Below are positions 1 to 64,000 of a stretch of 64,000 bases of DNA, one piece after another. Under the pieces are notes generated by a model, which was not told the DNA's origin, made no database searches, and saw only the letters and a program-made list of their open reading frames with translations. The number at the start of each line of letters is the position of its first letter. Within the stretch, counting starts at the first letter, position 1. The position numbers were made by a program, and so were the translations under genes. The stretch comes from Chloroflexota bacterium (lineage in GTDB: Bacteria; Chloroflexota; Limnocylindria; Limnocylindrales; CSP1-4), in contig JBHORA010000039.1 of assembly GCA_042408535.1 (NCBI GenBank), forward strand, positions 3,419 through 67,418, in the 5' to 3' direction.

Positions 1-208
1 TGTAGACGCCGGTCAGAGCGCCCGCGTATTCGGCCACCGGATCGGTGTCGCGGACGAGGAGGACCTGACCCGGACCCTGCACCTCGGCGCGCAGCGTGTC
101 CCCGGTCCGGATGCCCGCCCGTCGAAGGGCTTCGACCGGGAGAGTCACCTGGTGCTTCGCGCTGACCCGAGTGTAGCCCCGGCGCCTGTGCTTGACTACA
201 GCGCTCAT
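1..208 (-). CDS. AbrB/SpoVT-fold VapB-like antitoxin (partial; C-terminus runs off the window edge)
   Basis: Own reverse translation from ATG (rc of 206-208): MSAVVKHRRRGYTRVSAKHQVTLPVEALRRAGIRTGDTLRAEVQGPGQVLLVRDTDPVAEYAGALTGVY.. It is a close paralog of the complete ORF at 5485-5733. Confidence 0.75.
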   Translation of the reverse strand, partial: MSAVVKHRRRGYTRVSAKHQVTLPVEALRRAGIRTGDTLRAEVQGPGQVLLVRDTDPVAEYAGALTGVY

Positions 209-557
209 ATGTCAAGCATACGGGAGTTGAGGCCTGAGGGGCAAGGGATGCACCTGCTTCACCGTCGGCCGGGAGCGTCGCTCGGTACAGCAGCAGGGTG
301 GATACCGGAACACGCCGGTCGAAGATCGGGCCCCGGCTGCTTCGCTCGGCCCGGCGCGTGCCAGATGGGTTCGGCCAGATCGAACGGGGAAGGCGACCAG
401 GGGCTGGTCGGGGCGAGAGGGCTAGGGCCTCCTTAACTCAGCAATCTCTCCGCTTCGTGATGATCAACCGCACGCCGAGGGAGTCCGTCCCAGCAGCAGC
501 GGCGCGAAGCGGGTGAAGGCGTAGCCGCTGGGGCGCCGGCCCCCGTCGCGCTGCGGT

Positions 558-1442
558 ATGCTGCGGTTCATGTCGCAATTTGGGATGTCTGACTTCCTCG
601 ACGACGAGTCCACTCCTGTTGCGATCGCCAACGCCACGTCTGCGGGGGTCGCCGGCTGGACCGGGCAGTTCTCGCGGGGGCAGGGGTTCTGGGACTTCGA
701 GCTCATCGCAACGGATGATCCCGAGATCCGCCTCCACGGCGTCGTTACGGACCGGAGCCAGCTCGCGATCGTGTGCATCCACCGGCGGGATGGAGGCCGC
801 GTCGTCGCCGTTGAGCCTCCAGACCCGCCCGAGAACGTGGAGGACGAGGGCGGGTACGCGGCATGGATGGCCGGCGTCCTCGCGCACGCCGTCGACGCGC
901 CCGACGACGCCCGACCGGTCGCGGCGCCGCCGCCCATGTCGCTGCTGCCCGGCGGTGACCACTGGGACGCCTGGTTCGTCATCCAGCCAACCCTCCACGA
1001 ATTTTACCCGAAGGCGGACATGTCGCGGTCCTTTCTCGCGGAGGGCGCGGCGGCGCTCGCCGCGCGGGATCCCGACAGTCCGATCGAGTTCTGGTTCGAT
1101 GTCCCGTATCCCGCAGAGCTCGGGGTGGACCCTGATGAAGCATCGTGCCCTTGGCTGTTCGAGGCGTGGCCGAACGGGGCCGAAGCCCGGGTCCGCCTGT
1201 CGTTCTGGGAAGGGCTCATGGGACCGGATGAGGTCTACGGCTGGGCAGCGTGGACTGACGACGTCGTGTGGTTCGCGGCCTACGATGCGGCGACCGGCGG
1301 GTGCACGATCGCGAAAGTCGCGAAGCCAGTCGAGCTCCGAGAACGTGGCTCGGACGATCCAGCATGGTGGCTCGCCCTGGCGCGGCTGCTCGTGCTGCTC
1401 GATGCCCAGGTCGTGGGAGACCCTCTCTACCTGGGCTATTAG
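558..1442 (+). CDS. hypothetical acidic, Trp-rich protein
   Basis: 294-aa ORF with normal amino-acid composition (MLRFMSQFGMSDFLDDEST...), unlike the overlapping Arg-rich frames. No family recognised. Confidence 0.6.
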   Translation: MLRFMSQFGMSDFLDDESTPVAIANATSAGVAGWTGQFSRGQGFWDFELIATDDPEIRLHGVVTDRSQLAIVCIHRRDGGRVVAVEPPDPPENVEDEGGYAAWMAGVLAHAVDAPDDARPVAAPPPMSLLPGGDHWDAWFVIQPTLHEFYPKADMSRSFLAEGAAALAARDPDSPIEFWFDVPYPAELGVDPDEASCPWLFEAWPNGAEARVRLSFWEGLMGPDEVYGWAAWTDDVVWFAAYDAATGGCTIAKVAKPVELRERGSDDPAWWLALARLLVLLDAQVVGDPLYLGY

Positions 1443-1754
1443 GGCCACGCTCTTCGGGTGAGATAAGTCGCAGGTAGGCCAGCGCTCCTACATTCGCAGC
1501 AGCCCCCGCTCCGCACGTTCGCTGCGTCGTGACCCCGCGCCCGCTCTCGTTACGAGATTGGGCGAACGGCCGCTGCCAACAGGTCAGGGGCGACGGAGTC
1601 GGGCCGAGGCTCGGCGGCGTTCGAGGGTCCAACGTGTGCGATCCGGAAACCACCGCCGCCGGTCCAGCCCGTGAGGCGCGTTATCCCGCCCGGGTCGGCT
1701 CCTTGGACCACGGCGCGGAGTCGCGGCACAAGGTATTGATCGCGCTCTTGGACC

Positions 1755-2642
1755 TTGAACAGCGCCGGGACCGAGGTAAGGTGCGACCTCCGATGGACCG
1801 CGACCGATCCGCATGAATCGCTGCCTGCCGACCTCCCTCGACGGCGTGGCGGGCCTGCGGGCGGCCCGCTGGTTCCGCGAGAGCACGGCCGGCCAGAGAA
1901 CAAAGCCTACGGGTCGATCGTCGGCAACTCGGCCGCGCCGTACCTGAATGACCTCATCACCAGGTTCGGCCTCGCCGCCCGCTACGAGGCGGTCGCCCAT
2001 CCCTCGGAGCCGAACTACCTCGCCCTCTTCTCCGGTTCCACCCAGGGGGTGACCGATGACGGCATCCACGACCTGGCGGGGCGCAACCTCGCCGACCAGC
2101 TCGAGGAGCATGGCCGCACCTGGCGCGTCTTCGCCGAGAACGTCCCCCTCGGCTGCTTCACCGGCAGCGTCGCTTCGGGCGGTCCGGACGGGCCTGGCAC
2201 GTACGCCCGCAAGCACGAACCGGCGATCAGTTTCACGGACATCGCCCGCAACCCGGTCCGCTGTCGGAACATCACCGACTTCTCCCACTTCGACCCGGCC
2301 GCGGCGGACTTCGAGCTCATCGTCCCGAACCTCTGCCACGACATGCACGACTGCTCGGTGGCCGTGGGCGACGCCTTCCTGCGCTCGTTCGTGCCCCGCA
2401 TCACCGAGAGCGGCGCCTTCGCCGACGGCGTCCTCTTCATCACCTGGGACGAGGGGACAGGCGGTCCGGGCGGCGGCCACGTGGCGACGATCGTCGTCAG
2501 TCGGAGGGTCAGGCCCAGCACCGTGTCTCGGGTCCCGCACGACCACTACTCGCTCCTGCGGACGATCGAGGACGCCTTCGGGATCGGCTGCCTCGGTCAT
2601 GCCTGCTCGGCGAACGATCTCGGTGAGGTCTTCGCCCGCTAG
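1755..2642 (+). CDS. phosphoesterase-family protein (acid phosphatase / phospholipase C type), start uncertain and possibly 5'-truncated
   Basis: Motifs ENKAYGSIVG, HPSEPNYLALFSGSTQG, KHEP, PNLCHDMHD and ITWDEG are typical of this family. The usual signal peptide and hydrophobic strand before EN are missing. Confidence 0.75.
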   Translation: MNSAGTEVRCDLRWTATDPHESLPADLPRRRGGPAGGPLVPREHGRPENKAYGSIVGNSAAPYLNDLITRFGLAARYEAVAHPSEPNYLALFSGSTQGVTDDGIHDLAGRNLADQLEEHGRTWRVFAENVPLGCFTGSVASGGPDGPGTYARKHEPAISFTDIARNPVRCRNITDFSHFDPAAADFELIVPNLCHDMHDCSVAVGDAFLRSFVPRITESGAFADGVLFITWDEGTGGPGGGHVATIVVSRRVRPSTVSRVPHDHYSLLRTIEDAFGIGCLGHACSANDLGEVFAR

Positions 2643-2710
2643 CCGGCCCGCCGGGTGGCTGCCCTGGCGGGATCGAGCAGCGTGTCCGCCTGGATGGCTG
2701 GTGGTGCGTT

Positions 2711-3796
2711 CTAGCCCCTGGCGTACGCCCTGACCATCGCGACGAGGGCGGCGGGGGCCGTCGCGGGCCCAACCCGCAGGCGAGGCACCAGCAGGCGGTT
2801 CGTGGACGACTCGGTCGCCCCCGGAACCGTCGTCGCCGCGAGCCAGTATCCGAGGCGCTGGAGGATGGCGAGGACCGTAGGACTCCAATTACCGAAGGGA
2901 TAGGCGAGCGTGACGGGCGCGACACCCGTCCAGGCGGCGATCATCCGTCCCGCTCGCGCGATCTCCGCGGCCGCCATCGTCGGCGAAATCGTCCCGAGCC
3001 CCACGTGATGCACGGTGTGGTTGGCGATCTCGTCGCCGGCCTGGGTCATGGCACACAGTTCGTCTGGCGTGAAGTACGGTGCTCTGCCGACCCGACCGGT
3101 GATGACGAAGAACGTCCCCGCGAACCCATAGCGTTCCAAGACGGGGAAAGCGTAGCGGTAGCCGTCACGGTAGCCGTCATCGAAGGTGACGACGAAGGTT
3201 CGCGCCGGCTCCGTCCGCCCGGCGGCCAGGTCGGCCGCGAGCTGGCGGAACGTGATCGCGTGCCACCCAGCAGCATGGAGGGCGGCCATCTGAGCTGCAA
3301 AAAGCTGCGGGGACACGATCAGGCTCCGCAACGAGTCGCCCGCCTCCGAAAGGGGCACGACGCGGTGGTACATGAGGACCGGTACGTGCTCGACGATGCC
3401 TGGGCTGCGCCAGGCGACCGTGGGGGACGCGGTCCCCGACGGGGGAGCACAACTGGGAGCCGGGACCGTGCCGGCGGCGCCTGATCCGGTCGTAGTTGCT
3501 CCACTGCCTGAGTGGTCGATGGGGCCAGGCTGCAGCCGGGACTGGGTCTCTGACGGTGCGGGGGAGGCCGGCATCGAGGCCGGCTGCGCCCCAGGGTGCC
3601 CGGCCGGTGACATGAGGATCGCCGCCGCGATGACGAACGCCAGGCTGGCGATGACGGCAGCGAGACCGCGCTGGCCGAGAGGACTCCCGAATCGGGTGGT
3701 TCGCCGCCGGGCAGGCCTCGGCCCGCTCCCGCCCGCGGCCTCATCGATCTCCACCAGCCCCTCGGGGCGCAACTTCCTCAGTACGAGCCGGACCAT
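2711..3796 (-). CDS. membrane-anchored polysaccharide deacetylase (NodB/CE4 domain)
   Basis: N-terminal TM (LAAVIASLAFVIAAAIL), then VPVLMYHRV, FVVTFDDGYRD and IANHTVHH motifs. Confidence 0.85.
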   Translation of the reverse strand: MVRLVLRKLRPEGLVEIDEAAGGSGPRPARRRTTRFGSPLGQRGLAAVIASLAFVIAAAILMSPAGHPGAQPASMPASPAPSETQSRLQPGPIDHSGSGATTTGSGAAGTVPAPSCAPPSGTASPTVAWRSPGIVEHVPVLMYHRVVPLSEAGDSLRSLIVSPQLFAAQMAALHAAGWHAITFRQLAADLAAGRTEPARTFVVTFDDGYRDGYRYAFPVLERYGFAGTFFVITGRVGRAPYFTPDELCAMTQAGDEIANHTVHHVGLGTISPTMAAAEIARAGRMIAAWTGVAPVTLAYPFGNWSPTVLAILQRLGYWLAATTVPGATESSTNRLLVPRLRVGPATAPAALVAMVRAYARG

Positions 3797-3875
3797 CGCG
3801 TCGCTGAGACGAGGGAGGTCGGCGCTGTGTAACCGCCGGGCAGAGCGCCCCCGTACAGTCTATCGGAATGACGGC

Positions 3876-4101
3876 TTATCGGAATGACCGCCCGGCGGCG
3901 GTGCGCCGGTCGATGCCCGCTCCAGCGTCCAGATACCCGGTCGCCGACGGCCTTCCGGTGAGCACGCACGTTCGGCTGTCGATGACTGGGCTCAGCTCGA
4001 CCTGCGGGTCTACGAGGTGAGGTTTCTGCGGCCGTCGCAGGCGCAACCGAGGCCAGCGCGAGAGCAATGCCTGCCACGCCCGACAGAATCGTTCGCTTCA
4101 C
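3876..4101 (-). pseudogene. small secreted protein, apparently frameshifted
   Basis: A signal peptide MKRTILSGVAGIALALASVAPATAAE (from 4101) is followed by a low-GC3 Arg-rich frame. The alternative frame (to stop 3876) has much higher GC3 and a normal composition (PHLVDPQVELSPVIDSRTCVLTG...). Confidence 0.3.
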
Positions 4102-4162
4102 GAATGTCTTTCCCGTCGGACGGTGGGCGCGGCTCGGCTCCCTCCGGACGTCCGCGTCGCGG

Positions 4163-4525
4163 TCAGCCCGCCGTCGGCTTCGTTCGGCTGACCCTTCGTC
4201 GCACGGTGTCTGCCGCGACGAGCAGCCCGATCACGATGAGCGCGAAGGCTTCGAACAGGTACGGCGTGAGGTCCGGCGGTGTGCAGAATGACCCGAAGTT
4301 CGGACCGCTCACGTTGGCGCATCTCATCTGGGCGAGTCCGACCAGGACGATCTGCCCGAGGCCGCCGCCCAAGAGCAGCCCGCTCACGGCGGCTTCGCTC
4401 GCCCGCGAGCGAAGTGCCCAGACGAGGCCCGGGATCGCAACGAGGAGAGCCAGAACGCCGGCGGCAAGCGCGAAGCCCCCGATGAAGAACCCGAGGGCGA
4501 TCCCAAGCAGCCAGATCGTGCGCAT
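4163..4525 (-). CDS. small integral membrane protein
   Basis: From MRTIWLLGIALGFFIGGFALAAGVLALLVAIPGLVWAL..., with 3-4 hydrophobic helices. GGGAGG lies about 13 nt upstream. Confidence 0.55.
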   Translation of the reverse strand: MRTIWLLGIALGFFIGGFALAAGVLALLVAIPGLVWALRSRASEAAVSGLLLGGGLGQIVLVGLAQMRCANVSGPNFGSFCTPPDLTPYLFEAFALIVIGLLVAADTVRRRVSRTKPTAG

Positions 4526-4994
4526 CGGATATCTCGGCCTCCCGCTCTTGGGCTCGTGGCGTAGCCCGAGTCGTAAGGATACACCCCCCTCGCCTGGCAC
4601 CACTGCCGCGTTGTAGGGTTGTCCGTGGCGAACCTCGCCTCGATCGAGACAGCGCGCCCGGGCCGGAATGTGCCAACCTCGTTCCCGAACAACCGGAACA
4701 CCAGCACGCTCGCCACGAGGACGAGCTCCGGCGGGCCCAGGCGACCGCGGCCGGCTTCGCGCGCCTCGAGGCCCTCGGACCGCTCATCGTGGAGGCGAAG
4801 CTCTCGGAGGATCCGCTCGCCGGACCGCCGCTCGCCCTGTCGCTCGAACCTGGGCGGGCGGAGCTCGAAGGCGAACGAGCCGAGGTCATGCACCAGCTCC
4901 CCGACGGCCGACGATCGCGCCTGGCCCGCGCGGACACGCCGGAGGCGCGCAAGACACGACGCCAGCGTGCGGCAGAGGGGACGATCCGGTGCAT

Positions 4995-5010
4995 TGGTCG
5001 GGGCGAGCGG
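4995..5010. repeat. third, imperfect copy of the tRNA-Pro 3'-end repeat
   Basis: tggtcggggcgagcgg versus tggtcggggcgagagg at the tRNA: 13 contiguous identical nt and 15 of 16 overall. Confidence 0.45.
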
Positions 5011-5083
5011 AGACAAGCCGCCAGAACCCGACCTCTCTGTCCCGGTGGGGTGGCCTCTGCGATGCGAAGCGACCGGGCAGGCG

Positions 5084-5494
5084 CTACGCCGTCGCGAGCA
5101 CCTCGACCGGGACCGCGACGGCTGGCCAGCCGGCGTCGGTGGTGAGGATGCGGTCCGCGCCGAGGACGAGCGCCGTGGCGATCACCAGGCCATCGGGCAA
5201 CCGCAGCGCGGTCCCGTGGGTCGCCCGCAGCGCGGCCGCGGCGGCGGCGATCGACCGATCGGCCGGCTCCACCCGCGCTGGCACCGCATCGAGGAACCGG
5301 TCCACGACGGCGACGGCGTCGGGACCGCGCCGGTGCGGCGAGACGAGGCACTCCGCGTACGCCGAGGCCGGCAGCACGAGGAGATCGCCGCGATCCCGGG
5401 CGATGCGGACAGACGCGACCGCGGCCGCGTGGTGTGCGTCGGCGGCGTCGAGCAGGGCGATGACCACGCCCGCGTCGAGCACGGTCAGTCCCAC
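5084..5494 (-). CDS. vapC: PIN-domain toxin (VapC-like)
   Basis: MGLTVLDAGVVIALLD...LLVLPASAYAE...LVIATALVLGADRILTTD, the typical PIN acidic pattern. It overlaps the upstream antitoxin by 10 nt. Confidence 0.85.
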   Translation of the reverse strand: MGLTVLDAGVVIALLDAADAHHAAAVASVRIARDRGDLLVLPASAYAECLVSPHRRGPDAVAVVDRFLDAVPARVEPADRSIAAAAAALRATHGTALRLPDGLVIATALVLGADRILTTDAGWPAVAVPVEVLATA

Positions 5495-5733
5495 TCGCGC
5501 CGGAGCTCGTCGAGCTCGCCTGGGGTGTAGACCCCGGTGAGGGCGCCCGCGTACTCCGCCACCGGGTCGGTGTCACGAACGAGGAGCACCTCGCCCGGCC
5601 CCCGCACCTCGGCGCGCAGCCTGTCCCCCGTCCGGATCCCGGCGCGTTGGAGCGCCTCGACCGGGAGGGTCACCTGGTGCTTCGCGCTGACGCGTGTGTA
5701 GCCCCGTCGCCTGTGCTTGACTCGCCCTGCCAT
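5485..5733 (-). CDS. vapB: AbrB/SpoVT-fold antitoxin (VapB-like)
   Basis: MAGRVKHRRRGYTRVSAKHQVTLPVEALQRAGIRTGDRLRAEV...; small, and overlaps the PIN gene. Confidence 0.85.
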   Translation of the reverse strand: MAGRVKHRRRGYTRVSAKHQVTLPVEALQRAGIRTGDRLRAEVRGPGEVLLVRDTDPVAEYAGALTGVYTPGELDELRREWD

Positions 5734-5795
5734 GAGTAAAGAATAAGTGCTCGAGGCCGGGACGGCAAGCGTTCAGGCCCACTTCATCGCGGTCG

Positions 5796-6032
5796 TCAGC
5801 CACCGCGGCGAGTGTTCCGAAGGTCGTCGACATCGGCGATTCGATATGGGATTCTCATGGCGGTTGGTAGCACGCCCTGCGTGACCTCGATGGCTCCCGA
5901 GACCGCCAGCCCCGCGAGCAGCACCAGCGACGCGGACGCGCGACGAGCGACTACTGGTAGCAGTAGTCCGAGCGGAATGAAGGCCAGGAGATTGCCAGCC
6001 ATGACCCTCGCAACAGGCCAGGCCAAGCCCAT
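5796..6032 (-). CDS. VanZ-like membrane protein, short (possibly truncated)
   Basis: GNLLAFIPLGLLLP...AIEVTQGVLP...R..DVDDLRNT matches the C-terminal half of VanZ-like proteins, but it is only 78 aa. Confidence 0.5.
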   Translation of the reverse strand: MGLAWPVARVMAGNLLAFIPLGLLLPVVARRASASLVLLAGLAVSGAIEVTQGVLPTAMRIPYRIADVDDLRNTRRGG

Positions 6033-6250
6033 CCCCAGACTGTCGCCTATGGTTCGGAAGGGAACGATGTTGACTGGGCTGAAGGTGTCAGGCCGACCGC
6101 CCGGGTCTCGGCCACGAGCGGATGCCCGTCGAACGACGTGGCGGCGCCGCGCGCCGCGGCGCCACGAGCCGATGTATCCATGCCCGAGGCAGCTACGTCA
6201 ACGAGGTGAAGGACCGGAGCGCGGTCCAGGAACTGACAGGAGCACCTCCG

Positions 6251-6469
6251 ATGAAGCTCAGCCGCAACGAAAGCACCACCGACCGGGTCGTCCGGCTCAT
6301 CCTCGCCGTCGCCCTCGGGGCGGCGGTCGTCCTCGGTCTCGTCGCCGAGCCGTGGTCATACGTCGTCGGGATCGTGGCGATCGTCCTCGCCTTCACCGCG
6401 ATCAGCGGCTTCTGCGCGATCTACGCCCTGTTCGGGCTCTCGACGAAGTCGAAGTCGCCGCAGCACTGA
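6251..6469 (+). CDS. DUF2892 / YgaP-like small membrane protein
   Basis: MKLSRNESTTDRVVRLILAVALGAAVV...AISGFCAIYALFG; AGGAG lies upstream of ATG 6251. Confidence 0.7.
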   Translation: MKLSRNESTTDRVVRLILAVALGAAVVLGLVAEPWSYVVGIVAIVLAFTAISGFCAIYALFGLSTKSKSPQH

Positions 6470-6481
6470 GCCACAACGCTG

Positions 6482-7288
6482 ATGGGGACAAGCGGGGACG
6501 AGGGCGAGCAGTTCGCCGCCGCACTGGCGGCCGAGCTGCCCCGCCTTGTCCACCTCGCCGCCCGCCTCGTCCGCGACCCGGACGCGGCCGAGGACTGCGC
6601 CCAGGAGACGATCATCGGGGCCTGGCGCCGGCGGGACCAGCTGCGTGATCGGGCCGCCCTCACCCCCTGGCTCCGGCGGAGCCTGGTCAACCGGATCATC
6701 GACCGCTCGCGCGTCCATCACGACGAGCTCGACATCGACGCGGTCGAGGCCGACTGGCGCGACGACCGCTACTCGGTCGAGCCCGAGCAGGTCCTCGAAC
6801 GGGCCGAGGTGCGCGACGAGCTCGAGGACGCCCTGATTCGGCTGCCGGTGATCTACCGGGTCCCGGTCATCCTCCACGATGTCCTCGGCTGGACCGCAGC
6901 CGAGATCGCACGGGCGATGGGGGCCGGCCTGCCAGCCACGAAACAGCGACTCCGACGTGGGAGGATGATGCTCGTGAGTGCCCTCGCCGAGGACGATGCC
7001 CGCCGCCAGGCGAGCCTGACCCAGCCGCTCCGCTGCTGGCGGGCGCGACGCCACATCTCCGCCTACCTCGACGGCGAGCTCGATCCGGCGACCCGGGCCG
7101 CGGTCGAGGGGCACCTCGAGACCTGCCCGACCTGCCCGCCCCTCTACGCCAGCCTGGTCGGGGTGCGGGCGAGCCTGGGCGGCTTGCGCGACCCCGACAC
7201 GGTCGTCGAGGACGCGATCGCGGCCCGCATCCGCGAGCGGCTGGGCGCGGAGCGGGCGCGACCGGGGAGCGACGGCGGGCCCCGATGA
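6482..7288 (+). CDS. ECF sigma-70 factor fused to a C-terminal zf-HC2 (ZAS-type anti-sigma) domain
   Basis: Region 2 (AEDCAQETIIGAWRR) and region 4 (GWTAAEIARAMGAGLPATKQRLRRGR), followed by CWRARRHISAYLDGELD...HLETCPTCPP (H-x3-C-x2-C). Confidence 0.85.
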   Translation: MGTSGDEGEQFAAALAAELPRLVHLAARLVRDPDAAEDCAQETIIGAWRRRDQLRDRAALTPWLRRSLVNRIIDRSRVHHDELDIDAVEADWRDDRYSVEPEQVLERAEVRDELEDALIRLPVIYRVPVILHDVLGWTAAEIARAMGAGLPATKQRLRRGRMMLVSALAEDDARRQASLTQPLRCWRARRHISAYLDGELDPATRAAVEGHLETCPTCPPLYASLVGVRASLGGLRDPDTVVEDAIAARIRERLGAERARPGSDGGPR

Positions 7289-7710
7289 GTGAGCCCGGAC
7301 CGGGCCGACTCGGCGGGACGGACGAGGGGGCCCGCCAGGCCGAGCGAGCCGAGCGACGCAGTCGCTTGGACGCCCGCCACGCCGCCGCCGAGCCGATCGA
7401 ATCGGGCGCGCCGAACCCGGTCCTGATCGAGGAGACGGAGCGCCTTCGAACAGCGTCCGGTCCTCGACGATCCCGGCGGTGTTGAGGGCGAAGGCCTCGA
7501 GGTACCGTCGAACTGCTCCTGCAGAGCGGATTCCCGAAGCCCGCCCTGTTCCTGGCCGCGGCCTCGCGTCGTGGCTGGCTCGAGAGCTACGTCGAGCATT
7601 TGCTCACGCGCGACGCCGACCAGGTCGACCGCGTCCGGGACCCGATCCGCACGGCGGTCTGGGACCTTGCGGAGCCATGCTGTGCGGAGATGAGCAGTCC
7701 GAGGGCCTGA
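7285..7710 (+). pseudogene. remnant of an AAA+ ATPase with DUF4143 domain
   Basis: NPVLIEETERL (resembles vlIDEvQr.Pel), an in-frame stop at 7483-7485, then LLLQSGFPKPAL...WLESYVEHLLTRDADQVDRVRDP (GGFPE...Yv..ll.RDv signature). No P-loop, and a large internal segment is missing. Confidence 0.45.
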
Positions 7711-8128
7711 CAGTCGCCCAGTCCCTCCCTCGACGGAGCCGAGCGGGAAGGAACTGGGCTTGACGAGCCAGAGGATCAGCATCCGAGAAGGGTGACAGCG
7801 AGCCAGAGCGCGGCAACGGACCCGCCAAGGCGGTGCCTCGTCACCTGGGCACGCATGTTGTTCTGCCTCGCCTCGGTCCGAGGGTGTGAAGAGCAGCTCG
7901 ACGGTGACGCCGGCCTTGAGTTGCTCGGCGGACGAGTAGCCATCGAAGCTTGGGTCGGCGTCGAGCATCGCCGTGAACATCTTCGCCCCGGCGAGCATAC
8001 CGGCAGTCATCGCTCTCACGTTGGGGTCCCTGATGTATGCCGCGGCATCTGCGTCGCCGTTTGCCGCCCAGTGTCGGCAGCAGCCACCGCTGGGTACTCT
8101 GCCATGATCTGGTCGGCTGGTCGCTAGG

Positions 8129-8605
8129 CTAGGGGCAGGCGGCTGGGGGCGGGGGTGGGCTGCGCACGCCCACGTCAGGACCAGAAGCGATTCTGATCCC
8201 GAGCCAGTAGATCGGCACGGTCGAGATGAGTCGATCTCCGTCACGGAAGACGAGCATCTCCGAGTAGTATCGCCGGTTGCGCCCGTCGCGGCCGCATAGC
8301 TCGAGGACGCGTCCGCCGACGATCCACGAGCCGTCTGGCAAGCTACTCGGGGCGATCACTCTCGTGCCGATGACGGTCGGGCCGGTCCGGGGAACGGCTG
8401 CCGGATCAGCCTCCCGAAGGGTCTGCTGGCATGTCCCGCTGCCGAGCTGGCACAGCGCCGTGAGGTCGCCCGAGGTGACGATGCTGACCACCGTGCGGAG
8501 ATACCCCTCCGCTTCCTCCTCGGAAGGCGGCGGTTGCGGCGTGTATGAGGCGCCGGCGCAGCCGGCTAGGACCAGCGCGAGGACAGCGAAGGCGCGCACT
8601 CGCAT
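8129..8605 (-). CDS. lipoprotein, unknown function
   Basis: MRVRAFAVLALVLAGCAGAS lipobox; 158 aa of normal composition. Confidence 0.7.
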   Translation of the reverse strand: MRVRAFAVLALVLAGCAGASYTPQPPPSEEEAEGYLRTVVSIVTSGDLTALCQLGSGTCQQTLREADPAAVPRTGPTVIGTRVIAPSSLPDGSWIVGGRVLELCGRDGRNRRYYSEMLVFRDGDRLISTVPIYWLGIRIASGPDVGVRSPPPPPAACP

Positions 8606-8610
8606 CGGTG

Positions 8611-8907
8611 CTACTGAGCGAGGAAGCCGGCCGAGAGCGTCCATCTCGGGAGGCCACCATTCGGTACGCTGATGGCTTGCATGTAGTCGATCTCGCGGGT
8701 GTTCGGGTAGGGCTGGCCGAAGGGCCAGATGCACCCGCAACTCCACTCCTCCTTGAAGTGGCCGGCGGCGGTGTACTTGTAGATGTACCAGTGTTCGCAC
8801 ATGAGGCCGGAGGCGCCGATGGTCACTCCGAGGGCCGACACCTGCAGCGGGATGATCGCGCAGGACCCGCTCAGGCTGCCGCGGGGGCTCCAGTCGATCC
8901 AACGCAT
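8611..8907 (-). CDS. Cys/Trp-rich hypothetical protein (frame stays open upstream to about 9040; start uncertain)
   Basis: MRWIDWSPRGSLSGSCAIIPLQ...MCEHWYIYKYTAAGHFKEEWSCGCIWPFGQPYPNTREIDYMQ. Visibly lower GC than the surroundings. Ends 5 nt before the lipoprotein gene. Confidence 0.4.
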   Translation of the reverse strand: MRWIDWSPRGSLSGSCAIIPLQVSALGVTIGASGLMCEHWYIYKYTAAGHFKEEWSCGCIWPFGQPYPNTREIDYMQAISVPNGGLPRWTLSAGFLAQ

Positions 8908-9043
8908 TGGAGCGCTGCCGGACGCCTGCTGGGCCTCGAGAAACCCGCTGTAGATCTTGCCGAACGGCGCTGCCCCGAGAGTGCCGTATTGCTCGAGTTG
9001 GTAGAAGTCCCGAGGATCCGTTTCCCCGGCCAACCCGTGCTGC

Positions 9044-9358
9044 AGAGGACGACGTCGAACGATCAGTGCGTCCCAGATCCGAGATCTGCCATTCGCGACT
9101 GCCGGCGATCGCGGACGCAACGAGTGAGGCATCGGTCGCCACGACCGGCAAGAGCGACAGTTGTCGGACCATCGCCTCGGCATCGCTCACCGGCACAGGT
9201 ACGGCAAGCTTGCGGGTGACAACGGCGTAGAACTCGGTCAGGACCTGACCTGCGTGGAAACCACGACGTCGTGCCCTGAGGCCGGCGCGACTGGCCCGGC
9301 GCCGCGCGAACTCGGGCGGCGCGTAGGAAACCCGCTGGCGGATGGGTCCTCAGCGCGG
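9044..9358 (-). pseudogene. frameshifted, 5'-truncated PIN-domain toxin remnant
   Basis: One frame gives GQVLTEFYAVVTRKLAVPVPVSDAEAMVRQLSLLPVVATDASLVASAIAGSREWQIS. The next frame continues RIWDALIV...LQHG, the PIN C-terminal signature. Confidence 0.5.
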
Positions 9359-9361
9359 GCG

Positions 9362-10372
9362 TCAGCCGCTCGGCAGCGGTGAGGGCACCGAGATGACATC
9401 TGCCTCGAGCGGCATCCCATCTACGTAGTCGACGTAGACCACAGCCCTTTGAGCCTTCGAGGGACACGCGTCGGTGCCTGAGGGGCTGGCGGTGCCGGAT
9501 TCCGTGGATGAGGTAGCGAACGTTACCGCCCAGACCCATCGATCGGCTTCCACATCACCATCCGCCACCACCAAGTCGCCAAACGCGCCGGCGGTCGTCG
9601 TGAGCAACTGCCAAAAATAGCATTGGGGAAGGAGGGTGCGCGCTGCTGCGACGGCGTCCGTAGCGGCGACGCTGGAGCTCGGGTGCGCCGGCTCGACGTA
9701 GGTGGCCGATTCAAGCGGACCGATCCAGATGATGGCCTCGACAACCGGCAGGGTCTCGCACGCCTGCTTATCGCAGGCCGGATCGCGGGTGTGAACGCTG
9801 AGGACAATGCCTTTCGCCGACCCAGCGGGCGGGAGGCTCACCGGTCCGACCTGATCTATCCCGTACAGGAACATCGCGCGCCCCCCGCTTCGCGCGCCAT
9901 AGAGTGGCAACGCATGGCACGGCTGCCACTCGTCTGCCCCAACCGGGCATGACATCGGGGCGGCCGCGTGCAACCATCCTCCCACCAGCAGCTGGATGCC
10001 CTCGCCTGATCGCGCGATGAGCGCCTCTGCCTCATCCGGGGTCAGGACCCTCTGACCCTGGATCGAGCCGGGCACTCGGCCAGGATTCGTGCCGGACACG
10101 GTGGGCGAACTGGGCTCTATGGGCGTCGCGGTCGGCCCGCCGCCCGCGCCGTTGGGCACTAGGTAACCGAGCCTCGGTGCAACGAGCACGACAAGGCCGA
10201 TGACCACCGCGACGGCGACGATCGAACCGGCGGAGACGCCGAGCTGGATCCGCGGCCCGGCCTTAAGGGGTGAGAGCGCGAGGTCATCTCGCGCCCGGGC
10301 GACCTCTTCGTCGTAGAGGCGCGCGAGTGCGCCCTCGAGAAGGTCGTCGTCTCGATTACGTGTTCCGGTCAC
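9362..10372 (-). CDS. single-pass membrane protein, putative anti-sigma partner
   Basis: Overlaps the upstream ECF sigma gene by 17 nt. It has a cytoplasmic N-terminus, a TM (SIVAVAVVIGLVVLV) and a Cys-containing extracytoplasmic domain. Confidence 0.7.
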   Translation of the reverse strand: MTGTRNRDDDLLEGALARLYDEEVARARDDLALSPLKAGPRIQLGVSAGSIVAVAVVIGLVVLVAPRLGYLVPNGAGGGPTATPIEPSSPTVSGTNPGRVPGSIQGQRVLTPDEAEALIARSGEGIQLLVGGWLHAAAPMSCPVGADEWQPCHALPLYGARSGGRAMFLYGIDQVGPVSLPPAGSAKGIVLSVHTRDPACDKQACETLPVVEAIIWIGPLESATYVEPAHPSSSVAATDAVAAARTLLPQCYFWQLLTTTAGAFGDLVVADGDVEADRWVWAVTFATSSTESGTASPSGTDACPSKAQRAVVYVDYVDGMPLEADVISVPSPLPSG

Positions 10373-10919
10373 ATAGCGCCTCCCGGAGGGCCTTCAGCGC
10401 CAGTCGGAGATGCGTCTTGACGGTGTTCTCGCCGACGCCCATCGCCACGGCCGTCTCCCCCACCGAGAGCCCGGCCAAGTGATGGAGAACGACGGCGACC
10501 CGTTCTTGGCGAGGCAGGCGAGCAATGGCCACTTTCAAGGCGACGCGAGCATCGGACGGCGGATCGGCGACCTCGACGACGGCCTGGTCCAGAGAGAGCA
10601 CGCTCCGCATGCGACGGCGCCATCGCGAGGCCTCGCGAGCCTCGATCGCGAACAACCACGCGCGGAGTTTCGTGGGATCCCGCAGGGATCGCAGATGGCG
10701 CAACCCGAGCTCCAGGGTCGCCTGCGCCACGTCCCGCGCATCAGCCTCGTTCCGGGTCAGGAATCTCGCCGTGGCAAGGAGCTCTGGCGCCAAATCGGCC
10801 ACCTGAGCGTCGAGGCTGGCCCCGGTCGCAGACCCATAGCGTTGCAGTTCTGGCTTGGCCAACGCATCAAGCCGGGCGAGGGGCTGCGCGGTGAACCATC
10901 GTTCGCTGACAGCGCTCAC
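10356..10919 (-). CDS. ECF RNA polymerase sigma factor
   Basis: Region 2 (EADARDVAQATLELGLRH...) and region 4 (LAGLSVGETAVAMGVGENTVKTHLRLALKAL). Confidence 0.85.
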   Translation of the reverse strand: MSAVSERWFTAQPLARLDALAKPELQRYGSATGASLDAQVADLAPELLATARFLTRNEADARDVAQATLELGLRHLRSLRDPTKLRAWLFAIEAREASRWRRRMRSVLSLDQAVVEVADPPSDARVALKVAIARLPRQERVAVVLHHLAGLSVGETAVAMGVGENTVKTHLRLALKALREALCDRNT

Positions 10920-10984
10920 GGCGGGCGGCTTCTCCGAGCAGCTGGGACGTGCTCTCTGCGCTCCCTACTGGTTCAGAGGAGATC

Positions 10985-11290
10985 ATAGGTCGTTTCGGGT
11001 GAAGCCACACCCGGACATCAGCCCGGTGCGCCCGCATTCGCGCGTGCCTGACCTCGGCACGTGCGTTCGTGCAATTCACCTTGTCGAAGTTGGTCAGGTT
11101 CGTCGGACCGTACCAGTAGCTGGGGCGCTCATCGATGAATTCGGCGCTGTAGCCGTCGTAGTAGGTGTTGCCGAGATTGATGATCTTCGATTGTGAGGTC
11201 CCGGTCGTATTGTCGGCAACGTAGCGGCGGTCGCGTCTCGAATTCGCACAAACGTACGAAGCGACGCGGAAGCGCCGCTGGCATGAGCGT
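10985..11290 (-). pseudogene. fragment resembling a peptidase A4/G1 (glutamic endopeptidase) C-terminus
   Basis: Own translation: [56 protein letters not shown] (compare the SAEWI.E....La.Fg.v.F signature). No start codon, low GC, and the frame decays afterwards. Confidence 0.35.
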
Positions 11291-11314
11291 GAGAATGGGA
11301 CGTTTAGGTCAGTC

Positions 11315-11391
<77 letters not shown>

Positions 11392-11548
11392 ACCGTGGGT
11401 CCTGCCCGGGCGGCCAGATGATACCAGAGGGTGGCCGGTCGGACTGGTGACGAGTTCGGCCGGCCAGCGGGACGAGCCGTCGGGCTCACGAGCTCACGAG
11501 GCCGGTGGCGATCCTCCCTCCCCGTCGGTTCGCAAGTCGGGAGCAGCG

Positions 11549-11910
11549 TTAGGGGGGCCAACGGTAACTCGCCGCCATGACCCCGAAGGCGACCAGGAAG
11601 CCGGCCTCGTTGCCGAGGGCCCCGACGAGCCATCCCAACGCCGCCGACCAGACCGCCCCGACGACGAACATGACCGTGAAGGAGACGGCGAAGGCGACGC
11701 CCCGGATCGCCGGCCGGGCGACCTCGGCGAGGAGGGCTTGGAGGAGGGCACTCTCCTCGAAGAGGACGGCGCTCATGAAGCCGAGGGTGAGCCAGACGAA
11801 GAGGAGGTTCGAGCCGGCGAGGACGAAGGCGCCGAGGGCCGTCGCGGCGCGGACACAGGAGCCGATGACGACCGGCCGCGCAAACCACGAGGCCCGAGCG
11901 TCGGCCCGGG
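11549..11910 (-). CDS. integral membrane protein (start not identifiable; may be the frameshifted continuation of 11980-12192)
   Basis: ...[46 protein letters not shown]...[27 protein letters not shown]...: four hydrophobic helices, with no ATG/GTG/TTG upstream in frame. Confidence 0.4.
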
Positions 11911-11979
11911 CCTCGTGCGGGGAGGAGGAGGACTCGTTCGAACGTTCGGACGACGGGATGCCTCTGCCGAGGGCGAAGC

Positions 11980-12192
11980 CTACGGCGTAGCCGTCGGCGT
12001 TGGGCTCGCCATTGGCGTCGGCGTCGCCATTGGCGTCGGCGAGGGCTTGAGGCTCGCCGCCGGGCTCGGGGATACGACGGGCGCTGTCGAGGCACCCGGG
12101 CTGGCCGCCGACGGCTTCGGACTGGCGCCCGGGCCGCAGGCGGCGACGATGGAGCTTCCGATGATGACGGCTGCTGCGAGGCGTCGCTTCAT
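11980..12192 (-). CDS. lipoprotein signal peptide plus Pro/Thr/Ser linker (70 aa)
   Basis: GAAGGAGGTCAGCC-ATG; [20 protein letters not shown] lipobox. It ends inside an 18-bp tandem repeat. Confidence 0.5.
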
Positions 12193-12427
12193 GGCTGACC
12201 TCCTTCGTGCAAGCTGAACGAGCTCGGTTCGTCGAGCTCGGTGGTGGCGTGGCCGGCCGCTGGAGCCGGCAAGCGCGGGCGCCGAACGAACCCCGGCGCC
12301 GACGAAGGATGGCAGGCCGTCGATGAAGGAACGATGAAGACGGAGACCCCGCCGGCTTCGATAACGAAATCTGACCCGCTTCGCAACCGTCAGCCAACCC
12401 GGAGCGCGTACGATCGGCGATCCGGAG

Positions 12428-13216
12428 GTGATCGATATGCGCCTGCTCGTCGCCGAAGACGACCGGCGCCTCGCCGGTCTCCTCCGGCGCGGCCTGGAAG
12501 AAGAGGGCTACGCGGTCGACCTCGTCGGGACGGCGGAGGAGACCCGCTGGCTGGCGACCGAGGTCCCCTACGACACGATCGTCCTCGACGTCATGCTCCC
12601 CGACGGGGACGGCTTCGACGTTTGCCGGGAGCTCCGGGCCGCCGGTCGCTGGGCCCCGGTCCTCTTTCTGACCGCCCGCACGGCCGTCGCCGACCGGGTA
12701 CGCGGTCTCGATGGCGGCGGCGACGACTACCTCGTCAAGCCCTTCGAGTGGGACGAGCTCCTCGCCCGGATCCGGGCCCTCGTTCGCCGTGGAGCACAAC
12801 CGCGGCCGGCGACGATCGAGCTCGGCTCCTTCGTCCTCGACCCGGCGAGCCGGGAGGTTCGGATCGCAGGCAAGCGGATCGACCTCTCCGCCCGGGAGTT
12901 CGCCATCCTCGAGGTCCTCGCCCGCCACCCGAACGAGGTGCTCTCGCGGGCCGACATCCGGGAGGCCGTCTGGGACTGGGCCTTCGAGGGCCGCTCGAAC
13001 GTCATCGACGTCCACGTCGCATCCCTCCGCCGGAAGCTCGGCGGTCGCCCCGGCGCGCCGCGGATCGAAACCGTTCGCGGTGTTGGCTACGCCCTCCGGC
13101 CGCCCGCCGGCGCGCGACCTCGATGGGGTCCTCGAACCGGGGGTGAGGGGAGCGGCGGCCATGACGGAAGCCTCGACCCCTCGGTGACGTCCCGCCATCA
13201 CCCAGGCGGCCGGTGA
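12428..13216 (+). CDS. OmpR/PhoB-family response regulator
   Basis: MRLLVAEDD...DLVGTAEE...VLDVMLPDGDGF...DDYLVKPF, plus winged helix (LSAREFAILEVL...VIDVHVASLRRKL...VRGVGYAL). The stop overlaps the kinase start (GTGA). Confidence 0.9.
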   Translation: MIDMRLLVAEDDRRLAGLLRRGLEEEGYAVDLVGTAEETRWLATEVPYDTIVLDVMLPDGDGFDVCRELRAAGRWAPVLFLTARTAVADRVRGLDGGGDDYLVKPFEWDELLARIRALVRRGAQPRPATIELGSFVLDPASREVRIAGKRIDLSAREFAILEVLARHPNEVLSRADIREAVWDWAFEGRSNVIDVHVASLRRKLGGRPGAPRIETVRGVGYALRPPAGARPRWGPRTGGEGSGGHDGSLDPSVTSRHHPGGR

Positions 13217-14541
13217 GCCTCCGAGCTCGGCTCACCCTCTGGCTGGCGCTCGCCGTCACGAGCCTCGTCGTCGCCGCGGGAGGTCTCGTCTGGGTCTCCA
13301 TCGGCCAGCAGCTCCGACGCTCCCTCGACGAGACCATCCGGCTCCATGCCGAGAGCGTTGCGGCGGCCCTCGAGTCCGACCCGGACGCCCCGATCGACAT
13401 CCTGGCGAGCGGCCGGCCGGCGGTCTTCACCATCCTCTACGGTCGGGACGGAGCCCCGATCCGCCAGACGGCGATGGCGGCCGAGCTGCCAGGGGTGCCA
13501 CCACCGGGCCCGTCCGAGCTCGTCGTCGGCAACGAGCACTACGTCTTCTACGCCATCGATGGCCCGATGGGTCGAATCGTAACCGGGGCGACGACGAGCG
13601 GCATCGAGGAGACGCAGGCTGCGGTGACGCAGGATCTGGTGGCGGTCGGGCTCCTCGTTGCCGTGGTGGCCGTCGCCGGGACCTGGTGGCTCGTCGGCCG
13701 GGTGCTGGCTCCCCTCGCCGCCCTAGCGGCCGAGCTCGAGACGATCGAGCCCGACGAACTCGATCGCCCCTTCGTCGGTCGACCTGGACGGGACGAGGTC
13801 GGCCGCCTCACGCGGTCGATCGCTGGGCTTCTCGCCCGCCTCGACGAGGGGCGCCGCCGCCAGCAGGCCTTCGTGGCTGCCGCCTCCCACGATCTCCGAA
13901 CCCCGCTCGCCGCCCTCCGGACCGAGCTGGAACTCGCCCTCCGAGGCCGACCCGACGGAGCGAGGCTCCGCCAGGCCATCGAAGCCGCCCACGGCGATGC
14001 CGTCCGGCTCGGGCAGCTGGCCGACGGCCTCCTCGCCCTGGCCGAAGCTGAACCGGGAGGCCGGCCCCTGGCCCGAACCCGGGTCAGCCTCGAGGCCCTC
14101 CTCGAGGCGGCCGCCGACGACTGTCGGTCCCTGGCCGAGTCCAAGAAGGCGGCGATCGAGATCGTTGCTTCGGACGATGCGGTCGTCGTCGATCGGGTGC
14201 GCCTCGAGCAGGCGCTCCGGAACATGGTCGCCAACGCGGTCCGGTACTCCCCCGAGGGGGCCCCAGTCCGGATCGTGGCCGACGTAACGACGCGTCGGCT
14301 GCGGCCAGGCTTGCCGGGGCGGCGCTGGCTGCGGGTCGGCGTCGTCGACCGCGGGCCCGGCGTGGATCCGGCGGTCGAGGCCCGTCTCTTCCTCCCCTTC
14401 CCGCGGCGGAACGGTGAGGGTGAGGGAGCCGGGCTCGGTCTGGCGATCGCGGCGGCCGCCGTCCGAGCCCATGGCGGGGAGATCGGCTACCGACCCCTGG
14501 CAGAGGGCGGCTCGGAGTTCTGGTTCGCGGTCCCTTGCTGA
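13213..14541 (+). CDS. sensor histidine kinase (TM-HAMP-HisKA-HATPase)
   Basis: H-box AAASHDLRTPLAALRTELE; N-box LEQALRNMVANAVRYSP; G-boxes VVDRGPGV and GAGLGLAIA. Confidence 0.9.
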   Translation: MSLRARLTLWLALAVTSLVVAAGGLVWVSIGQQLRRSLDETIRLHAESVAAALESDPDAPIDILASGRPAVFTILYGRDGAPIRQTAMAAELPGVPPPGPSELVVGNEHYVFYAIDGPMGRIVTGATTSGIEETQAAVTQDLVAVGLLVAVVAVAGTWWLVGRVLAPLAALAAELETIEPDELDRPFVGRPGRDEVGRLTRSIAGLLARLDEGRRRQQAFVAAASHDLRTPLAALRTELELALRGRPDGARLRQAIEAAHGDAVRLGQLADGLLALAEAEPGGRPLARTRVSLEALLEAAADDCRSLAESKKAAIEIVASDDAVVVDRVRLEQALRNMVANAVRYSPEGAPVRIVADVTTRRLRPGLPGRRWLRVGVVDRGPGVDPAVEARLFLPFPRRNGEGEGAGLGLAIAAAAVRAHGGEIGYRPLAEGGSEFWFAVPC

Positions 14542-14782
14542 CAGTGGACACGGACCTGCCCAGATCAACGTCCTCGCTGCCAGCGAGGACGAGGGCGTGG
14601 TCAGGAACGCGAAAGCCGCCGTGCCCCGGGTGCACGTCCCCGGACCACCATTTCGTGTTCGTCGCCGACCGAAGCTGCCGACTCGGCCGCTCCCGTGGTC
14701 CCTGTGCCCCCGGTTTTCTGTTCTGTGGGCACGGCCCGGCCGCCGCCCAGCCCAGACGCTTGGAGGCCTGGGCGATCTCGGC

Positions 14783-14811
14783 TTGACCCACCGGCCGGGT
14801 CGGCATACGCT
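14783..14811 (+). promoter_or_regulatory. sigma-70-type promoter candidate (TTGACC - 17 nt - TACGCT)
   Basis: -35 at 14783-14788 and -10 at 14806-14811, placing the TSS a few nt before the riboswitch aptamer. Confidence 0.5.
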
Positions 14812-14819
14812 CGCCCTTC

Positions 14820-14881
14820 GGCGATGGCGTCCGCCGAGACGGTGTCCGTCTGAACCGCCCGCACGGGCTGATGGCTCCTGC
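14820..14881 (+). promoter_or_regulatory. fluoride riboswitch aptamer (crcB motif), copy 1
   Basis: GGCGAUGGCGUCCGCC / AGACGG-UGU-CCGUCU / GAACCGCCC-GCAC-GGGC / UGAUGGCUCCUGC. The blocks match the remembered B. cereus and T. petrophila fluoride aptamers. Confidence 0.8.
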
Positions 14882-14962
14882 ATCATTCTGCCGGGGCGTG
14901 ACGCTCCCGAAGAGGCGTCCCGAGGGCGCGTCGCGAACCCCGTCCCGAGAACGGAGGCTAGC

Positions 14963-15970
14963 GTGAGCGAGGCGAGACGGACGGCGTCGGCGGGCGACGA
15001 GGCGAGCCTGCCGGCCACGGCGGGCGGACGCTTCTGGTCGCGCCTGCAGGCGGCCGTCGGCCGAGCCATCGTCGGCGGAGGTGAGGCGCTCCGCTTCCTG
15101 ACGATCGCCCTTCTGGCCGAAGGCCATGCCCTCATCGAGGACGTCCCCGGGACCGGCAAGACGACCCTCGCCCGGGCCTTCGCCCGAGCCCTTGGCCTCT
15201 CCTTCGCCCGGGTCCAGGGCACCCCCGATCTCCTGCCCGGCGACGTGACTGGGAGCAGCGTCTTCGAGGCCGGTCGCTTCCGCTTCGTGCCGGGGCCGAT
15301 CTTCGCCAACGTCCTCCTCGTCGACGAGATCAACAGGGCGACGCCTCGGACCCAGTCGGCGCTCCTCGAGGCGATGCAGGAGCGCCAGGTTTCCATCGAC
15401 GGGACGACCCACCGTCTCCCGACCCCCTTCCTCGTCCTGGCGACCGAGAACCCGATCGAGCTCGAAGGAACGTTCGCGCTGCCAGAGGCCCAGCTCGACC
15501 GCTTTCTCGTCCGGACGAGGCTCGGCTACCCCGACGAGGTCGAGGAACGCCGGATCGCCGCCCTCTACCGCGACGGTCGGCTCCCGATCGAGGACGTGCC
15601 CCAGATCACGAGCTCGGATGAGCTCGGATCGCTCATTGCCGCCGCCGCCCGCGTCACGGTAGCCGAGGACGTCGAGCACTACATCGTCGCCCTCGTCCGA
15701 GCTACCCGCGACCACCCCGACGTCCGGCTCGGGGCGAGCCCGCGGGCGAGCGTCGCCCTCTACCGGGCAAGCCAGGCGGCCGCCCTCCTCGCAGGGCGCG
15801 ACTTTGCCCTCCCCGACGACGTCGCGGCGGTCGCGCCGGCTGTCCTCGTCCACCGAATCCTCGTCGACGTCGATCGGGAACTCCGGGGAGCGAGCGCCGA
15901 GCAGATCATCGCTGACGTCCTCGACCGAACGCCGGCGCCGCCGATCGGCCTTGCTCGCTCCGGGCACTGA
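14963..15970 (+). CDS. moxR: MoxR-family AAA+ ATPase
   Basis: GGAGG 5 nt before GTG 14963; EDVPGTGKTTLARAFARAL, LLVDEINRATPRTQSALLEAMQE, ATENPIELEGTFALPEAQLDRF. Confidence 0.9.
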   Translation: MSEARRTASAGDEASLPATAGGRFWSRLQAAVGRAIVGGGEALRFLTIALLAEGHALIEDVPGTGKTTLARAFARALGLSFARVQGTPDLLPGDVTGSSVFEAGRFRFVPGPIFANVLLVDEINRATPRTQSALLEAMQERQVSIDGTTHRLPTPFLVLATENPIELEGTFALPEAQLDRFLVRTRLGYPDEVEERRIAALYRDGRLPIEDVPQITSSDELGSLIAAAARVTVAEDVEHYIVALVRATRDHPDVRLGASPRASVALYRASQAAALLAGRDFALPDDVAAVAPAVLVHRILVDVDRELRGASAEQIIADVLDRTPAPPIGLARSGH

Positions 15971-15989
15971 AGCGGGAGGTTGACCAACG

Positions 15990-17243
15990 ATGCCTCGTGG
16001 GGTGCTCGTCCCGGGTCCCTCCGGCCTCGTCGTCGCCGTTCTCGTCGGCCTCGGGCTCTGGAGCGGCGCGACGGGCCTCGTCTTCGTCGGTCTCATCGTC
16101 GGCCTCACGACCTGGCTCCGGACCGTCTGGTCCAGGCGCGGCCCGGTGGCCCTCCTCTACCGCCGCGAGCTCGCCTCCGAGCGGGCCGTCTGGGGCGATC
16201 GGGTCCCCCTCACCCTCGTCGTCGAGAACCGGAAGATCCTTCCCCTCGCCTGGCTCCGCACCGACGACTTCGTTGGCGACGAGCTCGTCCTCGATGGGAT
16301 CGCCACGGTGCCCACGGAGCGACCCGGGATCGCCAGCCTCCGAATGACCTGGTCCCTGGCGCCGTACGAGGAAGTCCGGCGGCAGCTGGCCATCGTCGCC
16401 GAGCGTCGGGGGCGGTTCCGGTTCGAGTCCGTCGCGCTGACCGTCGCTGACCTCTTCGGCCGGTCGGCGACGACCGTTGAGCGCCTACTCCCGGCGACGC
16501 TCGTCGTCCGGCCGCGGACGGTCCCGGTTCGGCTCGGCGGCCCGGCCGTCCTCCCCCTTGGCCCGCGCCGGCTCCGGCGCGGGCTCGTCGAGGACCCCGC
16601 CCTCTTCGCCGGCATCCGGCCCTTCCAGCGCGGGGATCCGCGGCGCCGCGTCCACGAGCGGGCGACGGCCCGGCTCGGTCGACCGGTGAGCAAGCGCTTC
16701 GAGCCGTCGGCGGCCCGCGACGTGGTCATCGCCCTCGACGCCCAAACGGTGCCGGGACCGGTCTGGCTCCTCCAGTGGGATGACGACCTCGTCGAAAGCC
16801 TCGCCGTGGCGGCAGGATCGCTCGCCCGCCGGCTCCTCGACGATGGTGCCGCTTGTGGCCTGGCCGTGAACGCCTGGACGTACCAGCCTGACCGGATCGG
16901 GTTCGTCCCGCCGAGGGCGGGCCCTGGCCAGCTCGCCCGGATCCTCGATCTCCTCGGCCGGCTGACGACCGTTCCCTCGATGCCGTACCCTCGGCTCCTC
17001 GGGGCCATCGGCCGGCGGATCAGCGCCGGGTCCCTTGTCATGACCCTGAGCAGTCGTGATCCGAGCGACGCCCTCCCCGTCCTCCGGCGTCTCCGATCCA
17101 GCGGCTTCGAGATCCTCCACATCGCCCTCGGCCCGGAGGCGACGGCGCACGCGGCCCTGGTTCGCCGGTTCGGCCTGCCGGCCCGCGTTGCCCGTCTCGC
17201 CCCCGACTGGCGGACCTGCCATGCCATCGAGTTGGCGAGCTAA
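15990..17243 (+). CDS. DUF58 domain protein (vWA-like partner of MoxR)
   Basis: Two N-terminal TM helices, then ...FAGIRPFQRGDPRRRVHERATARLGRPVSKRFEPS...VIALD, typical of DUF58. Confidence 0.85.
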   Translation: MPRGVLVPGPSGLVVAVLVGLGLWSGATGLVFVGLIVGLTTWLRTVWSRRGPVALLYRRELASERAVWGDRVPLTLVVENRKILPLAWLRTDDFVGDELVLDGIATVPTERPGIASLRMTWSLAPYEEVRRQLAIVAERRGRFRFESVALTVADLFGRSATTVERLLPATLVVRPRTVPVRLGGPAVLPLGPRRLRRGLVEDPALFAGIRPFQRGDPRRRVHERATARLGRPVSKRFEPSAARDVVIALDAQTVPGPVWLLQWDDDLVESLAVAAGSLARRLLDDGAACGLAVNAWTYQPDRIGFVPPRAGPGQLARILDLLGRLTTVPSMPYPRLLGAIGRRISAGSLVMTLSSRDPSDALPVLRRLRSSGFEILHIALGPEATAHAALVRRFGLPARVARLAPDWRTCHAIELAS

Positions 17244-18609
17244 GCTCGGCTGGCGACTCCTCGGGCTCCTCCCGGCCGCTGCCGCAGCGACCGCGGAAGG
17301 GGCGTGGGTCGCTGTCTGGTACGCCGCGCTCGGTGCCGCCGATCGCCCGGCGCGGCCGCTTGGCCTCATCACCTTCGTGGGGGCGGCAGCGGCCGGTCTC
17401 GTCCTCGCCCGGAGGCTCGAGGGCAGGGGGCGGCTGGACCGACGTGCAGAACGGGTCGTTCGCCGGCTCATGCTCGGTGCGGCCATCGGTGGCGCGGCAG
17501 CGCTCGGTCTCGCCCTCGAGGGCCCCGTCGGGAGCGGTGACGTTGCCGACTGGATCGGTGGGCTCGCCGCCGGCGCCCGCCGGGGCGAGGTCGGCGGCCT
17601 TCTCCTCGGCGTCGCCGCGTGGCGGGGGACGCGCCACGCCGCTCCGGAGCGGGACGACCTCGTGACGGCCGGCCTCCTCGGCTGGGGAGCGCCGCTCCTC
17701 GGCATCCCGTGGCTCGTCGGGGGCCTCCGGCCCGGGCCCGCCTTCGTGGCGAACGCTCTCGTCGCGACCCTCGTCTTCGTGGCGGCGAGCCTCGTCGCCA
17801 TCGGCCTGACCCGTCTGGAGGCCCTCGCCCAATCGGCCGGCCTCGACTGGCGGCGGAACCGAGCCTGGCTCGTCCTCCTCGTCGCGGTCGTCGCGTCGGC
17901 GAGCCTCCTCGCCCTCCCGGCGGCGGTCCTCCTCGGGGCATCCGTCGACGCCCTCCTGGCCGGCCTCGCCGGTCCGGTGGCTGTCAGCGTCGAGGTCGCC
18001 GAACGGGCCGTCGGGCTCCTCGGGAGGAGCGTCGGCTCGACGCTCGGGACAGCCATGCCTGGTTCGCCCGGCGAGGTCGGCGGCACCTCGGGGGTCGGCG
18101 ACCTCGTGCCGAACCTGTCGATCCCGGGCGTCCTCGCCGGCCTCGCGGCGGTCCTCTTCGCCATCGTTGTCCTCGTCGCCGCCCACCGTTTCTGGAGCCG
18201 GGTCCGCGGCGGTCGGCCGTCGCCGACGCCACCGCTGCCGATCGTCGAGGAACGGCACGTCCGGCCCCCGCGACCGAGGGTCCGTCTCGCTCTCCCGAGG
18301 CTCGCCCTCCGCCTGCCGCGTTTCCGCGGCGGGCCACGCACAGCGACGGAGGCGTACCTCGACCTGGCGGCCAGGCTCGGGCCGGAAGGAGAGCTCGCCC
18401 GCCGCCTCGGCGAGTCGCCGTCCGGACACGCCCGCCGTCTCCGGAAGCGACATCTCGGCTCCGTCCGCCTCGACCTCCTCGCCGCCGACGTCGCCCTCGA
18501 GCGGTTCGCCGGCCGCGGTCTGCCGCGACGGGAGGTGGCGCGGGCCATCGACAGGGCACGGGACCCGCGGCTCGCTGGCGATGGGCGGTCGGGAGGAAGC
18601 CGTGGCTGA
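17221..18609 (+). CDS. polytopic membrane protein with DUF4129-like C-terminus
   Basis: ATG 17221 overlaps the DUF58 end by 23 nt. Multiple TM helices; C-terminus TEAYLDLAARLG...ESPSGHARRL...ERFAGRGL. Confidence 0.7.
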   Translation: MPSSWRAKLGWRLLGLLPAAAAATAEGAWVAVWYAALGAADRPARPLGLITFVGAAAAGLVLARRLEGRGRLDRRAERVVRRLMLGAAIGGAAALGLALEGPVGSGDVADWIGGLAAGARRGEVGGLLLGVAAWRGTRHAAPERDDLVTAGLLGWGAPLLGIPWLVGGLRPGPAFVANALVATLVFVAASLVAIGLTRLEALAQSAGLDWRRNRAWLVLLVAVVASASLLALPAAVLLGASVDALLAGLAGPVAVSVEVAERAVGLLGRSVGSTLGTAMPGSPGEVGGTSGVGDLVPNLSIPGVLAGLAAVLFAIVVLVAAHRFWSRVRGGRPSPTPPLPIVEERHVRPPRPRVRLALPRLALRLPRFRGGPRTATEAYLDLAARLGPEGELARRLGESPSGHARRLRKRHLGSVRLDLLAADVALERFAGRGLPRREVARAIDRARDPRLAGDGRSGGSRG

Positions 18610-18649
18610 CCGGTCGTTCGACACGGGCGGCGCGGACGAGGGGACGACC

Positions 18650-19909
18650 ATGCGCAGCGTCGAGGTTGGGCCGGGATCGAAGGCGACGGCCGGGCCGGTT
18701 CCGCCGAACGGCGCCGCCTCCGGGTGGCTGACCCCCGGCGTCCGAGGCATCGGGGCGGCCAGTCTCCTCTCCGACCTCGGTCACGAGGTCCCGACAACGC
18801 TCCTGCCGGCCTTTCTCTCGTCCGCCCTCGGTGCGCCGCCGGCCGCCCTCGGCCTCATCGAGGGGCTGGCCGACGGGCTCTCGGGCCTGGCCAAGATCGC
18901 AGGTGGGCCGTTTGCTGACGAACCCGAGCGACGTCGGTCGATCGCCGTCGGCGGCTACACCCTGGTCGCGGTCCTGTCGGCGGCGATCGGGCTCGCCACC
19001 GCCGTCTGGCAGGTGGCGATCCTGCGAACCGGTGCCTGGGTCTCGCGTGGCTTTCGGACCCCGGCCCGGAACGCCCTCCTCGCCGACGCCGTCGACCGTC
19101 GGGTGTACGGCCGGGCCTACGGCTTCGAGCGGGCGATGGACAACCTCGGAGCGGTGCTCGGTCCACTCGCGGCGCTCGCCCTCGTGAGCCTCCTCGACGT
19201 CCGAAGGGCGATCCTCGTCTCGGTCGTCCCGGGCCTCCTCGCCAGCCTCGCCATCCTGTACGCCATCCGCCACATCCGTGCAGCGCCCCCCGGAGCGACG
19301 GCCCGTCCCCGACGCCGAGGTTTCGATCTCCCCGTCCGCTCCCTTCTTCGGGGTCGCCTCCGCCGCGCCTTCGTCGTCGTGGGGGCCTTCGAAGTCGGCA
19401 ACGTGGCGGCGACGCTCCTCATCCTTCGAGCCACGGAGGTCTTCACGGCGGCAGGCCGAGCCGACGCGGCACAGCTCGCCGTCGCCCTCTACGTCGCTTA
19501 CAACCTGGCTGGGACGCTGGCGAGCATTCCCTTCGGGCGACTCGGCGACGCTCGCGGCTTCACAGCGCCGCTCCTCGCCGGATTCGCCCTCTTCGCTGGG
19601 GCCTACGGTGCCTTCGCCCTCGGGCCGGCCGACCCGCTCCTCCTGGGTGCCGCCTTCGTGGCCGCTGGGGTCGGCATCGGCATCGTCGAAACGGGTGAGC
19701 ATGCCATCGTCGCTTCCGCTGCCCCGCCGGAGGCGCGAGGCTCGGCCTTCGGGCTCCTGGCCGGCGCCCAGAGCTTCGGCGATTTTGCCGCCAGCGGGAT
19801 CGTCGGCATCCTCTGGAGCCTCGGCGGAGGGACGATCGCCTTCGCCTATGCCGCCGCCTGGATGGTGATCGCCTTCCTTCTCGCCGCGCTCGTCCGGCCG
19901 GGCCGCTGA
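18650..19909 (+). CDS. MFS transporter
   Basis: GIGAASLLSDLGHEVPTTLLPAFL..., roughly 12 hydrophobic segments, with the GRLGDARG loop motif. Confidence 0.85.
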   Translation: MRSVEVGPGSKATAGPVPPNGAASGWLTPGVRGIGAASLLSDLGHEVPTTLLPAFLSSALGAPPAALGLIEGLADGLSGLAKIAGGPFADEPERRRSIAVGGYTLVAVLSAAIGLATAVWQVAILRTGAWVSRGFRTPARNALLADAVDRRVYGRAYGFERAMDNLGAVLGPLAALALVSLLDVRRAILVSVVPGLLASLAILYAIRHIRAAPPGATARPRRRGFDLPVRSLLRGRLRRAFVVVGAFEVGNVAATLLILRATEVFTAAGRADAAQLAVALYVAYNLAGTLASIPFGRLGDARGFTAPLLAGFALFAGAYGAFALGPADPLLLGAAFVAAGVGIGIVETGEHAIVASAAPPEARGSAFGLLAGAQSFGDFAASGIVGILWSLGGGTIAFAYAAAWMVIAFLLAALVRPGR

Positions 19910-19966
19910 CCGATGTTCGGGGTCGGGCGACCCTCGAGATCGGGCGATGGCCCCAGGGGCCGCCAG

Positions 19967-19995
19967 TTGACCGGCGTCGCCGTGGCGCCTATCCT
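19967..19995 (+). promoter_or_regulatory. sigma-70-type promoter candidate (TTGACC - 17 nt - TATCCT)
   Basis: -35 at 19967-19972 and -10 at 19990-19995, which is 7 nt before the second aptamer. Same architecture as at 14783. Confidence 0.5.
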
Positions 19996-20002
19996 TTTTG
20001 CC

Positions 20003-20068
20003 GGCGATGGTGTCCGCCGAGACGGGACGCTCCGTCTGAACCGCCCGATCGGGCTAATGGCCCCTGAC
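20003..20068 (+). promoter_or_regulatory. fluoride riboswitch aptamer (crcB motif), copy 2
   Basis: GGCGAUGGUGUCCGCC / AGACGG-GACGCU-CCGUCU / GAACCGCCC-GAUC-GGGC / UAAUGGCCCCUGAC. A competing hairpin at 20059-20088 sequesters the 3' pseudoknot strand. Confidence 0.8.
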
Positions 20069-20122
20069 CGATGGTTCGGTCTGGGGCCGTTCGATTCCCC
20101 CGGCCAGACGGAGGTGTCTCGC

Positions 20123-21412
20123 GTGGACAACCTGTATGTCGTCGCTGCACTCTGGATCGGCATCGCCCTTGTCGCTAGCCTCGTCTCGATCCGGCTCGGC
20201 GTCTCGGTCGCGCTCGTCGAGATCGCCCTTGGGGTCGCCGCCGGGAACGCCATCGGGCTGACGACGACGCCGTGGGTGGACGTTCTGGCCGGCTTCGGCT
20301 CGGTCATCCTGACCTTCCTCGCCGGGGCCGAGATCGACCCAGGAGCGCTCCGCCGACACCTGAAGGCGAGCCTCGCCATCGGGGCGGTCTCCTTTGCCGC
20401 CCCCTTTGTCGCCGCCTGGGCCGTCGCCTCCTCCGTCTTCTGCTGGGACCTGGCGGCCAGCCAGATCGCCGGCGTCGCCCTGTCGACGACCTCGGTCGCC
20501 GTCGTCTATGCGGTCATGATCGAGTCTGGTTTGGCGAGCGAAGAGCTCGGGAAGCTCATCCTGGCGGCCTGCTTCGTCACCGACCTCGGCACGGTCCTCG
20601 CCCTCGGGATCCTGTTCGCCGACGTCAGTCCCCTCCTGCTCCTCTTCGGGGCGGCGACGGCGGGCGTCCTCCCCGTCGTCGGGCGGGCGACGCGCTGGTT
20701 CGTCGAGCGCTTCCCGAACCGTGTCTCGGAGCCAGAGACGAAGTTCCTCCTCCTCGTCCTCTTCGGCCTCGGCGGGCTCGCCGCAGCCGCCAGGAGCGAG
20801 GCCGTCCTGCCGGCCTATCTCCTCGGACTCGCCGTGGCCGGCGCCCTGGCCGAGGCCCGGGTCCTCGTCCACCGGATCCGGGCGATCGCCTTCAGCCTCC
20901 TCACTCCCTTTTACTTCATCAGGGCGGGTCTGTATGTCTCGCTGCCGGCCGTCGTGGCAGGAGCCGGACTCGTTGCCGCCTTCTTCGTGATCAAGGTTGG
21001 GTCGAAGGTCGTGGGCGTCTGGCCGACGACGCGGGCCTTCGGGCTCCCCGCCCGGGAGTCGACGTACGCGACGCTCCTCATGTCGACGGGGCTCACCTTC
21101 GGGACGATCTCGTCCCTCTTCGGCCTCAGCCACGGCTACATCGACCAGGCCCAGTACACGGTCCTGGTGACCGTCGTCATCCTGTCGGCCGTGGCGCCGA
21201 CTCTCGTGGCGACGACCTTCTTTAGCCCGGTCCTCGCCGGCGAGGCCGAGCTCGAGGAGTTCGATGCGGCCGAGGAGATCGACGCTGGCCTCCTGCCGCG
21301 GCCGGGATCGGCCGAGGAGATCGGCGCGGCGGCGGCCTCCAGGAGGGCTGGCTCGGGCCGCCAGCTGGCGAACGATGAGCGCGTCGCAGTCGGCGAGGCG
21401 GAATCCGCCTAG
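20123..21412 (+). CDS. cation:proton antiporter (Na+/H+ exchanger family, CPA type)
   Basis: GGAGG before GTG 20123; LTFLAGAEID, ALSTTSVAVVYAVM, about 11-12 TM helices and an acidic C-terminal tail. Confidence 0.85.
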   Translation: MDNLYVVAALWIGIALVASLVSIRLGVSVALVEIALGVAAGNAIGLTTTPWVDVLAGFGSVILTFLAGAEIDPGALRRHLKASLAIGAVSFAAPFVAAWAVASSVFCWDLAASQIAGVALSTTSVAVVYAVMIESGLASEELGKLILAACFVTDLGTVLALGILFADVSPLLLLFGAATAGVLPVVGRATRWFVERFPNRVSEPETKFLLLVLFGLGGLAAAARSEAVLPAYLLGLAVAGALAEARVLVHRIRAIAFSLLTPFYFIRAGLYVSLPAVVAGAGLVAAFFVIKVGSKVVGVWPTTRAFGLPARESTYATLLMSTGLTFGTISSLFGLSHGYIDQAQYTVLVTVVILSAVAPTLVATTFFSPVLAGEAELEEFDAAEEIDAGLLPRPGSAEEIGAAAASRRAGSGRQLANDERVAVGEAESA

Positions 21413-21449
21413 AGGCGCCGGCACCAGGGCGCCTGGCGACGTCACGCCG

Positions 21450-23081
21450 ATGGCCCCCGAGCCGGGCGGCGCCCGGACGGATGAGGCCAGCCAGGGGGGA
21501 CCCCGGGGCATCGACGTCGGCTGCGTCGTCTGCCGCTTCGTGGCCGAGGCGGTCGAGCGCCGGATCTTCTTCCTCTTCGCCGAGGCGGTCGGTGAGTCGT
21601 GGTTCGTCGCCAAGATGCGGGCTGGTGGGTTCTGCACGGCCCACGTCCGGCACCTCGTCTCGGCCGGCCGCGGTCCGCGGCTGACGGGCCCCTTCGAAGA
21701 CGTCCTCAATGGCTGGCTCGCCCGGCGGCGAGACGCCGGCGGGACGGCTCTGCCCTCGGTCGGCGAGGCTTGCCCGATCTGCGAGACCGCGACCTGGGCG
21801 ACGAACCACGCCCTCGGGCTCCTCGCCTCCGGCGACGCGCGGCGGATCGAGGTCGGCCTCGGCCGATCCGGCCCGCTCTGTCTCATCCACCTCGATCGGC
21901 TCATCGACTGGATGCCCTGGCAAGACCAGGTTGCGGTCGCCCGGCGCTGGGCGGAGCGGCTCCTGGAGGCCGTCTGGCTGGCGAGCGAGGTGGATGCCGC
22001 GGCCCCGGACGCCGCTGCTCATCGCCTCGCTGCGGATCGCCCCGCCGCGGCCCCGGACGCCGCCGCCGATCGCCTCGCCGCCGATCGCCTCGCCGCCGCC
22101 GTCGCTGTCCTCGCCGGCCCCTCTCCGATGGTTCGGCAGCCGGAGGTGAGCCCGGTCGCTCAAGTGCGCCCAGGGCGGACCGTCTCCACTCCGGAGGGAC
22201 GCCGATCGGGCGCCGCGGCTGGCTGGCACGACGGACTCCTCACCGAGGCCGGCCTGCTTGCCGAGCTCGCGGCGGGGCGCTGCCCGGTTTGTACCGCCGG
22301 TATCGCCGCCCAACAGCGACTCCTCACCTGGCTCGCCGAGCCCGCCCCGACGCGCGACCACCGCGACCTCGATGCCCTCTGTGGCGACCACCTCCGCCAG
22401 CTCGCCCGGCTCGCCCCGGCGAGTGCCGCCTCGGCGACCCGCAGCGCCCTCGAGCGCCGCCTGGCGATGCTCGCGGCGCTGCCGACCGTCGCCGACCGGC
22501 CACCGCTCCAGCTCGCCGAGCGGGTCCGCTGGGCATGGCGGCGGGCTCGGGCGCGCGGGCCGAACGAGCGGGGCGGTTCGCTCAGCATCGGGGTCCGGGC
22601 CGTCTGGCGCGCCCTTCGCTCCCCCCGCGACTTCGTCGCCGAGCCGCTCCGCCGAGCTCGCGTCGCCGCCGATCGGGAGTGCGTCGCCTGCCGCGCCGCG
22701 ATCACCGCCCGTCGTCGCTCGCTCGCCCTCCTCGGGGCGACCCTCCGGAGCCGAGGCGGGCGCGACCGATTCGAACGGAGCGGTGGCCTCTGCCTCCGGC
22801 ACACCGCCGCTGCCGCGGTCGCCGGGCCGGCCCTCGGGCCGGTCGGTCTCGCCCTCGTCGGGGCGGTCGCTGAGGGCCGAGTCGTTGGCGTCCGTTTCGA
22901 GCTCGAGGAGGCGCTGCGGAAGTCGAGCTGGTCGGTCCGGTACGAACCGGTCGGACCCGAGGTCACAGCCTGGCGGCGGGCGATCCTCTTGGTCCTCGGC
23001 AACGCCGCGCTTCCCGATGTCGACGACTCGCTTGCCGTCGCGGCGGCCGACGAGACCGACCGCCCGCGACGGGCCGTCTGA
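21450..23081 (+). CDS. Cys-rich protein with four CxxC...C-x2-H modules (internally duplicated)
   Basis: CVVCR..(33)..GFCTAHVRHL; CPICE....GPLCLIHLDRL; CPVCT....ALCGDHLRQL; CVACR....GGLCLRHTAA. An Ala/Asp repeat linker joins the two halves. The C-terminal ELEEALRKSSWSVRYEP..EVTAWRRAI recalls DUF6062-type proteins (from memory). Confidence 0.7.
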   Translation: MAPEPGGARTDEASQGGPRGIDVGCVVCRFVAEAVERRIFFLFAEAVGESWFVAKMRAGGFCTAHVRHLVSAGRGPRLTGPFEDVLNGWLARRRDAGGTALPSVGEACPICETATWATNHALGLLASGDARRIEVGLGRSGPLCLIHLDRLIDWMPWQDQVAVARRWAERLLEAVWLASEVDAAAPDAAAHRLAADRPAAAPDAAADRLAADRLAAAVAVLAGPSPMVRQPEVSPVAQVRPGRTVSTPEGRRSGAAAGWHDGLLTEAGLLAELAAGRCPVCTAGIAAQQRLLTWLAEPAPTRDHRDLDALCGDHLRQLARLAPASAASATRSALERRLAMLAALPTVADRPPLQLAERVRWAWRRARARGPNERGGSLSIGVRAVWRALRSPRDFVAEPLRRARVAADRECVACRAAITARRRSLALLGATLRSRGGRDRFERSGGLCLRHTAAAAVAGPALGPVGLALVGAVAEGRVVGVRFELEEALRKSSWSVRYEPVGPEVTAWRRAILLVLGNAALPDVDDSLAVAAADETDRPRRAV

Positions 23082-23091
23082 GGAGACTGAC

Positions 23092-24525
23092 GTGGTCGAG
23101 AGGGCCGGGATGCCCGGGATGGAGATCGGACCGAGCGCTGCCTTCGTCGACCCGGCGATGGAGTCCGGGCCGCCCTCCGAGGGACGGCTCGTCCTCGTCG
23201 AGGTCGAGCGGGCGACGGGCCCAGGGCCCGCCGTCGAGTTCGACGATCGCGGTCGGCCGCTCGTCCGCAGCTTCCGGGCCGAGGGGATCTGGCTGGGGTT
23301 CGACCACGGCTCGGTCCCCGAGACCGACGACGGTCGTGGCCGCACCCTTGCCGCCCTCGTCGCCCTCCCGGGCTCCACGTTCCCGGGCTGCCGGATCGCG
23401 GCCAGGCTCACCGGCGCCCTCGTGTCGGGGGACCGCGTCGTCCTGCTCGCTGCCCTGCCTGGCTGGCCGCCGCCCGCCATCGGCCTGGCCCGGGCGGCCG
23501 CGGCCCTCGGCGACGCGGCGCACCTCGAGGCCGAAGCGGCCGCCGACCTCCTCCGTCGGGCCCGCCTCCGGTACCGCGAGCGGGTCCGGGCCGGTCGCCC
23601 GACCGGAGGCCGGGCCTGGGCGGCGATCGGCCGGCTGCCGCCGGAGCTGGCCCGCTTCGCCACGCCCCACTCGCCGGCCGAGTACCGACTCGCCCAGCTT
23701 CCGCCGCGACTCGTCCGCGGCCTCGAGGGGATCCTCGACGACGACGAGCGGATCCTCGCCTGGGTCCGCCGCCCGGCGATCCTCGAGGGCGGACTCCGCG
23801 AGACCCTTCGGCGGGCGGGTCGCCGCGTCGATCGTCGCGAGGCGGTCCTCGTCCTCACCGATCGCCAGCTCGTCTGGGTCGTCGACCACGCCGAGCCCGG
23901 GCGCTACCTCGTCGAGTGGGGCGTCGACCTCGAGCTCGTGCCCCTCGAGCGGTTGATCCAAGTTCGGGCTGCCACGACCGCGGACGTCATCCGGCTCACC
24001 GTCGAGACCGACGCCGGGGGATCGGCGAGGAGCCGGTCCTACGAGCTCCCGGCCGAAGCTACCGCCGAGACCGAGGTCGTCGTCGCCCTCCTCGAGCGGT
24101 TCACGCCGGAGGCCGCCGATGGCCGCCCGGTCCGTCGCTACGAGCTCGGGGCGCGCCAGCCGGCGCTCGAAGAGGCGGACCGGTTCCACCAGCGGGAGGT
24201 CGCGGTCGCCTTCCTCGAGCGAGCGGGGGAGCTCGGGGAGGTCCTCGGCTTCCTCTTCAGCCCCCGTCGGCCGGGGACGCGCGAACCCTCGGCCCTCGCC
24301 GTCTTCGAGTGGGGCGCCGCGCTCCTCACGCCGGACGCGGTCGTTCGGACGTCGGCGACCGACCTCGCGGCCCTTGGCCTCACCCTCTCGCCGCTCGTGG
24401 GCCGCCTCTCGCTCGTGCCGGGACCGACGTTGACGTACCCGGCACCGTTCTCGACGACGGGTACCGCCGTCGTCCGGCTCCTCCGACGGGCGGCGGCGAA
24501 CGCGCGCCCGGGCCCTTCCCGCTGA
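23092..24525 (+). CDS. two-domain protein: degenerate inorganic-pyrophosphatase-like N-terminus plus bacterial PH-like C-terminal region
   Basis: AGGAG 7 nt before GTG 23092. LVLVEVERATGPGPAVEFDDRGRPLVRSF...FDHGSVPETDDGRGRT..PGCRIAARLTGAL follows the family I PPase pattern with acidic residues replaced. ERILAWVRRP...AVLVLTDRQLVWVVD is PH-like. Confidence 0.65.
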   Translation: MVERAGMPGMEIGPSAAFVDPAMESGPPSEGRLVLVEVERATGPGPAVEFDDRGRPLVRSFRAEGIWLGFDHGSVPETDDGRGRTLAALVALPGSTFPGCRIAARLTGALVSGDRVVLLAALPGWPPPAIGLARAAAALGDAAHLEAEAAADLLRRARLRYRERVRAGRPTGGRAWAAIGRLPPELARFATPHSPAEYRLAQLPPRLVRGLEGILDDDERILAWVRRPAILEGGLRETLRRAGRRVDRREAVLVLTDRQLVWVVDHAEPGRYLVEWGVDLELVPLERLIQVRAATTADVIRLTVETDAGGSARSRSYELPAEATAETEVVVALLERFTPEAADGRPVRRYELGARQPALEEADRFHQREVAVAFLERAGELGEVLGFLFSPRRPGTREPSALAVFEWGAALLTPDAVVRTSATDLAALGLTLSPLVGRLSLVPGPTLTYPAPFSTTGTAVVRLLRRAAANARPGPSR

Positions 24526-24581
24526 TCCTCGGGGCTCATCCCCGGGCCCGGCAGGCGCGCAGGTGCTCGCTCGGCCCTCGG

Positions 24582-26291
<1,710 letters not shown>

Positions 26292-26303
26292 CGTCGGTTC
26301 CCG

Positions 26304-27575
26304 TCAGACGACCTTGTCGTCGGGGAGAGCCTCGACGAACTCGAGCCCGAGCCGGGCCGCTTCGTAGGCCGAGCCGACGAGGTGGTGGTACGGGACTCCG
26401 GAGAACTCGTGGTGGCTCCGGGTCGGCCACTCCGTTCCCTCGGCCCATTCGGCCCGCTGAAGCTCGATGTACCCCTCCTCCTGCCGCTCCGCCATGGCCG
26501 CCAGGAGGCGCGACAGCCCGAGGCCGTTCGCGTGCTGGCCGCCGAGGGTGATGAAGATGAAGCGAAAGCCGAGGTCGGCAAGCTCGGCGAAGCGAAGCGG
26601 GTTCGGGTCGTTGAACCACTTGAAGCTCGACGACCAGTTGAAGGCGAAGCGGGCCCCTGGGAAGCGTCGCCGAACCTCGGTCGCGAAGGTCTCGACCGGG
26701 CCGCGGTCGGCGGTCGGGAACTCGCACCAGACGAGATCGGGGATGCCCGTGTCGAGATAGCGGAGGGCTCGCTCGATGGCGAGGGCGAGACCGCGGGTCG
26801 ACTCCGGTGCGTCGATGGCCGAGACGCCGTCGGTCCGGGCGATGATGACGAAGTCCGGGTTGCCGACGTCATCGGCGACGGCCCGCATCATCCGGAGCTT
26901 GCCGATCATCTCGTTCGCCGAGACGAGGGCCTTGCCACCGATGTGGCCGCAGCGCTTCGGGAAGACCTGGTCTTCCAGGTGGGCTCCAGCAACGCCGGCC
27001 GTCACGAGGAGCTCGGTCTGGCGCTGGACATTGAAGATGTTTCCGTAGCCGGCGTCCATGTCGACGACGACCGGTGGGATGTCGAGGTGACGGGGCGGGA
27101 TGCCCTTCTCGGGATCGCCGATGGCCATCGTCAGCTGGAACTTCCGGAGGGCCATGACGGTGCGACGGGCGGCGTCCGCGATCTCGACCCCGTTGTAGAG
27201 GTCCATGTCGGTCGTCCCGAGGTGGCCGATGGCGAACGAGTAGCCGCTGAAGTAGACGGCCCGGAAGCCGTAGTACATGACGAGCTGGGCGCCGAAGGGG
27301 TCGTAGACGCCGGGACCGAAGAGGTACGGCTCGCTCTCGAGGAGCTGGCGCATCCGGATCGAGGGATGGGTCCAGCGGGTCGCCGGGACGGCGTACCCGT
27401 CCGGGAGGAGGGGCGTGGCGACGAGGGGAGCTCGGCTCGTGCCAACGCCCGGTGCAGCGCCGCCACTCGGGCTCAATCCGTCGGCGCTCGCCGTCGAAGC
27501 CGGAGCCCGATGGCGGCCGCCCGCCGCTCTTCGGTCGGGGAAGGGAATGGTGCGGCGTCGCTCGTCGTCGGTCAT
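26304..27575 (-). CDS. aceA: isocitrate lyase (ICL/PEP mutase family)
   Basis: AGGAGG before ATG (rc 27573-27575); VVDMDAGYGN, HLEDQVFPKRCGHIGGK, IIARTD. Located 12 nt upstream of aceB. Confidence 0.9.
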   Translation of the reverse strand: MTDDERRRTIPFPDRRAAGGRHRAPASTASADGLSPSGGAAPGVGTSRAPLVATPLLPDGYAVPATRWTHPSIRMRQLLESEPYLFGPGVYDPFGAQLVMYYGFRAVYFSGYSFAIGHLGTTDMDLYNGVEIADAARRTVMALRKFQLTMAIGDPEKGIPPRHLDIPPVVVDMDAGYGNIFNVQRQTELLVTAGVAGAHLEDQVFPKRCGHIGGKALVSANEMIGKLRMMRAVADDVGNPDFVIIARTDGVSAIDAPESTRGLALAIERALRYLDTGIPDLVWCEFPTADRGPVETFATEVRRRFPGARFAFNWSSSFKWFNDPNPLRFAELADLGFRFIFITLGGQHANGLGLSRLLAAMAERQEEGYIELQRAEWAEGTEWPTRSHHEFSGVPYHHLVGSAYEAARLGLEFVEALPDDKVV

Positions 27576-27691
27576 GACCTCCTCACCTCGCGCTCTGCCG
27601 GGGCGTTTCGCTCGTGGCTGCGCTCGTCTCGCGACGGGTGCCCCACCGCCGACTGCCGCCGGCGCTCGGGGCGGGCCGTCGATGCCGGTGG

Positions 27692-27886
27692 CTACTCGTT
27701 CGGGTGGTCGTGCCCGCAGGCTTCGGGACAGCGACACTCGGCGGTGATCGGGTCGTCGATGGTCGGCCGCGGGCCTTCGCCGTTCGGCGCCGGCTCCGCG
27801 ATCTCGTCCAGGGGGACGCCGATCATCCAAAGGTGGCCGGGGGCAACGATCTGGCGGTCGACGAGGACCTTCATCCGAGCGTTCAT
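27692..27886 (-). CDS. small hypothetical protein (64 aa) leading the aceAB operon
   Basis: GGGGAG RBS; MNARMKVLVDRQIVAPGHLWMIGVPLDEI...ECRCPEACGHDHPNE, with normal composition. Confidence 0.5.
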   Translation of the reverse strand: MNARMKVLVDRQIVAPGHLWMIGVPLDEIAEPAPNGEGPRPTIDDPITAECRCPEACGHDHPNE

Positions 27887-27968
27887 TCGATTTCTCCCCT
27901 GCTGCGTCGTGTTCGAGCTTCCGCCGGCTGGCGAGCGAGTCCCATCCTGTCATGAGCCAGGCCATAAG

Positions 27969-27986
27969 TCCAATCGAATGATTGGA
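27969..27986. promoter_or_regulatory. perfect palindrome TCCAATC-GAAT-GATTGGA in the aceA/LysR divergent region (LTTR-box candidate)
   Basis: 7-bp arms in an AT-richer patch between the start at 27886 (-) and the start at 28055 (+). Confidence 0.4.
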
Positions 27987-28054
27987 TCGAGAGCATCGTT
28001 CTGCCTTATGATGTGCCACGAAGCAGGCCCTGAGCCGCCAGAGGGAGGCGACGC

Positions 28055-28989
28055 GTGCTCCTCGCTCAGATCGAAGGCTTCCTCGAGATCGCCCGCCAGG
28101 GCAACCTGAGCCGGGCCGCCGCGACGCTCCACGTCACCCAGCCGGCCCTGACCGCCCGCCTGGCAGGACTCGAGCAGGAGCTCGGCGCGCCGCTCTTCCG
28201 CCGCTCGCACCGGGGCATGGAGCTGACCGACGCCGGCCGGGCCTTCCTTCCCTACGCCGAACGGGCCCTGGCTGCCCTTCGGGACGGTCGTGCCCTCGTC
28301 GTCGAGCTCCGACGCGGAGCTGCCGGGGAGCTCGTCCTCGGCGCTGCGCCCGCGGTGAGCACGTACGTCCTGCCCGGTCTCCTGAGTCGCTACACGCGGC
28401 GCCACCCGTCGGTCCGGCTCGTCGTCCGGACCGGCCACTCGGAGGAGATCGTCGAGCTCGTTCTCCGCGATGAGGTGGCGGTCGGGCTCATCCGGGAGAT
28501 CCGCCATCCCGGACTCGAGATTCGTCCCCTCTACGAAGATCGCCTCGTTCTCGTCGTCCCGCCGGGCCACCCCTTCGCCGCGGAGGGGCAGATCGAGCTG
28601 GCCGAGATCGCCGAGACCCGGATGATCCTCTTCGATCGGACGTCGAGCTACTACGAGCTCACCCACGCCCTCTTTCGGTCGGCCGGGGTCGCTCCGCGGA
28701 GCGTCATCGAGCTCGACAACATCGATGCGGCGAAGCAGATGGTCGGCAGGGGCTCGGCGTCGCGCTCCTACCGGCGACGGCCGTCGCCACCGAGCTCGCC
28801 GACGGTCGGCTCGTCGGGGTGGCGATTCGGGACGCGGTGCCGCCGCGCCGGCGCATCGTCGCCGTCCGGCGGGCCGATGCCGGCCCGATGAGTCAGCCCG
28901 TGGCTGCCTTCTACGAGGTCCTCGGCGGGATCGGGGCGGTCCTGTCCGCGGGGCGACCCGTCGATCCGCGGCTGGAGCCCTCGGCCTGA
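28055..28989 (+). pseudogene. LysR-family transcriptional regulator with an apparent 1-nt frameshift in a G run (28749-28752)
   Basis: The HTH LSRAAATLHVTQPALTARLAGLEQELG is intact. After ...DNIDAAKQMVGR the listed frame turns Arg/Ser-rich. The +1 frame reads GLGVALLPATAVATELADGRLVGVAIRD...VAAFYEVL to TGA 28987-28989. Confidence 0.8.
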
Positions 28990-29387
28990 GGCTCCCGCTC
29001 GGCTCGCTCGCCGGATCCGTCGAGGAGGCAGCGGCCGATCCGGACGAGGGTGTGGCCGAGCCGCGTCCGAAGGGTGGCGGAGCCGCTTCCGCGATCGGGT
29101 CGGCCCCCGGCCCGGGTGGCGTCGGCGGCCCGGGCGCCTTGGCTGGCGCGGGTGGCCTCCGTCGCGCCGGTGGCCTCGGTGGCCCGGGTGGCCTCGGTGG
29201 CCCGGGTGGCCTCGGTAGCCCTGGTGGCCTCGGTGGCCCGGGTGGCCTCGGCGGCCCGGGTGGCCTCGGTGGGCCGGGTGGCACGAGCGGCTCGATGGAG
29301 GGTCCGTTCGAGGGCGATCTGGCGGACGAGGGCGTCTCGCTCGCGATGGAGAATCCAGCCGAGGTGTTCGTGATCGTGGAGCGACAT
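28911..29387 (-). CDS. hypothetical protein containing an (ATEATR)n tandem repeat
   Basis: GGAAGGAA before the ATG. MSLHDHEHLGWILHRERDALVRQIALERTLH.., then ATEATR repeats. The 3' end overlaps the restored LysR frame, so the C-terminal part is doubtful. Confidence 0.4.
   Translation of the reverse strand: MSLHDHEHLGWILHRERDALVRQIALERTLHRAARATRPTEATRAAEATRATEATRATEATRATEATRATEATGATEATRASQGARAADATRAGGRPDRGSGSATLRTRLGHTLVRIGRCLLDGSGERAEREPQAEGSSRGSTGRPADRTAPIPPRTS
29115..29276. repeat. 18-bp tandem repeat, about 9 units (ggtggcctcggtggcccg)
   Basis: Direct reading of 29115-29276. All six frames are open across it. Confidence 0.9.
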
Positions 29388-29431
29388 CGGTTCCTTCCCT
29401 GCCTAAGCCTGCGGACGCCCACACCCTAGCG

Positions 29432-29462
29432 GCCATTCCTGCCACTTTCTGGCAACAATGGC
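29432..29462. promoter_or_regulatory. imperfect palindrome GCCATTCCTGCCA-CTTTC-TGGCAACAATGGC upstream of the WYL regulator
   Basis: 11 of 13 arm positions are complementary. It ends 14 nt before ATG 29477. Confidence 0.4.
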
Positions 29463-29476
29463 GCTAGGATCCGTGC

Positions 29477-30457
29477 ATGCGCGCCAGTCGCCTCGTGGCG
29501 CTCCTCCTCCACCTCCAGAACCGCGGCCGGATGACGGCCGGGGAGCTCGCCGCGGCCCTCGAGGTGTCGCCGCGCACGATCTACCGCGACCTCGAGGCCC
29601 TGAGCGCGGCCGGCATCCCGATCTGGGCGGAACGCGGGCCGGGTGGCGGGATCCAGCTCGTCGAGGGGTATCGCACCCGGCTGACGGGGCTCACGGCGGA
29701 CGAAGCCGCAGCGGTCATGCTCGCTGGCCTGCCGGGACCGGCAGCCGAGCTCGGGCTCGGGACCGTCCTCGCGGCGGCCGAGCTCAAGGTTCTCGCCGCG
29801 CTGCCGCCCGAGCTCCGCGGGCGAGCAGCGCGCATGCGAGCCCGCTTCCACCTCGACGCGCCGGGCTGGTTCCGGGCCGCCGATGCCGTGCCGCACCTGG
29901 CCGGGCTCGCCGAGGCGACGTGGAACGACGAACGCCTCCGCATCCGGTACCGGCGCGACGACGAGGTCGTCGAGCGGACGGTGGAGCCGCTGGGCCTCGT
30001 CCTCAAAGCCGGGTCCTGGTACCTCGTCGCCCGGCGCGACGGGGTGTACCGCACGTACCGGGTGTCGAGGATCGTCGGTGTCGAGTCGACCGGCGAGCGC
30101 TTCGAGCGACCGTCCGACTTCGACCTGGCCACGTACTGGGCGCGGTCGACGGCCAGCCTCGAGGCGGGCCCGGAGGGCAGGCCGCCGTACCCGGTGACCC
30201 TCCGACTGACCGCTGGCGGTGCGGCCGCGCTCGTGGCGATCCTCGGGGAGGCGCGAGCGCGCGTCGCCCTGGACAGCGCCGGGTCCGCCGACGAGGCGGG
30301 CTGGCGAACCGTCGTCGTGGATCTCGAGAGCCCCGGTTGGGCGCACGAGGTCGCGGTCCGTCTGGCCGATCGAGCCGAGGTGCTCGCTCCCTCCGACCTG
30401 AGATTGCGGGTGGTCGAGACGGCTCGGGCGTTCGCCGCTCGGTACGCCGGGGGCTGA
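29477..30457 (+). CDS. WYL-domain transcriptional regulator (HTH-WYL-WCX, YafY-like)
   Basis: MRASRLVALLLHLQNRGRMTAGELAAALEVSPRTIYRDLEALSAAGIPI..; WYL core SWYLVARRDGVYRTYRVSRI. Confidence 0.85.
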   Translation: MRASRLVALLLHLQNRGRMTAGELAAALEVSPRTIYRDLEALSAAGIPIWAERGPGGGIQLVEGYRTRLTGLTADEAAAVMLAGLPGPAAELGLGTVLAAAELKVLAALPPELRGRAARMRARFHLDAPGWFRAADAVPHLAGLAEATWNDERLRIRYRRDDEVVERTVEPLGLVLKAGSWYLVARRDGVYRTYRVSRIVGVESTGERFERPSDFDLATYWARSTASLEAGPEGRPPYPVTLRLTAGGAAALVAILGEARARVALDSAGSADEAGWRTVVVDLESPGWAHEVAVRLADRAEVLAPSDLRLRVVETARAFAARYAGG

Positions 30458-30721
30458 TCGGGGCTGGACGAGGGCGCCTCACCGCGTCGTGAGCGCTCGT
30501 TGCGCCGGTCGACGGCGAGTCGCGCTCGTGCCCGCGTATCGCGGTCGGTGTTCCACCGACGGTCCTGCGCCGGCCCCATCGCTTCTCTCGGTCCGATCGC
30601 GCCGATCGCGCCGCGCCGGTCCCAGCCAGTCCCCGTCGCGGTCTCCGGGCCGAACGCGCGCCGACCGGGCCGCGTGGGTCACGGCCCGGTCCCATCGGGG
30701 CCCTCCGGCGCACCGCACGCC

Positions 30722-30828
30722 GCGCTGCGCCGGTCGCGATCCAGTCATTGCCACCCCTACGACCTCCTCGGACCCGACCGCGGCTCCTGCGCGCGGCGCT
30801 GCGCCGGTCGCGATCCAGTCATTGCCAC
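30722..30828. repeat. perfect 33-bp direct repeat (2 copies, 74 bp apart)
   Basis: gcgctgcgccggtcgcgatccagtcattgccac at 30722-30754 and 30796-30828, inside a 450-bp non-coding leader. Confidence 0.9.
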
Positions 30829-30910
30829 GGCCCTCCGGAGAAGCGCACGCCGAGCTTCTGTCCATTTGTCCCTCGTCAGCCTCGATGCCTCGGAGTATCG
30901 TTGCCGGATC

Positions 30911-31717
30911 ATGGATGAGCGACCGATCGCGGCGACCGAGACGACGAGCGGGTCGGCCGGGTCGAGGACGAGCCTCGCCCTTCGGCCCGAGACTCGCCAC
31001 TGGCTCCTCTCCCTCGCCCGAGCGGCTGTCGGCAGCGCGGCCGAGGCGTACCGGGACGGCCGGCTCGACGAGCTCGAGGAGCGGCTCGCGGGCTACGGGC
31101 CGGCGGGTGGGCAACCGCGCGAGGAGGCCGGTGGGGCAGCGGGCGCGGGGGCGTCGGGTGCGGGGGCGTCGGGTGCGGGGGCGTCGAGCGAGGTGGCTCG
31201 CGACCTCGTTCGGCCGGCGGCCGCCTTCGTGACCCTCACCGTCGGCGGCGAGCTGCGCGGTTGCATGGGCCGGCTCGACGCCGGGCGTCCTCTCTGGGAG
31301 AACGTCCGGGACGCTGCCATCGCTGCCGCGATCGGCGATCCGCGGTTCCCGCCGCTGGCGCCCGAGGAGGTGCCTCGGGTCAGGATCGAGGTTTCGATCC
31401 TCAGTCTGCTGACGGAGATCGCGGACGCCGCCGACTTCGACGCGGAGCGGCACGGCATCGTCGTCGAGGCCGCTGGCCGGCGGGCCCTCCTCCTGCCGAA
31501 GGTCGCTCGGGAGCAGGGTTGGGACGAGGCGGCGACCCTGGCCGCGGTGTGCCGCAAAGCCGGGCTGCCGCCCGAAGCATGGCGCTGGCCGGAGGCCCGC
31601 CTCTGGGTGTTCGAGGCGGAGGACTTCGGCGAGGCGGAGTGGTCGGCGGGTCCGGGCACCGCTGGGGCCGGGACGCGTTCCGCCGGGATCCACTCCGACA
31701 GCGGGGACGAGCGATGA
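30911..31717 (+). CDS. AMMECR1-domain protein
   Basis: AAFVTLTVGGELRGCMGRL...DPRFPPL...VRIEVSILS...GIVVEAAGRRALLLPKVA. Contains a GAGAS x3 insert. Confidence 0.85.
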   Translation: MDERPIAATETTSGSAGSRTSLALRPETRHWLLSLARAAVGSAAEAYRDGRLDELEERLAGYGPAGGQPREEAGGAAGAGASGAGASGAGASSEVARDLVRPAAAFVTLTVGGELRGCMGRLDAGRPLWENVRDAAIAAAIGDPRFPPLAPEEVPRVRIEVSILSLLTEIADAADFDAERHGIVVEAAGRRALLLPKVAREQGWDEAATLAAVCRKAGLPPEAWRWPEARLWVFEAEDFGEAEWSAGPGTAGAGTRSAGIHSDSGDER

Positions 31718-32010
31718 CCGCCTCGCGCCACGTCGTTCGCGACGTCGTCTTCCGCGACCGCTACGGCCTCCACCCTCGAGCCGCAATGCGGATCAGCCAG
31801 ACCGCGGCGCGGTTCGGGGCGCGGATGACCCTCGAAGACCTGACCGCCGGTTCCGCGCCGGTGGAGGTCCGGAGCATGCTCACGCTCGTCGGGGCTGCCA
31901 TCCGGGCCGGCGACCGGGTCCGGGTAGCAGCCGACGGCGAGGATGGCGAGGCCGCCGTCTCGGCGATCGCCGACCTCCTCGAAGGTGGTGTCTGCCACCC
32001 CGGCGGGTAA
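31714..32010 (+). CDS. HPr-like phosphocarrier protein
   Basis: ATGA overlap with the AMMECR1 stop. VVFRDRYGLHPRAAMRISQTAARF (His in the GLH context), RSMLTLVGAAIRAGDRVRVAADGEDGEAAVSAIADLL. Confidence 0.8.
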   Translation: MTASRHVVRDVVFRDRYGLHPRAAMRISQTAARFGARMTLEDLTAGSAPVEVRSMLTLVGAAIRAGDRVRVAADGEDGEAAVSAIADLLEGGVCHPGG

Positions 32011-32078
32011 CCGGCAATCTCGGGGTCAGGGGTTCGGATCCCGAGCGCCATGCGGCCTCCACGTCCACGCCCATCCGT

Positions 32079-32436
32079 CGCGGATGACACTCAGAGCGAA
32101 CAGTACGCGCTCCGTTCCGCCGCCGTGCTCTCGGATGACACCCAGGCCGAACAACACGAGAGGTTCGGCCGCCGCGAACCCCGTTTCTGTTCGCCCTGAG
32201 TGTCACTCGCCGCCGAACCGCGCCCCGACGCCCCGTTCTGTCCGCTCAGGCCGTCAGCCCGTGCGCTCGAGCCCGCCGAACCTGCGTTCTGTTCGGCGAC
32301 AGCGTCACAGCCCGCCAGGAGGACGGCCGCGAACCCCGTTCTGTTCGCCCTGCGTGTCACTCGCCGCCGAACCGCGCCCCGACGCCCCGTTCCGTCCGCT
32401 CAGGCCGTCACGTCCCGCCAGGCTGAGGGCCGAAGC
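32079..32436. repeat. array of seven degenerate repeat units, 51-52 bp period, two forward and five inverted
   Basis: Core copies start at 32085, 32136, 32187, 32238, 32289, 32341 and 32392. 32181-32284 is repeated almost exactly at 32335-32411. Confidence 0.85.
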
Positions 32437-32486
32437 CCCGCCCGACGCCTGACCCGGCACGCCGCGGCCGCCACCCCACGCGGCCG

Positions 32487-33902
32487 TCACCCGCGCCCGA
32501 CCCGGCGATACCGGCGGGCGACCCCCGCGAAGGCCGGCAGCCGGGCCAGGGCAGCCGACAGACGTCCCGGTCGGCCGTCCCGCCGCTCGACCGCGAGGAG
32601 GGCGTCGGCCGTCGAGCTGTCCGCCGGTCGGGCGTCAACGACGGCCACGTCGATCCTGACCCGGCCCGGGTCCGAAACCCCGAGACCGGCGATCTCCTCG
32701 GGGGACGGAGCATCCTCGAAGGCGAGCCGCACCTCCGCTTCGGCCCGCCAGTTCGGCCGCCGGAGGAGGATCGCCCGCCAGAGCCGCCCCACGGCCGGCG
32801 TCACCCGACCCTCTCCCGGCCGTGGTCGACTCGCCAGCGCCTCGCCGCGCGCCCAGCGGGCCGCCTGGTGGAGGAGCGCGTACTCGTCGAGGTCGGCGTA
32901 GTCGGCGAGCCGTTCGACCGGCGAGCCCTCCCCGAAGAGCGCCCGGATCGAAGGCTCGAAGACCTCGGCCAGGTCGAGATCGATGGCCCGCACCGTCCAA
33001 TGGAAGTAGACCTGCTGGTACATGAAAAGCCGCGCCGTGAGGAACATCTCGAGCGCCCCCAGGCCCGGCTCGTAGATCGTCAGGCCCCGGTCGGTGACGA
33101 AGGCGTAGCGCCGGAGCCGCTCGACGTCGACCGGTCCGATGGCGACTCCCGTCAGGTACGCGTCGCGTCGGACGTAGTCGAGGTTGTCGACCGTGAAGAC
33201 CCCAGAGAAGAGCGGCTGGAGCCAGCGGAGCCAGCGCGGCATCGACGGATCGGCGAGGGCGGGCTTGGCGATGAGGTAGGAGACCCAGCGCGGGTCGATC
33301 GCCTCGCCGGGCCCGAAGCGGTCCCGCTCCGGCATGACCCCCGGAGCCCGCCGCAGCCCGGCGATGAGAGGCCCCAGCTCCCGCTCGACGATGAGCTGGC
33401 TCAGGTCCTCGTGGCTGAGGCGCTTCCCGGGTGCGCGGCGCGGATCGGGGGGCGCCTCGAAGGCGGCGAGGACGTGGTCGTCGAAGAAGTGGGCGAAGGG
33501 GCCGTGGCCGACATCGTGGAGGAGCCCGGCGATCCGGAGCGTCTCGACGACGAGACCCTCCGAGGGGATGCTCGCGACCGGTTCGCCGGTGCCGAGCAAG
33601 GCCTCACGAAGCGAGGGGTAGAGGGCGCGCCCCCAGAGACCGGCTTCGTGCATGACGCCCAGGCCGTGGGTGAAGCGGCTGTGTTCGGCGGTCGGGAAGA
33701 CCCAGCGCGCGCTCTGGAGCTGGCTGATCCGGCGCAGCCGCTGGAGCCAGGCCGAATCGAGGAGGTCCTCTTCGGCGACGTCCTCCTCTGGCAGCTCGGC
33801 CCGCCGCGCCTCGGCCGGGCTGAGGCGCTTCGTCAGCTCGAGGTAGCCGTGGATCGGATCGCTGATGAGGTTGACGGCGGCGAACCGCGGATGGCGGCGC
33901 AT
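32487..33902 (-). CDS. HD-domain phosphohydrolase, SAMHD1/EF1143-like (putative dNTP triphosphohydrolase)
   Basis: DPIHGYLEL...RLRRISQLQ...EHSRFTHGLGVMH...AGLLHDVGHGPFAHFFD...VDNLDYVRRDAY. AAGGAG RBS inside the 7-nt gap after the upstream gene. Confidence 0.85.
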   Translation of the reverse strand: MRRHPRFAAVNLISDPIHGYLELTKRLSPAEARRAELPEEDVAEEDLLDSAWLQRLRRISQLQSARWVFPTAEHSRFTHGLGVMHEAGLWGRALYPSLREALLGTGEPVASIPSEGLVVETLRIAGLLHDVGHGPFAHFFDDHVLAAFEAPPDPRRAPGKRLSHEDLSQLIVERELGPLIAGLRRAPGVMPERDRFGPGEAIDPRWVSYLIAKPALADPSMPRWLRWLQPLFSGVFTVDNLDYVRRDAYLTGVAIGPVDVERLRRYAFVTDRGLTIYEPGLGALEMFLTARLFMYQQVYFHWTVRAIDLDLAEVFEPSIRALFGEGSPVERLADYADLDEYALLHQAARWARGEALASRPRPGEGRVTPAVGRLWRAILLRRPNWRAEAEVRLAFEDAPSPEEIAGLGVSDPGRVRIDVAVVDARPADSSTADALLAVERRDGRPGRLSAALARLPAFAGVARRYRRVGRG

Positions 33903-33909
33903 CCGCTCC

Positions 33910-34917
33910 TTACCCCTCGCCGTAGCGGGCCAGGGCGGCCTGGAGGGTCCGGGCGACGTCGGCCCGCAGCGCGGGCGGGGCGAGGACCTCGACGTCGGCT
34001 CCCCAGCCGAGGATCCAGAGCTTGATCTCGTGGGTCCCGGCCACCCGCGCCCGCCAGAGGAGCGAGCCGTCGGCGCCCTCTTCGACGACCTGGGTCGGAT
34101 GCCAGGTCGCCTCCTGGACCCGCGCCGCGACCATCGGCGAGAAGCGAAGGACGACCTCCACCTCGGGCTGGTCGCCGATGATGTCCCAGGCCCGCAGGAG
34201 CGTCCGCTGGAGGGCGTCGGCGTTCGGTGGCTCGAAGGTCTCCGGGCTGACCGAGAGCGCTTCGATCCGCTCCACCTTGAAGGTCCGGAGGGCGCCGCGG
34301 TCCTCGTCGTGGCCGATGAGGTAGAGGGCATGGGTCTGGAGCGAAGGCTCGAGGAGGTAGGGCCGGACCCGAGCCTCCCGTGGCTCTCGCTCGGCACCCT
34401 CGTAGCGGGCCGGGACGTAGCGGAAGGTGACCTTCCGTCGCTCCGCCCAGGCCCGGACGAGGTCGTGAACGTGGCGGTTGAAGCGTGGATCCGTTCGGCG
34501 GCTGGCGAGGACGGTGAGCGTCCGCTCGACATGTTCGCGAAGGGGGATCGGGAGGACCTCCTCGAGCTTCTGGAAGGCAGCCGCGAGCTCCGGGTCGTAC
34601 TTGTCGGCGTAGCGGGCCATGAGCCGCGCCGAGAGGACGACGGCCATCGCCTCGCCGAGGGTCAGATTCAGGGGCGGCAGGAAAGTCTCACCCTCGACGC
34701 CCCAGCGACCCTGCTCGTTCCAGACGGCGGCCCCGATCTCGGTCTCGAGAGCCCGAAGGTCGCGGTAGGCCGTCCGCCGAGAGACGCCGACCCGGCGGGC
34801 GATCTCGTCGATGGCGACGCCCCGCTCGCCGTGGGAGCGGAGGACCGAGAGGACGCGGTAGAAGCGGGCCAGGCGATCGCGTTTCCCGTTCGAGCCTCGG
34901 CCGTCGCCGTCGATCAT
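33910..34917 (-). CDS. WYL-domain transcriptional regulator
   Basis: GGAGGAG before the ATG (rc 34915-34917). RLARFYRVLSVLRSHGERGVAIDEIARRVGVSRRTAYRDLRALE; WYL core ALYLIGHDEDRGALRTFKVERI; C-terminal WCX-like. Confidence 0.85.
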   Translation of the reverse strand: MIDGDGRGSNGKRDRLARFYRVLSVLRSHGERGVAIDEIARRVGVSRRTAYRDLRALETEIGAAVWNEQGRWGVEGETFLPPLNLTLGEAMAVVLSARLMARYADKYDPELAAAFQKLEEVLPIPLREHVERTLTVLASRRTDPRFNRHVHDLVRAWAERRKVTFRYVPARYEGAEREPREARVRPYLLEPSLQTHALYLIGHDEDRGALRTFKVERIEALSVSPETFEPPNADALQRTLLRAWDIIGDQPEVEVVLRFSPMVAARVQEATWHPTQVVEEGADGSLLWRARVAGTHEIKLWILGWGADVEVLAPPALRADVARTLQAALARYGEG

Positions 34918-34939
34918 CGCTCCTCCGGGCTTGCCGTTC

Positions 34940-34954
34940 CGTCCGCGTCGGACG
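34940..34954. promoter_or_regulatory. palindrome CGTCCG-CGT-CGGACG upstream of the WYL-HD operon
   Basis: 6-bp arms, 23 nt upstream of the start codon at 34917. Confidence 0.3.
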
Positions 34955-35059
34955 TCATCGCCTTCATTCTGCCACCCGAGGGAGCGACGGAGGCACTGGC
35001 CACTGCAGCACCAGATCGTCGGGGCCGACCGCGGCCCGACGGCCACGACCTCGCCCACA

Positions 35060-36244
35060 TCACGGGGTCGGGCGGGCGACAGTCGCGTCCCGTCCCCGAG
35101 CGACCGCCTCGAGCTCGAGGCGGATGGTGGCCAAGAGACCCGACGGCGAGAGCTCGTATGCCTCGCCGTTCACCGTCGCCTCGACTCGGCCGACCTGCCC
35201 GTCGGCGAAGACCCAGTAGTCGAGCTCCCCGCGCCAGCGTCGGAGCGAGGCGTCGCCGACGAGAAGCCAGAGCGGCCAGACGGCGGACCGGAAGGTCGGC
35301 CCGTCGATGGCGATCCGGCAGTGCCGGGCCCGGGCCCCGCCGACGGTGGCGATGCCGAAGTCCTCGGCCGGGGTTCGGTTCCCCGGGGCGAGGGCCACCG
35401 CCACGATCTGGCGGTCGAGGTCGGCCCCCGCCACCTCCGCCGGGTCGACGCGGAACCAGCCGATCCGAGGCAGCGCCCGCCAGGCCTCGCTCCCGACCCG
35501 AGCGGCGCCGTACGTCCCCAACGCGATCGAGGTCGCCGCGTAGCCGCTCCATCGGAAGTCGTCCCCGACCCGGAGCCCGGCGATGTCGACCTCGCCGATC
35601 GGTCGGAGATCGACTTCGCCTGACAGGCGCAGGCTCAGGCGGGCGCTCGGGCTGGCGGCGAGATCGGCATGGCAGGCGGGCGGCTCGAGGGACGGATCCG
35701 TGGGACCGTACACAGAGCCCGGGACGGGGCGATCCCGAAGCGCGAGGTCGTTCGCCACCGCCGTCGCCGCGACGGCTGAAGCCGCGGTGATGGTGAGGGC
35801 GGCCCCGATGGCCGAGCCGACGACGAGACGTCGCCGCCTGCCGGCGCCCCAGCCCAGGATCCGCCGGGCGAGGCCGAAGCCCGCGAAGAGACTCGTCGCG
35901 GCGAGGGCAAGGAGCCACGGGTAGGCGGCCTCGACGGACGGGAGGAGGGTCTGCGGCCCGCCTCGGGCGAGGCGGAGGACGAGCCCGCCAATGGACGGAA
36001 CGAGGAGGAGCAGACCGAGGGTCCCGAGGGTGACGATGGACGGGAAGGCGAGGCGTCCGCGGGGGACCGGTGGCCAGCGCAGGCCGCTGGCAGCGATGGC
36101 GGTCGGCAGGCAGGCGGCGAGGCCGACGAGGAGGTCGATCGGGCCGCCGGGCCGGTAGCCGACGAGGACGAGGAGACCACTCGCCGCCCAGCCGCCGGTC
36201 AGGGCCGCCGCGAGAAGGCGGAGCTCGAACTGGCGAACGCGCAT
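35060..36244 (-). CDS. membrane protein with a C-terminal extracytoplasmic domain, unknown function
   Basis: About 5 N-terminal TM helices, then a soluble domain (..DFRWSGYAATSIALGTYGAARVGSEAWRAL..) of normal composition. Confidence 0.65.
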   Translation of the reverse strand: MRVRQFELRLLAAALTGGWAASGLLVLVGYRPGGPIDLLVGLAACLPTAIAASGLRWPPVPRGRLAFPSIVTLGTLGLLLLVPSIGGLVLRLARGGPQTLLPSVEAAYPWLLALAATSLFAGFGLARRILGWGAGRRRRLVVGSAIGAALTITAASAVAATAVANDLALRDRPVPGSVYGPTDPSLEPPACHADLAASPSARLSLRLSGEVDLRPIGEVDIAGLRVGDDFRWSGYAATSIALGTYGAARVGSEAWRALPRIGWFRVDPAEVAGADLDRQIVAVALAPGNRTPAEDFGIATVGGARARHCRIAIDGPTFRSAVWPLWLLVGDASLRRWRGELDYWVFADGQVGRVEATVNGEAYELSPSGLLATIRLELEAVARGRDATVARPTP

Positions 36245-36340
36245 CGCCGGGCGAGTGTATCGGCTCTGCTGGTCCCCGCCGATCGTGCCGCGCTCGATGG
36301 GCCAGGCCGTCGATCCGCCGCCGGAGCTGGGAGGAGGGGG

Positions 36341-37024
36341 TCAGTCGAGCCCCAGCACGAAGTCCGCGGCAGCGACGACGTGCGGATCGTGGGATGCAAC
36401 GAGGATGGCATGCCCCGCGTCGCGGAGCTCCCGGAGGAGCTGCACGATCTGATCTGCACTGGCTCGGTCGAGGCTCGCCGTCGGCTCGTCGATCAAGAGG
36501 AGTGGCGGATCACCGTTCAAGGCTCGGGCGATGGCGACACGCTGCTGTTCGCCAGCGGAGAGCTGGCTCGGGAAGTGATCCGCTCTTCCATCGAGACCCA
36601 CCCGTTTCAGGAGTTCCCGCACGCCAGCTGGATTGTTGCTCAGCGACCCATCGGCCCCCCTGGCGAGGGCGACGTTCTCCGCTGCGGTGAGCGACGGGAC
36701 GAGACCTCCGTGTTGGAACACGAAGCCGATGAAGCCTCGACGCAAGCGCTGGATCTCAGCCTCCGGGAGTCCCTCGATGGGCCTCGAACGCCACAGGACC
36801 CTCCCCTCCGTCGGCCGGAGGAAGCCGGCGCAGAGCAGGAGCAGCGATGTCTTGCCCGAGCCCGAGCGCCCGGCGACGCACGCCAACGTTCTCGATGAAA
36901 GGCTGAGCTCCACGTGGCGAAGGACTCGGATCACCACTCCGCGGCTCGGGCCCTGGTACTCCAGGCCGAGGTCATGCACCTCGAGGAGAGGTTCGGAACT
37001 CGCCACGAAATCGCCCTCGGTCAC
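36341..37024 (-). CDS. ABC transporter ATP-binding protein (MacB/LolD-like)
   Basis: [42 protein letters not shown] overlap with the permease stop. Confidence 0.9.
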
Positions 37025-39792
37025 GGCCGTTGCATCGGGTCGACGACGAGGCCGACGAGGAGCGGCCCGACGACTCCCAGGATTGGGCTGATGATGATCG
37101 TCGCGGCGACGATCAGGACGGGACTCGCGGCACCGATGGCCGTCGCGGTCGCACCGCTCATCGCCGCGCCGACAGCGGCCGCCGGCAGCGAGAGGACGGC
37201 TCCCGCCGCGAGTCGCGTTCCGAGAACCTGGGAGCGGGTCCAGCCCGCGGCGATGAGCGCGGCTGCCTCCCCCGCCCGAGCGCGAGCGTCCAGGCGCCAC
37301 ATGGCGGCGAGGGCCACGGCGTTGGCGGCGACGGCGGCGGCGAGGGTCAGCAGGAGGGACGGCTCGATGATCTGCAAGACGGCCGAGGCCAGCCTCGTTG
37401 GACCAGCCCTCAAACCTGCCTCTGCCACCACGCCACCGACGAGCGAGAGCGCCGATGCCGCCGCTCCAAGCCCGAGGACCAGGATGAGCGATCTCGTTAG
37501 ACTGGCGATGACGTTGCGGATCCCGAGCGTTACGGGCCCGCGGGCGGCCGGCAGACGGGGCGTCCGAGGGTTGACGTCGCCGGCCTGAACAAGAGCGCCG
37601 CTGGCCTCGATCCGCGTGTCGGTCAAGTGCAACCCCAGGGCGGGTGCCGCAACGACCCCGAAAGCCACCACGACGACGGCTGCCCCGGCAGGGATGGTGG
37701 TGCCCTGCGCGATCCACACGACGAGCCCGAGCCCGAGGACGATGATCCCCGAGATGAGCGCCTCCCCCATCACCCAGGCCCGGATGTTCCCGTTGCTCCA
37801 CCCCGACGCCAGGAGGATCGCGACTTCTCTTCGCCGGGTTGCGGCCCGTACCGCCTGGACCGCCGCGGTGGCGACCATGGCGGAGGCGAGGCCGATGACC
37901 AGGATCTCGAGCGCCCCACCGGTCAGGCCACGGAAGACGCGCTCGGCGGCGCCGAGGGTCGTCCACTCCTGGCGGATCCAGCCCAGGTCAGCAGCGCCGT
38001 TGTCGCGAACGATGTAGCCAGGGACGAACACGTCGACGGGCTGCGGCGAGGAACCTGCCACGATGTCGACGTCCAGTCCCATGGCGAGAATCGCCTCTGC
38101 CACGCGTTCGATCCGAGCGCGGCTCGCGGTGCTGAAGTCGGAGACGCCGGCCACACGGACGCGCACGGCATCGATGGGATGATCGCCGCGCAGGATGACC
38201 GCACCGCTGAGATCGGTAATCGCCAGCGGCGGGACCATGATCAGGCCCCGCGGGTTCAGGGTCGAAGACATCTCCACCAGCGGCCTCGGAGACGTCACCG
38301 GCGAAGGCGCCGCCGCGCCTCCCAGCCAAAGCGTGTGCGGCGGATCGTACGCGCCGAACGGCACGTAGGAGAGCGCTTCGGTCGGTATCTCCAGCTTCGA
38401 CAAATCGAACTCGCCGAGGGGGGCGAAGAAGAACGGTTGATCGCGTGGATCCTGGGCGGCGTAGCCCTCGGCCGCGACGAGTGGGACCTCCCGAAACTCC
38501 CGGTACGCAGCCTCACGGCCAGTCGTGATCTCCGGGGCGAGTGGATCGTTGGACGAGCGCTCCCCAGGAGCCTCACCGTCGGGTCCCACGACCCCGAGCG
38601 GTGCAATCTCAAAGGCGACAGTCGCGTCCGAGTCGGGCCTCCTTGGCACGATCCGATACTGCGGGCGCGTCGGGAGGCCCGCCGTGAAGTCGCGGAACTC
38701 ACTGAAGGCCGTGGCCGACTGCACGGTGGTGGTCCCCGGCCAGGGGAGGGCAGCTTTCGTCAACTGAAGGGGCCGTAAGGAGCCCGTCAGGTCCGTGTCG
38801 GCGACGCCGATGGGCGTGGTGCCGGGGCCGGCTTCGGCTAGGGCAGCCTTGAGGACGTCGGAGCCCGCCGCGCCCGGTGGGTAGGACGTCAGAGGGATGC
38901 CGACCCGATCGACTTCCAGCTGCAGCCTCAGCGAGGCATAGATCCGATCGCTCACGACGAGGGGGACGACCGGCCGGCCCAGGACCACCTCATTTTCCAC
39001 TCGAGAGGCAAAGCTCAGCACGGTTCGCGCAAACGCGTACTGGTCGGGAATCGACGCATAATCGAAGGTCCCAACGGTCCTCGAGGTCGGTGGGATCCCT
39101 GCGAGGGGCGCCAGGAACTCTGCCGTCGGCCCGAGGAGAGCCATCTCCGCGGCAGGATCCACGGCCATGAGGGGGCTCGCGATGGCCGGCAGGGGATGGT
39201 CGGAGCTGAGCTGGTAGACGATCGTGCCATCCGCCAGTTGACCGCTCGAGAGGCTCCCGAAATTCGTCGCCCATCGCTGGATGGCTTGAGGGCCCTCCCC
39301 CGGGCCGAGCAACAGGAGCCCGCTCTGGCGCTGTACGAGGAGATCGCGGAGACCGTCGTTCGTGGTGGCAGTCAGGCGGATGCGGTAGAGCGTCGGTTCG
39401 GCCGGAGGGGCTGGTAGATACACGACCGGGTTGCTCAGGACGTAGTGGACGAACCCGACGAAGCCGATCGGCGCGGCGATCTCGACCCCATCGATGCGGC
39501 GGATCGCCTCGAGCTGCTCGATGCTGATTCCGCCGGTGCCCGCGAAGCCGATGAAGTTCGGCTCGACGACCCCGTTCGTCCGTTCCAGGTCGAGATGTGT
39601 GCCCGGCGGTCGAACCAAGAGGTCGTACGCACCCCGCCAGTTGGCGCTGACCTCGCCCTGGATCCGTACGACGGTTCGCTCCGCGACCGAGGCCATCGAC
39701 GCTGTGACGAGAGCCACGACGAGCACCCCCAAGAGCACCGTCGGACTCCGGCGGGTCCGCTCCAGGGGGCCCGGGAGCGTTCTCTCCTGCAT
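37021..39792 (-). CDS. FtsX-family ABC permease with a large extracytoplasmic region (923 aa)
   Basis: N-terminal TM, a long periplasmic-type segment, and two FtsX-type 4-TM bundles at the centre and the C-terminus. Confidence 0.85.
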   Translation of the reverse strand: MQERTLPGPLERTRRSPTVLLGVLVVALVTASMASVAERTVVRIQGEVSANWRGAYDLLVRPPGTHLDLERTNGVVEPNFIGFAGTGGISIEQLEAIRRIDGVEIAAPIGFVGFVHYVLSNPVVYLPAPPAEPTLYRIRLTATTNDGLRDLLVQRQSGLLLLGPGEGPQAIQRWATNFGSLSSGQLADGTIVYQLSSDHPLPAIASPLMAVDPAAEMALLGPTAEFLAPLAGIPPTSRTVGTFDYASIPDQYAFARTVLSFASRVENEVVLGRPVVPLVVSDRIYASLRLQLEVDRVGIPLTSYPPGAAGSDVLKAALAEAGPGTTPIGVADTDLTGSLRPLQLTKAALPWPGTTTVQSATAFSEFRDFTAGLPTRPQYRIVPRRPDSDATVAFEIAPLGVVGPDGEAPGERSSNDPLAPEITTGREAAYREFREVPLVAAEGYAAQDPRDQPFFFAPLGEFDLSKLEIPTEALSYVPFGAYDPPHTLWLGGAAAPSPVTSPRPLVEMSSTLNPRGLIMVPPLAITDLSGAVILRGDHPIDAVRVRVAGVSDFSTASRARIERVAEAILAMGLDVDIVAGSSPQPVDVFVPGYIVRDNGAADLGWIRQEWTTLGAAERVFRGLTGGALEILVIGLASAMVATAAVQAVRAATRRREVAILLASGWSNGNIRAWVMGEALISGIIVLGLGLVVWIAQGTTIPAGAAVVVVAFGVVAAPALGLHLTDTRIEASGALVQAGDVNPRTPRLPAARGPVTLGIRNVIASLTRSLILVLGLGAAASALSLVGGVVAEAGLRAGPTRLASAVLQIIEPSLLLTLAAAVAANAVALAAMWRLDARARAGEAAALIAAGWTRSQVLGTRLAAGAVLSLPAAAVGAAMSGATATAIGAASPVLIVAATIIISPILGVVGPLLVGLVVDPMQRP

Positions 39793-39816
39793 CGTCAGGA
39801 GCCAGGTTGGTGTGGG

Positions 39817-40173
39817 TTAGCAGGGAGTTCCGCCCGCCTCCGTCGCCCTCGTGTAGTCGCGAGCGTATCCGGCGTCGCTGTCCTCGACCTCGAGCAGCTG
39901 GGTGAACTGTTCGGTCGTGCAAGGAGAGAACGCGTGACTGTCTGACGAGTTCACGATATGTGTGGACGGCCACCAGAGCCCCGTACCGTCGCCCCGGGTC
40001 CAGAGAACCTGAAATGGACCGTCACCTCCCCACGTCAGGGTCCAGTGCGAGGCGACCCCGTGTGGGTGACGCTGCGTCTCGGGCTCCGCGTTGGCACTTG
40101 CGGCCAAGGCCACGGCGCCGACCGAGATGGCTCCCAATCCAGCCATCAGCCCGGTCAGGAGGCGATGTCGCAT
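39817..40173 (-). CDS. small secreted protein
   Basis: Signal peptide MRHRLLTGLMAGLGAISVGAVALAASANA. Trp-rich mature part. First gene of the FtsX/ABC operon. Confidence 0.65.
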   Translation of the reverse strand: MRHRLLTGLMAGLGAISVGAVALAASANAEPETQRHPHGVASHWTLTWGGDGPFQVLWTRGDGTGLWWPSTHIVNSSDSHAFSPCTTEQFTQLLEVEDSDAGYARDYTRATEAGGTPC

Positions 40174-40499
40174 CCCGGACCTCCGTCGATCTCAGAACAG
40201 CGGCGTCATGACGCCATGGTTGAGATCGAGCGTAACGCTCCAAAAGTCCGTCGTCAACGCACCGAGCAAGTAACGGAATACCGGAGGTTCGGTGCCTCGT
40301 GTCGAGGGAAACCCACGACGGGGCTCTCGCTGTCCATCCGGCGGTCGTCCGTGCCGAGAGTACCGGTCCCTCCCGGACCTTGGGGCCATCGAACATCGCT
40401 CCCGAACCCGGCACGATCGAGCCGACCGCACCGGACCGCAGCGAACCGGTCCGGCCCGGTCCGCGGGCAGGCACCCGCGAACTGGCAGGTGGATGCCGA

Positions 40500-40943
40500 A
40501 TGATCGACGAGCGACGAACCGAGGGGCCACTCGACCCGGCGCCTTCGACCCGCAGCAGCGCTGTCGGCTCGCAGCGCGTCCGTCGGGGTCGGTCGTCGGC
40601 AGAAACCCGCCAGCCGGGGTCGGGGCGCAGTGGAGGCCGGCGGCCGCCACGGCCGGGAGCGCCGACAGCCGTCGCCGGACAAGCCGATCGGCCCGGGACG
40701 CCGCCGACGAGGAGCCTGGCACCGACGCAGGCCATCTTCCGGCTCCTCCTCCTCCGTGGGCTTTCGGAGACCGAAGCGGCGAACCTCACCGCCTTCCTCT
40801 GCGGGCTCCCGGTCGGAGAGCGGCCCTGGCAGCTCCGCGAAGTGAACCAGCTCCTCTTCCTCCGCGAGCTCCATCGTCGCGGCCTCTTCGAGCGGGGCGA
40901 GGTCCCGCCGGGGCTCGACGTGACCCCACCGCCGCTCGCCTGA
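40500..40943 (+). CDS. hypothetical protein (only the C-terminal ~65 aa look protein-like)
   Basis: ...IFRLLLLRGLSETEAANLTAFLCGLPVGERPWQLREVNQLLFLRELHRRGLFERGE. The N-terminal half is Arg/Pro-rich and the start is uncertain. Confidence 0.35.
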   Translation: MIDERRTEGPLDPAPSTRSSAVGSQRVRRGRSSAETRQPGSGRSGGRRPPRPGAPTAVAGQADRPGTPPTRSLAPTQAIFRLLLLRGLSETEAANLTAFLCGLPVGERPWQLREVNQLLFLRELHRRGLFERGEVPPGLDVTPPPLA

Positions 40944-41028
40944 CCGCCGGTCCCACCCAGGAGGGACCGGCACGAGACAACTGCACATCCCGCCGACGGC
41001 GTCCCTCCTCCGCCGCCGGACCGACCCC

Positions 41029-41062
41029 CGAAGCGGCGCTCTCCTCCTCCGGCGCCGCTTCG
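41029..41062 (+). other. perfect 11-bp stem hairpin (CGAAGCGGCGC - 12 nt - GCGCCGCTTCG)
   Basis: Direct reading. There is no U-tract afterwards, so the function is unclear. Confidence 0.5.
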
Positions 41063-41136
41063 GGCCGTTCGCAAAGGAGCACCGGTGGCGCCCCTGTCGG
41101 CCAAGACGGTCCCCAGGCACCGTATCATCGGCGGCC

Positions 41137-42048
41137 ATGCGCCCCTTCATCAGCTTCCTGAGCGACTTCGGGGACGACGTTGCCGCTGCCGTCTGCCGAG
41201 GCGTCATGCTCGGCATCTGCCCCGAGGCGACGATCCTTGACCTCAGCCATGCCGTCCGGAAGTTCGCCATCGCCGACGGGGCTTGGCGCCTCGTCTTCGC
41301 CCTCCCCTACCTGCCCGTCGGCATCCACGTCGCCGTCGTCGATCCCGGTGTCGGGACGGAACGGCGGCCCATCGGCCTTCGGGTCGGGCGCGGGGACGTC
41401 CTCATCGGTCCCGACAACGGCCTCCTCGTCCCGGCCGCCGAGACCGCCGGCGGGATCGTCGAGGCCCGGGTCCTGGCGAACCGCTCCCTTTGCCGCGAGG
41501 CCGTCTCATCGACCTTCCACGGCCGGGACGTCTTCGCCCCCATGGCGGCCCACCTGGCGACGGGGGTGCCCTTCGAGGCCGTCGGCCCGATCGTCCCGCC
41601 GGCCAGCCTCGTCCGCCTCCCCGAACAGCGGCCGAGGATCGTCGCCGGGGGGCTCGAGACGGTCGTCGTCTTCGTCGACGGCTTCGGGAACGCCTACTTC
41701 GCCGGGACGCCGGAGGACCTCGAAGCGGCCATCGGTCCTTTGGCGCCGGGTCGCCGGCTCCGTGTCCGGTTCGGGGGTCTCGGCGAGGCCGCTGCCGAGG
41801 CCGCTGGTGAGGCCGCTGGTGAGGCCGCTGGCGAGGCCGTCGGCGAGGCCGTGCCTCCGAGCGAAGAGCGTGGGCTCGAGGTCACCTGGCAGCGAACCTT
41901 CGGTGAGGTCCCCCCGGGGGCCGCGCTCCTCTACCGCTCGTCGGCAGGACAGCTCGCCGTCTCAGAGAACCGAGGGAGCATCGCCGACCGGCTCGATCTG
42001 GCCGTCGGCCTCCCGGTCCGCATCGAGTCCCTCGACGCGGCGAGCTGA
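41137..42048 (+). CDS. SAM hydrolase / SAM-dependent halogenase family protein (DUF62)
   Basis: ISFLSDFGDDVAAAVCRGVM...VAVVDPGVGTERRPI...GPDNGLL...STFHGRDVFAP. Carries a (GEAA)n insert. Confidence 0.85.
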   Translation: MRPFISFLSDFGDDVAAAVCRGVMLGICPEATILDLSHAVRKFAIADGAWRLVFALPYLPVGIHVAVVDPGVGTERRPIGLRVGRGDVLIGPDNGLLVPAAETAGGIVEARVLANRSLCREAVSSTFHGRDVFAPMAAHLATGVPFEAVGPIVPPASLVRLPEQRPRIVAGGLETVVVFVDGFGNAYFAGTPEDLEAAIGPLAPGRRLRVRFGGLGEAAAEAAGEAAGEAAGEAVGEAVPPSEERGLEVTWQRTFGEVPPGAALLYRSSAGQLAVSENRGSIADRLDLAVGLPVRIESLDAAS

Positions 42049-42061
42049 CCGCCTCCCTCCG

Positions 42062-43855
42062 ATGATCGACCCGCGGGCGCCCCTCGTCGAGGTCGAGGCC
42101 CTCTCCTTTCGGTACCGGCGGGCGGCCGAACCTGCCCTCCGGGATGTCTCGTTCGCCATCGAGCCGGGATCGGTCACCCTCGTCGCCGGCCCCTCGGGCT
42201 GCGGCAAGAGCACCCTCATCCGGGCCCTGAACGGACTCGTCCCGCACGCCTACCCGGGCGAGCTCCACGGGGAGGTCCGGGTTCGGGGTCGATCCACGAG
42301 AGAGCTTCGGCTCCGCGACATTGCCCGGACCGTCGGCACGGTCCTCCAGGACCCGGCCCGCCAGATCGTCGGGGCGACCGTCGAGTCGGAGCTCGCCTTC
42401 GGCCCCGAGAACCTCGGGCTGCCGCCGGCCGAGATTCGGCGTCGCCTGACCGCGGTGGCGAGCCGGACGGCCCTCGACCACCTCGTCGGTCGCGAAACGG
42501 CCGCCCTCTCGGGGGGCGAGCGACAGCTCGTCGCCGTGGCCGGGATCCTCATGATGGAGCCCGAGGTCCTCGTCCTCGACGAGCCGCTGGCGAACCTCGA
42601 CCCGGCGACGGCAGACCGGCTCGTCGCCATCCTTCGCGGACTGGCCGACGAGGGTCGCGCCATCGTTATCGTCGAGCACCGGGTCGAGGAAGCCCTCGCT
42701 CTCGCCCCCGACCGCGTCCTCTACCTCGATGGAGGGCGGGTTGCGTATGCCGGGCCCGTCGACGGCTTCCTTCGGGTCGCCGATCCCGCAGCCGTGAAGC
42801 TCCCCTTCGAGGTCGTCCTCGAGCGGGTCCGCTCTGCTTCGGCTTCGATTGCCACGAGGGGGCATGTCGGCTCTCCCGAAGCGAGCCCCGGGGCAGAGGT
42901 CCCACCATCGGTCGAGCCGACCTCCGACGGACGGGCGAGACCGGAGGGCGCCCTGGGAGCCGACCTGCGAGGCGAAGCAGGTGACGGGATCCCACCGCGG
43001 CTCGAGTTCCGGAGGGTCGACGTCATCCTCGGTGAGCGCCCCGTCCTCTGTGGCCTGAGCGCCCGGTTCGGGCGACGGGAAACGATCGCCGTCCTCGGGC
43101 CGAACGGGTCAGGCAAGACGACCCTCTTTCGGACGGCGATGCGGCTCGTCCCGGTGCGGGCTGGCGAGGTTTTCGTGGACGGCGTCTCCACCGCGACGCG
43201 AACCGTCGCCGAGCTGGCGGCCGTCTTCGGCTTCGTCTTCCAGAGTCCGAGCCAGATGCTCTTCGCCCGAACCGTCCGCGACGAGCTCCTCTTCGGGCCG
43301 CGGAACCTCGGTCGAGCCGAATCGGCAGCCGAGGGCCTCCTCGCCAGGGTCCTCCGGCAGACCGCCCTCGACACGATCGAGGGGATCCTCGACCGACCGC
43401 CCCTCACCCTCTCCTTCGGTCAGCAGAAGCGGCTCGCCCTTGCCATCGCCCTCGCCCTCGAGCCACGGACCCTCGTCCTCGACGAGCCCTCGGCGGGGCA
43501 GGACTACCGGACGGCCCGGCGCTTCATGGCCGAGGTGGGTCGGATCGGTGAGCTCGAGAGCACGTACTTCATCACCCACGACGTCGATCTTGCATTGACG
43601 CACGCAGACCGTATCCTCCTCCTTCGGGACGGGCAGGTCGTCGCCGACGGACCCCCAACCCGGGTGACGGAGGACGAGGAGCGCTGGCGGACGTGCAACC
43701 TGCACGTCACGTCGCTCATGCGGGCGAACGCCCGGTGGCGCATGGGCGACGGGCGCTTCCTCGACGCGGAGACGCTCGCCTACCGCATCGTCGCCCAGGA
43801 GCGCTTGGCGGGCGGAGGAACGAACCGGGCTCTTGAGGAAGATCGGAGGGAGTGA
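42062..43855 (+). CDS. ecfA: fused double ATPase of an ECF (energy-coupling factor) transporter
   Basis: Two ABC cassettes: GPSGCGKSTL/LSGGERQ/LVLDEP and GPNGSGKTTL/LSFGQQKR/LVLDEP. Confidence 0.9.
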   Translation: MIDPRAPLVEVEALSFRYRRAAEPALRDVSFAIEPGSVTLVAGPSGCGKSTLIRALNGLVPHAYPGELHGEVRVRGRSTRELRLRDIARTVGTVLQDPARQIVGATVESELAFGPENLGLPPAEIRRRLTAVASRTALDHLVGRETAALSGGERQLVAVAGILMMEPEVLVLDEPLANLDPATADRLVAILRGLADEGRAIVIVEHRVEEALALAPDRVLYLDGGRVAYAGPVDGFLRVADPAAVKLPFEVVLERVRSASASIATRGHVGSPEASPGAEVPPSVEPTSDGRARPEGALGADLRGEAGDGIPPRLEFRRVDVILGERPVLCGLSARFGRRETIAVLGPNGSGKTTLFRTAMRLVPVRAGEVFVDGVSTATRTVAELAAVFGFVFQSPSQMLFARTVRDELLFGPRNLGRAESAAEGLLARVLRQTALDTIEGILDRPPLTLSFGQQKRLALAIALALEPRTLVLDEPSAGQDYRTARRFMAEVGRIGELESTYFITHDVDLALTHADRILLLRDGQVVADGPPTRVTEDEERWRTCNLHVTSLMRANARWRMGDGRFLDAETLAYRIVAQERLAGGGTNRALEEDRRE

Positions 43856-43857
43856 TC

Positions 43858-44418
43858 ATGGCCACGATGCAGATGCAACGGCCCGGGCTCTGGGAGGTCT
43901 CGTCCCGGGTCATCGTCTATGCCGCCATCGGGGCGGCCCTCTATGGCGTCCTCGGCCTCTTCAGCTTCGTCCTACCAGGGACGCAGAACGTTTCGGTCCG
44001 GCCCGCCTTCGCGATCGTCACCTTCTTCGGCTACTCGTTCGGGCCGATCGTGGGTCTCTTCACCGGCCTCGTCGGCAACGCCGTCATCGACCAGCTGACC
44101 GGCTACGGCTTGCTCACGGCCTGGAACTGGAGCATCGCGAACGGCCTGGCCGGGCTCATCGCCGGCCTCCTCGGAGCCGGGGCGTTGGCGACAGCGGGCG
44201 GCTCGAAGATCGTCGGCTCGGCGGTCGTGGCCGCGGTCGCGGTCGTCGTCGGCTTTCTCTTCGTCATCACCGACATCTGGGTCTTCGGCAACAGCCTCGA
44301 GACAGCGATCACCGCCAGCTACGTTCCGGTCGTCGTCGCCGACGTCATCGCCGGGGTCATCCTGACCCCGATCCTCGTTGCGGCCTGGGAGCCGTTGCGG
44401 GAGTCGCTCGGCCGCTGA
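43858..44418 (+). CDS. ECF transporter S (substrate-binding) component, specificity unknown
   Basis: GGAGGG 7 nt before ATG 43858 (an alternative GTG 43852 overlaps the previous stop). About 6 TM helices. Confidence 0.75.
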   Translation: MATMQMQRPGLWEVSSRVIVYAAIGAALYGVLGLFSFVLPGTQNVSVRPAFAIVTFFGYSFGPIVGLFTGLVGNAVIDQLTGYGLLTAWNWSIANGLAGLIAGLLGAGALATAGGSKIVGSAVVAAVAVVVGFLFVITDIWVFGNSLETAITASYVPVVVADVIAGVILTPILVAAWEPLRESLGR

Positions 44419-44503
44419 AGGCTCGGACCCTGAGCCGACAAGGCTCGCCAGGGTTTTGGCGCGCCATGGAGGCGCCGAAGGCGGCCGCCGCCCGGTCGCG
44501 ACG

Positions 44504-45355
44504 ATGATCGTCACCCCGCGCTATCTGGCCCGAGGGTCGTGGCTCGCCCGCCGCGACCCTCGGGTGCCACTCGTCGTCGGCGTCTGCGCGGCGGCGACGG
44601 TCATCCAGGTCTGGGATGCTCGAATCGTCCTCGTCCTCCTTGGTCTCGCCCTTGTCTACTACCGAACGGCCGCCATCCCGTGGCGGGCCGTTCGGCGGCA
44701 GTGGCTCTTCGCCCTCGCCTTCGTCAGCCTCCTCGTGCTCGTCAATACCTTCCTCACCGGGGGCGAGATCGGCGGTCTCGACCCGCGGACGTTCCGGCCC
44801 CTCTTCCGCATCCCGATCGTCGGAACGGTGATCTACGCCGAGACCATCTCGTATGGGGTAACGCAGCTCCTCCGCTTCGTCACCTTCGTCGCCGTCGGCT
44901 TCCCGATCGCCTACGCCATCGCCCCGGCCGATCTCGGGGTCGCCCTCGCCCGGCTCGGCCTCCCGGACCGCTTCGCGGTCGGGATCGACCTGACGTTCCG
45001 CTTCCTGCCCTCGCTCGCCGCCGACTTCCAGGAGACGATCGACGCCCAGCGGATCCGCGGCTACGAATGGGACCGCGGCGGTCGGAACCCGATCGCCCGG
45101 CTCCGACAGGCGACGCCGCTCATCGTCCCCCTCACGATGCGGGCCATCGTCGGTGCCGAGGACACGATCGATGCCATGGACCTGCGCGCCTTCGGGACGG
45201 GTCGCCGGACCTGGCTTCGCGAGCTGCGGTTCGACGCCGTCGATCGGCTCGTCGTCGGCGTCGCCGTTGGGACCCTGGCTGCCGTCACGGTCGTCGGCTT
45301 CGCCGGCTACGCGAGGCTCTGGGTGTTTCCCTTCTTGCTCGGTCCGGCGGGGTAG
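44504..45355 (+). CDS. ecfT: ECF transporter T component (CbiQ/EcfT family)
   Basis: ...FRFLPSLAADFQETIDAQRIRG...RAIVGAEDTIDAMDLRAFG, typical of EcfT. Confidence 0.85.
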   Translation: MIVTPRYLARGSWLARRDPRVPLVVGVCAAATVIQVWDARIVLVLLGLALVYYRTAAIPWRAVRRQWLFALAFVSLLVLVNTFLTGGEIGGLDPRTFRPLFRIPIVGTVIYAETISYGVTQLLRFVTFVAVGFPIAYAIAPADLGVALARLGLPDRFAVGIDLTFRFLPSLAADFQETIDAQRIRGYEWDRGGRNPIARLRQATPLIVPLTMRAIVGAEDTIDAMDLRAFGTGRRTWLRELRFDAVDRLVVGVAVGTLAAVTVVGFAGYARLWVFPFLLGPAG

Positions 45356-45390
45356 GGCAGCCACCGCGGGATCCGGGGCGCCCGAGCCGG

Positions 45391-46317
45391 TCAGCGTTCG
45401 ATGGCGCTCCCCCGGCAGGCGTCGACGAAGACCCGCCAGAGGCGCTCGAACTCGGGCGGCGACGTCTCGATCCGCTCGGGATGGCACTGAACGCCGACGA
45501 CGAGGCGGTCGCCGATCGCCTCGAGGGCCTCGACAATCTCGCCGGCCGGCGACCAGGCGTAGCCGGCGGCGATGAGGCCGGGCGCCAGGTCGACGGGGCG
45601 AACGGCCTGGTGGTGCGAGGAGTTGACGCGGAGCCGGCCGCTCCCCGAGGCCGGGGCGAGGATCCGGGCCAGCCGCGTTCCGGGGACGAGCCGGAGATCG
45701 TGGCACCGCTCCGGCCGCCCGAGGGCGTCCCGGCCGCAGGTCCGCTCGCCAACCCCGGCTCCCGCCCCGTCCCTGACGCCCGCCCCGTCCCTGACGCCCG
45801 CCCCGTCCCTGACGCCCGCCCCGTCCCTGGCCGCCGCCTCGTCCCTGGCCGCCGCCCCACCCGCGCTCGCCGCCTCGCTCGCCGCCTCGCCCGTCGCCTC
45901 GGACGGCCGGTCGTGCCCGTCGACGTGCTGGAGGAGCCGACCCCCCGAGAAGACATTGATCGCCTGGTGCCCCCGACAGATGCCGAGGACCGGGACGCCC
46001 CGCTCGGCTGCCGTCGCCCAGGCTTCGGCCTCGAGCTCGTCCCTGGCTGCGTCGATCACCCGCGCCCCGGCCGCGGCCGCGCCGTAGCGTTCGGGGGCAA
46101 TGTCGGCACCGCCCGAGAGGAGGAGGCCAGCCATCCTCTCGAAGGCTCGTCGCCGCTCTGCGGCCGAGGCCCGCGCGTCGATCGGGATCGGGTCGCCGCC
46201 GTGCCGCCGGACGGCTTCGAGGTAGCGGGCGTTGACCGCCGCCGTCCGAGCCGGATCGCGTTCCCCCGACTCGCCGGGCGCTGCGAGGGTGACGAGGATG
46301 AACGGTCCGCGTGCCAT
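45391..46317 (-). CDS. class I glutamine amidotransferase, peptidase C26 (gamma-glutamyl-GABA hydrolase-like)
   Basis: GLLLSGGADI, VLGICRGHQAINV, NSSHHQAV, GVQCHPE. A repeat-rich insert of about 55 aa lies between the Cys and His motifs. Confidence 0.85.
   Translation of the reverse strand: MARGPFILVTLAAPGESGERDPARTAAVNARYLEAVRRHGGDPIPIDARASAAERRRAFERMAGLLLSGGADIAPERYGAAAAGARVIDAARDELEAEAWATAAERGVPVLGICRGHQAINVFSGGRLLQHVDGHDRPSEATGEAASEAASAGGAAARDEAAARDGAGVRDGAGVRDGAGVRDGAGAGVGERTCGRDALGRPERCHDLRLVPGTRLARILAPASGSGRLRVNSSHHQAVRPVDLAPGLIAAGYAWSPAGEIVEALEAIGDRLVVGVQCHPERIETSPPEFERLWRVFVDACRGSAIER
45761..45905. repeat. 18-bp (cccgccccgtccctgacg, about 5 units) plus 12-bp tandem repeats inside the C26 gene
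   Basis: Direct reading. On the coding strand it translates as ..EAASEAAS..RDGAGVRDGAGVRDGAGVRDGAG.. Confidence 0.9.
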
Positions 46318-46339
46318 GCCCAGCCCTCCTCTGTGGGCC

Positions 46340-47539
46340 CTAGCGTCCGAACATCGTGTCGAGGGTGACCGGGACGAGGCCCCGCTCCCGGAGCCCGTCG
46401 ACGATCCGTGGCAGCGCCTCGAGGGTGTGGTAGCCCCCGAGGTGCATGAGGACGATCGAGCCGCCCTGGACCCGCGACAGGACCTTGGCGACGATATCGT
46501 CCGTCGTCGGCCCACCGTCGGCCTCGGGCTTCCAGTCGATCGTGTCGATGTCCCACATGACCGTGTAGCTCCAGCCGGCGACGCCGACGGCCGCCCGGAC
46601 CGCTGCGTTCTGGGCCCCGTAGGGAGGCCGGAACCAGGGCCGGGTCGAGCGCCCCGTGATCGGCTCGACAACCGCCTCCGTCCGCTCGAGCTGGTCGACC
46701 ATCTGGGTCGCGGTCAGGGTCGTGAAGTTCGGGTGATCCCAGCTGTGGTTGCCGACCCGGAAGAGGTCCGGGTGGGCGGCCGCCCGTTCGATGACGGCCC
46801 GCCCGACGGCCGTCGTCGAGACGACCTTGCCGGTGGGGAAGATCGTGGCCGGGACGTCGTTGGCGATGAGCCAGTCCATGATGTCGAGGGCTGGGTCGAG
46901 CCGGCCGCCCATGTCGAGGGTGAGGGCGACCGCGTTCGAGCCGCGCGGGCCGGAGGAGATGAGGAGGCTCGTCCCCGCCGTCGGCGTCGGGGCCGGCGGG
47001 AGCGTCAAGGTCGGGATCGGCGTCGTCGTCAGCCTCGGTGTCGGGATCTCCTCATCGCCGAGGACGACGCCCGGAACGATGACGAGCTCCCAGCCGGCGG
47101 CGATCGTGTTCGGGTCGTAGTCCGGCGACTCCGGGTCGAGGCTCGGGTAGCGGTCGCGGTTCCAGTAGGCGATGCTCCGGATGTCGGTCGCGAAGCGGCG
47201 AGCGATGGAGCTCAGGGTGTCGCCGCGCAGGACGACGTAGGTGAGCGGGGTCGGCGAAGCCGGCGCCGTTGGCGAGCCGGGACCGGAGGGTGGCGGGTTT
47301 GACGGGTTCGTGGCCGGCCCGCTCGGGGCCGGCGAAGCGGGCGTCGACGGCGAGGGTCGATCGGAGCCGCTGGCGACGGGACTCGCACTCGAGCCGGTCG
47401 CCGACCCGGTGGGCCCGGCGGCGCCGCAGCTCGCCACGAGGAAGACGACGAGGAGGACAACGAGGAAGGTAACGGCCGGCCCGAGGGCGAGAGCCCGGGG
47501 GCCGGCCGGGCGGCGCGGCGCGAGGGCGGGATGATGCAT
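46340..47539 (-). CDS. lipoprotein with LysM domain and polysaccharide deacetylase (CE4) domain
   Basis: LVASCG lipobox, a Pro/Ser linker, LysM (YVVLRGDTLSSIARRF), LTLDMGG, GNHSWDHP. Confidence 0.85.
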   Translation of the reverse strand: MHHPALAPRRPAGPRALALGPAVTFLVVLLVVFLVASCGAAGPTGSATGSSASPVASGSDRPSPSTPASPAPSGPATNPSNPPPSGPGSPTAPASPTPLTYVVLRGDTLSSIARRFATDIRSIAYWNRDRYPSLDPESPDYDPNTIAAGWELVIVPGVVLGDEEIPTPRLTTTPIPTLTLPPAPTPTAGTSLLISSGPRGSNAVALTLDMGGRLDPALDIMDWLIANDVPATIFPTGKVVSTTAVGRAVIERAAAHPDLFRVGNHSWDHPNFTTLTATQMVDQLERTEAVVEPITGRSTRPWFRPPYGAQNAAVRAAVGVAGWSYTVMWDIDTIDWKPEADGGPTTDDIVAKVLSRVQGGSIVLMHLGGYHTLEALPRIVDGLRERGLVPVTLDTMFGR

Positions 47540-47593
47540 GGCAGCACCAGTGTGACGCATGGCGGCCGTCGATGTGGCGCCACGCGGAAGGAC

Positions 47594-47686
47594 GTGGCGC
47601 AGCCGCTCCGTCCAGCTGCGTGGCGCAGCCGCTCCGTCCAGCTGCTCGGCGCAGCCGCTCCAGGCAGCCGAGGCAGCCGCTCCAGG
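47594..47686. repeat. 26-bp tandem repeat (gtggcgcagccgctccgtccagctgc x2 perfect, plus degenerate copies)
   Basis: 47594-47619 equals 47620-47645. Partial copies extend to 47686. Intergenic. Confidence 0.9.
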
Positions 47687-47758
47687 ACGTGCCACGCGCC
47701 CAAGGCGCGCCGCTGGCTGGTCATCCCATCGGCCCCCGCCGCGGAGGACGGGATGGCC

Positions 47759-50734
47759 TCAGGCGAGCCGGAGACTCGGTGGGTCGACGGGCGTCGGGAC
47801 CTGGAGGCCGAGCTCTCCCGCGAGGGCCTCACCCTCGGCGGCCGTCGCGATCCGCCCGTGACCACCTCGCTTGGCGACGAAGCAGGCTCGATCGGCGGCC
47901 AGGAGGACCTCCTCGGGCGTTCGCCCGTTGGCTGGGAACGTCGCCGCCCCGATCGAGCAGCTGACAGTGAGCCCGGCCCGGGCCCACTCCGACCCTGGTC
48001 CCCCGACGGCAAGGACGGCGTCCCGGATCCGGCTTGCCGCGGCGACGGTGCCGCTCATGTCCGCTCCCCGGAGGATGATGGCGAACTCGTCGCCGCCGTA
48101 GCGGAAGACCCAGTCCGCCCCTCGTCCGACCCGCGGGATCGCGGCGGCGATGTCCCGGAGGTAGCGGTCGCCGGCCTGGTGGCCGAGGGCGTCGTTCACG
48201 CTCTTGAAGTCGTCGAGGTCGACCATGAGGAGGCCGAAGGGTTCGCCAGCCTCGACGAGTCGGGCGAGCCATTCCTTGAAGGTCCCGTGGTTGAGGAGCC
48301 CGGTCAAGGCGTCGGTCTGGGCCCGGACGGCAACGGCCCGGTGGACCTCCGCGTTCTGGAGGGCGATGGAGACCTGGGCCGCGAAGAGCTTCACGAGCTC
48401 GAACTCGTCGGGGGTGTAGCGCCGAGTGCCGAACCGCTCGAGCATGAGGATCCCGGTTGCCCCCGTCCGCCCGCGAAGCGGGGCGACGATCCGGCTTCCC
48501 ACCCGAGCTCCTCCGGCCGGCGCGTCCCCAGCGCCTCCCGGCGAACGGTCGGACGATGCCGATCCCTCGACGAGGCGCGGACTGTTCTCCTCGAGGACGA
48601 GCTTCGCCAGGCGTCGGGCTTCGGCGTCCCAGTTCGCGGGCGCTGCCGTCGAAAGGCCCTTCGCGGCGAGGGGTCGGAGGCTCATCGCCTGCGAATCGAC
48701 GACGGCGATCGTGATCCGGTCGTAGCCGATGATCGAGGCGAGCCCATCGGCGACCTGATCGAGGACGGCCCGCGGGTCGAGGGTCGCCAGGATCGACTCG
48801 GTCATCCGGAGGAGCTCCCGCTGACCAACGAGCTGACGCTCGAGGGCTGCCGACTGGGCCCGGAGCCGCTCGGTGGCGTCGGCGTTCGCCATCGCCTGGG
48901 CCGCGAAGCTGGCGTAGATGACGAGGAGCCGCAGATCGTCGTCGGTGAACTGGTGGAGGCCGAGTTTCGAGAGGACGAGGACCCCGAGGACGTCGTCCTC
49001 GTGGAGCATCGGCGCCAGGAGCATCGACTCGTCGAGGTCGGCGTCGGTGCCGGGGATCGTGAGGGCCCGCGGATCGTGGGCGGCGTCGCCGACGATCTGG
49101 GCGACCCGATGCGCGGCGACCCAGCCGGTGAGGCCGAGCCCGACCTTCGTCCGAAGCTGGTCCGGCGTCTCGTCCACGTACTCGCCGATCCGCCCCCGCA
49201 TGGCGACCGGGATGAGGTCTTCGCCGTAGCGCCGATAGACGCGGACGTTGTGGTGATCGATGAGCTCGCTCAGCTCGGAGACGATCGCCTCGCCGATCTC
49301 CCGCACCGACGACAGTCGGGAGAGCCTCGCTCCAAGCTGCTGGATCGAGGCGAGCTGGGCCGTCCAGCGCGCCATCTGCCCGTAGTCCCGGGCGGTCCGG
49401 ACGGCGACGCTGGCATGGTCGGCGAAGGCCGCCAAGGTGGCGAGGTCGGCCGGTGCAAACGAGCGACCCGCCGCGGGATAGAGATCGAGGAGGCCGAGGG
49501 TGACCCCCCGGTCGACGAGCGGCACGACCGCGCGACCGACGACGCCCTCCTGGACGGCAGCCGAGCGAAGGGCAGCCTCCCGCGGGTCTGACCGGATGTC
49601 GCTGCTCGTCCGCGGCTCGCGGGTGGCGAGGGCCTCCGCCACGAGGGAGGAGCGGGCGGGATCCGAGACGAGGGCGAGATAGGCCGCCGACAGACGACGC
49701 GCGATCCCGACCTCGAAGCGGCCGGGGAGCCCGCGGGCGAGGTAGATGGCTCCCCGGTCGGCCCCGAAGAAGACGAGGGCGTGGTCGATGAGGGTCTCGA
49801 GAACCTGGCCGAGGTCGAGACGCCCGCCGAGGTCGAGGGCGATCCGGCGGAGCGCCTCGGTCGATTGGAGCGCTCGACGGGCGTCAGCTTCGGCTCGTTC
49901 GGCTCGGACGATGGCGCCGACGATCCCAGCGAGGCTGCCAGCGAAGTCGGGGCGTGGCAGCGAGGCGAGGGGGCCGTCCGTGGCGAGCCAGAGGATCGCC
50001 GGCAGGCTGCCCCCTGCCGGAGCGGCGACCGCGAGCTCCGGGCCGAGTCCGACGATCGGTTCGGTTCCGGGTCCAGGGAACGAGGCGAGGCCGCTCCGGA
50101 GGGCCGCCGTGAGGAGACGGTGTCCCGGGTCGAGGGGGCCCGCCGGGCCGGTACCCGCCGTGGCCCGGGCGACGAAGCCTTCGGTCTCGAGCTGCCAGAC
50201 GCCGACGGCGGCAAGACCGAGGCCATCGAGAATCGCCCGGATGGCGGCGCCGAGCGGGTTTGGACTACCCGCGTCGGCAGCGGCGAGGCCGACGCGAGTG
50301 ACGAGGTCGAGCTCGATTCGCCGTCGCTCGGCCTCGAGGAGGCTGTCGGCGACAGGCGTTGTCGGGTGGGCGAGGGAGTCGTGGTCCGGCCCCGGCGAGG
50401 CTCGCCACCCGGCGAGGCCCCCGCCACCGTCCGGCGGCGCGGTTCGGGCCCCGCGTGGCGTCGCCCCCGGCACCTTTGCCGGAGCGTCGTCGAGCGACTC
50501 GCGGGCGCGATCGTGGCGACCTCGCTGGGTCTCGGCCAGGAACCGCTCGAGATCGGCGAGGCGGAAGCGCCGGTCACCGCGAGCGTTGATCCGGAAGTGG
50601 CGGAGGAGACCTCGGTCGCTCCAGGCCCGGACGGTGTTCGGATGGACGCCGAGGATCCGGGCGGTCCGGGTGACGGAGAGGGTCGCCTCCGTCCGCCGGG
50701 GAGAGGGCGGTGGATCGTTCGAGAAATCGGGCAT
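47759..50734 (-). CDS. HTH (excisionase/MerR-type) - multi-GAF - GGDEF diguanylate cyclase, 991 aa
   Basis: LSVTRTARILGVHPNTVRAWSDRGLL; three GAF-like segments; DALTGLLNH...FRYGGDEFAIIL. Confidence 0.9.
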   Translation of the reverse strand: MPDFSNDPPPSPRRTEATLSVTRTARILGVHPNTVRAWSDRGLLRHFRINARGDRRFRLADLERFLAETQRGRHDRARESLDDAPAKVPGATPRGARTAPPDGGGGLAGWRASPGPDHDSLAHPTTPVADSLLEAERRRIELDLVTRVGLAAADAGSPNPLGAAIRAILDGLGLAAVGVWQLETEGFVARATAGTGPAGPLDPGHRLLTAALRSGLASFPGPGTEPIVGLGPELAVAAPAGGSLPAILWLATDGPLASLPRPDFAGSLAGIVGAIVRAERAEADARRALQSTEALRRIALDLGGRLDLGQVLETLIDHALVFFGADRGAIYLARGLPGRFEVGIARRLSAAYLALVSDPARSSLVAEALATREPRTSSDIRSDPREAALRSAAVQEGVVGRAVVPLVDRGVTLGLLDLYPAAGRSFAPADLATLAAFADHASVAVRTARDYGQMARWTAQLASIQQLGARLSRLSSVREIGEAIVSELSELIDHHNVRVYRRYGEDLIPVAMRGRIGEYVDETPDQLRTKVGLGLTGWVAAHRVAQIVGDAAHDPRALTIPGTDADLDESMLLAPMLHEDDVLGVLVLSKLGLHQFTDDDLRLLVIYASFAAQAMANADATERLRAQSAALERQLVGQRELLRMTESILATLDPRAVLDQVADGLASIIGYDRITIAVVDSQAMSLRPLAAKGLSTAAPANWDAEARRLAKLVLEENSPRLVEGSASSDRSPGGAGDAPAGGARVGSRIVAPLRGRTGATGILMLERFGTRRYTPDEFELVKLFAAQVSIALQNAEVHRAVAVRAQTDALTGLLNHGTFKEWLARLVEAGEPFGLLMVDLDDFKSVNDALGHQAGDRYLRDIAAAIPRVGRGADWVFRYGGDEFAIILRGADMSGTVAAASRIRDAVLAVGGPGSEWARAGLTVSCSIGAATFPANGRTPEEVLLAADRACFVAKRGGHGRIATAAEGEALAGELGLQVPTPVDPPSLRLA

Positions 50735-51048
50735 CGTCGAGGTGGGTGACCGGAGCTCCGTGTGCTGTTCGTGTCCTCTCGTGGCCGGGAGCGACCCGCC
50801 CCGGGCCGACGACGCTCGCTGCGGGACCGGGATCCCTGGTGGGAAATGTGAAGTCGGCGAGCGGAACGGTACAGACGGTCACAGATCCTGCCAATGGGAC
50901 GAAGGTCCCGCCGGGCTGACGCTTCTGGCGTCCTCACCGAAGCCACCGGGGCGCCGAAGCGCGGAGTTCGACGGACCCGGAGCGGGGCCCCGGCGGGAGC
51001 CCCCGCAGCGCCCCCAGCGACGGATCCGCTGCCGGCCCGCGGCGGCCC

Positions 51049-51543
51049 TCAGCGGCGCCGGTCCGTCTCCTCCCCCGGCACGAGCCGGACGTAGAGGAGC
51101 GTCACCGCCACGGCGAGGAATCCGACGAGGAGGACGAGGCCAACGGCGACGAGCGGTTCGCCGACGAAGCCCGGCCCCTGGCCGGGGCTCCGCGGATCGC
51201 CGATCGGCGGTGACGGGGTCGGGCTCGCCGCCCGGACGACACCGGTTCCGAACGAGCCGAGCCTCGCCGCGACCCCGATCGGTGCGCCGGGGAGCGAGGT
51301 CGCGACGAGGAGGACGACGAGGAGGGCAACGACGACCAGGGCGCTCGGCGACGACGATCGGCCCGGAGCGACGCCCGCGATCGTGGGCCCCCCGCCGACC
51401 GCGGGCGTCCCGGCGGGGCGTCGCCTCCTCGCCGCTCGTCCCGTCTCCGCCGGCCGCCCCGTCTCCGCCGGCCGCTCCGTCTCTGCCGGCCGCTCCGTCT
51501 CCGCCGGCCGCCGTCGCCGAGGGAGATCCGCCACGGTCGTCAC
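51049..51543 (-). CDS. two-TM membrane protein with an (RPAETE)4 N-terminal repeat
   Basis: ATGA overlap with the upstream gene. ALVVVALLVVLLVATSL and LVAVGLVLLVGFLAVAVTLLYV helices. Confidence 0.55.
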   Translation of the reverse strand: MTTVADLPRRRRPAETERPAETERPAETGRPAETGRAARRRRPAGTPAVGGGPTIAGVAPGRSSSPSALVVVALLVVLLVATSLPGAPIGVAARLGSFGTGVVRAASPTPSPPIGDPRSPGQGPGFVGEPLVAVGLVLLVGFLAVAVTLLYVRLVPGEETDRRR

Positions 51544-52259
51544 CCGACGAGGAGGCCGACGAGGCCGACGAGGACGCCGCCTCCGATGGCGAGGAGCCCA
51601 CCGACGAAGAGGACGGCGGCGGCAGCCGGACGGAGTCGCTCCCCCTCGACGAGGACCCGCATCGCCTCGGCCGGCTCGAGGGTCGTCAGGACGAGGTCCC
51701 GCCCGAGGCCCGGTCCGAGCCGAACCCGCCCGTCGGGGCCGAGGGTCGGGACCCCGAGGGCGATGGCGTGCTCGACCGACGAGATCTGCTCGACGCGGAC
51801 CCGGACGACGGCGCCCGCTGGCGTGCCGGGCGGGAGCCGCTCGGCCAGCTCGCTCGCTCGGCCCCGGGACTCCCGGGGCAGGACGACGAGGCCGGCATCG
51901 AGGGCGCTTTCGTCGATGGCGATCGCGTCGAGCCCCTCGCGGATCGCGAAGGGGACGGCCTGACGGTGATCGTCGACCGTTCGCCAGCCGCGCCCCTCGA
52001 GGATCTCGATCCGCGTCCGGCGCCAGACGAGGGGCCGATGAGCCGAGTCCTCGAATTCGGCCTCGCTGTCGATCCGCCCGTCGACCCGGACGTAGCGGGC
52101 GATGCCAGATCGGGCGAGGGCGACGGCATCGGCGACCGACACCTGCGGCGTCACCGCCAAAAGACGGCCGATCCGGTACCGGTGCCCGTAGCTCCTGACG
52201 ATCGCCACGGCGGCGATGACAGCGAGGAAGCCGAGACCGATGAGGAGGAGGGGAGTCAC
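51540..52259 (-). CDS. membrane protein with TM - beta-rich domain - TM topology (GIDE-like, unverified); start uncertain
   Basis: From GTG (rc 52257-52259): VTPLLLIGLGFLAVIAAVAIV...YVRVDGRIDSEAEFEDS...VPFAIREGLDAIAID... with a C-terminal TM. Confidence 0.5.
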   Translation of the reverse strand: MTPLLLIGLGFLAVIAAVAIVRSYGHRYRIGRLLAVTPQVSVADAVALARSGIARYVRVDGRIDSEAEFEDSAHRPLVWRRTRIEILEGRGWRTVDDHRQAVPFAIREGLDAIAIDESALDAGLVVLPRESRGRASELAERLPPGTPAGAVVRVRVEQISSVEHAIALGVPTLGPDGRVRLGPGLGRDLVLTTLEPAEAMRVLVEGERLRPAAAAVLFVGGLLAIGGGVLVGLVGLLVG

Positions 52260-52420
52260 GAGCCGATCATACGCGGCAGGCGCCGGCGAGCCGATCGACG
52301 GGCGGGCCGGGGGCCGAGGCCAGGGCCGAGGCTCGGCTCCGATGAGGGCGACGAGGGGGCCGGAGCCTGACCGAGCCGCCGATCCCGCGAACGAAAGGGC
52401 CCGAAGGAACCTACCCAACG

Positions 52421-52564
52421 CGTGGACATTGATGTGATCGCTGTCGTTAGCGTCGCTCGGCCCCTTCGGGCTGAGACGAATGCTACGCGATCCCCGGATC
52501 GGCGGCAATGGCCTTATCCACGAGATTCTGCGCTCGCTCCGGACTTATCCACCAATCGTCCACA
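52421..52564. promoter_or_regulatory. cluster of DnaA-box-like 9-mers
   Basis: TTATCCACg (52514), TTATCCACc (52545) and TcGTCCACA (52556) on the + strand, and aTGTCCACg on the - strand (52422-52430), all in an AT-richer intergenic patch. Confidence 0.35.
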
Positions 52565-52600
52565 GCTCGGGGTCATCCCGGGCGGAGCTCGGTCGCTCGT

Positions 52601-53212
52601 TCAGCCACCCCCGAGCCGCCGCCCAGTCCTCGGATCGAGGATCGCCCGCTCGCCGCCGTAGCTCTCGAGGACGAGCCGTCCCCCGACGAGCTCGGCCCCC
52701 GCGACGACGTCGCTGTGCCCGATCCGCCAGGCGACGGAGCCGTCGGCCTCGAGGGCGAAGGTTTCGATCTCGGCCTGGACGATGAGGTGGGGCAGCCGGG
52801 GCGAGCCGAAGAGGCCGATGATCGGGCTTGCCGAGCGATGGAGCCAGCGGAGGTCACCCGACCGGGTCTCGAAGCCGTAGCAGTGGAACCCGTAGCGAAC
52901 GACGAGGAGCCCCTCGCTGTCCCAGTGGAGCGCGGTCGGCTCGTCGTAGATCGTCGAGGCGAGGCGGACGGCCCAGCTCCCGCCGGGCCCCGTGACCCGG
53001 AGCTCGGCTCGACAGCGCGCCTCGGGGTCGTCGGCGACGAGCTCGCCGAGGTCGACGATCTCGGGGCTGGCCGACCCTGCTCGCTCAGGAACCCCTTCCT
53101 CGAGGGCCGCTCCGCCGCCGCTGCCCGTCCAGCGGACCCAGGCCCGAAGGCCACCCGGGTAGTCGACGACCGACTCGCGGGCCGCTCGCGGGTCCGCTGC
53201 CGCTTCAGGCAC
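52601..53212 (-). CDS. hypothetical protein (beta-propeller-like repeats?)
   Basis: ...HWDSEGLLVVRYGFHCYGFETRSGDLRWLH...EADGSVAWRIGHSD... Normal composition. Start is either 53212 (GTG) or 53245. Confidence 0.5.
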   Translation of the reverse strand: MPEAAADPRAARESVVDYPGGLRAWVRWTGSGGGAALEEGVPERAGSASPEIVDLGELVADDPEARCRAELRVTGPGGSWAVRLASTIYDEPTALHWDSEGLLVVRYGFHCYGFETRSGDLRWLHRSASPIIGLFGSPRLPHLIVQAEIETFALEADGSVAWRIGHSDVVAGAELVGGRLVLESYGGERAILDPRTGRRLGGG

Positions 53213-53780
53213 TCGCGTTCTGGGTCGTCGGTGGGCGGTTCGCAAGTCCCTCGCCGACGGCCGGTTGCGATGCTTCGGTGATCGGGGCGACGACGGCGTT
53301 GGCGAGGAGCCGGAGCGAGGCGGGCGGCACCGGGAAGACGGCGGTCGGTGTTCCGGCGGCGGCCCAGACGACCGGATACCGACCGAGGTCGGGGTCCATG
53401 ATGACCCGGATCGGCTTCGGATGGCCGAAGGGCGGGATCCCGCCGATGACGAACCCGGTCAGCTCGTTCGCCTCCTTCGCCGTCGCACGCCGGATGTCGG
53501 GTGCGCCAGTCACGGCAGCGAGACGGGCGACGTCCACCCGGTTTCGCCCTGAGACGAGGCAGATGATCGGCTCGAGCCCACCGTCGTCGTTCGGGGCGAC
53601 GAAGACGAGGGACTTCACGATCTGGCCCAGGTCGGCTCCCACGGCGGCTGCGGCCTCGGCGGCGGTGTGGGTCGACTGCTCGAAGACTCGGATGTCGAGG
53701 CTGACCCCCTTGCGGGCTGCGGCCTCGACGACGCGCTGGATCGCCGGGTGGGTCGTGCTGTCGGGTGAGCTCTCGGGCAC
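53205..53780 (-). CDS. YbaK/EbsC-type aminoacyl-tRNA deacylase
   Basis: ...TAAEAAAAVGADLGQIVKSLVFV...ICLVSGRNRVD...LTGFVIGGIPPFGH. Confidence 0.8.
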   Translation of the reverse strand: MPESSPDSTTHPAIQRVVEAAARKGVSLDIRVFEQSTHTAAEAAAAVGADLGQIVKSLVFVAPNDDGGLEPIICLVSGRNRVDVARLAAVTGAPDIRRATAKEANELTGFVIGGIPPFGHPKPIRVIMDPDLGRYPVVWAAAGTPTAVFPVPPASLRLLANAVVAPITEASQPAVGEGLANRPPTTQNASA

Positions 53781-53887
53781 GGCCCGGAGTCTACCACGGG
53801 CCCTGGTCGATTCCCAGGAGTTCGTCGCGCAGCCGGACCAGGCGCCATGCCGCACTGCTCGCCCGACCCGAGTACGATCGGGGCACG

Positions 53888-54595
53888 ATGGTCGCGATCC
53901 TCTTCGACTGGGACGGCACCCTCGCCGACAGCCTCGCCACCTTCTTCCAGGCGAACCGCCGCCTCCTCGCCGTCTACGGCCGGCCCTTCGATGCCGAGCG
54001 CTACCGGCGAGCCTATTCGCCCGATTGGCGCCGGCTCTACCGCCGCCTTGGTATTCCGCCTCACCGGCTCGCCGAGGCGAACGCCGTCTGGCAGCGCCAC
54101 TTCGATCCCGCCGGCGCCCGTCTCTTCCCGGGCGTCCGCGCGGCCCTCGAGGCCCTCGACGCGGCCGGCGCCCGGCTCGGGGTCGTGACGGCGACGCGAC
54201 GAGCGGTCGTCGAGCCGCAGCTCGAGCGGTTCGGCCTCCTCGGCCTCCTCGACGTCCTCGTCACCGTCGACGATACGCCGGCCACGAAGCCGGACCCCGC
54301 CCCGCTCCGCCTCGCCATCGAGCGCCTCGGGTTGTCGGAGGCGGGGGCCGATGGGTCGATTTGGTACGTCGGCGATGCTCCCGACGACATGCGGATGGCG
54401 CGCCGGCTCGGCATCCCGGCGATCGGCATTCCCTCCCTTCTCAGTCGCCCGGCGACCCTCCGATCGGCCGGCGCCGTCGAGATCTGGCCATCGGTGCCTT
54501 CCTGGGCAGCGAGCTTCCTCGGCCGGCTCCGGGCCGAGGGGGTGGGTCTGAGCGGCAGCGCCCCGACCGAGGCCACCCCCGAGGGCCGCCCGTAG
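53888..54595 (+). CDS. HAD-superfamily hydrolase (phosphoglycolate phosphatase-like)
   Basis: ILFDWDGTLADS...VVTATRR...KPDPAPL...YVGDAPDDMRMA. Confidence 0.85.
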   Translation: MVAILFDWDGTLADSLATFFQANRRLLAVYGRPFDAERYRRAYSPDWRRLYRRLGIPPHRLAEANAVWQRHFDPAGARLFPGVRAALEALDAAGARLGVVTATRRAVVEPQLERFGLLGLLDVLVTVDDTPATKPDPAPLRLAIERLGLSEAGADGSIWYVGDAPDDMRMARRLGIPAIGIPSLLSRPATLRSAGAVEIWPSVPSWAASFLGRLRAEGVGLSGSAPTEATPEGRP

Positions 54596-54621
54596 CCCGG
54601 CCGCGTCCGTCCTCCGGAGCC

Positions 54622-55308
54622 GTGCACGCCCTCGTCGTCGCCGATGGACGGGTTTCCGCGCTGGAGCGCCTCGACGAGGCCTGGCCGGGCTGGGCGAGCG
54701 ATGTCGATCTCGTCGTCGCCGCCGACGGCGGGGCTCGGGTGGCCGAGCGGCTCGGGTTGCGGATCGACCTCGTCGTCGGCGATCTCGACTCCCTCGATCG
54801 GGCCGACGAGGAGCGGCTCCGCGCCATGGGCGTCGCCTTCGAGTCGGCGCCGAGGGACAAGGACGAAACCGACACCGAGCTCGCCCTCCTCGCTGCCCTC
54901 CGGCGGGGTGCCGATCGCCTGACGATCCTCGGTGCCCTCGGCGGGCGGCGGCTCGACCACGAGCTCGCCAACCTGTGGCTTCTCGGCCACCCGGCCCTCG
55001 GAGAGGTCCCGGCGGTCATCCTCGACGAGACGGCCCGGGTCCGTCTCCTCCAGGCTCCGGATGGCGCTGGGCAACCCGTCCGTCTCGACGTGAGCGGCCC
55101 CGTCGGCGGCCTCGTCTCCCTCCTCCCCCTCGGCGACGCGGCGCACGGGATCACGACCGAGGGGCTCCGCTATCGGCTCCACGACGAGCCCCTCCGCTTC
55201 GGGCCGGCGCGCGGGATCTCGAACGTCCGGATCGCCAAACGAGCGAGCGTTCTCCTCCGGGCCGGCCGCCTGCTCGTCGTCGAAGGCCCTGCTACTCTCT
55301 CGCCATGA
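54622..55308 (+). CDS. thiamine pyrophosphokinase
   Basis: VVAADGGA...DLVVGDLDS...KDETDTELAL...ILGALGGRRLDHELAN... Confidence 0.8.
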   Translation: MHALVVADGRVSALERLDEAWPGWASDVDLVVAADGGARVAERLGLRIDLVVGDLDSLDRADEERLRAMGVAFESAPRDKDETDTELALLAALRRGADRLTILGALGGRRLDHELANLWLLGHPALGEVPAVILDETARVRLLQAPDGAGQPVRLDVSGPVGGLVSLLPLGDAAHGITTEGLRYRLHDEPLRFGPARGISNVRIAKRASVLLRAGRLLVVEGPATLSP

Positions 55309-55814
55309 GCAGCCTGCCGACCGAGGCCGCCGGCGTCCCCACGGTTGGTGCTCCGGCGCCCGACTTCGCCCTCCCCGACGCCAGCGGCACCGAACACCGC
55401 CTCCGTGACCTCCGCGGGCGCTGGGTCGTCCTCTACTTCTACCCGGCCGACGACACACCGGGCTGCACGACCGAGGCCTGCCAGTTCCGGGACCTCCACG
55501 CTGACATCGAGGCGGCCGGCGCCGTCGTCCTCGGCGTCAGCCCCGACGATCCGGCGAGCCATGCCCGCTTCCAGCACAAGTACCAGCTCCCCTTCTCCCT
55601 CCTCGCCGATGTCGATCATCGGGTCGCCGAGGCCTACGGGGTCTGGCAGCTGAAGACGGCCTACGGTCGCTCCCAGATGGGGGTGGTTCGATCGACCTTC
55701 CTCATCGATCCCGAGGGCCGGATCGCTCGGGTCTGGCCGAAGGTGAAGGCCGACGGCCACGCGGCCGAGGTCCTGGCTGCCCTCGCCGAGGAGCGAGCCG
55801 GACGCCAGGCGTGA
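55305..55814 (+). CDS. bcp: thioredoxin-dependent peroxiredoxin (Bcp type)
   Basis: APDFALPDASG...WVVLYFYPADDTPGCTTEAC; ATGA overlap with the previous stop. Confidence 0.9.
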   Translation: MSSLPTEAAGVPTVGAPAPDFALPDASGTEHRLRDLRGRWVVLYFYPADDTPGCTTEACQFRDLHADIEAAGAVVLGVSPDDPASHARFQHKYQLPFSLLADVDHRVAEAYGVWQLKTAYGRSQMGVVRSTFLIDPEGRIARVWPKVKADGHAAEVLAALAEERAGRQA

Positions 55815-55845
55815 ACCTGCCACTCTGGTGCCCGCCCCGACGAAG

Positions 55846-55883
55846 CGAGGCTTCGCTCGTGGGGGGAGACGAGCGAAGCCTCG
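55846..55883 (+). terminator. strong hairpin after bcp (14-bp perfect stem, 10-nt loop) followed by a T-rich, low-GC stretch
   Basis: CGAGGCTTCGCTCG-tggggggaga-CGAGCGAAGCCTCG, then ..cttatagcgtctttcgttgcccttt. Confidence 0.45.
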
Positions 55884-56074
55884 ATGCAACCTTATAGCGT
55901 CTTTCGTTGCCCTTTGCAACCCATTCGAGACGGGACGCGGCGTGGGCCGCGCGGGATGGCTCGGAGGGTCTCGTCGGGCCGACCGGCCCTGGGCCATTCG
56001 GTCGTCGCGGGTCGGTCGGCCGCGCCCTGGCGACCGAGGCCGCGCCCGTCAACCTCGCGGCCAGGTCCCGACGG

Positions 56075-56893
56075 ATGAGCCTCAGACGGCGTCGGGCCCA
56101 CAGCTGGCGACCCGCTCGGTTCATGGTCGTCGTCGCCCATCCCGACGACGCCGATTTCGGGCCGGCGGCGACGGCCGCCCGCTGGATCGACGAGGGCTCG
56201 ACGGGCTGGCTCGTCTGCTGCACGAGCGGTGATGCCGGCGGCGAGGACCCCGACCTCGATCCCCTCGAACTGGCGGCCATCCGGGAGGAGGAGCAGCGGC
56301 AGGCGGCGGCGATCGTCGGCTACGCGGGCGTCAGCTTCCTCCATCAGCCCGACGGCGCCCTCGCCAACGACCTGCCCCTCCGCGAGCTGCTCGTTCGCGA
56401 GATCCGTACCTTCCGACCCGACGCCGTCCTTGCCAGCGACCCCGAGGTCGTCTTCTACCGCTCTGGTGGGGTGAACCATGCCGACCACCGGGCCGCGGGC
56501 CTGGCAGCGACCGACGCTGTCTACCCGGCGGCCCGGAACCCGATGGTTTTCCCGCACCTCGCCCGGGCTGGTCTCGCCCCCCACGTCGTCCGCCGGCTCT
56601 ATCTCTTCTGGCCGAATTCGCCGAACGCCTGGATCGACGTGACGGCGACCCTCGAGCGAAAGATCGCCGCCCTCCGGGCCCATGGCAGCCAGATCCACCA
56701 CCCGGAGCGCCTCGAGGAGCGGATCCGCCGCTGGGCAGCCGAGGAGGGGCGGGCCATCGGCGCCGCAGCGGCGGAGGCCTTCCGGGTCGTCGTCATCGAG
56801 GAGGACGAAGAGGAGGGGCCGACGGGCGCGCTGCCCGAGGTCGATCCCGTCGAGGAGGGCAGGAGCGGGACCAAAGGAGCCGCCGGCGGCTGA
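56075..56893 (+). CDS. PIG-L/LmbE-family deacetylase
   Basis: VVVAHPDDADFG...SGDAGG...VNHADHRAAG... Confidence 0.85.
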   Translation: MSLRRRRAHSWRPARFMVVVAHPDDADFGPAATAARWIDEGSTGWLVCCTSGDAGGEDPDLDPLELAAIREEEQRQAAAIVGYAGVSFLHQPDGALANDLPLRELLVREIRTFRPDAVLASDPEVVFYRSGGVNHADHRAAGLAATDAVYPAARNPMVFPHLARAGLAPHVVRRLYLFWPNSPNAWIDVTATLERKIAALRAHGSQIHHPERLEERIRRWAAEEGRAIGAAAAEAFRVVVIEEDEEEGPTGALPEVDPVEEGRSGTKGAAGG

Positions 56894-56953
56894 CCGCGCG
56901 CCGAACCCTGCCCCAGGGCTCCTTCGGGGCCGGCCCGGATCGAAGCCGACCGG

Positions 56954-58876
56954 CTACACGAGCTCGATGAGGAGCGGGCGGAGCCGGCCCCAGGCGTTCC
57001 AGGCCTCGGCCAGCTCGTCGGCTCTGTCGCCGAGGAGCTCGACGAGCTCGCTCAGGGTGAGGCCGCCCGCTTCGCGGGCAAGGAACTCGTCGGCGGTGAT
57101 GGTCACTCGGGAGAAGAGGGCTCCGAGTTCGGCTTCCGTCGGCCAGGCTCGAATCCGCATCGGATCGAGTCCGGCATAGCCGACCGCGAGGGAGAGATCC
57201 CGCTGGCTCGGAACGCGACCGTCGACGAAGCCGCCGAGACCGTCGAAGCGGTAGCCGAGGGAGGCGAGGGCGGCGGCGATGTCGCGGCACTCGGCGGGCG
57301 TGAAGCGCCCCCAGAAGGGATCGTCCTCGGGGAAGGTGAGGGCGTTCGCCTCGATGGCCCGGGCGATGATGGCATCGACGAGGTCGGCGAGGAGGAGGCG
57401 CCAACGGCGGGCCGCCTCGGCGTCGGGGCCGGCGAGGCGTGCGACGAGGCGCTCGAGCACGGTGTGGTCCCCCCGGAGGAGGCGGACGATCGCCGCCTCT
57501 CGGTCCCCCTCCACGCCGACTGCCGCCGCGTCGTCCTCGAAGGCGGGGACCGGTGCCGGTGGCAGTCCCGGAGCCTCGGGGGCGAGCGGCGGTCCACTCG
57601 GAAGGGCTGGCTGTTCGGTCTCCTCGTTCGCCGCACCGTGGCTGGCCCGTTCGAGGGCGGCGGCCGTCTCTTCGCACTCGGCGAGCGTTTGCCGGGCGGC
57701 GAGGCAGGCTTCCTCCGCCGCCTCGGCCTGGATCCGGGCCGCGTCGGCCTCGGTCGTCAGGCGCTCGATCTCGGGGCCGAGGGCGGCGACGGCGGCCGCG
57801 AGACGGGCCGCCTCGCGACTCGCGGCCGCGGCCTCGCGGTTGATCCGGTTGATCTCGTCGAGCCAGGCACGGGCCGCAGCTTCGGCTTCGGCTCGGCTTC
57901 GAGCCGAGGCCCTCGCCACCCGGAAGGCGTCCCGGGCGGCCTCCTTCGCCCCCCGGACGGCGACAGGATTCGCTCGGGCAGCCGCCGCCTCTGCCTTCGC
58001 CGCCGCATCGTCGTAGGCTCGGCGGGCAGTTCGGACCCGCTCGGCCGCGGCAGTGGCCGCCGCCCTGGCCCTGGCGGCAACCTCGCACCGCTCCTGGGCG
58101 AGGAGGCGGGGGCCGGCGCACGGATCGAGCCCGGTGGTCTCGTCGAGGGGTGGCGAGACGCTCCCGGAGGCGTCGTCAGCGGCGGCCTGGTCGGGACCTC
58201 CCGCCGGCAACGGGCCGCCGTGAGGGATCGCGGCAGGCCCCGAGACCTCGGGGCCTCCGTGCCGGACCTGGTCGGGCGCGACGGCTCCGGCCGTGCGGCG
58301 GGGCGAACCCTCGGTCCGGGCCGTGACCTTCGCGAGCTCGGGTTCCGAGGGCCCTCTCGGTCGGTCGCCGCCAGCCTCGCTGCTCGGGGGCCGAGCCGAC
58401 GCGTCGCTTCGTGGGCCGACGAGATCGGCGAGGAGCGGATCAGGGCCGCCGTCGACGGGGATCGGCACCCAGGCTGTCTCGGAGGGACTGATGCGAACGG
58501 TCGTTCTGTCCGAGGGCCCAGAACCGGGCCTCGACCGGGTCGCGCCAGCCGCCGCCGCTCCGGCGCGACCGTTGCCGCCAGAGGTGGACCGGACGCCGCG
58601 GCCCGCCCCGGGGCGGGCGGCAGAGGGGAACCGAGACTCCGCCTCGGCACCGAGCTCGGCGGGATCGGCCGGACCGCCCCGAGCGGGCAGGACGTCGGCG
58701 GGGTCGAGGTACGTGGCGAGCGTGGCCGGGCGACCCGAGACGGGCGCCGGGGCGACGGTGACGCGGATCTCTCGAGGCGGGCGGCCGCGGGCGCGGGAGA
58801 CGGCCGCAGCCGCGGCGCCGCCCGTGGCGCCGAGGAGGAGGCCGAAGGCTAGGAACGCGATCTCGCTCTCGGTCAC
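56954..58876 (-). CDS. TM-anchored protein: disordered region, Ala-rich coiled coil, conserved C-terminal domain; function unknown
   Basis: GTG (rc 58874-58876) with GAGGA upstream. IAFLAFGLLLGATGG TM; AARARAAATAAAERVRTARRAYDDAAAKAEAAAA...; C-terminus FPEDDPFWGRFTPAECRDIAAALASLGYRFDGLGGF.. Confidence 0.65.
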   Translation of the reverse strand: MTESEIAFLAFGLLLGATGGAAAAAVSRARGRPPREIRVTVAPAPVSGRPATLATYLDPADVLPARGGPADPAELGAEAESRFPSAARPGAGRGVRSTSGGNGRAGAAAAGATRSRPGSGPSDRTTVRISPSETAWVPIPVDGGPDPLLADLVGPRSDASARPPSSEAGGDRPRGPSEPELAKVTARTEGSPRRTAGAVAPDQVRHGGPEVSGPAAIPHGGPLPAGGPDQAAADDASGSVSPPLDETTGLDPCAGPRLLAQERCEVAARARAAATAAAERVRTARRAYDDAAAKAEAAAARANPVAVRGAKEAARDAFRVARASARSRAEAEAAARAWLDEINRINREAAAASREAARLAAAVAALGPEIERLTTEADAARIQAEAAEEACLAARQTLAECEETAAALERASHGAANEETEQPALPSGPPLAPEAPGLPPAPVPAFEDDAAAVGVEGDREAAIVRLLRGDHTVLERLVARLAGPDAEAARRWRLLLADLVDAIIARAIEANALTFPEDDPFWGRFTPAECRDIAAALASLGYRFDGLGGFVDGRVPSQRDLSLAVGYAGLDPMRIRAWPTEAELGALFSRVTITADEFLAREAGGLTLSELVELLGDRADELAEAWNAWGRLRPLLIELV

Positions 58877-59007
58877 ACCGTCCTCTGCTCGCTGCGGCGA
58901 CGGGGATCGCCGCTGCGGAGCGTAGCTGCACGCCAGCCGGGCGTCAAATCGAGTCGGGACGCTGGCCGGCTTCCTATGAGCCGCAGCCCCTCGCTTGCCG
59001 ACAGCCC

Positions 59008-59263
59008 TCGTCGCCGTCCTCGACCGGTGGCCATCGCCGTCCTCGACCGGTGGCCATCGCCGTCCTCGACCGGTGGCCATCGCCGGCCCGGGGAGGCCAT
59101 CGCCGACTCGGGGAGGCCATCGCCGGCCCGGGGAGGCCATCGCCGACTCGGGGAGGCCATCGCCGGCCCGGGGAGGCCATCGCCGGCCCGGGGAGGCCAT
59201 CGCCGTCGTCGACCGCCGGCCATCGCCGGCTCGGGGAGGCCATCGCCGGGCCTGGCGTCGGCA
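59008..59263. repeat. tandem array of about 12 units of 23 bp (ccatcgccgtcctcgaccggtgg) and 20 bp (ccatcgccgRcYcggggagg)
   Basis: 'ccat' recurs at 59031, 54, 77, 97, 117, 137, 157, 177, 197, 220 and 240. The array lies in the divergent intergenic region. Confidence 0.9.
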
Positions 59264-59395
59264 ACCAACCGCTCGCAGGCCCGTTTTGCGCCGATCGGCG
59301 GGCCGATGGTAGATTCCCTTCCGCGTTCCCGCGCGGCCCCCCGCCGCTCTCTCCACGCCCCCGAGCCCGGTACAGAGGAAGGGACTGACCGAGTC

Positions 59396-61228
59396 GTGGC
59401 CATCGAGCCGCAGGAGTTTCTCGTCCAACCCGTGGACGCCTCCTGGCTCCAGTGCAACATCGAGTGCCAGGAAGGCTGCCCGGTGGGGACGAACTGCCGG
59501 GGCTACCTGAACCTCGCCGCCGAAGGGCGGTTCGAGGAGGGCTACATCCTGTCCCGCGAGCCGAACCCCGTCGCGGCGATGTGCGCCTACGTCTGCTCGG
59601 CACCCTGCGAGCGGGCCTGCCGGCGGGGCGACATCGACCGGCCCCTCGCCATCCGGGCCATGAAGCGCTTCCTCGTCGAGTGGCACGCCGCCTCGGGGAT
59701 CCCCGACGTCATGCCCGACATCACGCCCCGCCCCGAACGGGTCGCCGTCATCGGCGCCGGCCCGGCCGGTCTCTCGGTCGCCCGCGAGCTCGCCGTCAAG
59801 GGCTACCAGGTGACCGTCTACGACGCCCTCCCGTACGGCGGCGGGACGATGCTCATCGGCGTGCCCGCCTTCCGCTTGCCGCGCGAGGCGATCGAGATGG
59901 ACGTCCGCCTCGTCGAGCGGCTCGGAGTCCGCTTCGTCTACAACACGACCGTCGGCGTCGACGTCGCCTTCGAGGACCTCCAGGCCGAGTACGATGCCAT
60001 CGCCATCTGCGCCGGGGCGATGAACCCCGTCGTCCTCGACGTGCCGGGGGCCGACCTCGAGGGGGTCGAGTACGGCGTCGACTTCATGCGGAAGGCGAAC
60101 CTCGGCGAGCCCCTCAGCGTCGGTCGCGACGTCGTCGTCATCGGTGGCGGCTACACGGCGATGGACTGCTCGCGGACGAGCCTCCGCTACGGTGCCGAGC
60201 GGGTCTCCATCGTCTACCGCCGGACCCGCTCGGAGCTCGTCGTCGACGAGGAAGAGCTCGGCGAGACCGAGCGCGAGGGGGTCCGCATGGAGTTCCTCGC
60301 CAGCCCCCTCGAGATCATCGGCGAGAACGGGCGGGTCAAGGCGGTCCGCTTTATCCGGAACAGGCTCGGCGAACCCGATGCCTCGGGCCGCCGCTCCCCG
60401 ATCCCGATCCCGGGCTCCGAGTTCGTCATCCCGGCCGACACCGTCATTCCAGCCGTTGGTCAGGCAGCCGACCTCTCCTTCTTGCCGGCCGAGACGAACT
60501 TCGAGATCGGCCGCGGCCGGATCCGGGTCGACCCGGCCACGTACGCCACGAACGTCCGTGGCGTCTTCGCCTGCGGCGACTTCGTGACCGGCCCGACGAC
60601 GCTCATCGAGGCTGCCGGCCACGGCAAGAAGTGCGCCTACGCCATCGACCGCTACCTCTCCGGCCGAACGGAGGTGACGGTCACTCCGGAGGTGAAGATC
60701 ACGAGCTCGTGGCGCCACGAGATGCCCGAGTTCTACGACGTCCTGCCTCGCCAGCACGTCCCGATGGCCCCCCTCGCCGAGCGGTTCCCGTCGGCCGAGC
60801 CGGCGGTGAACTTCACGACCCCGGTCGAGCTCGGCTACACGACGACGCAGGCCGTCGCCGAGGCGACTCGCTGCCTCATGTGCAACTACAACATCTGGTT
60901 CGACCCCTTCCGGTGCGTCCTCTGCGGGGCCTGTGCCGACGTCTGCCCCGAGGGCGTCATCCACATGGTCGACATCAACCAGCTCAAGAGCGAGGGCTAC
61001 CTGCCCGAGCTCGAGGAGGCCTACGGCTGGGAGAACGGGGCAGCCATGGTTCTCGACGAGGAGCGCTGCATCCGCTGCGCCCTCTGCGTGAAGCGCTGCC
61101 CCTTCGACGCCATTACCATGGAGCGGTTCGAGCTCCAAGAAGTTTCAAGCGACGGCCGACTCTACAAGGAGTCGTACCGTGACGGTCAGCTTGCCGGTCT
61201 CGCCGGCGTGGCAGGAGGAGCGCGGTGA
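59396..61228 (+). CDS. GltD-like NAD(P)H-dependent Fe-S flavoprotein fused to a C-terminal 2x[4Fe-4S] ferredoxin domain (start could be ATG 59306)
   Basis: [28 protein letters not shown]; [14 protein letters not shown]; [12 protein letters not shown]; GVFACGD; [12 protein letters not shown] and [12 protein letters not shown]. Confidence 0.85.
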
Positions 61229-61953
61229 GTTTCCTCGAGCGGGTGGATCAGACCATTCGCCGGAGCGCCGTCTGGCGCTCGTTGTTCCGCCAGCCGTACC
61301 CGAACGACGAGCGGTCGCGGGCCTACGCGGTGATGAACAACGTCTTCCTCCACATCCACCCGGTCCGCGTCCGCCAGCACGCCGTGAAGTTCGCCTACAC
61401 CTTCTGCCTCGGTGGGCTGAGCTTCTTCCTCTTCCTCGTCCTGACCGTGACGGGCGTCTACCTCATGTTCTATTACGTCCCCTCGGCGACGCAGGCGTAC
61501 TCGAACATCCTCGCCATCCAGAGCGAAGTGACCTTCGGGCTCCTGACCCGGAACATCCACCGCTGGGGCGCCCACCTCATGGTCTTCTTCGTCTTCCTTC
61601 ACATGATGCGGGTCTTCTACCATGGCGCCTACAAGCCGCCCCGCGAGTTCAACTGGGTCGTCGGGGTCGTCCTCCTCTTCCTGACGATCATGCTCAGCTT
61701 CACCGGCTACCTCCTGCCGTGGGACCAGATCGCCTACTGGGCGATCACGATCGGGACGAACATGGGCGGCTACGCACCGCTCTTCAACACGCCGGCCAAG
61801 CTCATCCTCCTCGGCGGCATCGAGGTCGGGCAGAACACGCTCCTCCGCTTCTACGTCCTCCACATCATGGTCTTCCCGCTCCTGGCGGCGATCTTCCTGG
61901 CCGTCCACTTCTGGCGGATCCGGAAGGATGGCGGGATCTCCGGCCCGCTATGA
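61225..61953 (+). CDS. cytochrome b6-type subunit (N-terminal cytochrome b domain)
   Basis: GTGA overlap with the upstream stop, preceded by GGAGGAG. ..[56 protein letters not shown].. Confidence 0.9.
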
Positions 61954-62047
61954 GCCACCGAAGCGGAGCGCAGCCGCAGCCTCGCCGCCGAAGCCGATGA
62001 CGAAGAGCGATCGAGCACCGAACCGATGATCCAGGTGAGCGCCCACC

Positions 62048-62650
62048 ATGGCTGAAACGTCTACCCCGCCCGAGCGCCGGGTCGTCCTGCCCGTCGATCC
62101 GACCCGTCGGACCGAGATCGACAAGCAGCGGGTCCCCATGTCGGCCCGCCCCTACCGCCTCCTTGCCCTCGTCAAGCAGGATGCCGTCGTCCGGGTCCAG
62201 AAGGAGCCCGACGACACGGTCATGACATGGCCGCACCTCCTGGCGATCGAGTTCCTGGCGGCGGCGATGATGAGCATCTTCCTCCTCCTCATGGGCCTCT
62301 TCGTGAACGCCCCGCTCGAGGAGCTCGCCAACGGGAACGTCACCCCGGCCGTCGCCAAGGCACCCTGGTACTTCCTCGGTCTCCAGGAGCTCCTCGCCTA
62401 CTTCCACCCGACCGTCGCTGGCGTCCTCGTCCCGACCTTTGTCCTCGTCGGGGCGGCGGTCATCCCGTACGTCGATCGGGGCAACCCGACGGCGACCCGG
62501 CCGTCGGAGCGCAAGACGGCGGTCGTCCTCTTCAGCCTCTTCTGCATCCTCGGCCTCGTCTTGACCTTCGTCGGCATCTTCTTCCGGGGCCCTGGTTACG
62601 GGTTCGCCATCCCGTACGTGAACACCCCCGGCCTCCATTTCGCTCTCTGA
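62048..62650 (+). CDS. cytochrome b C-terminal domain / subunit IV-like protein
   Basis: TWPHLLAIEF...AKAPWYFLGLQELL (PEWYF-type motif), plus 3 TM helices. Confidence 0.85.
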   Translation: MAETSTPPERRVVLPVDPTRRTEIDKQRVPMSARPYRLLALVKQDAVVRVQKEPDDTVMTWPHLLAIEFLAAAMMSIFLLLMGLFVNAPLEELANGNVTPAVAKAPWYFLGLQELLAYFHPTVAGVLVPTFVLVGAAVIPYVDRGNPTATRPSERKTAVVLFSLFCILGLVLTFVGIFFRGPGYGFAIPYVNTPGLHFAL

Positions 62651-62681
62651 GCGCGATCCGATCCGAGCACCGACCGAACTG

Positions 62682-63359
62682 ATGAGCAACTACCACGTCG
62701 AGCCAGCCCACCGCCCGCAGGCGTTGAGCACCCAAGCCCTCAAGGCCCTCCGGCGAGAGCCCGTCGAGGGCATGTCCCGCCGCCAGCTCCTCCGGCTCTC
62801 CCTCGGGGCGGGCATGCTCCTCTGGCTGACCGAGGTGACGGCCGGCACGATCGGCTTCATCTGGCCGGCCCTCCGGAGCGGCTTCGGGGCGAAGATCCGG
62901 ATCGGGACCTTCGACGACGTCAAGCTCGCCAACGCGAACCTGCCCATCGCCGACGGCTTCCCAGCCTACTTCTCCGAGGCGCGCGCCTTCGTCGTCCTCG
63001 TCGATCCCTCGCGTCAGGAGTTTTTGCCCGGCGAGGACCGGACCGGCGATGGGACGGCGCTCAACGTGCGAGCCCTCTATCAGCGCTGCCCGCACCTCGG
63101 CTGCAAGCCGAACCCGTGCCTGAAGAACTTCTGGCTCGAGTGCCCCTGCCACGGCTCCCGGTACGACCGCCTCGGGATCAAGGCGGCGGGCGCCCAGTAC
63201 GGGCCGGCACCGCGGAGCATGGACCGCTTCGCCATCGAGGTCGACCAATCCGGGGTCCTCACCATCGACACGTCGAGGATCACCCTCGGCCCGCTGCCGA
63301 TCGCCGTCGGCCAGCCGGGCATCATCCCGCCGAAGTCGCCGACGGGCTGCATCGACTGA
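62682..63359 (+). CDS. Rieske 2Fe-2S protein
   Basis: Tat-like SRRQLLRLSLGAG, CPHLGC ... CPCHGS. Confidence 0.9.
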   Translation: MSNYHVEPAHRPQALSTQALKALRREPVEGMSRRQLLRLSLGAGMLLWLTEVTAGTIGFIWPALRSGFGAKIRIGTFDDVKLANANLPIADGFPAYFSEARAFVVLVDPSRQEFLPGEDRTGDGTALNVRALYQRCPHLGCKPNPCLKNFWLECPCHGSRYDRLGIKAAGAQYGPAPRSMDRFAIEVDQSGVLTIDTSRITLGPLPIAVGQPGIIPPKSPTGCID

Positions 63360-63390
63360 GCCAGCGACGAGATCCGACGCGAGGAGACCA

Positions 63391-64000
63391 GTGACCGACC
63401 AGCCTGACCGCGGGCCGGCGTCGCGCCTGCCCGTCCCTCGGCCGCCAGGAGCGGCGGCCTCGCCGGAACGCTTCGCCGCCCCGCCATCCGCCCGCCGCTT
63501 CGGCCTGACCCCGGAACGGGCGGCCCAGATCGTCCGTCAGTCCTCGAGCGCTCGCTTCGTCGGCTTCCTCGCTGTCGGGGTCGTCGTCCTCTTCGTCATC
63601 GTCTACTACTTCTACGAGCTCGGCTTTCCGGGCGGCCTCATCGAGAGCCGGCTGGCGGCCGAGACCGAGGCCCAGCAGGTGACGGCCGTCGAGCGGGGCT
63701 ACAACATCTACGAGGCGAACTGCGCTCGCTGCCATGGGGCGAACGGGGAGGGCGGCATCGGCCCGAAGCTGAACGACCAGAGCAAGCTCTTCTGGCACCT
63801 CCGCCCGGACTACCTCCGAAACGTCCTCGAGGTCGGCGGTCGGTACGTCTGTGGCGACCCGAACAGCCTCATGCCAATCTGGTCCGACCGGAACGGAGGC
63901 CCCCTCAACTACAAGGCGATCGAAGATCTCATCGCCTTCCTCCGGGCGACGAACGAGCGCCAGTACACGGTCCGGGACCCCGAGCTCTTCGAGCCGGTCA
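63391..64000 (+). CDS. membrane-anchored c-type cytochrome (partial, continues past the window)
   Basis: GAGGAG before GTG 63391. TM FVGFLAVGVVVLFVIVYYF; heme site CARCHG. The frame is open to position 64000. Confidence 0.8.
   Translation, partial: MTDQPDRGPASRLPVPRPPGAAASPERFAAPPSARRFGLTPERAAQIVRQSSSARFVGFLAVGVVVLFVIVYYFYELGFPGGLIESRLAAETEAQQVTAVERGYNIYEANCARCHGANGEGGIGPKLNDQSKLFWHLRPDYLRNVLEVGGRYVCGDPNSLMPIWSDRNGGPLNYKAIEDLIAFLRATNERQYTVRDPELFEPV

Follow-up and report, generated by a model that had tools for sequence, protein, structure and literature searches.

The window analyzed here, a stretch of 64,000 nucleotides from a Chloroflexota bacterium, carries on its forward strand a fluoride-riboswitch operon whose last gene is the subject of this work. 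At the head of the operon lies a fluoride riboswitch aptamer of the crcB motif (RF01734; 19994-20073, + strand), recognized with 41.3 bits (E 5e-8; the gathering score of RF01734 is 34 bits) and with 92.7 bits by the purpose-built model R1. This second fluoride riboswitch is preceded by a promoter-like site (19967-19995, +), with TTGACC and TATCCT separated by 17 nt, which is the single sigma-70-like match in the interval 19800-24900 (expectation from shuffled sequences, 0.0). The aptamer is followed, in this order, by a gene for a cation:proton antiporter of the Na_H_Exchanger/CPA2 type (20153-21412, +, start codon approximate; PF00999, E 4.4e-35; TIGR00932, E 3e-27), a gene for a Cys-rich protein (21450-23081, +, in an ORF of 21264-23081 whose start codon is uncertain) with a weak DUF6062 match under the cut-off (PF19538, E 1.7e-4), and the target gene (23092-24525, +), for which homologs and a structural model indicate a product of 477 aa that we describe as a putative pseudo-pyrophosphatase with tandem PH-like domains.

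The target gene starts with GTG at 23092 and ends with a stop codon at 24523-24525. Direct reading of the sequence places a Shine-Dalgarno GGAG (23082-23085, +) 6 nt 5' of the GTG, within a gap of 10 nt that follows the TGA stop codon of the upstream gene (23079-23081). The next gene, encoding malate synthase, is convergent, so that the target gene ends the operon. The initial annotation had placed the ORF at the same coordinates, in agreement with the ORF list and with the stop, Shine-Dalgarno and start read from the sequence, and had assigned it to the end of a fluoride operon, as the aptamer, the two genes behind it and the convergent malate synthase gene bear out. The ORF is a real, conserved gene; we found 71 homologs with 42-79% identity across more than 90% of the length, and a family search in 1.84 billion proteins returned 207 cluster representatives, corresponding to a family size of about 200 clusters at 50% identity. 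The named members seen are all from Chloroflexota, except one from a bin labelled Terriglobia.

A pyrophosphatase-like domain and its former active site

The AlphaFold model of the target protein (pLDDT 86.2, pTM 0.79) begins with a disordered N-terminal tail (residues 1-29; 23092-23178, +), in which residues 1-28 have a pLDDT below 50 and which is poorly conserved and variable in both length and sequence. The tail leads into a family I pyrophosphatase (PPase)-like beta-barrel that lacks the catalytic site (residues 30-165; 23179-23586, +), and the five-stranded OB-like barrel core and flanking helices of the PPase fold are found in the model. Among the 50 matches listed when the model was compared with the PDB by Foldseek, there were family I PPases alone (best E 4.5e-7, probability 1.00), with alignments of about 157 columns covering residues ~30-165 and a TM of 0.54 per target. 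Alignment by hhalign to a reference set made up of the E. coli PPase and 14 PPases from the lineage itself gave E 6.6e-6 over 130 columns with 28% identity.

The fold would not have been settled by sequence search alone. Pfam gave no match to the target protein up to E = 10, and the NCBIfam scan was empty as well; phmmer against PDB sequences put family I PPases on top only weakly (E 0.035-0.2), the family profile gave marginal PPase matches in the same sequences (E 0.27), and PF00719 was reached by 2 of 35 subfamily members (E 0.11). All ten distant full-length relatives match PF00719 (33-97 bits, cut-off 23.5); these were found via the family profile, and the tie of the target protein to PF00719 is transitive. 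Homology of the N-terminal domain to family I PPase is thus supported at the level of alignment and fold, and direct membership of the PF00719 profile is not. The two groups have the motifs VEVE/VEIP and PTFxGCR in common, the latter also occurring in the PPase of the same genome. The PPase pattern noted by the initial annotation in the N-terminus is therefore borne out by phmmer (weakly), Foldseek and hhalign; the structural comparison, the profile comparison and, transitively, Pfam all identify a PPase-like fold.

In PPase, fluoride binds between two Mg ions that are held by D65, D70 and D102 (E. coli numbering), and PPi is held by K29, R43, Y55, K104, Y141 and K142. Only two of the 14 active-site residues of the E. 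coli enzyme, E20 and E31, are kept in the target protein. K29, Y55, D65, D67 and D70 are substituted: A47 stands in place of K29 (family consensus D), H72 in place of Y55, and both hhalign and the residue table align D65/G66/D67/D70 to R82/G83/R84/A87. The position of D97 is not conserved, D102 and K104 fall in gaps by hhalign and correspond to L and A by MAFFT, and Y141 and K142 are in hhalign gaps, the helix region that bears both being deleted. R43 is S60 in the protein of the window, with R retained in most homologs. The canonical PPase of the same genome retains 14/14 of these residues, the full set is absent from each of the ten family members for which single residues were tabulated, and inspection by eye of 80 loop sequences from the 95-member superfamily alignment revealed no DxDxxD acid cluster.

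With every metal-binding aspartate and the majority of the PPi ligands lost, the target protein cannot be a conventional active PPase, and we rejected this option on its residues; most likely it is a pseudoenzyme that does not hydrolyze PPi. The replacements of K.E by AVE and of NYG by FDHG, initially read by hand, correspond to A47-V48-E49 and D71-H72-G73. For the acid cluster, read as DGRGRT, the loss was correctly recognized, and the alignments differ in register by two residues. Of the two outcomes that would have spoken against the initial annotation, the lack of a PPase-like fold and an active conventional PPase, neither was observed.

Judged by its alignment, the PPase-like domain is not decaying. 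Within the subfamily it is about as conserved as the first PH-like domain, PH1 (mean top-residue frequency 0.63-0.66 versus 0.67), and 24 of its positions are at least 90% conserved. The invariant residues E39, R62, W67, G69, D71, D79, D80, G81 and G83 map to strands and loops of what was once the active-site face, a placement made by alignment to known PPase structure elements and not a measured pocket. The old active-site loop, DSDDGxGR, is invariant in the subfamily, where five acids (E39, E49, D71, D79, D80) persist in the old pocket beside arginines that stand where the Mg-binding aspartates were. Across the superfamily at large the old metal loop varies and conservation is strongest in the linker and PH1, so the PPase-like pocket may have a structural role only.

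Compared with family I PPases (PF00719; M. tuberculosis Rv3628, PDB 4Z71/1SXV; E. coli Ppa, PDB 1FAJ), the target protein thus has the beta-barrel fold and a detectable ancestry in common. It differs in being ~300 residues longer, owing to the linker and two PH-like domains, in having retained only E20 and E31 where most active-site residues are substituted or fall in gaps, and in that the Pfam profile fails to recognize its subfamily.

Linker and PH-like domains

The PPase-like domain is followed by a basic linker (residues 166-215; 23587-23736, +) with a pI of 11.8, which is the most conserved segment of the protein and contains W176 and the motifs TPHSxAEY and LPxRF. PH1 (residues 216-340; 23737-24111, +) consists of seven strands and a C-terminal helix, with strands within residues 221-320 and the helix at 321-335 in both models, and carries the motifs DDDERIL and LTDRQLxWxVDH. 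A helical connector, delimited from the AlphaFold model and its secondary structure (residues 341-384; 24112-24243, +), joins it to a second PH-like domain, PH2 (residues 385-472; 24244-24507, +), with seven strands (within 386-450) and a long C-terminal helix (451-470), again in both models. In the models, both modules form a seven-stranded antiparallel beta-sandwich closed by the C-terminal helix. No membrane segment or long hydrophobic stretch was found in the target protein.

In the PDB, the C-terminal model is matched best by tandem-PH or PH domains (Rtt106, FACT, Tiam1, Exo84, BRAG2), the PH-domain matches (Tiam1, Exo84, BRAG2, Lam6 and GRK2) having probabilities of 0.82-1.00. The C-terminus comprises two PH-like domains rather than one. 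The initial annotation had recognized a PH-like module from the motifs ERILAWVRRP and VLVLTDRQLVWVVD, which form strands 1 and 3-4 of the seven-strand-plus-helix module of PH1; the assignment stands in light of the PDB matches, and the second domain, at residues ~385-472, had been missed.

At the sequence level, bacterial PH domains (bPH_2/bPH_3) are not detected in the target, as no Pfam bPH family matches the protein or its subfamily; weak bPH_3 matches (E 0.06 and 0.25) occur in two of the ten distant relatives, in the PH2 region. The conserved motifs of PH1 (xxERIL, then LTDRQL) presumably reflect the fold signature of bacterial PH/GRAM-type domains. PH1 and PH2 showed no relationship to each other by hhalign (E 0.24), and an internal duplication is not demonstrable.

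Like the tandem-PH proteins Rtt106 and FACT (Spt16/Pob3/SSRP1 middle domains), the target has two consecutive seven-strand sandwiches with helix caps, and these histone chaperones are the top matches of the C-terminal model (E 5.8e-4). However, a TM of 0.23-0.27 and an rmsd of about 20 Å indicate that the arrangement of the domains differs. The likeness is one of domain type, with no sequence relationship and no double-PH arrangement in common, and nothing in the target protein points to a histone-chaperone-like activity.

Fluoride riboswitches next to the family in other genomes

At 27 of 44 genome loci the homolog is preceded, on its own strand, by an aptamer that model R1 scores at 48 bits or more, which we count as a strong match. 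At 16 of these 27 the aptamer is directly in front of the gene, at most 300 nt from the matched region, and two such genes have promoter-like hexamers and Shine-Dalgarno sites of their own (L006 and L023). Aptamers at four loci (L002, L003, L004 and L020) are confirmed by Rfam, as are those directly upstream at 2 of the 11 loci of distant superfamily members (L068 and L073). Eight further loci of the 44 have weaker model matches (24-35 bits), which fell short of the gathering score when re-tested with Rfam and seven of which we describe as a variant motif; these were left out, and the number of loci counted as having a solid aptamer is 27 rather than 35. At 9 of the 44 loci Rfam detects no aptamer, and four of these have short flanks.

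The genome that carries the window has just two fluoride riboswitches in 2.9 Mb, which makes a chance adjacency of gene and riboswitch negligible. Among 26 related genomes, a fluoride riboswitch is present in 7 of the 10 that carry the gene versus 3 of the 16 that do not (Fisher p = 0.015). Because homologs stand directly behind their own riboswitches in many genomes, the link to fluoride is much stronger than the window alone showed and than the initial annotation could know. The family is probably part of the response of Chloroflexota to fluoride stress, and expression of the target gene would be induced by fluoride, to judge from the aptamers alone.

The neighbors of the target homologs are nearly always other fluoride-regulon genes. 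The commonest neighbor is a MutS domain-V pair (27 of 45 loci), and a homolog of the Cys-rich gene lies directly upstream of the target homolog at 9 of 45 loci. Other regulon proteins named around the family are MoxR-DUF58-DUF4129, a Cys-rich DUF6062-like protein, a zinc-ribbon/HEAT protein and a DUF190-CBS protein. A fixed partner gene was ruled out, as no single neighbor is constant across the 45 loci, and for this reason a partner cannot be named from genomic context.

As far as it is outlined in two papers that summarize Baker et al. 2012 (PMC11139923, PMC7266159), the fluoride "super-regulon" comprises crcB/Fluc, CLC-F, Na+/H+ antiporters, ppa, eno and MutS-like genes. The target family resembles it in its RF01734 aptamers and in the co-location of a Na+/H+ antiporter, a DUF190-CBS protein and the MutS domain-V pair; in contrast, no CrcB or CLC exporter was detected in the genome that carries the window. 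[quoted passage not shown]

Possible roles in the fluoride stress response

With moderate confidence, we favor a role in fluoride stress in which the target, as a pseudoenzyme, acts by binding or as an adaptor and does not catalyze a reaction. It would be a soluble three-domain protein in which a dead copy of family I PPase is followed by the conserved basic linker and the two PH-like domains. Its gene would be transcribed last in an operon switched on by the fluoride riboswitch, and in many related genomes as the first or sole gene behind its own riboswitch. The linker and the PH-like domains would provide the surfaces that hold a partner protein or ligand during fluoride stress. PH-like domains are usually binding modules, and we infer such a role here together with the lack of any enzymatic activity.

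An enzyme with a new activity is a less probable alternative, though the most credible of those considered. The barrel would then be a scaffold, and a new site would act on a phosphorylated or fluoride-related substrate; it would be formed by conserved polar residues in the linker and PH1, or else by the remodelled pocket. This is consistent with the many invariant charged or nucleophilic residues outside the old site, from H193 to E286 (H193, S194, E197, R206, E219, R220, D257, R258, Q259, D265, H266, D279 and E286), with a superfamily-wide core made up of the linker and PH1, and with the five acids that the subfamily keeps beside arginines in the old pocket. However, the PH1 motifs look like the PH/GRAM fold signature and not like a catalytic constellation; neither Pfam, NCBIfam, PDB sequence search nor Foldseek yielded a known catalytic motif or enzyme family, and the usual function of PH-like domains is to bind.

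The initial annotation had suggested a decoy, sensor or scaffold. In a decoy, buffer or sensor, the dead pocket would bind an inhibitory species (fluoride, Mg-fluoride or PPi) and either soak it up or report it via the PH-like domains, which we consider unlikely. PPase is a classic target of fluoride and ppa is often linked to fluoride riboswitches (PMC11139923), the invariant DSDDGxGR loop argues for a function at the old active site of the subfamily, and a non-export mechanism would be useful to a genome in which neither exporter was detected. Against this, the family has lost or lacks the Mg and PPi ligands other than R43, conservation of the loop does not extend to the wider superfamily, and stoichiometric buffering would be a weak defence against a freely entering ion. 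A fluoride decoy is the least likely of the three roles, because fluoride binds PPase via Mg ions and the residues that hold these are gone.

Equally doubtful, in our view, is a more far-reaching version of signaling, in which Chloroflexota possess an export-independent fluoride defence and the dead PPase module recognizes fluoride stress and signals via the PH-like domains to proteins of the regulon. The signal could be, for example, a species of Mg-fluoride or PPi, or else a partner damaged by fluoride, and the receivers could be the MutS domain-V pair, MoxR-DUF58-DUF4129, the Cys-rich DUF6062-like protein or the zinc-ribbon/HEAT protein. The apparent absence of a CrcB or CLC gene, neither of which was found in a genome that is only 92% complete, would fit such a defence. 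In the related genomes CrcB occurs in 1 of 10 carriers versus 6 of 16 non-carriers, and an anticorrelation with the target gene is not significant (p = 0.19).

The dead copy could also be a regulatory subunit that joins or binds the active hexamer of the housekeeping PPase and alters its fluoride sensitivity or location. Pseudoenzymes frequently regulate their active paralogs, a canonical family I PPase is encoded elsewhere in the same genome and in most close carriers, and the N-terminal domain and that PPase have lineage-typical motifs (PTFxGCR) in common. We nevertheless regard this role as very unlikely. No PF00719 match was found in one close carrier that is 95% complete (G258) or in four carriers of distant members that are 91-96% complete (G356, G177, G246 and G135), and in G069 and G404 the sole PF00719 match is the fusion protein itself. 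In the E. coli PPase the helix region with Y141 and K142 contributes to hexamer contacts, and this region is deleted in the target protein. An obligatory partnership with a housekeeping family I PPase is weakened by the carrier genomes without such an enzyme, and for the same reason a scaffold in the sense of a general pairing with the housekeeping PPase is unlikely. Finally, it is highly improbable that the target is a passenger gene with no tie to fluoride, found at the operon end by chance: its place in the window, third in the operon and 3 kb away from the aptamer, and the 9 of 44 loci without an aptamer speak for this, but the data already contradict it with 16 loci where the aptamer is directly in front (L006 and L023 with promoter-like sites of their own), a link that recurs in distant members of the superfamily from other families of Chloroflexota, and neighbors that are nearly always fluoride-regulon genes.

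Fluoride defence has mainly been explained by exporters (Fluc/CrcB, CLC-F) and by overproduction of inhibited enzymes, enolase and pyrophosphatase among them. Under the favored reading of a binding or adaptor protein, a dead copy of a fluoride-inhibited enzyme would be combined with interaction domains and wired to fluoride riboswitches, which would add a bacterial case to the pseudoenzymes that arose from the target of a stress. In genomes where no known exporter was detected, the family is a concrete candidate for a part of fluoride tolerance that does not rely on export. The literature that we searched describes neither a PPase-like/PH fusion nor a pseudo-PPase in fluoride regulons, and the target is probably a so far undescribed component of the fluoride stress response without enzymatic function. 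As fluoride tolerance is of interest for the degradation and synthesis of organofluorines (PMC11139923), new tolerance genes would be practically useful. The family should not be annotated as diphosphatase, which corrects the annotation of distant members. One distant member, MCL5075777.1, is annotated as inorganic diphosphatase.

The target protein and its domains

The target gene is genuine and located where the initial annotation placed it: its frame (23092-24525, +) starts with GTG, with GGAG 6 nt before it, and the stop codon (TGA) of the Cys-rich ORF upstream lies 10 nt before this start. The 477-aa protein (P0001) is taken to be soluble because no long hydrophobic stretch was found in its sequence. 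A word-indexed search gave 71 homologs (42-79% identity, >90% of the target covered), every one unnamed or labelled 'hypothetical', and a profile run exhaustively against 1.84 billion representatives matched 207 clusters, 56 with E < 1e-30. Pfam and NCBIfam scans did not recognize the target at all; neither has a model for its subfamily. One related genome has the homolog broken into two overlapping frames (G321:C8:39699-40415 and 40409-40711), explained by either an assembly error or a frameshift that would make it a pseudogene.

In the AlphaFold2 model (35-sequence alignment; pLDDT 86.2, pTM 0.79) disorder is confined to residues 1-28. The initial annotation had proposed an inorganic pyrophosphatase (PPase)-like fold, which a Foldseek search with this model bears out: the best 50 matches listed are exclusively family I PPases, led by M. 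tuberculosis 4Z71 (E 4.5e-7, probability 1.00; ~157 columns, 22% identity, TM 0.54 per target). Family I PPases are also the best PDB sequence matches, weakly with a single-sequence query (E 0.035-0.2) and at only E 0.27 with the family profile. Canonical PPase genes of the same genome and 13 relatives were aligned and compared with the N-terminal domain of the family using hhalign, giving E 6.6e-6 (85% probability, 130 columns, 28% identity) and the common block PTFxGCRxxxRxxG. All ten distant full-length relatives retrieved by a family-profile search exceed the curated PF00719 threshold (33-97 bits vs 23.5), and therefore close the chain from target to PPase by sequence alone. From model and sequence, the N-terminal domain is predicted to have a pyrophosphatase fold. 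Three distant superfamily members with incomplete catalytic residue sets (P0130, NCBI MCL5075777.1; P0119; P0218) carry the label 'inorganic diphosphatase/pyrophosphatase', likely a systematic misannotation.

Of the active-site residues (E. coli numbering), E20 and E31 are kept in the target as E39 and E49. K29 is replaced by A47 (consensus D), R43 by S60 (R in most homologs), Y55 by H72, and D65, G66, D67 and D70 correspond to R82, G83, R84 and A87; the position of D97 is not conserved, hhalign leaves D102 and K104 opposite a gap whereas MAFFT pairs them with L and A, and Y141 and K142 are deleted. All 14 active-site residues are intact in the genome's own PPase, which is encoded on another contig. 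A residue-level table of ten family members shows the full set in none of them and, in some distant ones, a loop that still has two of its three aspartates; no intact acid cluster was seen in 80 loop sequences from 95 full-length superfamily representatives. These replacements argue that catalysis has been lost in the target. An active PPase was excluded, as the catalytic residues are missing. The earlier manual alignment was correct in substance, with the register of the acid loop shifted by two residues. Within the subfamily the PPase-like domain equals the first PH-like domain (PH1) in conservation, and it is not decaying. By alignment, its invariant residues (E39, R62, W67, G69, D71, D79, D80, G81 and G83) would map to the strands and loop making up the active-site face of real PPases.

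The C-terminal half forms two modules (residues ~216-340 and ~385-472), each with seven strands and a closing C-terminal helix, in the full model and again when residues 200-477 are modelled alone (pLDDT 88.7). The best PDB matches of the latter model are the tandem-PH proteins Rtt106 (E 5.8e-4) and FACT subunits, together with the single-PH matches Tiam1, Exo84, BRAG2, Lam6 and GRK2; it shares only the domain type with them, because global superposition is poor. Where a single PH-like region had been described, two PH-like domains are thus predicted, the first of which includes the motifs then noted, ERILAWVRRP and VLVLTDRQLVWVVD, as strands. Sequence comparison of PH1 with the second domain gave no similarity. 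Superfamily-wide conservation peaks in the linker and PH1, the top residues being W176, E197, P204, R206, F207, E219, R220, R227, T256, D257, D265, G277, E286, R287 and R348.

Association with fluoride riboswitches

The whole 2.9-Mb assembly contains two fluoride aptamers, both inside the window (14811-14887, Rfam, 51 bits; 19994-20073, Rfam). A promoter-like site lies immediately 5' of the second, whose operon encodes an antiporter, a Cys-rich protein and the target. The first is followed, up to 19909, by genes for a MoxR AAA+ ATPase, a DUF58-like protein, a membrane protein and an MFS transporter. Neither CrcB/Fluc (PF02537) nor CLC (PF00654) was detected in this genome (92% complete, 222 contigs), so that the two operons may be its main fluoride defence; the same holds for detection in two other carriers of the target family (G112, G321).

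A scan of species-representative genomes yielded 44 homolog-bearing loci, 43 of them labelled Chloroflexota, Chloroflexia or Limnocylindria. The exception, L004 (CAWEJA010000008.1), is labelled Terriglobia; it has the same neighbours and a protein sharing 50% identity with the target, and a mis-binned or mislabelled MAG is the probable cause, transfer being less likely. A covariance model seeded with six Rfam-confirmed aptamers was run on all loci. Upstream matches of at least 48 bits on the gene's strand occur at 27/44 loci, 16 of these no more than 300 nt from the matched region, and L006 and L023 have a promoter-like pair, aptamer, Shine-Dalgarno site and start codon in succession, all within 160 nt. 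Eight further loci have weaker matches (24-35 bits), all under the Rfam threshold, and nine have no aptamer, four of these with very short flanks. Among distant superfamily members in other Chloroflexota families, an Rfam-confirmed aptamer directly precedes the gene at 2/11 loci, and at one more a divergent aptamer lies 4 kb off. Across 26 related genomes, aptamers are present in 7/10 carriers vs 3/16 non-carriers (p = 0.015), preceding crcB in two of these three non-carriers. The fluoride link of the family is therefore strong and extends beyond the window's operon.

Seven of the eight weak-match loci have a variant crcB-like motif in common (all +; L018:1883-1956, L021:9423-9496, L026:2084-2160, L027:9376-9449, L028:293-366, L030:6105-6178, L033:2435-2512), which scores 24-35 bits with our model, under the Rfam gathering score. 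It consists of GGCGATGAAGCCCGCC, a hairpin, GAY, a P2-like stem and GCTGACGGCTTCTAC. The changes relative to the canonical aptamer (AAC to GAY, GAUGG to GACGG) could represent a compensated long-range pair or altered specificity.

Possible role of the target

PPase genes are known members of fluoride regulons, where their presumed purpose is to outnumber inhibited enzyme (PMC11139923). The target likewise belongs to the regulon but, unlike these, is predicted to be catalytically dead and is PH-fused, a type of PPase derivative for which we found no description in the literature searched. We regard it as a probable PPase-derived pseudoenzyme within the known fluoride regulon.

On balance we lean towards a non-catalytic binding or adaptor protein in the fluoride response. 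The arginines in place of metal ligands would perhaps be a built-in charge substitute for Mg, and the conserved linker and PH-like domains could act as interaction surfaces. The main rival, an enzyme whose new activity would rest on conserved residues of the linker and PH1, seems rather improbable to us. The proposal that the target serves the housekeeping PPase as subunit or regulator is weakened: in PF00719 searches, the close carrier G258 (95% complete) and four further carriers (G356, G177, G246, G135) gave no match, and in the distant carriers G069 and G404 the sole match is the fusion protein, leaving no canonical family I PPase detected in these seven genomes, which presumably use another PPase type. 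In PPase inhibition, fluoride binds between Mg ions held by active-site aspartates; a fluoride decoy, as initially suggested, is unlikely because exactly these aspartates are missing.

Neighbouring genes

Over 45 loci, target homologs lie near other fluoride-regulon genes and have no constant neighbour. A pair of MutS domain-V ATPases is most frequent (27/45), followed by MoxR-DUF58-DUF4129 (14/45), an MFS transporter (13/45), DUF190-CBS and a Cys-rich DUF6062-like protein (9/45 each) and a Na+/H+ antiporter (7/45). Since the homolog is frequently a unit by itself, its function is probably self-contained, or its partner is encoded elsewhere.

The MutS proteins are paralogous, domain-V-only, adjacent to the homolog and convergent or co-directional with it (for example L006:11398-14400, -; L040:11561-15000, +), and at some loci the pair has an aptamer-like match of its own (L040:11346-11426, L033:12188-12250). 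At L002, L007, L033, L037, L038 and L046 the MoxR triad, as found behind the first aptamer, is directly followed by the target homolog. At six loci the variant motif and the homolog are separated by a gene for a small, conserved zinc-ribbon/HEAT-like protein of 160-190 aa (L018:1957-2470, L021:9498-9981, L026:2162-2741, L027:9450-9993, L028:369-912, L030:6181-6760). With its zinc ribbon (CPxCYAINAW...CxRCG) and HEAT-like repeat region (DHPDTATA...AIEPL...DPYRAAAAVRALRAF), it is a candidate for another fluoride-regulon protein.

Follow-up and report, generated by a model that had tools for sequence, protein, structure and literature searches.

The window analysed here is a stretch of 64,000 nucleotides from a Limnocylindrales genome (Chloroflexota), and the locus under study consists of two genes lying on its minus strand. 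The upstream one, encoding a WYL-type regulator (P0001, 335 aa), spans positions 33910-34917, from an ATG at 34917-34915 to a TAA at 33912-33910; the downstream one, encoding an HD-domain protein (P0002, 471 aa), spans positions 32487-33902, from an ATG at 33902-33900 to a TGA at 32489-32487. Both gene identities had been correctly assigned in the original prediction, as judged by Pfam domains and structural relatives, and the motifs quoted there for the HD protein, HGLGV, LLHDVGHGPFAH and DYVRRD, were all found in its translation. At the junction (33903-33911, minus strand), which reads TAAGGAGCGGATG, the frames are separated by a 7-nt spacer (33909-33903), and a Shine-Dalgarno sequence, AAGGAG, occupies positions 33911-33906, its first two bases being the final two of the WYL stop codon. 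The proposed translational link is real, both the 7-nt gap and the ribosome binding site at the gap being read directly from the sequence.

The WYL gene is preceded by a Shine-Dalgarno sequence of its own, GGAGGAG, read at 34920-34926 on the minus strand. An extended -10-like element, TGGCAGAAT, is found at 34966-34974 on the same strand, some 48 nt ahead of the WYL start codon, and is likely to be the promoter of the operon. It is the one promoter-like element ahead of both genes, and there is no room for a second promoter. A scan of positions 32000-35300 for a simple sigma-70 consensus returned no promoter-like sites, and hence none within the pair; such a scan is weak in DNA of 72% G+C, and also misses the -10-like element upstream of WYL.

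The motif TGGCA[CG]A[AG]T is conserved ahead of WYL in one genus of the order (g1) and in the genus of streamlined genomes, where it precedes the WYL start codon by 7 nt, a position that suggests a leaderless mRNA. The same motif is found 6-10 nt before the start codon (ATG, in one case GTG) of at least 5 other genes in the genome, and is therefore regarded as a general promoter element and not as a WYL operator. Roles as a WYL box or as a sigma-54 -24 element were both rejected: the motif precedes the start codons of unrelated genes, its position in the streamlined genus fits the extended -10 of leaderless mRNAs, and the -12 GC is not kept. No operator was found, and across genera the region upstream of WYL shows no conservation other than this -10-like element.

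The palindrome CGTCCG-CGT-CGGACG, which had been put forward as a candidate operator, is present at 34940-34954, on no particular strand and within the presumed 5' UTR. The operator role is not supported. The palindrome is no more than chance would give, as the 72% G+C window has, on average, one perfect inverted repeat with 6-nt arms and a loop of 0-7 nt for every 142 bp or so, and 46% of the 142-bp tiles in the window hold at least one of them; in addition, the left arm is lost in the closest relative (L003), whose proteins are 92% identical. Control by LexA was also rejected, as the WYL promoter has no GAAC-N4-GTTC and the window-wide count of this motif is near chance. Both LexA and RecA are present in the genome, and a damage circuit centred on the WYL factor would therefore be an additional one, not the sole one.

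Farther upstream, at 35060-36244 on the minus strand, lies the gene for a 394-aa membrane protein (P0123), an optional first member of the unit. Its hydropathy profile shows about 4-5 hydrophobic segments within the N-terminal 170 aa or so, followed by a non-hydrophobic C-terminal domain of about 220 aa, presumed to be extracytoplasmic; neither Pfam nor PADLOC gave a match. The gene is conserved as the immediate upstream neighbour of WYL in 15 loci of one family (f1), the two being nearly or wholly contiguous in some cases; in a second family (f2) it is absent, and its place is taken by a different gene which, by reading of its translated 3' end, appears to be glutamine-amidotransferase-like. 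The G+C content is ordinary across the locus, with no compositional island; no tRNA was found nearby, and no defence system was recognisable among the neighbours, where the sole PADLOC matches are generic ABC-ATPase and WYL ones.

The HD enzyme

Pfam assigns an HD and an HD_assoc_2 domain to the HD protein, the former with a low score (26.9 bits). In a profile search, its matches among PDB sequences include 2hek (9e-43), EF1143 of Enterococcus faecalis (2o6i, 1e-32) and human SAMHD1 (4e-28). The AF2 model (pLDDT 94.9, pTM 0.94) predicts a whole-chain fold made of an HD core and a C-terminal lobe, and is aligned by Foldseek with SAMHD1 and EF1143 over about 500 columns, with TM values of 0.62-0.67 and E about 1e-17.

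Residues H74, R76, H79, H129, D130, H133, H138, H164 and E165, as well as D239, D242, R246, D247, Y299 and H301, are invariant in 54 HD homologues. They comprise the whole metal set (H...HD...D), in which H79, H129-D130 and D239 correspond to H167, H206-D207 and D311 of SAMHD1. Equivalents of catalytic and substrate residues are conserved as well: H133, H138, H164, R76, Q61/L62, Y243, D247, R291 and Y299 match, in order, SAMHD1 H210, H215, H233, R164, Q149/L150, Y315, D319, R366 and Y374, the single exception being SAMHD1 K312, which is replaced by N240. Conservation extends, in the alignment, to the guanine allosteric site 1 (D49/Q54/R57 for SAMHD1 D137/Q142/R145) and, among the residues mapped, to allosteric site 2 (V68/F69 and H301/R302 for V156/F157 and H376/K377).

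The HD protein is a full-length enzyme of the SAMHD1/EF1143 type (COG1078), with a predicted active site that is intact and a putative guanine allosteric pocket like that of SAMHD1. It is most likely a nucleotide-activated dNTP triphosphohydrolase, which would convert dNTPs to deoxynucleosides and triphosphate; no activity has been assigned to its nearest homologues of solved structure, 2hek and 2q14, and that of the HD protein is therefore deduced from residues. The full-length match, the metal site, the catalytic histidines and, among the residues mapped, the equivalents of the allosteric site are common to the three proteins, whereas identity to SAMHD1 and EF1143 is only about 21-22%. The HD protein further differs in having no SAM domain, in N240 standing for K312 of SAMHD1, and in a 12-residue insertion (about residues 148-159) specific to Limnocylindrales. 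Its gene shares an operon with a WYL regulator, an arrangement not found described for either SAMHD1 or EF1143.

The WYL regulator

The regulator is composed of HTH_11 (residues 21-73, 6.7e-08), WYL (150-222, 1.8e-12) and WCX (252-329, 4.7e-22) Pfam domains. It aligns full length with DriD (8tp8, 9e-13) and with PafBC, its closest solved relatives by sequence, and is a homodimer-type HTH-WYL-WCX transcription factor of the DriD/PafBC/SiwR kind. DriD, from Caulobacter, and PafBC, from Actinobacteria, are WYL regulators that ssDNA activates in SOS-independent responses to DNA damage, and share with the regulator the HTH-WYL-WCX architecture and, for DriD, equivalents of the contact residues; LexA and RecA coexist with the WYL factor in this genome, as they do in DriD and PafBC organisms. 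Overall similarity is low, the full-length alignment reaching 51 bits (E about 1e-12).

DriD residues Y168, R176, Y192, R204, W206 and R207 correspond to Y172, R180, Y199, R211, F213 and K214. All 20 orthologues of the regulator that were compared carry Y199, R211, F213 and R217, and have either K or R at position 214; DriD R178 and Y240 are lost, being replaced by A182 and I247. On this alignment, the regulator keeps most, not all, of the DriD ssDNA-contact residues. The damage inducibility originally proposed for it is plausible in the light of these residues and of its closeness to DriD and PafBC, and so is the sensing of ssDNA.

The genetic settings differ: the DriD gene stands alone and PafBC is encoded by a pafB-pafC pair, whereas the WYL gene described here is coupled to one for an enzyme. 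Neither a box of the DriD or PafBC type nor a regulon was found for the regulator; the regions upstream of recA were compared with the WYL promoter for a common motif, of the sort expected in a regulon of PafBC/DriD type, and none was seen. A PafB/PafC-like partnership with a second WYL gene (29477-30457) was rejected because the two proteins share 30% identity, the second gene does not occur outside the genus, and the streamlined genomes encode one WYL protein each.

For a single WYL factor that would control adjacent genes locally, the closest functional analogy is provided by SiwR of Mycobacterium smegmatis, a WYL activator of adjacent genes under genotoxic stress, with ssDNA as ligand (PMC10693628). 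The SiwR gene is divergent from its DinB-like cargo, and SiwR binds a 19-bp imperfect palindrome between the genes (PMC10693628). Unlike SiwR, the regulator at this locus is encoded by the first gene of the same predicted transcript, and the cargo is a predicted dNTPase.

Conservation and inheritance of the pair

The original prediction had been staked on the two genes being conserved neighbours, and within Limnocylindrales they are: in 29 of the 31 informative loci, the WYL gene precedes HD on the same strand. The gap between them ranges from -4 to +24 nt in about 17 loci of relatives; in the streamlined genus, the two frames overlap by 4 nt in three of four loci and are separated by 2 nt in the fourth. 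A gene for a CAP-domain secreted protein sits between WYL and HD in 11 loci, and in 2 loci no WYL gene is present within 1.5 kb of HD; tight coupling is therefore not obligatory. The pair stays together while its upstream and downstream neighbours differ between genera, and the two proteins show correlated pairwise divergences (r = 0.72, a value reached by none of 2000 permutations). In streamlined genomes of 1.0-1.4 Mb, the sole WYL protein is the one encoded beside HD.

Elsewhere the outcome was different. With flanks of 1.5-3 kb, and with the best 80 of 584 genome matches covered, the pair was absent from all the HD-homologue loci sampled in other lineages, about 97 in number: 14 HD orthologue loci of other Chloroflexota, 15 loci of Actinomycetota, and about 68 from Nitrospirota, Planctomycetota, Dormibacterota, Methylomirabilota, Thermoleophilia, Deltaproteobacteria, Verrucomicrobia and archaea. 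On this sample, the idea that the pair recurs independently in other lineages was rejected. The pairing is confined to one order, within which descent alone is not fully separable from functional linkage. Four genomes without the pair carry WYL genes elsewhere. One locus of the group of about 68 (L095) has a weak WYL match, on the opposite strand.

The HD gene itself is a single-copy core gene, found as such in 39 of 41 Limnocylindrales genomes and kept in streamlined genomes of 1.1 Mb. Its product is 91-92% identical within the genus, 66-81% within the family and 64-66% across the order; the gene therefore tracks species relationships. No Dgt-type gene (PF13286) was found in 10 genomes of the order, in a search that detected control genomes, and the HD gene is the only SAMHD1/Dgt-type gene found in the lineage. 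In other phyla, HD homologues adjoin thymidylate kinase, guanylate kinase and other housekeeping genes; a neighbour of HD conserved across phyla was looked for, and none was found. Full-text searches of the published literature returned no paper linking WYL with a dNTPase or a SAMHD1-like phosphohydrolase.

Possible roles of the operon

The best explanation, to which we give about an even chance of being right, is that of a vertically inherited Limnocylindrales operon, in which a WYL factor and a dNTPase form a housekeeping stress circuit and not a mobile defence system. The operon probably ties the level of the dNTPase to ssDNA or replication stress. The WYL factor would bind ssDNA accumulating upon replication stress or DNA damage, and phage replication would likewise produce ssDNA; by acting on its own promoter, the factor would raise regulator and dNTPase together, and the dNTP pool would be lowered or rebalanced until the stress ends. 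A more specific version is offered tentatively, its truth being rather doubtful: an ssDNA-gated throttle on the dNTP pool, in which the one SAMHD1-type dNTPase of the cell would have its level set directly, upon stalled replication or DNA damage, by a sensor resembling DriD and PafBC. If correct, it would represent the bacterial equivalent of SAMHD1's connection with replication stress, kept by selection even in freshwater genomes of 1.1 Mb as their only WYL circuit, and could dampen phage replication as a side effect.

WYL regulators are emerging as bacterial ssDNA sensors, and the adjustment of dNTP pools after damage is much less understood in bacteria than in eukaryotes. At this locus, a WYL sensor is wired to a SAMHD1-type enzyme across an abundant, uncultured order of soil and freshwater bacteria, by a link that survives genome streamlining; the locus thus offers a simple two-gene system in which the connection between an ssDNA sensor and the dNTP pool could be tested. 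A word of caution also follows, since a combination of WYL plus dNTPase resembles a defence module, yet behaves here as a core chromosomal operon.

The compact anti-phage module originally envisaged is not supported. In it, the WYL protein would repress the dNTPase, as BrxR and CapW do, and release it on infection, starving phage DNA synthesis; we consider this quite improbable. SAMHD1-type and Dgt-type dNTPases are able to restrict viruses, and a dNTP-destroying effector is the idea common to anti-phage dGTPase and dCTP-deaminase systems. The regulator does match CRISPR-associated WYL models in PADLOC, though these are generic WYL-domain matches, and no chain named BrxR or CapW, for both of which the PDB has entries, appears among its PDB sequence matches at E <= 0.01. 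A WYL regulator as first gene is a trait shared with BREX and CBASS operons (PMC10693628). BrxR and CapW are WYL repressors that head defence operons of this sort, whereas the gene downstream here encodes a core HD enzyme with no defence-model match. The PADLOC check suggested in the original prediction gave no real match for this enzyme: the dGTPase model reaches E = 0.0058 and 14 bits, with 48 of its 395 positions aligned to residues 71-138, and the scores of the NCBIfam dGTPase models, 17.7-19.3 bits, fall far below their cut-offs (405-439). Unlike anti-phage depletion systems, the locus is core and not accessory: its HD gene, single-copy in 39 of 41 genomes, the only one of its type found and retained even at 1.1 Mb, follows species relationships, with neither an island signature nor a recognisable defence neighbourhood around it, and with no recurrence of the pair in the other lineages sampled.

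Two further readings were considered. Synteny may exist without any private link, the WYL protein being a global SOS-independent damage regulator, analogous to PafBC or DriD, with targets elsewhere, and HD being expressed constitutively by read-through. This is rather unlikely. The regulator resembles DriD and PafBC, which control regulons plus their own promoters, it is the sole WYL factor in streamlined genomes, and the -10-like element is a general promoter motif; against this, a candidate regulon could not be defined, the WYL promoter has no motif in common with the regions upstream of recA, and the two genes stay adjacent through flank changes and genome reduction, the stop of one mostly overlapping or almost touching the start of the next, which exceeds the expectation for unrelated neighbours. 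Alternatively, the HD protein may be not a dNTPase but another COG1078 phosphohydrolase or nuclease, acting for instance on nucleic acid or on nucleotides that are modified or damaged, with WYL controlling repair or sanitation. Such a role, which we hold to be unlikely, would agree with the lack of an assigned function for 2hek and 2q14, with N240 in place of SAMHD1 K312 and with the low Pfam HD score. It is opposed by the full-length likeness, in fold and sequence, to the biochemically proven dNTPases SAMHD1 and EF1143, by the conserved equivalents of substrate and allosteric residues, and by the dTMP and GMP kinase genes found among the neighbours of HD homologues in other lineages.

The WYL-HD pair and its distribution

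The source MAG (Chloroflexota; 2.9 Mb in 222 contigs) has close homologues labelled Candidatus Limnocylindrales, and the G+C content of the window is 72%. Two ORFs follow each other on its minus strand, one of 335 aa (ATG at 34917, TAA at 33912-33910) and one of 471 aa (ATG at 33902, TGA at 32489-32487). The Pfam domains HTH_11, WYL and WCX in the former, and HD and HD_assoc_2 in the latter, confirm the WYL regulator and HD phosphohydrolase identities originally proposed, and the junction quoted at that stage, TAAGGAGCGGATG, read off the minus strand, is found unchanged in the sequence. Terminator-like hairpins were detected, in a scan of 32000-35300, only about 300 nt past the HD stop, within an intergenic repeat array. 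The same array contains a perfect, LexA-box-like GAAC-N4-GTTC (32278-32289); such sites occur across the window at about chance frequency.

Of 41 genomes of the order, 39 have a single HD gene, among them a family of 1.0-1.4-Mb genomes (HD identity 64-66%). In 29 of the 31 informative loci HD is preceded on its own strand by a WYL gene, and in about 17 of these the gap measures -4 to +24 nt; in the streamlined genus, which has such small genomes, the two genes overlap by 4 nt in three of four loci and are 2 nt apart in the fourth. A same-strand gene for a CAP-domain (PF00188) secreted protein of 263-324 aa is inserted between them in 11 loci (L007-L010, L015, L021 and L053-L057), corresponding to about one third of the Limnocylindrales genomes, while loci L016 and L018 show no WYL gene within 1.5 kb of HD. 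Pairwise divergence in one protein correlates with that in the other (r = 0.72, reached by none of 2000 permutations), and the sole WYL gene of the streamlined genomes is the one adjoining HD.

The survey was extended beyond the order by using the best 80 of 584 genome matches, with short flanks (1.5-3 kb) for the relatives. WYL adjoins HD in none of 14 HD orthologue loci from other Chloroflexota families, none of about 68 loci from eight other phylum-level groups (among those best 80 matches) and none of 15 Actinomycetota loci. Conservation as neighbours in other genomes thus holds within Limnocylindrales and fails in the lineages sampled outside it. Sampled genomes of the groups devoid of the pairing carry WYL genes elsewhere, and the HD neighbours are assorted housekeeping genes (ThiL/DUF2062 in Nitrospira). 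In a Planctomycetota locus (L100:1212-2807), a gene for a terminase-large-subunit-like ATPase (PF03354, 3.9e-07), which may be a prophage remnant, lies directly upstream of the HD homologue.

The two proteins

A single-sequence search of the PDB matched the HD protein to 2hek (Aquifex), 2q14 (Bacteroides), EF1143 (2o6i) and SAMHD1, and a 10-sequence profile returned the same entries with values of 9e-43, 6e-37, 1e-32 and 4e-28, respectively, in alignments extending through the C-terminal lobe. An AlphaFold2 prediction from 54 homologues reaches a mean pLDDT of 94.9 and a pTM of 0.94, and Foldseek against the PDB pairs it with catalytic cores of SAMHD1 and with EF1143 (about 500 columns, TM 0.62-0.67). 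Residues H74, R76, H79, H129, D130, H133, H138, H164, E165, D239, D242, R246, D247, Y299 and H301 are invariant in the 54 bacterial and archaeal homologues. By profile alignment, this set includes the equivalents of SAMHD1 metal ligands H167, H206, D207 and D311 and of catalytic histidines H210, H215 and H233; equivalents of substrate residues R164, Y315, D319, R366 and Y374 are also conserved, and D49, Q54 and R57 correspond to D137, Q142 and R145 of the guanine-specific allosteric site. The sole clear residue difference is N240, in place of SAMHD1 K312. We place the protein firmly within the SAMHD1/EF1143 structural family; most likely it is a nucleotide-activated dNTP triphosphohydrolase, an activity that we infer.

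The closest solved relatives of the WYL protein are DriD of Caulobacter (8tp8, 9pfq, 7u02, 7tzv), aligned over residues 7-328, followed by PafBC. The ssDNA contacts of DriD (PMC9186387) were mapped through this alignment and scored in 20 WYL orthologues. DriD Y192, R204 and W206 correspond to Y199, R211 and F213, kept in all 20; R176 corresponds to R180 (19 of 20) and Y168 to Y172 (14 of 20), while R207 is replaced by K214, with K or R in all 20. R178 (A182) and Y240 (I247) are not kept. Since most contact residues are retained, an ssDNA-type ligand is plausible.

Expression and function

The palindrome at 34940-34954, with a -10-like element on one side and the ribosome-binding site on the other, had been put forward as operator; palindromes of this kind occur about once per 142 bp in the window, a chance frequency, and this one is not conserved in the closest relative (L003). 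Upstream of WYL, the window's genus and the streamlined genus share a single conserved block, TGGCA[CG]A[AG]T (34974-34966, minus strand), placed in the latter 7 nt before the WYL ATG. It was rejected as a WYL site, since the same block, as (G)TGGCA[CT]AAT, precedes the start codon (ATG, or GTG in one case) of other genes in the genome by 6-10 nt (for example, at contig positions C36:11908, C67:5099, C109:6995, C190:4301 and C9:18397). It resembles an extended -10 belonging to transcripts that are often leaderless in this lineage, which would explain the 'TGGCA..AATG' motif at both WYL promoters. The genome encodes LexA and RecA; the WYL promoter contains no LexA-like box and has nothing in common with recA promoters. 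Upstream comparisons across genera identified no operator for WYL. A consensus scan, which is weak in 72% G+C and misses the -10-like element too, found no sigma-70-type site in 32000-35300.

The gene layout, the family assignments, the conserved residues and the linkage throughout the order are observed directly. On the mechanism proposed, a single transcript that begins some 40 nt before the WYL start codon would span both genes, HD being translated by coupling to WYL. By analogy with DriD, PafBC and SiwR, from which we infer ligand, sign of regulation and autoregulation, an ssDNA-bound WYL dimer would modulate its own promoter, and the dNTPase level would track replication or damage stress. 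We give this whole picture about an even chance. Placing a WYL factor beside the genes that form its cargo has precedents (SiwR, BrxR, CapW); the literature searched gave no account of a SAMHD1-type dNTPase as WYL cargo kept as core operon of a whole order.

The WYL protein might be a global regulator, with HD expressed by passive read-through; we consider this reading rather unlikely. An activity of HD other than dNTPase is improbable. Ten genomes of the order contain no Dgt-type PF13286 gene, by a search that detects control genomes; HD is therefore their only candidate dNTPase of that superfamily. Its homologue directly follows a thymidylate kinase gene in a Nitrosopumilales archaeon (L126:2359-2970), and lies 220 nt downstream of a guanylate kinase gene in a deltaproteobacterium (L091:2089-2760), contexts that fit a role in nucleotide metabolism.

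The original prediction of an anti-phage module is not borne out. The dGTPase models of PADLOC and NCBIfam have no significant match to the HD protein. PADLOC matches the WYL protein to generic CRISPR-associated WYL models only, and the neighbours to nothing beyond generic ABC-ATPase models (mad3, AriA); G+C stays level along the locus, and the sole tRNA is 21 kb away. The absence of a dGTPase match and of Dgt, the core, single-copy gene, the flat G+C and the ordinary neighbours point to a housekeeping function. A mobile system dedicated to defence is unlikely, and we assign dedicated defence very little probability; phage restriction could arise as a by-product of a constitutive or stress-induced dNTPase. 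The locus is well defined and testable, yet lineage-restricted and, on present evidence, housekeeping.

Neighbouring genes

The flanks of the pair vary between lineages; in the window they comprise genes for an ABC ATPase, an FtsX permease, a membrane protein, AMMECR1, a LysR regulator and the glyoxylate shunt. The membrane protein (394 aa; 35060-36244, minus strand), encoded immediately upstream of WYL, carries about 4-5 hydrophobic, TM-like stretches within roughly its first 170 aa, and its C-terminal domain of about 220 aa matched no Pfam or PADLOC family. The gene is found in family f1 only, directly 5' of WYL throughout (e.g. L118, L061, L059, L055); at times it abuts WYL, which suggests a three-gene unit with WYL and HD in this family. 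In family f2 its position is occupied by another gene, putatively glutamine-amidotransferase-like from its translated 3' end.

The genes directly upstream of the membrane-protein gene encode an ABC ATPase together with a 923-aa FtsX-type, MacB-like permease (36341-39792, minus strand). On the plus strand, 29477-31717 contains the gene for a further HTH-WYL-WCX regulator (326 aa, sharing about 30% identity with the first) and, after it, one for an AMMECR1-domain protein, both convergent with the WYL-HD operon; within the order, these two genes adjoin HD in this genus (L003) only.

Follow-up and report, generated by a model that had tools for sequence, protein, structure and literature searches.

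The locus described here raises the question of why a Rieske/cytochrome b6 complex should carry its own NADP(H)-binding flavoprotein and in which direction electrons would pass between the two. Since 2013, flavoprotein-bearing Rieske/cytochrome b complexes have been suggested to bifurcate electrons at the Qo site and so to form NAD(P)H, and we know of no enzyme assay of any such complex so far. The only organisms studied for these complexes are the anammox bacteria, which grow slowly and have three complexes each. Their Rieske/cytochrome b complexes, which include an NAD(P) oxidoreductase as subunit, were reportedly described by Kartal et al. in 2013.

The window, a stretch of 64,000 nucleotides from a member of the Limnocylindria (Chloroflexota), ends in a series of genes which all lie on the + strand:

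59375..59383, + strand: Shine-Dalgarno-like run GAGGAAGGG, 12 nt 5' of the flavoprotein GTG, read from the sequence
59396..61228, + strand: NfnB/GltD-like NADP(H)-FAD flavoprotein, 610 aa (Pfam, NCBIfam, PDB matches, AF2 model, Foldseek)
61225..61228, + strand: GTGA stop/start overlap between flavoprotein and cytochrome b6, suggesting translational coupling (sequence, cgGTGAgt)
61225..61953, + strand: cytochrome b6, 242 aa (Pfam Cytochrome_B, E 1.8e-46)
62048..62650, + strand: subunit IV, 200 aa (Pfam Cytochrom_B_C, E 2.8e-7; alignment; hydropathy)
62682..63359, + strand: Rieske [2Fe-2S] protein, 225 aa (Pfam, E 1.4e-7; PDB matches; motifs)
63391..64000 (window end), + strand: membrane-anchored monohaem cytochrome c, gene incomplete (Pfam, E 6.4e-10)

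The flavoprotein gene starts with GTG at 59396 and stops with a TGA ending at 61228; this start is backed by the upstream GAGGAAGGG and by the length of homologues (610–611 aa). A longer frame from 58976 was rejected, as it would run across a 20-bp tandem repeat. The contig stops 296 bp past the window end, so that the cytochrome c gene is cut. The Pfam E-values, together with synteny across 80 related genomes, are well past chance, and as judged from the sequence the locus is a genuine respiratory operon, predicted to encode a quinol-oxidising Rieske/cytochrome b6 complex with its own NADP(H)-binding Fe-S flavoprotein. The flavoprotein and b6-complex genes are probably co-transcribed. The first-pass annotation had described a flavoprotein with two dinucleotide-binding motifs, N-terminal Fe-S cysteines and a C-terminal 2x[4Fe-4S] ferredoxin domain, ending in a GTGA that overlaps the b6 start and followed by subunit IV, Rieske and c-type cytochrome genes, and Pfam and motif searches confirmed this layout throughout.

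Pfam assigns residues 18–100 of the flavoprotein to Fer4_20 (E 6.5e-17), 115–410 to Pyr_redox_2 (E 1.7e-34) and 506–574 to Fer4/Fer4_7 (E 2e-12 and 5.7e-11), with a disordered tail at 584–610. The protein has two dinucleotide motifs (GAGPAGL and GGGYTAMD) and eight N-terminal and ten C-terminal cysteines, including two CxxCxxCxxxCP motifs, and each of the two ferredoxin-type domains corresponds to 2 x [4Fe-4S]. No transmembrane segment was found in it (hydropathy maximum 1.47). Its sequence matches in the PDB are NfnB (4ylf_B, E 6.7e-93) and the large subunits of NfnABC/StnABC (E 1e-98 to 4e-113). The AF2 model (pLDDT 83.3, pTM 0.83) superimposes on NfnI (5jca_L) with an rmsd of 1.9 Å over 430 columns at 40% identity, while 9bov_A, 8oh5_C and 9n5u_A align along all 610 aa, C-terminal ferredoxin part included. 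With Fer4_20, FAD and NADPH Rossmann domains and an NfnB-like fold, the traits of the NfnB/GltD family are present, and the protein can be described as a cytoplasmic member of this family, with sites for NADP(H), FAD and some four [4Fe-4S] clusters.

The bifurcating subunits of NfnI, NfnABC and StnABC are its closest relatives of known structure, and the flavoprotein has separate Fe-S domains at its two ends. On these grounds its FAD might itself be a bifurcating flavin as in NfnB, splitting the electrons of NADPH between the haem chain/quinone and a low-potential ferredoxin reached via a second Fe-S arm. This would combine flavin-based and quinone-based bifurcation in one machine. However, an NfnA-type partner gene ([2Fe-2S] + FAD) was found neither in the operon nor in 80 related loci, the operon has no ferredoxin gene, and published models of the anammox homologues string the four clusters into one wire between haem and FAD (PMC12954380). 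We therefore consider this arrangement very improbable.

Close relatives of the flavoprotein are also found away from cytochrome b6: P0124 (50% identity) and P0126 are unlinked to b6 genes, and P0168 is coupled to pyruvate:ferredoxin oxidoreductase. Because such relatives stand alone or beside other enzymes, the protein family is not dedicated to b6 complexes. Together with the lack of a transmembrane segment and a quick tree in which b6-linked flavoproteins split among more than one clade, this would suit a soluble NADPH:acceptor (ferredoxin-like) oxidoreductase that is co-transcribed with the complex without being a stable subunit of it, and that serves assembly, redox poising, regulation or an unrelated reaction. 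The conservation of the locus argues otherwise. The flavoprotein gene adjoins b6 in all 80 Limnocylindrales loci, gene order is kept in each of the 61 that are complete, and the 4-nt overlap recurs at 74 of 77 junctions, the other three having a 0-nt gap. Thirteen genomes of the same family lack the flavoprotein, and all 13 also lack an orthologous b6 (11 of them COX1 as well); in Limnocylindrales the two genes are thus always jointly present or jointly absent. The linkage persists at 37–43% identity in four phyla although gene order shuffles, the N-terminal extension of b6 that bears His43 is specific to the linked family, and the homologous Kuenenia subunits are expressed and co-migrate as complexes, according to de Almeida et al. 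2016 as cited in PMC5600118 and PMC12954380. A soluble role thus appears improbable, and a connection between NADP(H) and the low-potential haem chain is the most likely function of the flavoprotein, as far as its sequence and setting indicate.

The neighbourhood survey thus bears out the tie to the b6 complex claimed in the first-pass annotation, which had known such modules only from anammox planctomycetes and had expected an unusual device. Neither of these latter views held. The module is ordinary within Limnocylindrales, with at least 571 genome loci, and occurs in Chloroflexia, Thermodesulfobacteriota/Deltaproteobacteria, Armatimonadota and further lineages, a spread already published (PMC5600118, PMC4122944). 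The same five-gene order is found in 12 of 14 Chloroflexia loci, where flavoprotein identity is only ~41%, and in delta/Thermodesulfobacteriota MAGs.

The membrane part has the features of a b6-type Rieske/cytochrome b complex, that is, a four-helix b with two His pairs, CxGG, a Qo motif in subunit IV and Rieske boxes. Cytochrome b6 keeps the four haem-ligand histidines in the pairs HRW..AH and LH..VH (haems bL and bH), and FCLGG at residues 60–64 provides the CxGG cysteine for covalent haem cn (ci). Alignment to canonical b6 begins at residue 59, from which identity to solved structures is ~50%; the preceding 58 aa are family-specific and carry His43. In an alignment of 17 sequences, which took in anammox, Chloroflexia and delta homologues, CxGG, RxRKDGGIS and His43 (within LHIHP, 17/17) are invariant. 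Subunit IV has three transmembrane helices, a Qo motif of the APWY type (KAPWYF) and the glutamate that aligns with a Kuenenia glutamate and is a putative haem cn ligand. The twin-arginine motif of the Rieske protein reads SRRQLL and its cluster boxes read CPHLGC and CPCHGSRY, the second of which retains the two potential-raising residues, Ser and Tyr; its top PDB matches are two Kuenenia Rieske proteins (9rk4_A, E 2.8e-11; 9rk3_A, E 7.2e-10; next match 2e-6). The cytochrome c has one transmembrane segment, a single CxxCH (residue 111) and, after these, a Pro/Ala/Ser linker, and its full-length orthologues terminate in a cupredoxin domain (in L009, Cytochrom_C + Cupredoxin_1, E 1.7e-9).

We also considered an identity with ExtP/ExtQ of the Geobacter selenite/tellurite reduction operon. 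The b6 passes the NCBIfam equivalog cut-off for ExtP (297 against 290), while subunit IV fails that for ExtQ (53.5 against 150) and the context is a respiratory operon rather than an ext cluster, and the identity was rejected. The b6 score carries a risk of mis-naming in annotation, and the name ExtP is unsuited for transfer.

Limnocylindrales are abundant aerobic Chloroflexota of soil and freshwater, some of which have streamlined genomes of 1.0–1.4 Mb. In five such genomes, and in the near-closed G038 and G152, there is exactly one cytochrome b, located beside the flavoprotein gene; all seven have a single COX1 and also carry NuoH of complex I, and an NrfD-type protein, the marker for ACIII, is absent from six of the seven, G038 being the exception. 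COX2 shows CuA-type motifs. Since the sole cytochrome b accompanies a single CuA-type haem-copper oxidase, and b6 is absent where the flavoprotein is absent, the b6/Rieske complex probably acts as the aerobic complex III of Limnocylindrales. What is new here is that streamlined and near-closed genomes of this order have no cytochrome b other than this one, which they combine with a single oxidase of the CuA type, and that b6 orthologue and flavoprotein are missing together in relatives.

In the proposed mechanism, menaquinol (the quinone type being assumed) would be oxidised at the Qo site. The first electron would pass from the high-potential-type Rieske protein to the anchored cytochrome c, the fused cupredoxin and the CuA of the oxidase, and the second would traverse the membrane via haems bL and bH/cn. 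The latter could then leave either by quinone reduction at the n-side site, as in an ordinary Q cycle, or through a possible extra haem at His43 to the C-terminal ferredoxin domain of the flavoprotein and along the Fe-S wire to FAD and NADP+, with the share between these exits governed by the NADPH/NADP+ ratio and the membrane potential. In the anammox complex, the equivalent of His43 has been proposed to ligate an additional haem b at the interface, and the Kuste4569 Rieske protein was measured at +303 mV, with Ser and Tyr discussed as determinants of the potential (PMC12954380).

Our best explanation, put forward tentatively and by analogy with the anammox proposal, is an APWY complex III in which the flavoprotein branch would run mainly towards NADP+, yielding respiration-driven NADPH via quinone-based bifurcation. 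The Ser and Tyr of the Rieske protein, the NADPH binding of the nearest solved, Nfn-type relatives, the invariance of His43 and the position of Arg511 in the anammox flavoprotein Kuste4570 support this direction. The arginine lies within the first CxxCxxCxxxCP motif, which suggests that the C-terminal ferredoxin domain faces cytochrome b; it is, however, not conserved, being Ala512 in the window flavoprotein, which counts against the NADP+ direction, as does a flavoprotein family not reserved for b6. The retention of haem cn and of the subunit IV Glu also speaks against it, since a normal n-side quinone site may absorb all low-potential electrons. Moreover, by our estimate, for which potentials were assumed, full membrane potential would put the NADP+-reducing route near equilibrium. 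The genome encodes PntB and complex I, so that an alternative source of NADPH exists.

The same assembly could also work in the opposite direction, with the flavoprotein as an electron-input module that passes electrons from NADPH through FAD and the Fe-S wire to haem cn/bH and on to menaquinone at the n-side site. Such an NADPH-specific dehydrogenase entry beside complex I would resemble the feeding of b6f by ferredoxin/FNR in cyclic flow. Its GltD, DPD and NfnB relatives normally accept hydride from NADPH, and electrons drop steeply in energy between NADPH and menaquinone. Conservation extends to haem cn and the glutamate that may ligate it, and the module is also found in anaerobic Thermodesulfobacteriota with no obvious high-potential acceptor; Dibrova et al. 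regard such short cytochromes b as dehydrogenase anchors (PMC5600118). Input of this kind would, however, waste ~250 mV in an uncoupled step, an argument made in PMC12954380, while PntB and complex I already offer a coupled route, and it leaves unexplained both the tie to a Rieske protein with high-potential signature and the joint loss with the oxidase. We regard this direction as rather unlikely, and as less likely than the NADP+-directed branch. Kao & Hunte suggested that APWY complexes run in reverse (PMC4122944), which sits uneasily with a complex that would form the sole link from quinol to the CuA oxidase.

If the NADP+-directed reading is taken further, the only complex III of Limnocylindrales would be an oxygen-driven, quinone-based bifurcating NADP+ reductase, which for each menaquinol passes one electron to the oxidase branch and the other to NADPH. 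We consider this rather doubtful; if true, respiration would directly supply biosynthetic reductant without reverse complex I or transhydrogenase and, with half of the quinol electrons returning to NADP+, textbook H+/e- accounting for these bacteria would be wrong. If the electrons do not return, the function proposed for anammox bacteria needs rethinking. The functional question is sharpened by finding the same core machine, with a simple monohaem/cupredoxin exit, in a very common group of aerobes, where it is probably the one complex III. Simpler candidate systems for biochemistry are offered by the delta-proteobacterial carriers and by Chloroflexia, among them the Ca. Chlorohelix lineage.

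The complex adds one more member to a kind that is known but uncharacterised, and whose wider spread the literature already covers. Its closest described counterparts are the Kuenenia stuttgartiensis complexes Kuste4569-4574 and Kustd1480-1485, which have an NAD(P) oxidoreductase subunit (PMC12954380, Hauser et al. 2025), and the likeness to the anammox module seen at first reading is substantiated by homology to Kuste4569-4572: the flavoprotein is 40% identical (residues 5–581), b6 49% (full length), subunit IV 47% and Rieske 42%, and the Kuenenia Rieske proteins lead the PDB matches. The flavoproteins are colinear and share every Fe-S and nucleotide motif, and the adjacent genes also have in common the CxGG and His43 of b6, the KAPWYF of subunit IV and the box II Ser and Tyr. 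In contrast, the flavoprotein leads the operon here and the Rieske gene in anammox, subunit IV has three rather than five transmembrane helices, and where anammox has hexa/octahaem cytochromes and an HAO-like protein, the partner on the high-potential side here is a monohaem cytochrome c with cupredoxin. Here the complex belongs to an aerobe, as its probable main or only complex III, whereas anammox bacteria are anaerobic chemolithoautotrophs in which it is one of three.

By its Qo motif and neighbouring gene, on which this assignment rests, the complex belongs to the 'APWY clade' of cytochrome b, which includes Chloroflexi (Kao & Hunte 2014, PMC4122944), with the flavoprotein as its first, translationally coupled gene. 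It likewise matches the short cytochromes b of 'subfamily G', which, according to Dibrova et al. (PMC5600118, a 2017 paper that refers back to their own of 2013), co-occur with Fe-S proteins that bind NAD(P). APWY motif, split cytochrome b and a large neighbouring NAD(P)-binding Fe-S protein are all shared, and the taxa (Chloroflexi, delta-Proteobacteria, Planctomycetes) overlap with the carriers of the module; both studies are sequence surveys, and neither names Limnocylindria. Cyanobacterial/chloroplast b6f with bound FNR and Firmicute/heliobacterial b6c also have a split cytochrome b and haem cn (ci), and in b6f the n-side has a flavoenzyme for NADP(H) attached, as predicted here. FNR, however, is an unrelated flavoprotein that binds loosely and has no Fe-S clusters, and canonical b6 complexes lack the 58-aa N-terminus with His43 and have PEWY or PDWY in place of APWY. 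Finally, the flavoprotein shares its fold and cofactor motifs with the NfnB/GltD/DPD-domain family (NADPH-FAD-2x[4Fe-4S]) and the NfnABC/StnABC large subunits, but where these have NfnA, GltB or HydBC-like partners, absent from this operon, its partner would be a membrane cytochrome b6.

The operon occupies the 3' end of the window (positions 3419–67418 of a 67.7-kb contig), in a metagenome-assembled genome (MAG) of 2.9 Mb in 222 contigs that is 92% complete and 5.8% contaminated. Its five genes, with the motifs and coordinates assigned in the first-pass annotation, were borne out in every detail by Pfam, by the sequence and by orthologues of the cytochrome c, and the GTGA in which the flavoprotein stop overlaps the cytochrome b6 start can be read directly in the sequence.

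Features of the operon and its upstream region
59396 (GTG) to 61228 (TGA), plus strand: NfnB/GltD-like flavoprotein, 610 aa (Pfam, NCBIfam)
Flavoprotein residues 18–100: Fer4_20 domain (profile match)
Flavoprotein residues 115–410: Pyr_redox_2 core with GAGPAGL and GGGYTAMD motifs
Flavoprotein residues 506–574: C-terminal ferredoxin domain with two CxxCxxCxxxCP motifs
61225–61953, plus strand: cytochrome b6, 242 aa
62048–62650, plus strand: subunit IV, 200 aa
62682–63359, plus strand: Rieske protein, 225 aa
63391 to beyond the window end, plus strand: monohaem, membrane-anchored cytochrome c
59008–59263 (TRF: 59075–59249), divergent intergenic region: 20-bp tandem array, consensus GGCCATCGCCGGCCCGGGGA, about 8.6 copies
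56954–58876, minus strand: divergent 640-aa protein, low-complexity and coiled-coil, with an ordered C-terminal domain

The start at 59396, with a GAGGAAGGG run 12 nt 5' of the GTG, agrees with the length of the homologues (610–611 aa). A longer ORF from 58976 (750 aa) was rejected, as it crosses the 20-bp repeats and the homologues lack such an extension; the array, which has extra degenerate copies upstream and occupies the gap separating the operon from the minus-strand gene that ends at 58876, yields a spurious in-frame N-terminal extension of 140 aa. Downstream of the overlap, the intergenic gaps are 94 nt (b6/subunit IV), 31 nt (subunit IV/Rieske) and 31 nt (Rieske/cytochrome c). The contig stops 296 bp beyond the window, within the cytochrome c gene, which is thus incomplete; in complete orthologues, such as that of the related locus L009 (346 aa), a Pro/Ala/Ser linker follows and leads to a cupredoxin domain (Cupredoxin_1, E 1.7e-9). 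A scan of 58500–64000, uninformative for a 72% GC Chloroflexota genome, returned no sigma-70-like promoter and three weak terminator-like hairpins, all within the b6 coding region, with 1.5 expected by chance. The divergent 640-aa protein has no Pfam match at E 0.01; its homologue lies at the equivalent place upstream of the operon in L009 (5082–6851, minus strand), so the neighbourhood is conserved. In L009 (12141–13565, plus strand) and L042 (12044–13564, plus strand), the gene right after that for the cytochrome c-cupredoxin protein specifies a beta-propeller built of Kelch repeats (Kelch_1, E 1e-12), about 475 aa long and with hydrophobic segments at both termini. It may be a sixth operon member, seen in these relatives where the window's contig ends earlier.

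A scan with one genome per species found at least 571 related loci, the best 80 of which were all from Limnocylindrales-type MAGs (85–98% identity). The complete five-gene order was present, in the same sequence, in 61 of these 80, and in the remaining 19 the contig ended right after the last visible gene, with a different neighbour in none. The flavoprotein/b6 junction was a 4-nt overlap in 74/77 loci and a 0-nt gap in the other three. In a class sample of 201 genomes, flavoprotein orthologues at ≥81% identity were present in 48 of 61 members of the window's family, and in seven genomes (1.0–1.4 Mb) of a sister family. None of the 13 family genomes without the flavoprotein had an orthologous b6, and 11 of the 13 were missing a haem-copper oxidase. 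The co-occurrence of flavoprotein and b6 complex anticipated in the first-pass annotation therefore holds in adjacency, coupling and joint presence or absence, as far as genomes tell, and ties the flavoprotein to the complex at the genome level. Genus g5 of the same family (G014, G017, G020, G026, G032, G077, G086, G122 and G146; genomes 91–95% complete) has neither flavoprotein, orthologous cytochrome b nor COX1 and retains NuoH; aerobic respiration seems to have been lost in this lineage.

The same annotation knew such complexes only from anammox planctomycetes, a restriction that did not survive wider searches. Among 1.8 billion representative proteins, identity to the flavoprotein falls sharply from ≥80% (Limnocylindrales) to 50% and then to 36–45% for hundreds of full-length proteins. 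Chloroflexia were reached through P0125, a representative at 42% identity; the MAGs recovered included 'Chloroflexi bacterium 54-19' and one of Ca. Chlorohelix, and the window's five-gene order was found in 12 of 14 loci, with identities of about 41% (flavoprotein) and 58% (b6). Using a Kuenenia Rieske fragment taken from a PDB alignment, we retrieved the anammox loci of Kuenenia, Brocadia, Scalindua, Jettenia and others, which run Rieske, flavoprotein, b6, subunit IV (the arrangement of Kuste4569–4572), whereas the flavoprotein comes first in the window. Identities between window and anammox proteins are 40% for the flavoprotein (residues 5–581), 49% for b6 (1–242), 47% for subunit IV and 42% for the cluster-binding part of the Rieske protein (residues 126–198). 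The same search found an Armatimonadota MAG with flavoprotein, Rieske, b6 and subunit IV in that order, and Deltaproteobacteria/Thermodesulfobacteriota MAGs with an order identical to the window's. In ten Brocadiales/Planctomycetota loci (L121, L150, L154, L161, L164–L166, L168, L170 and L172), tblastn found no flavoprotein near the Rieske, b6 and subunit IV genes; these may be Kustd1480-type clusters whose oxidoreductase gene differs or is more distant.

Neighbourhood look-ups for six further representatives gave three linked to such complexes and three unlinked. The linked ones were P0128 (a cytochrome b overlapping the flavoprotein gene, plus multihaem cytochromes), P0157 (flavoprotein, FixS, Rieske) and P0132 (NNT-type cytochrome, flavoprotein, Rieske, fused cytochrome b). 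P0124, a 50% relative from other families of the same class, and P0126 stand alone, and P0168 is translationally coupled to a pyruvate:ferredoxin oxidoreductase (PFOR) gene. In a quick tree of 106 flavoprotein sequences, b6-linked members fell in several places (8–9 changes), with the gene context established for a minority of the representatives; this pattern is compatible with one origin of the b6-linked flavoproteins or with several. Given the multi-phylum loci, the scattered tree and the unlinked relatives, the b6 linkage is widespread and old, and b6 complexes are not the only setting of the flavoprotein family. Stand-alone relatives would suit a flavoprotein that is co-transcribed with the complex as an unattached enzyme, and the conserved junction and joint distribution in Limnocylindrales weigh on the other side; we regard this alternative as improbable.

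Two further members of the family were observed. In locus L187 (1389–6836), P0168 (611 aa) starts at the very next base after the stop of a 1203-aa PFOR gene, which suggests an NADPH-linked PFOR in a metagenome organism. The window's own MAG encodes a paralogue 41% identical to the flavoprotein (contig C86, 14577–17098, plus strand), with a fused N-terminal [2Fe-2S] domain and more Fe-S motifs, 2–3 kb downstream of nuoH and running off the contig end; it is similar to the large subunits of NfnABC/StnABC-type enzymes.

Cytochrome b6 has four haem-ligand histidines and the CxGG cysteine of haem cn (FCLGG). It aligns with solved b6 proteins (about 50% identity) only from residue 59 onward, its first 58 residues being specific to the flavoprotein-linked family. 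In this extension His43 (LHIHP) is invariant in 17/17 aligned homologues and matches His43 of the Kuenenia b6, Kuste4571, in number and position; in the AlphaFold3 models of Hauser et al., Kuste4571 His43 ligates an extra haem b at the dimer axis, facing the flavoprotein (PMC12954380). The Qo motif of subunit IV, KAPWYF, is invariant in the family and assigns the complex to Kao & Hunte's 'APWY clade' (PMC4122944). Subunit IV has three transmembrane helices in the window and in delta-proteobacterial homologues, whereas those of anammox, Armatimonadota and Chloroflexia carry a C-terminal extension with two more. The Rieske protein combines a twin-arginine motif with CPCHGSRY, keeping both the potential-raising Ser and Tyr, and its top two PDB matches are Kuenenia Rieske proteins (E 2.8e-11 and 7.2e-10; next match 2e-6), with measured potentials of +303 and +335 mV (PMC12954380). 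Automatic annotation may mis-name the b6 as it lies just over the cut-off (297 bits; equivalog cut-off 290) of NCBIfam NF040969 (cytb_ExtP, 'selenite/tellurite reduction operon b-type cytochrome'); subunit IV fails that for ExtQ (53.5 against 150).

The flavoprotein has no transmembrane segment by hydropathy and 14 cysteines invariant across 25 homologues. Its AF2 model is confident (pLDDT 83.3, pTM 0.83), with residues 1–12 and 584–610 disordered. Among solved structures, the flavoprotein is closest to the FAD-bearing subunits that bind NADPH in Nfn-type enzymes: NfnI/NfnB superpose on the model at rmsd 1.8–3.1 Å over about 430 columns (38–40% identity), and the large subunits of NfnABC and StnABC align along its whole length. 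Such kinship would accommodate flavin-based bifurcation with ferredoxin, and the genomic tie described here is to a cytochrome b6 complex; we consider this reading very improbable. The position of Arg511 of Kuste4570, the Kuenenia flavoprotein, modelled adjacent to the extra haem (PMC12954380), falls within the first CxxCxxCxxxCP motif and so marks the C-terminal ferredoxin domain as the predicted docking face. Arg511 was rejected as a shared haem-contact residue, since Ala takes its place in the window and only the anammox proteins have Arg there.

The window's MAG contains several COX1, one NuoH and PntB, some possibly foreign given the 5.8% contamination. Contig C170 (about 4600–9900, minus strand) adds a second cytochrome b, long and of QcrB type, whose Qo motif is PDWY and whose gene adjoins a COX1 gene; this actinobacterial-style bc-aa3 cluster, with a like arrangement in G134, could be native or come from the contamination. 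We therefore relied on cleaner relatives, namely five streamlined genomes (1.0–1.4 Mb) and two near-closed 3.1-Mb genomes (G038 and G152). All seven have a single cytochrome b, beside the flavoprotein gene, a single COX1 and NuoH, and six of the seven lack an NrfD-type protein, our marker for alternative complex III. The COX2 of G152, encoded 11 kb from the b6 operon, has a CuA-type motif, CAEFCGTFHSTM, as does that of G011, CSAFCGLLHHQM, with CSAFC in place of CxExC, so that these oxidases should be fed by cytochrome c or cupredoxin, not by quinol. On the same motifs, the possibility of a quinol oxidase, with which the b6 complex would not be needed, was rejected for these two genomes. A flavoprotein substituting for complex I in the streamlined genomes was likewise rejected, NuoH being present in 10/10 genomes checked. 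From the sole cytochrome b and the single CuA-type oxidase, we infer that the complex serves the aerobic chain as a quinol:cytochrome c/cupredoxin oxidoreductase. Reverse running, as suggested for APWY complexes (PMC4122944), would fit such a role badly.

How the flavoprotein would take part is suggested by the scheme of Kartal et al. and Hauser et al., which we tentatively adapt to an aerobe, at somewhat less than even confidence, as quinone-site bifurcation to NADP+. Gene content, homology, conserved coupling and phyletic distribution are established by the genomes; from family knowledge, the flavoprotein would sit on the cytoplasmic face with its C-terminal ferredoxin domain towards haem cn/bH, possibly via a haem bound by His43, and four [4Fe-4S] clusters would lead to an FAD that swaps hydride with NADP(H). 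The Qo site would separate the two electrons of menaquinol (the quinone assumed); one would pass through the high-potential branch, from Rieske to cytochrome c, cupredoxin and CuA, paying for the trip of the other across the membrane and then to NADP+, while the n-side quinone site would stay as the usual Q-cycle exit. With about −70 mV for menaquinone and −320 mV for NAD(P) (PMC12954380), and an acceptor near +300 mV, our rough estimate gives about 0.75 eV available per electron pair and about 0.5 eV required, plus work against the membrane potential. We infer, rather than report as a result, that this route is feasible but near equilibrium. The direction of electron flow cannot be read from sequence, and the opposite one, from NADPH through the flavoprotein to the n-side quinone site, deserves serious weight as the main rival even if we think it unlikely.

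The operon belongs to an already known, biochemically uncharacterised kind. The anammox complexes were described by Kartal et al. and Hauser et al. (PMC12954380); according to Dibrova et al., large Fe-S proteins that bind NAD(P) co-occur 'in many other cases' with the short cytochromes b of 'subfamily G' (PMC5600118); and Kao & Hunte listed Chloroflexi in the APWY clade, of which no member was characterised (PMC4122944). Chlorohelix is the subject of a further source (PMC10972752), and a literature search combining Limnocylindria with operon terms returned no paper dealing with this operon. Neither rare nor new in kind, it offers a simple, widespread case for a proposed bioenergetic mechanism. 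Its variant features are the three helices of subunit IV, a cytochrome c that joins one haem to a cupredoxin domain, and its presumed place as the only complex III in an aerobic host: in anammox bacteria flavoprotein-bearing complexes stand beside a canonical one, whereas the Limnocylindrales complex stands alone in the cleaner genomes.
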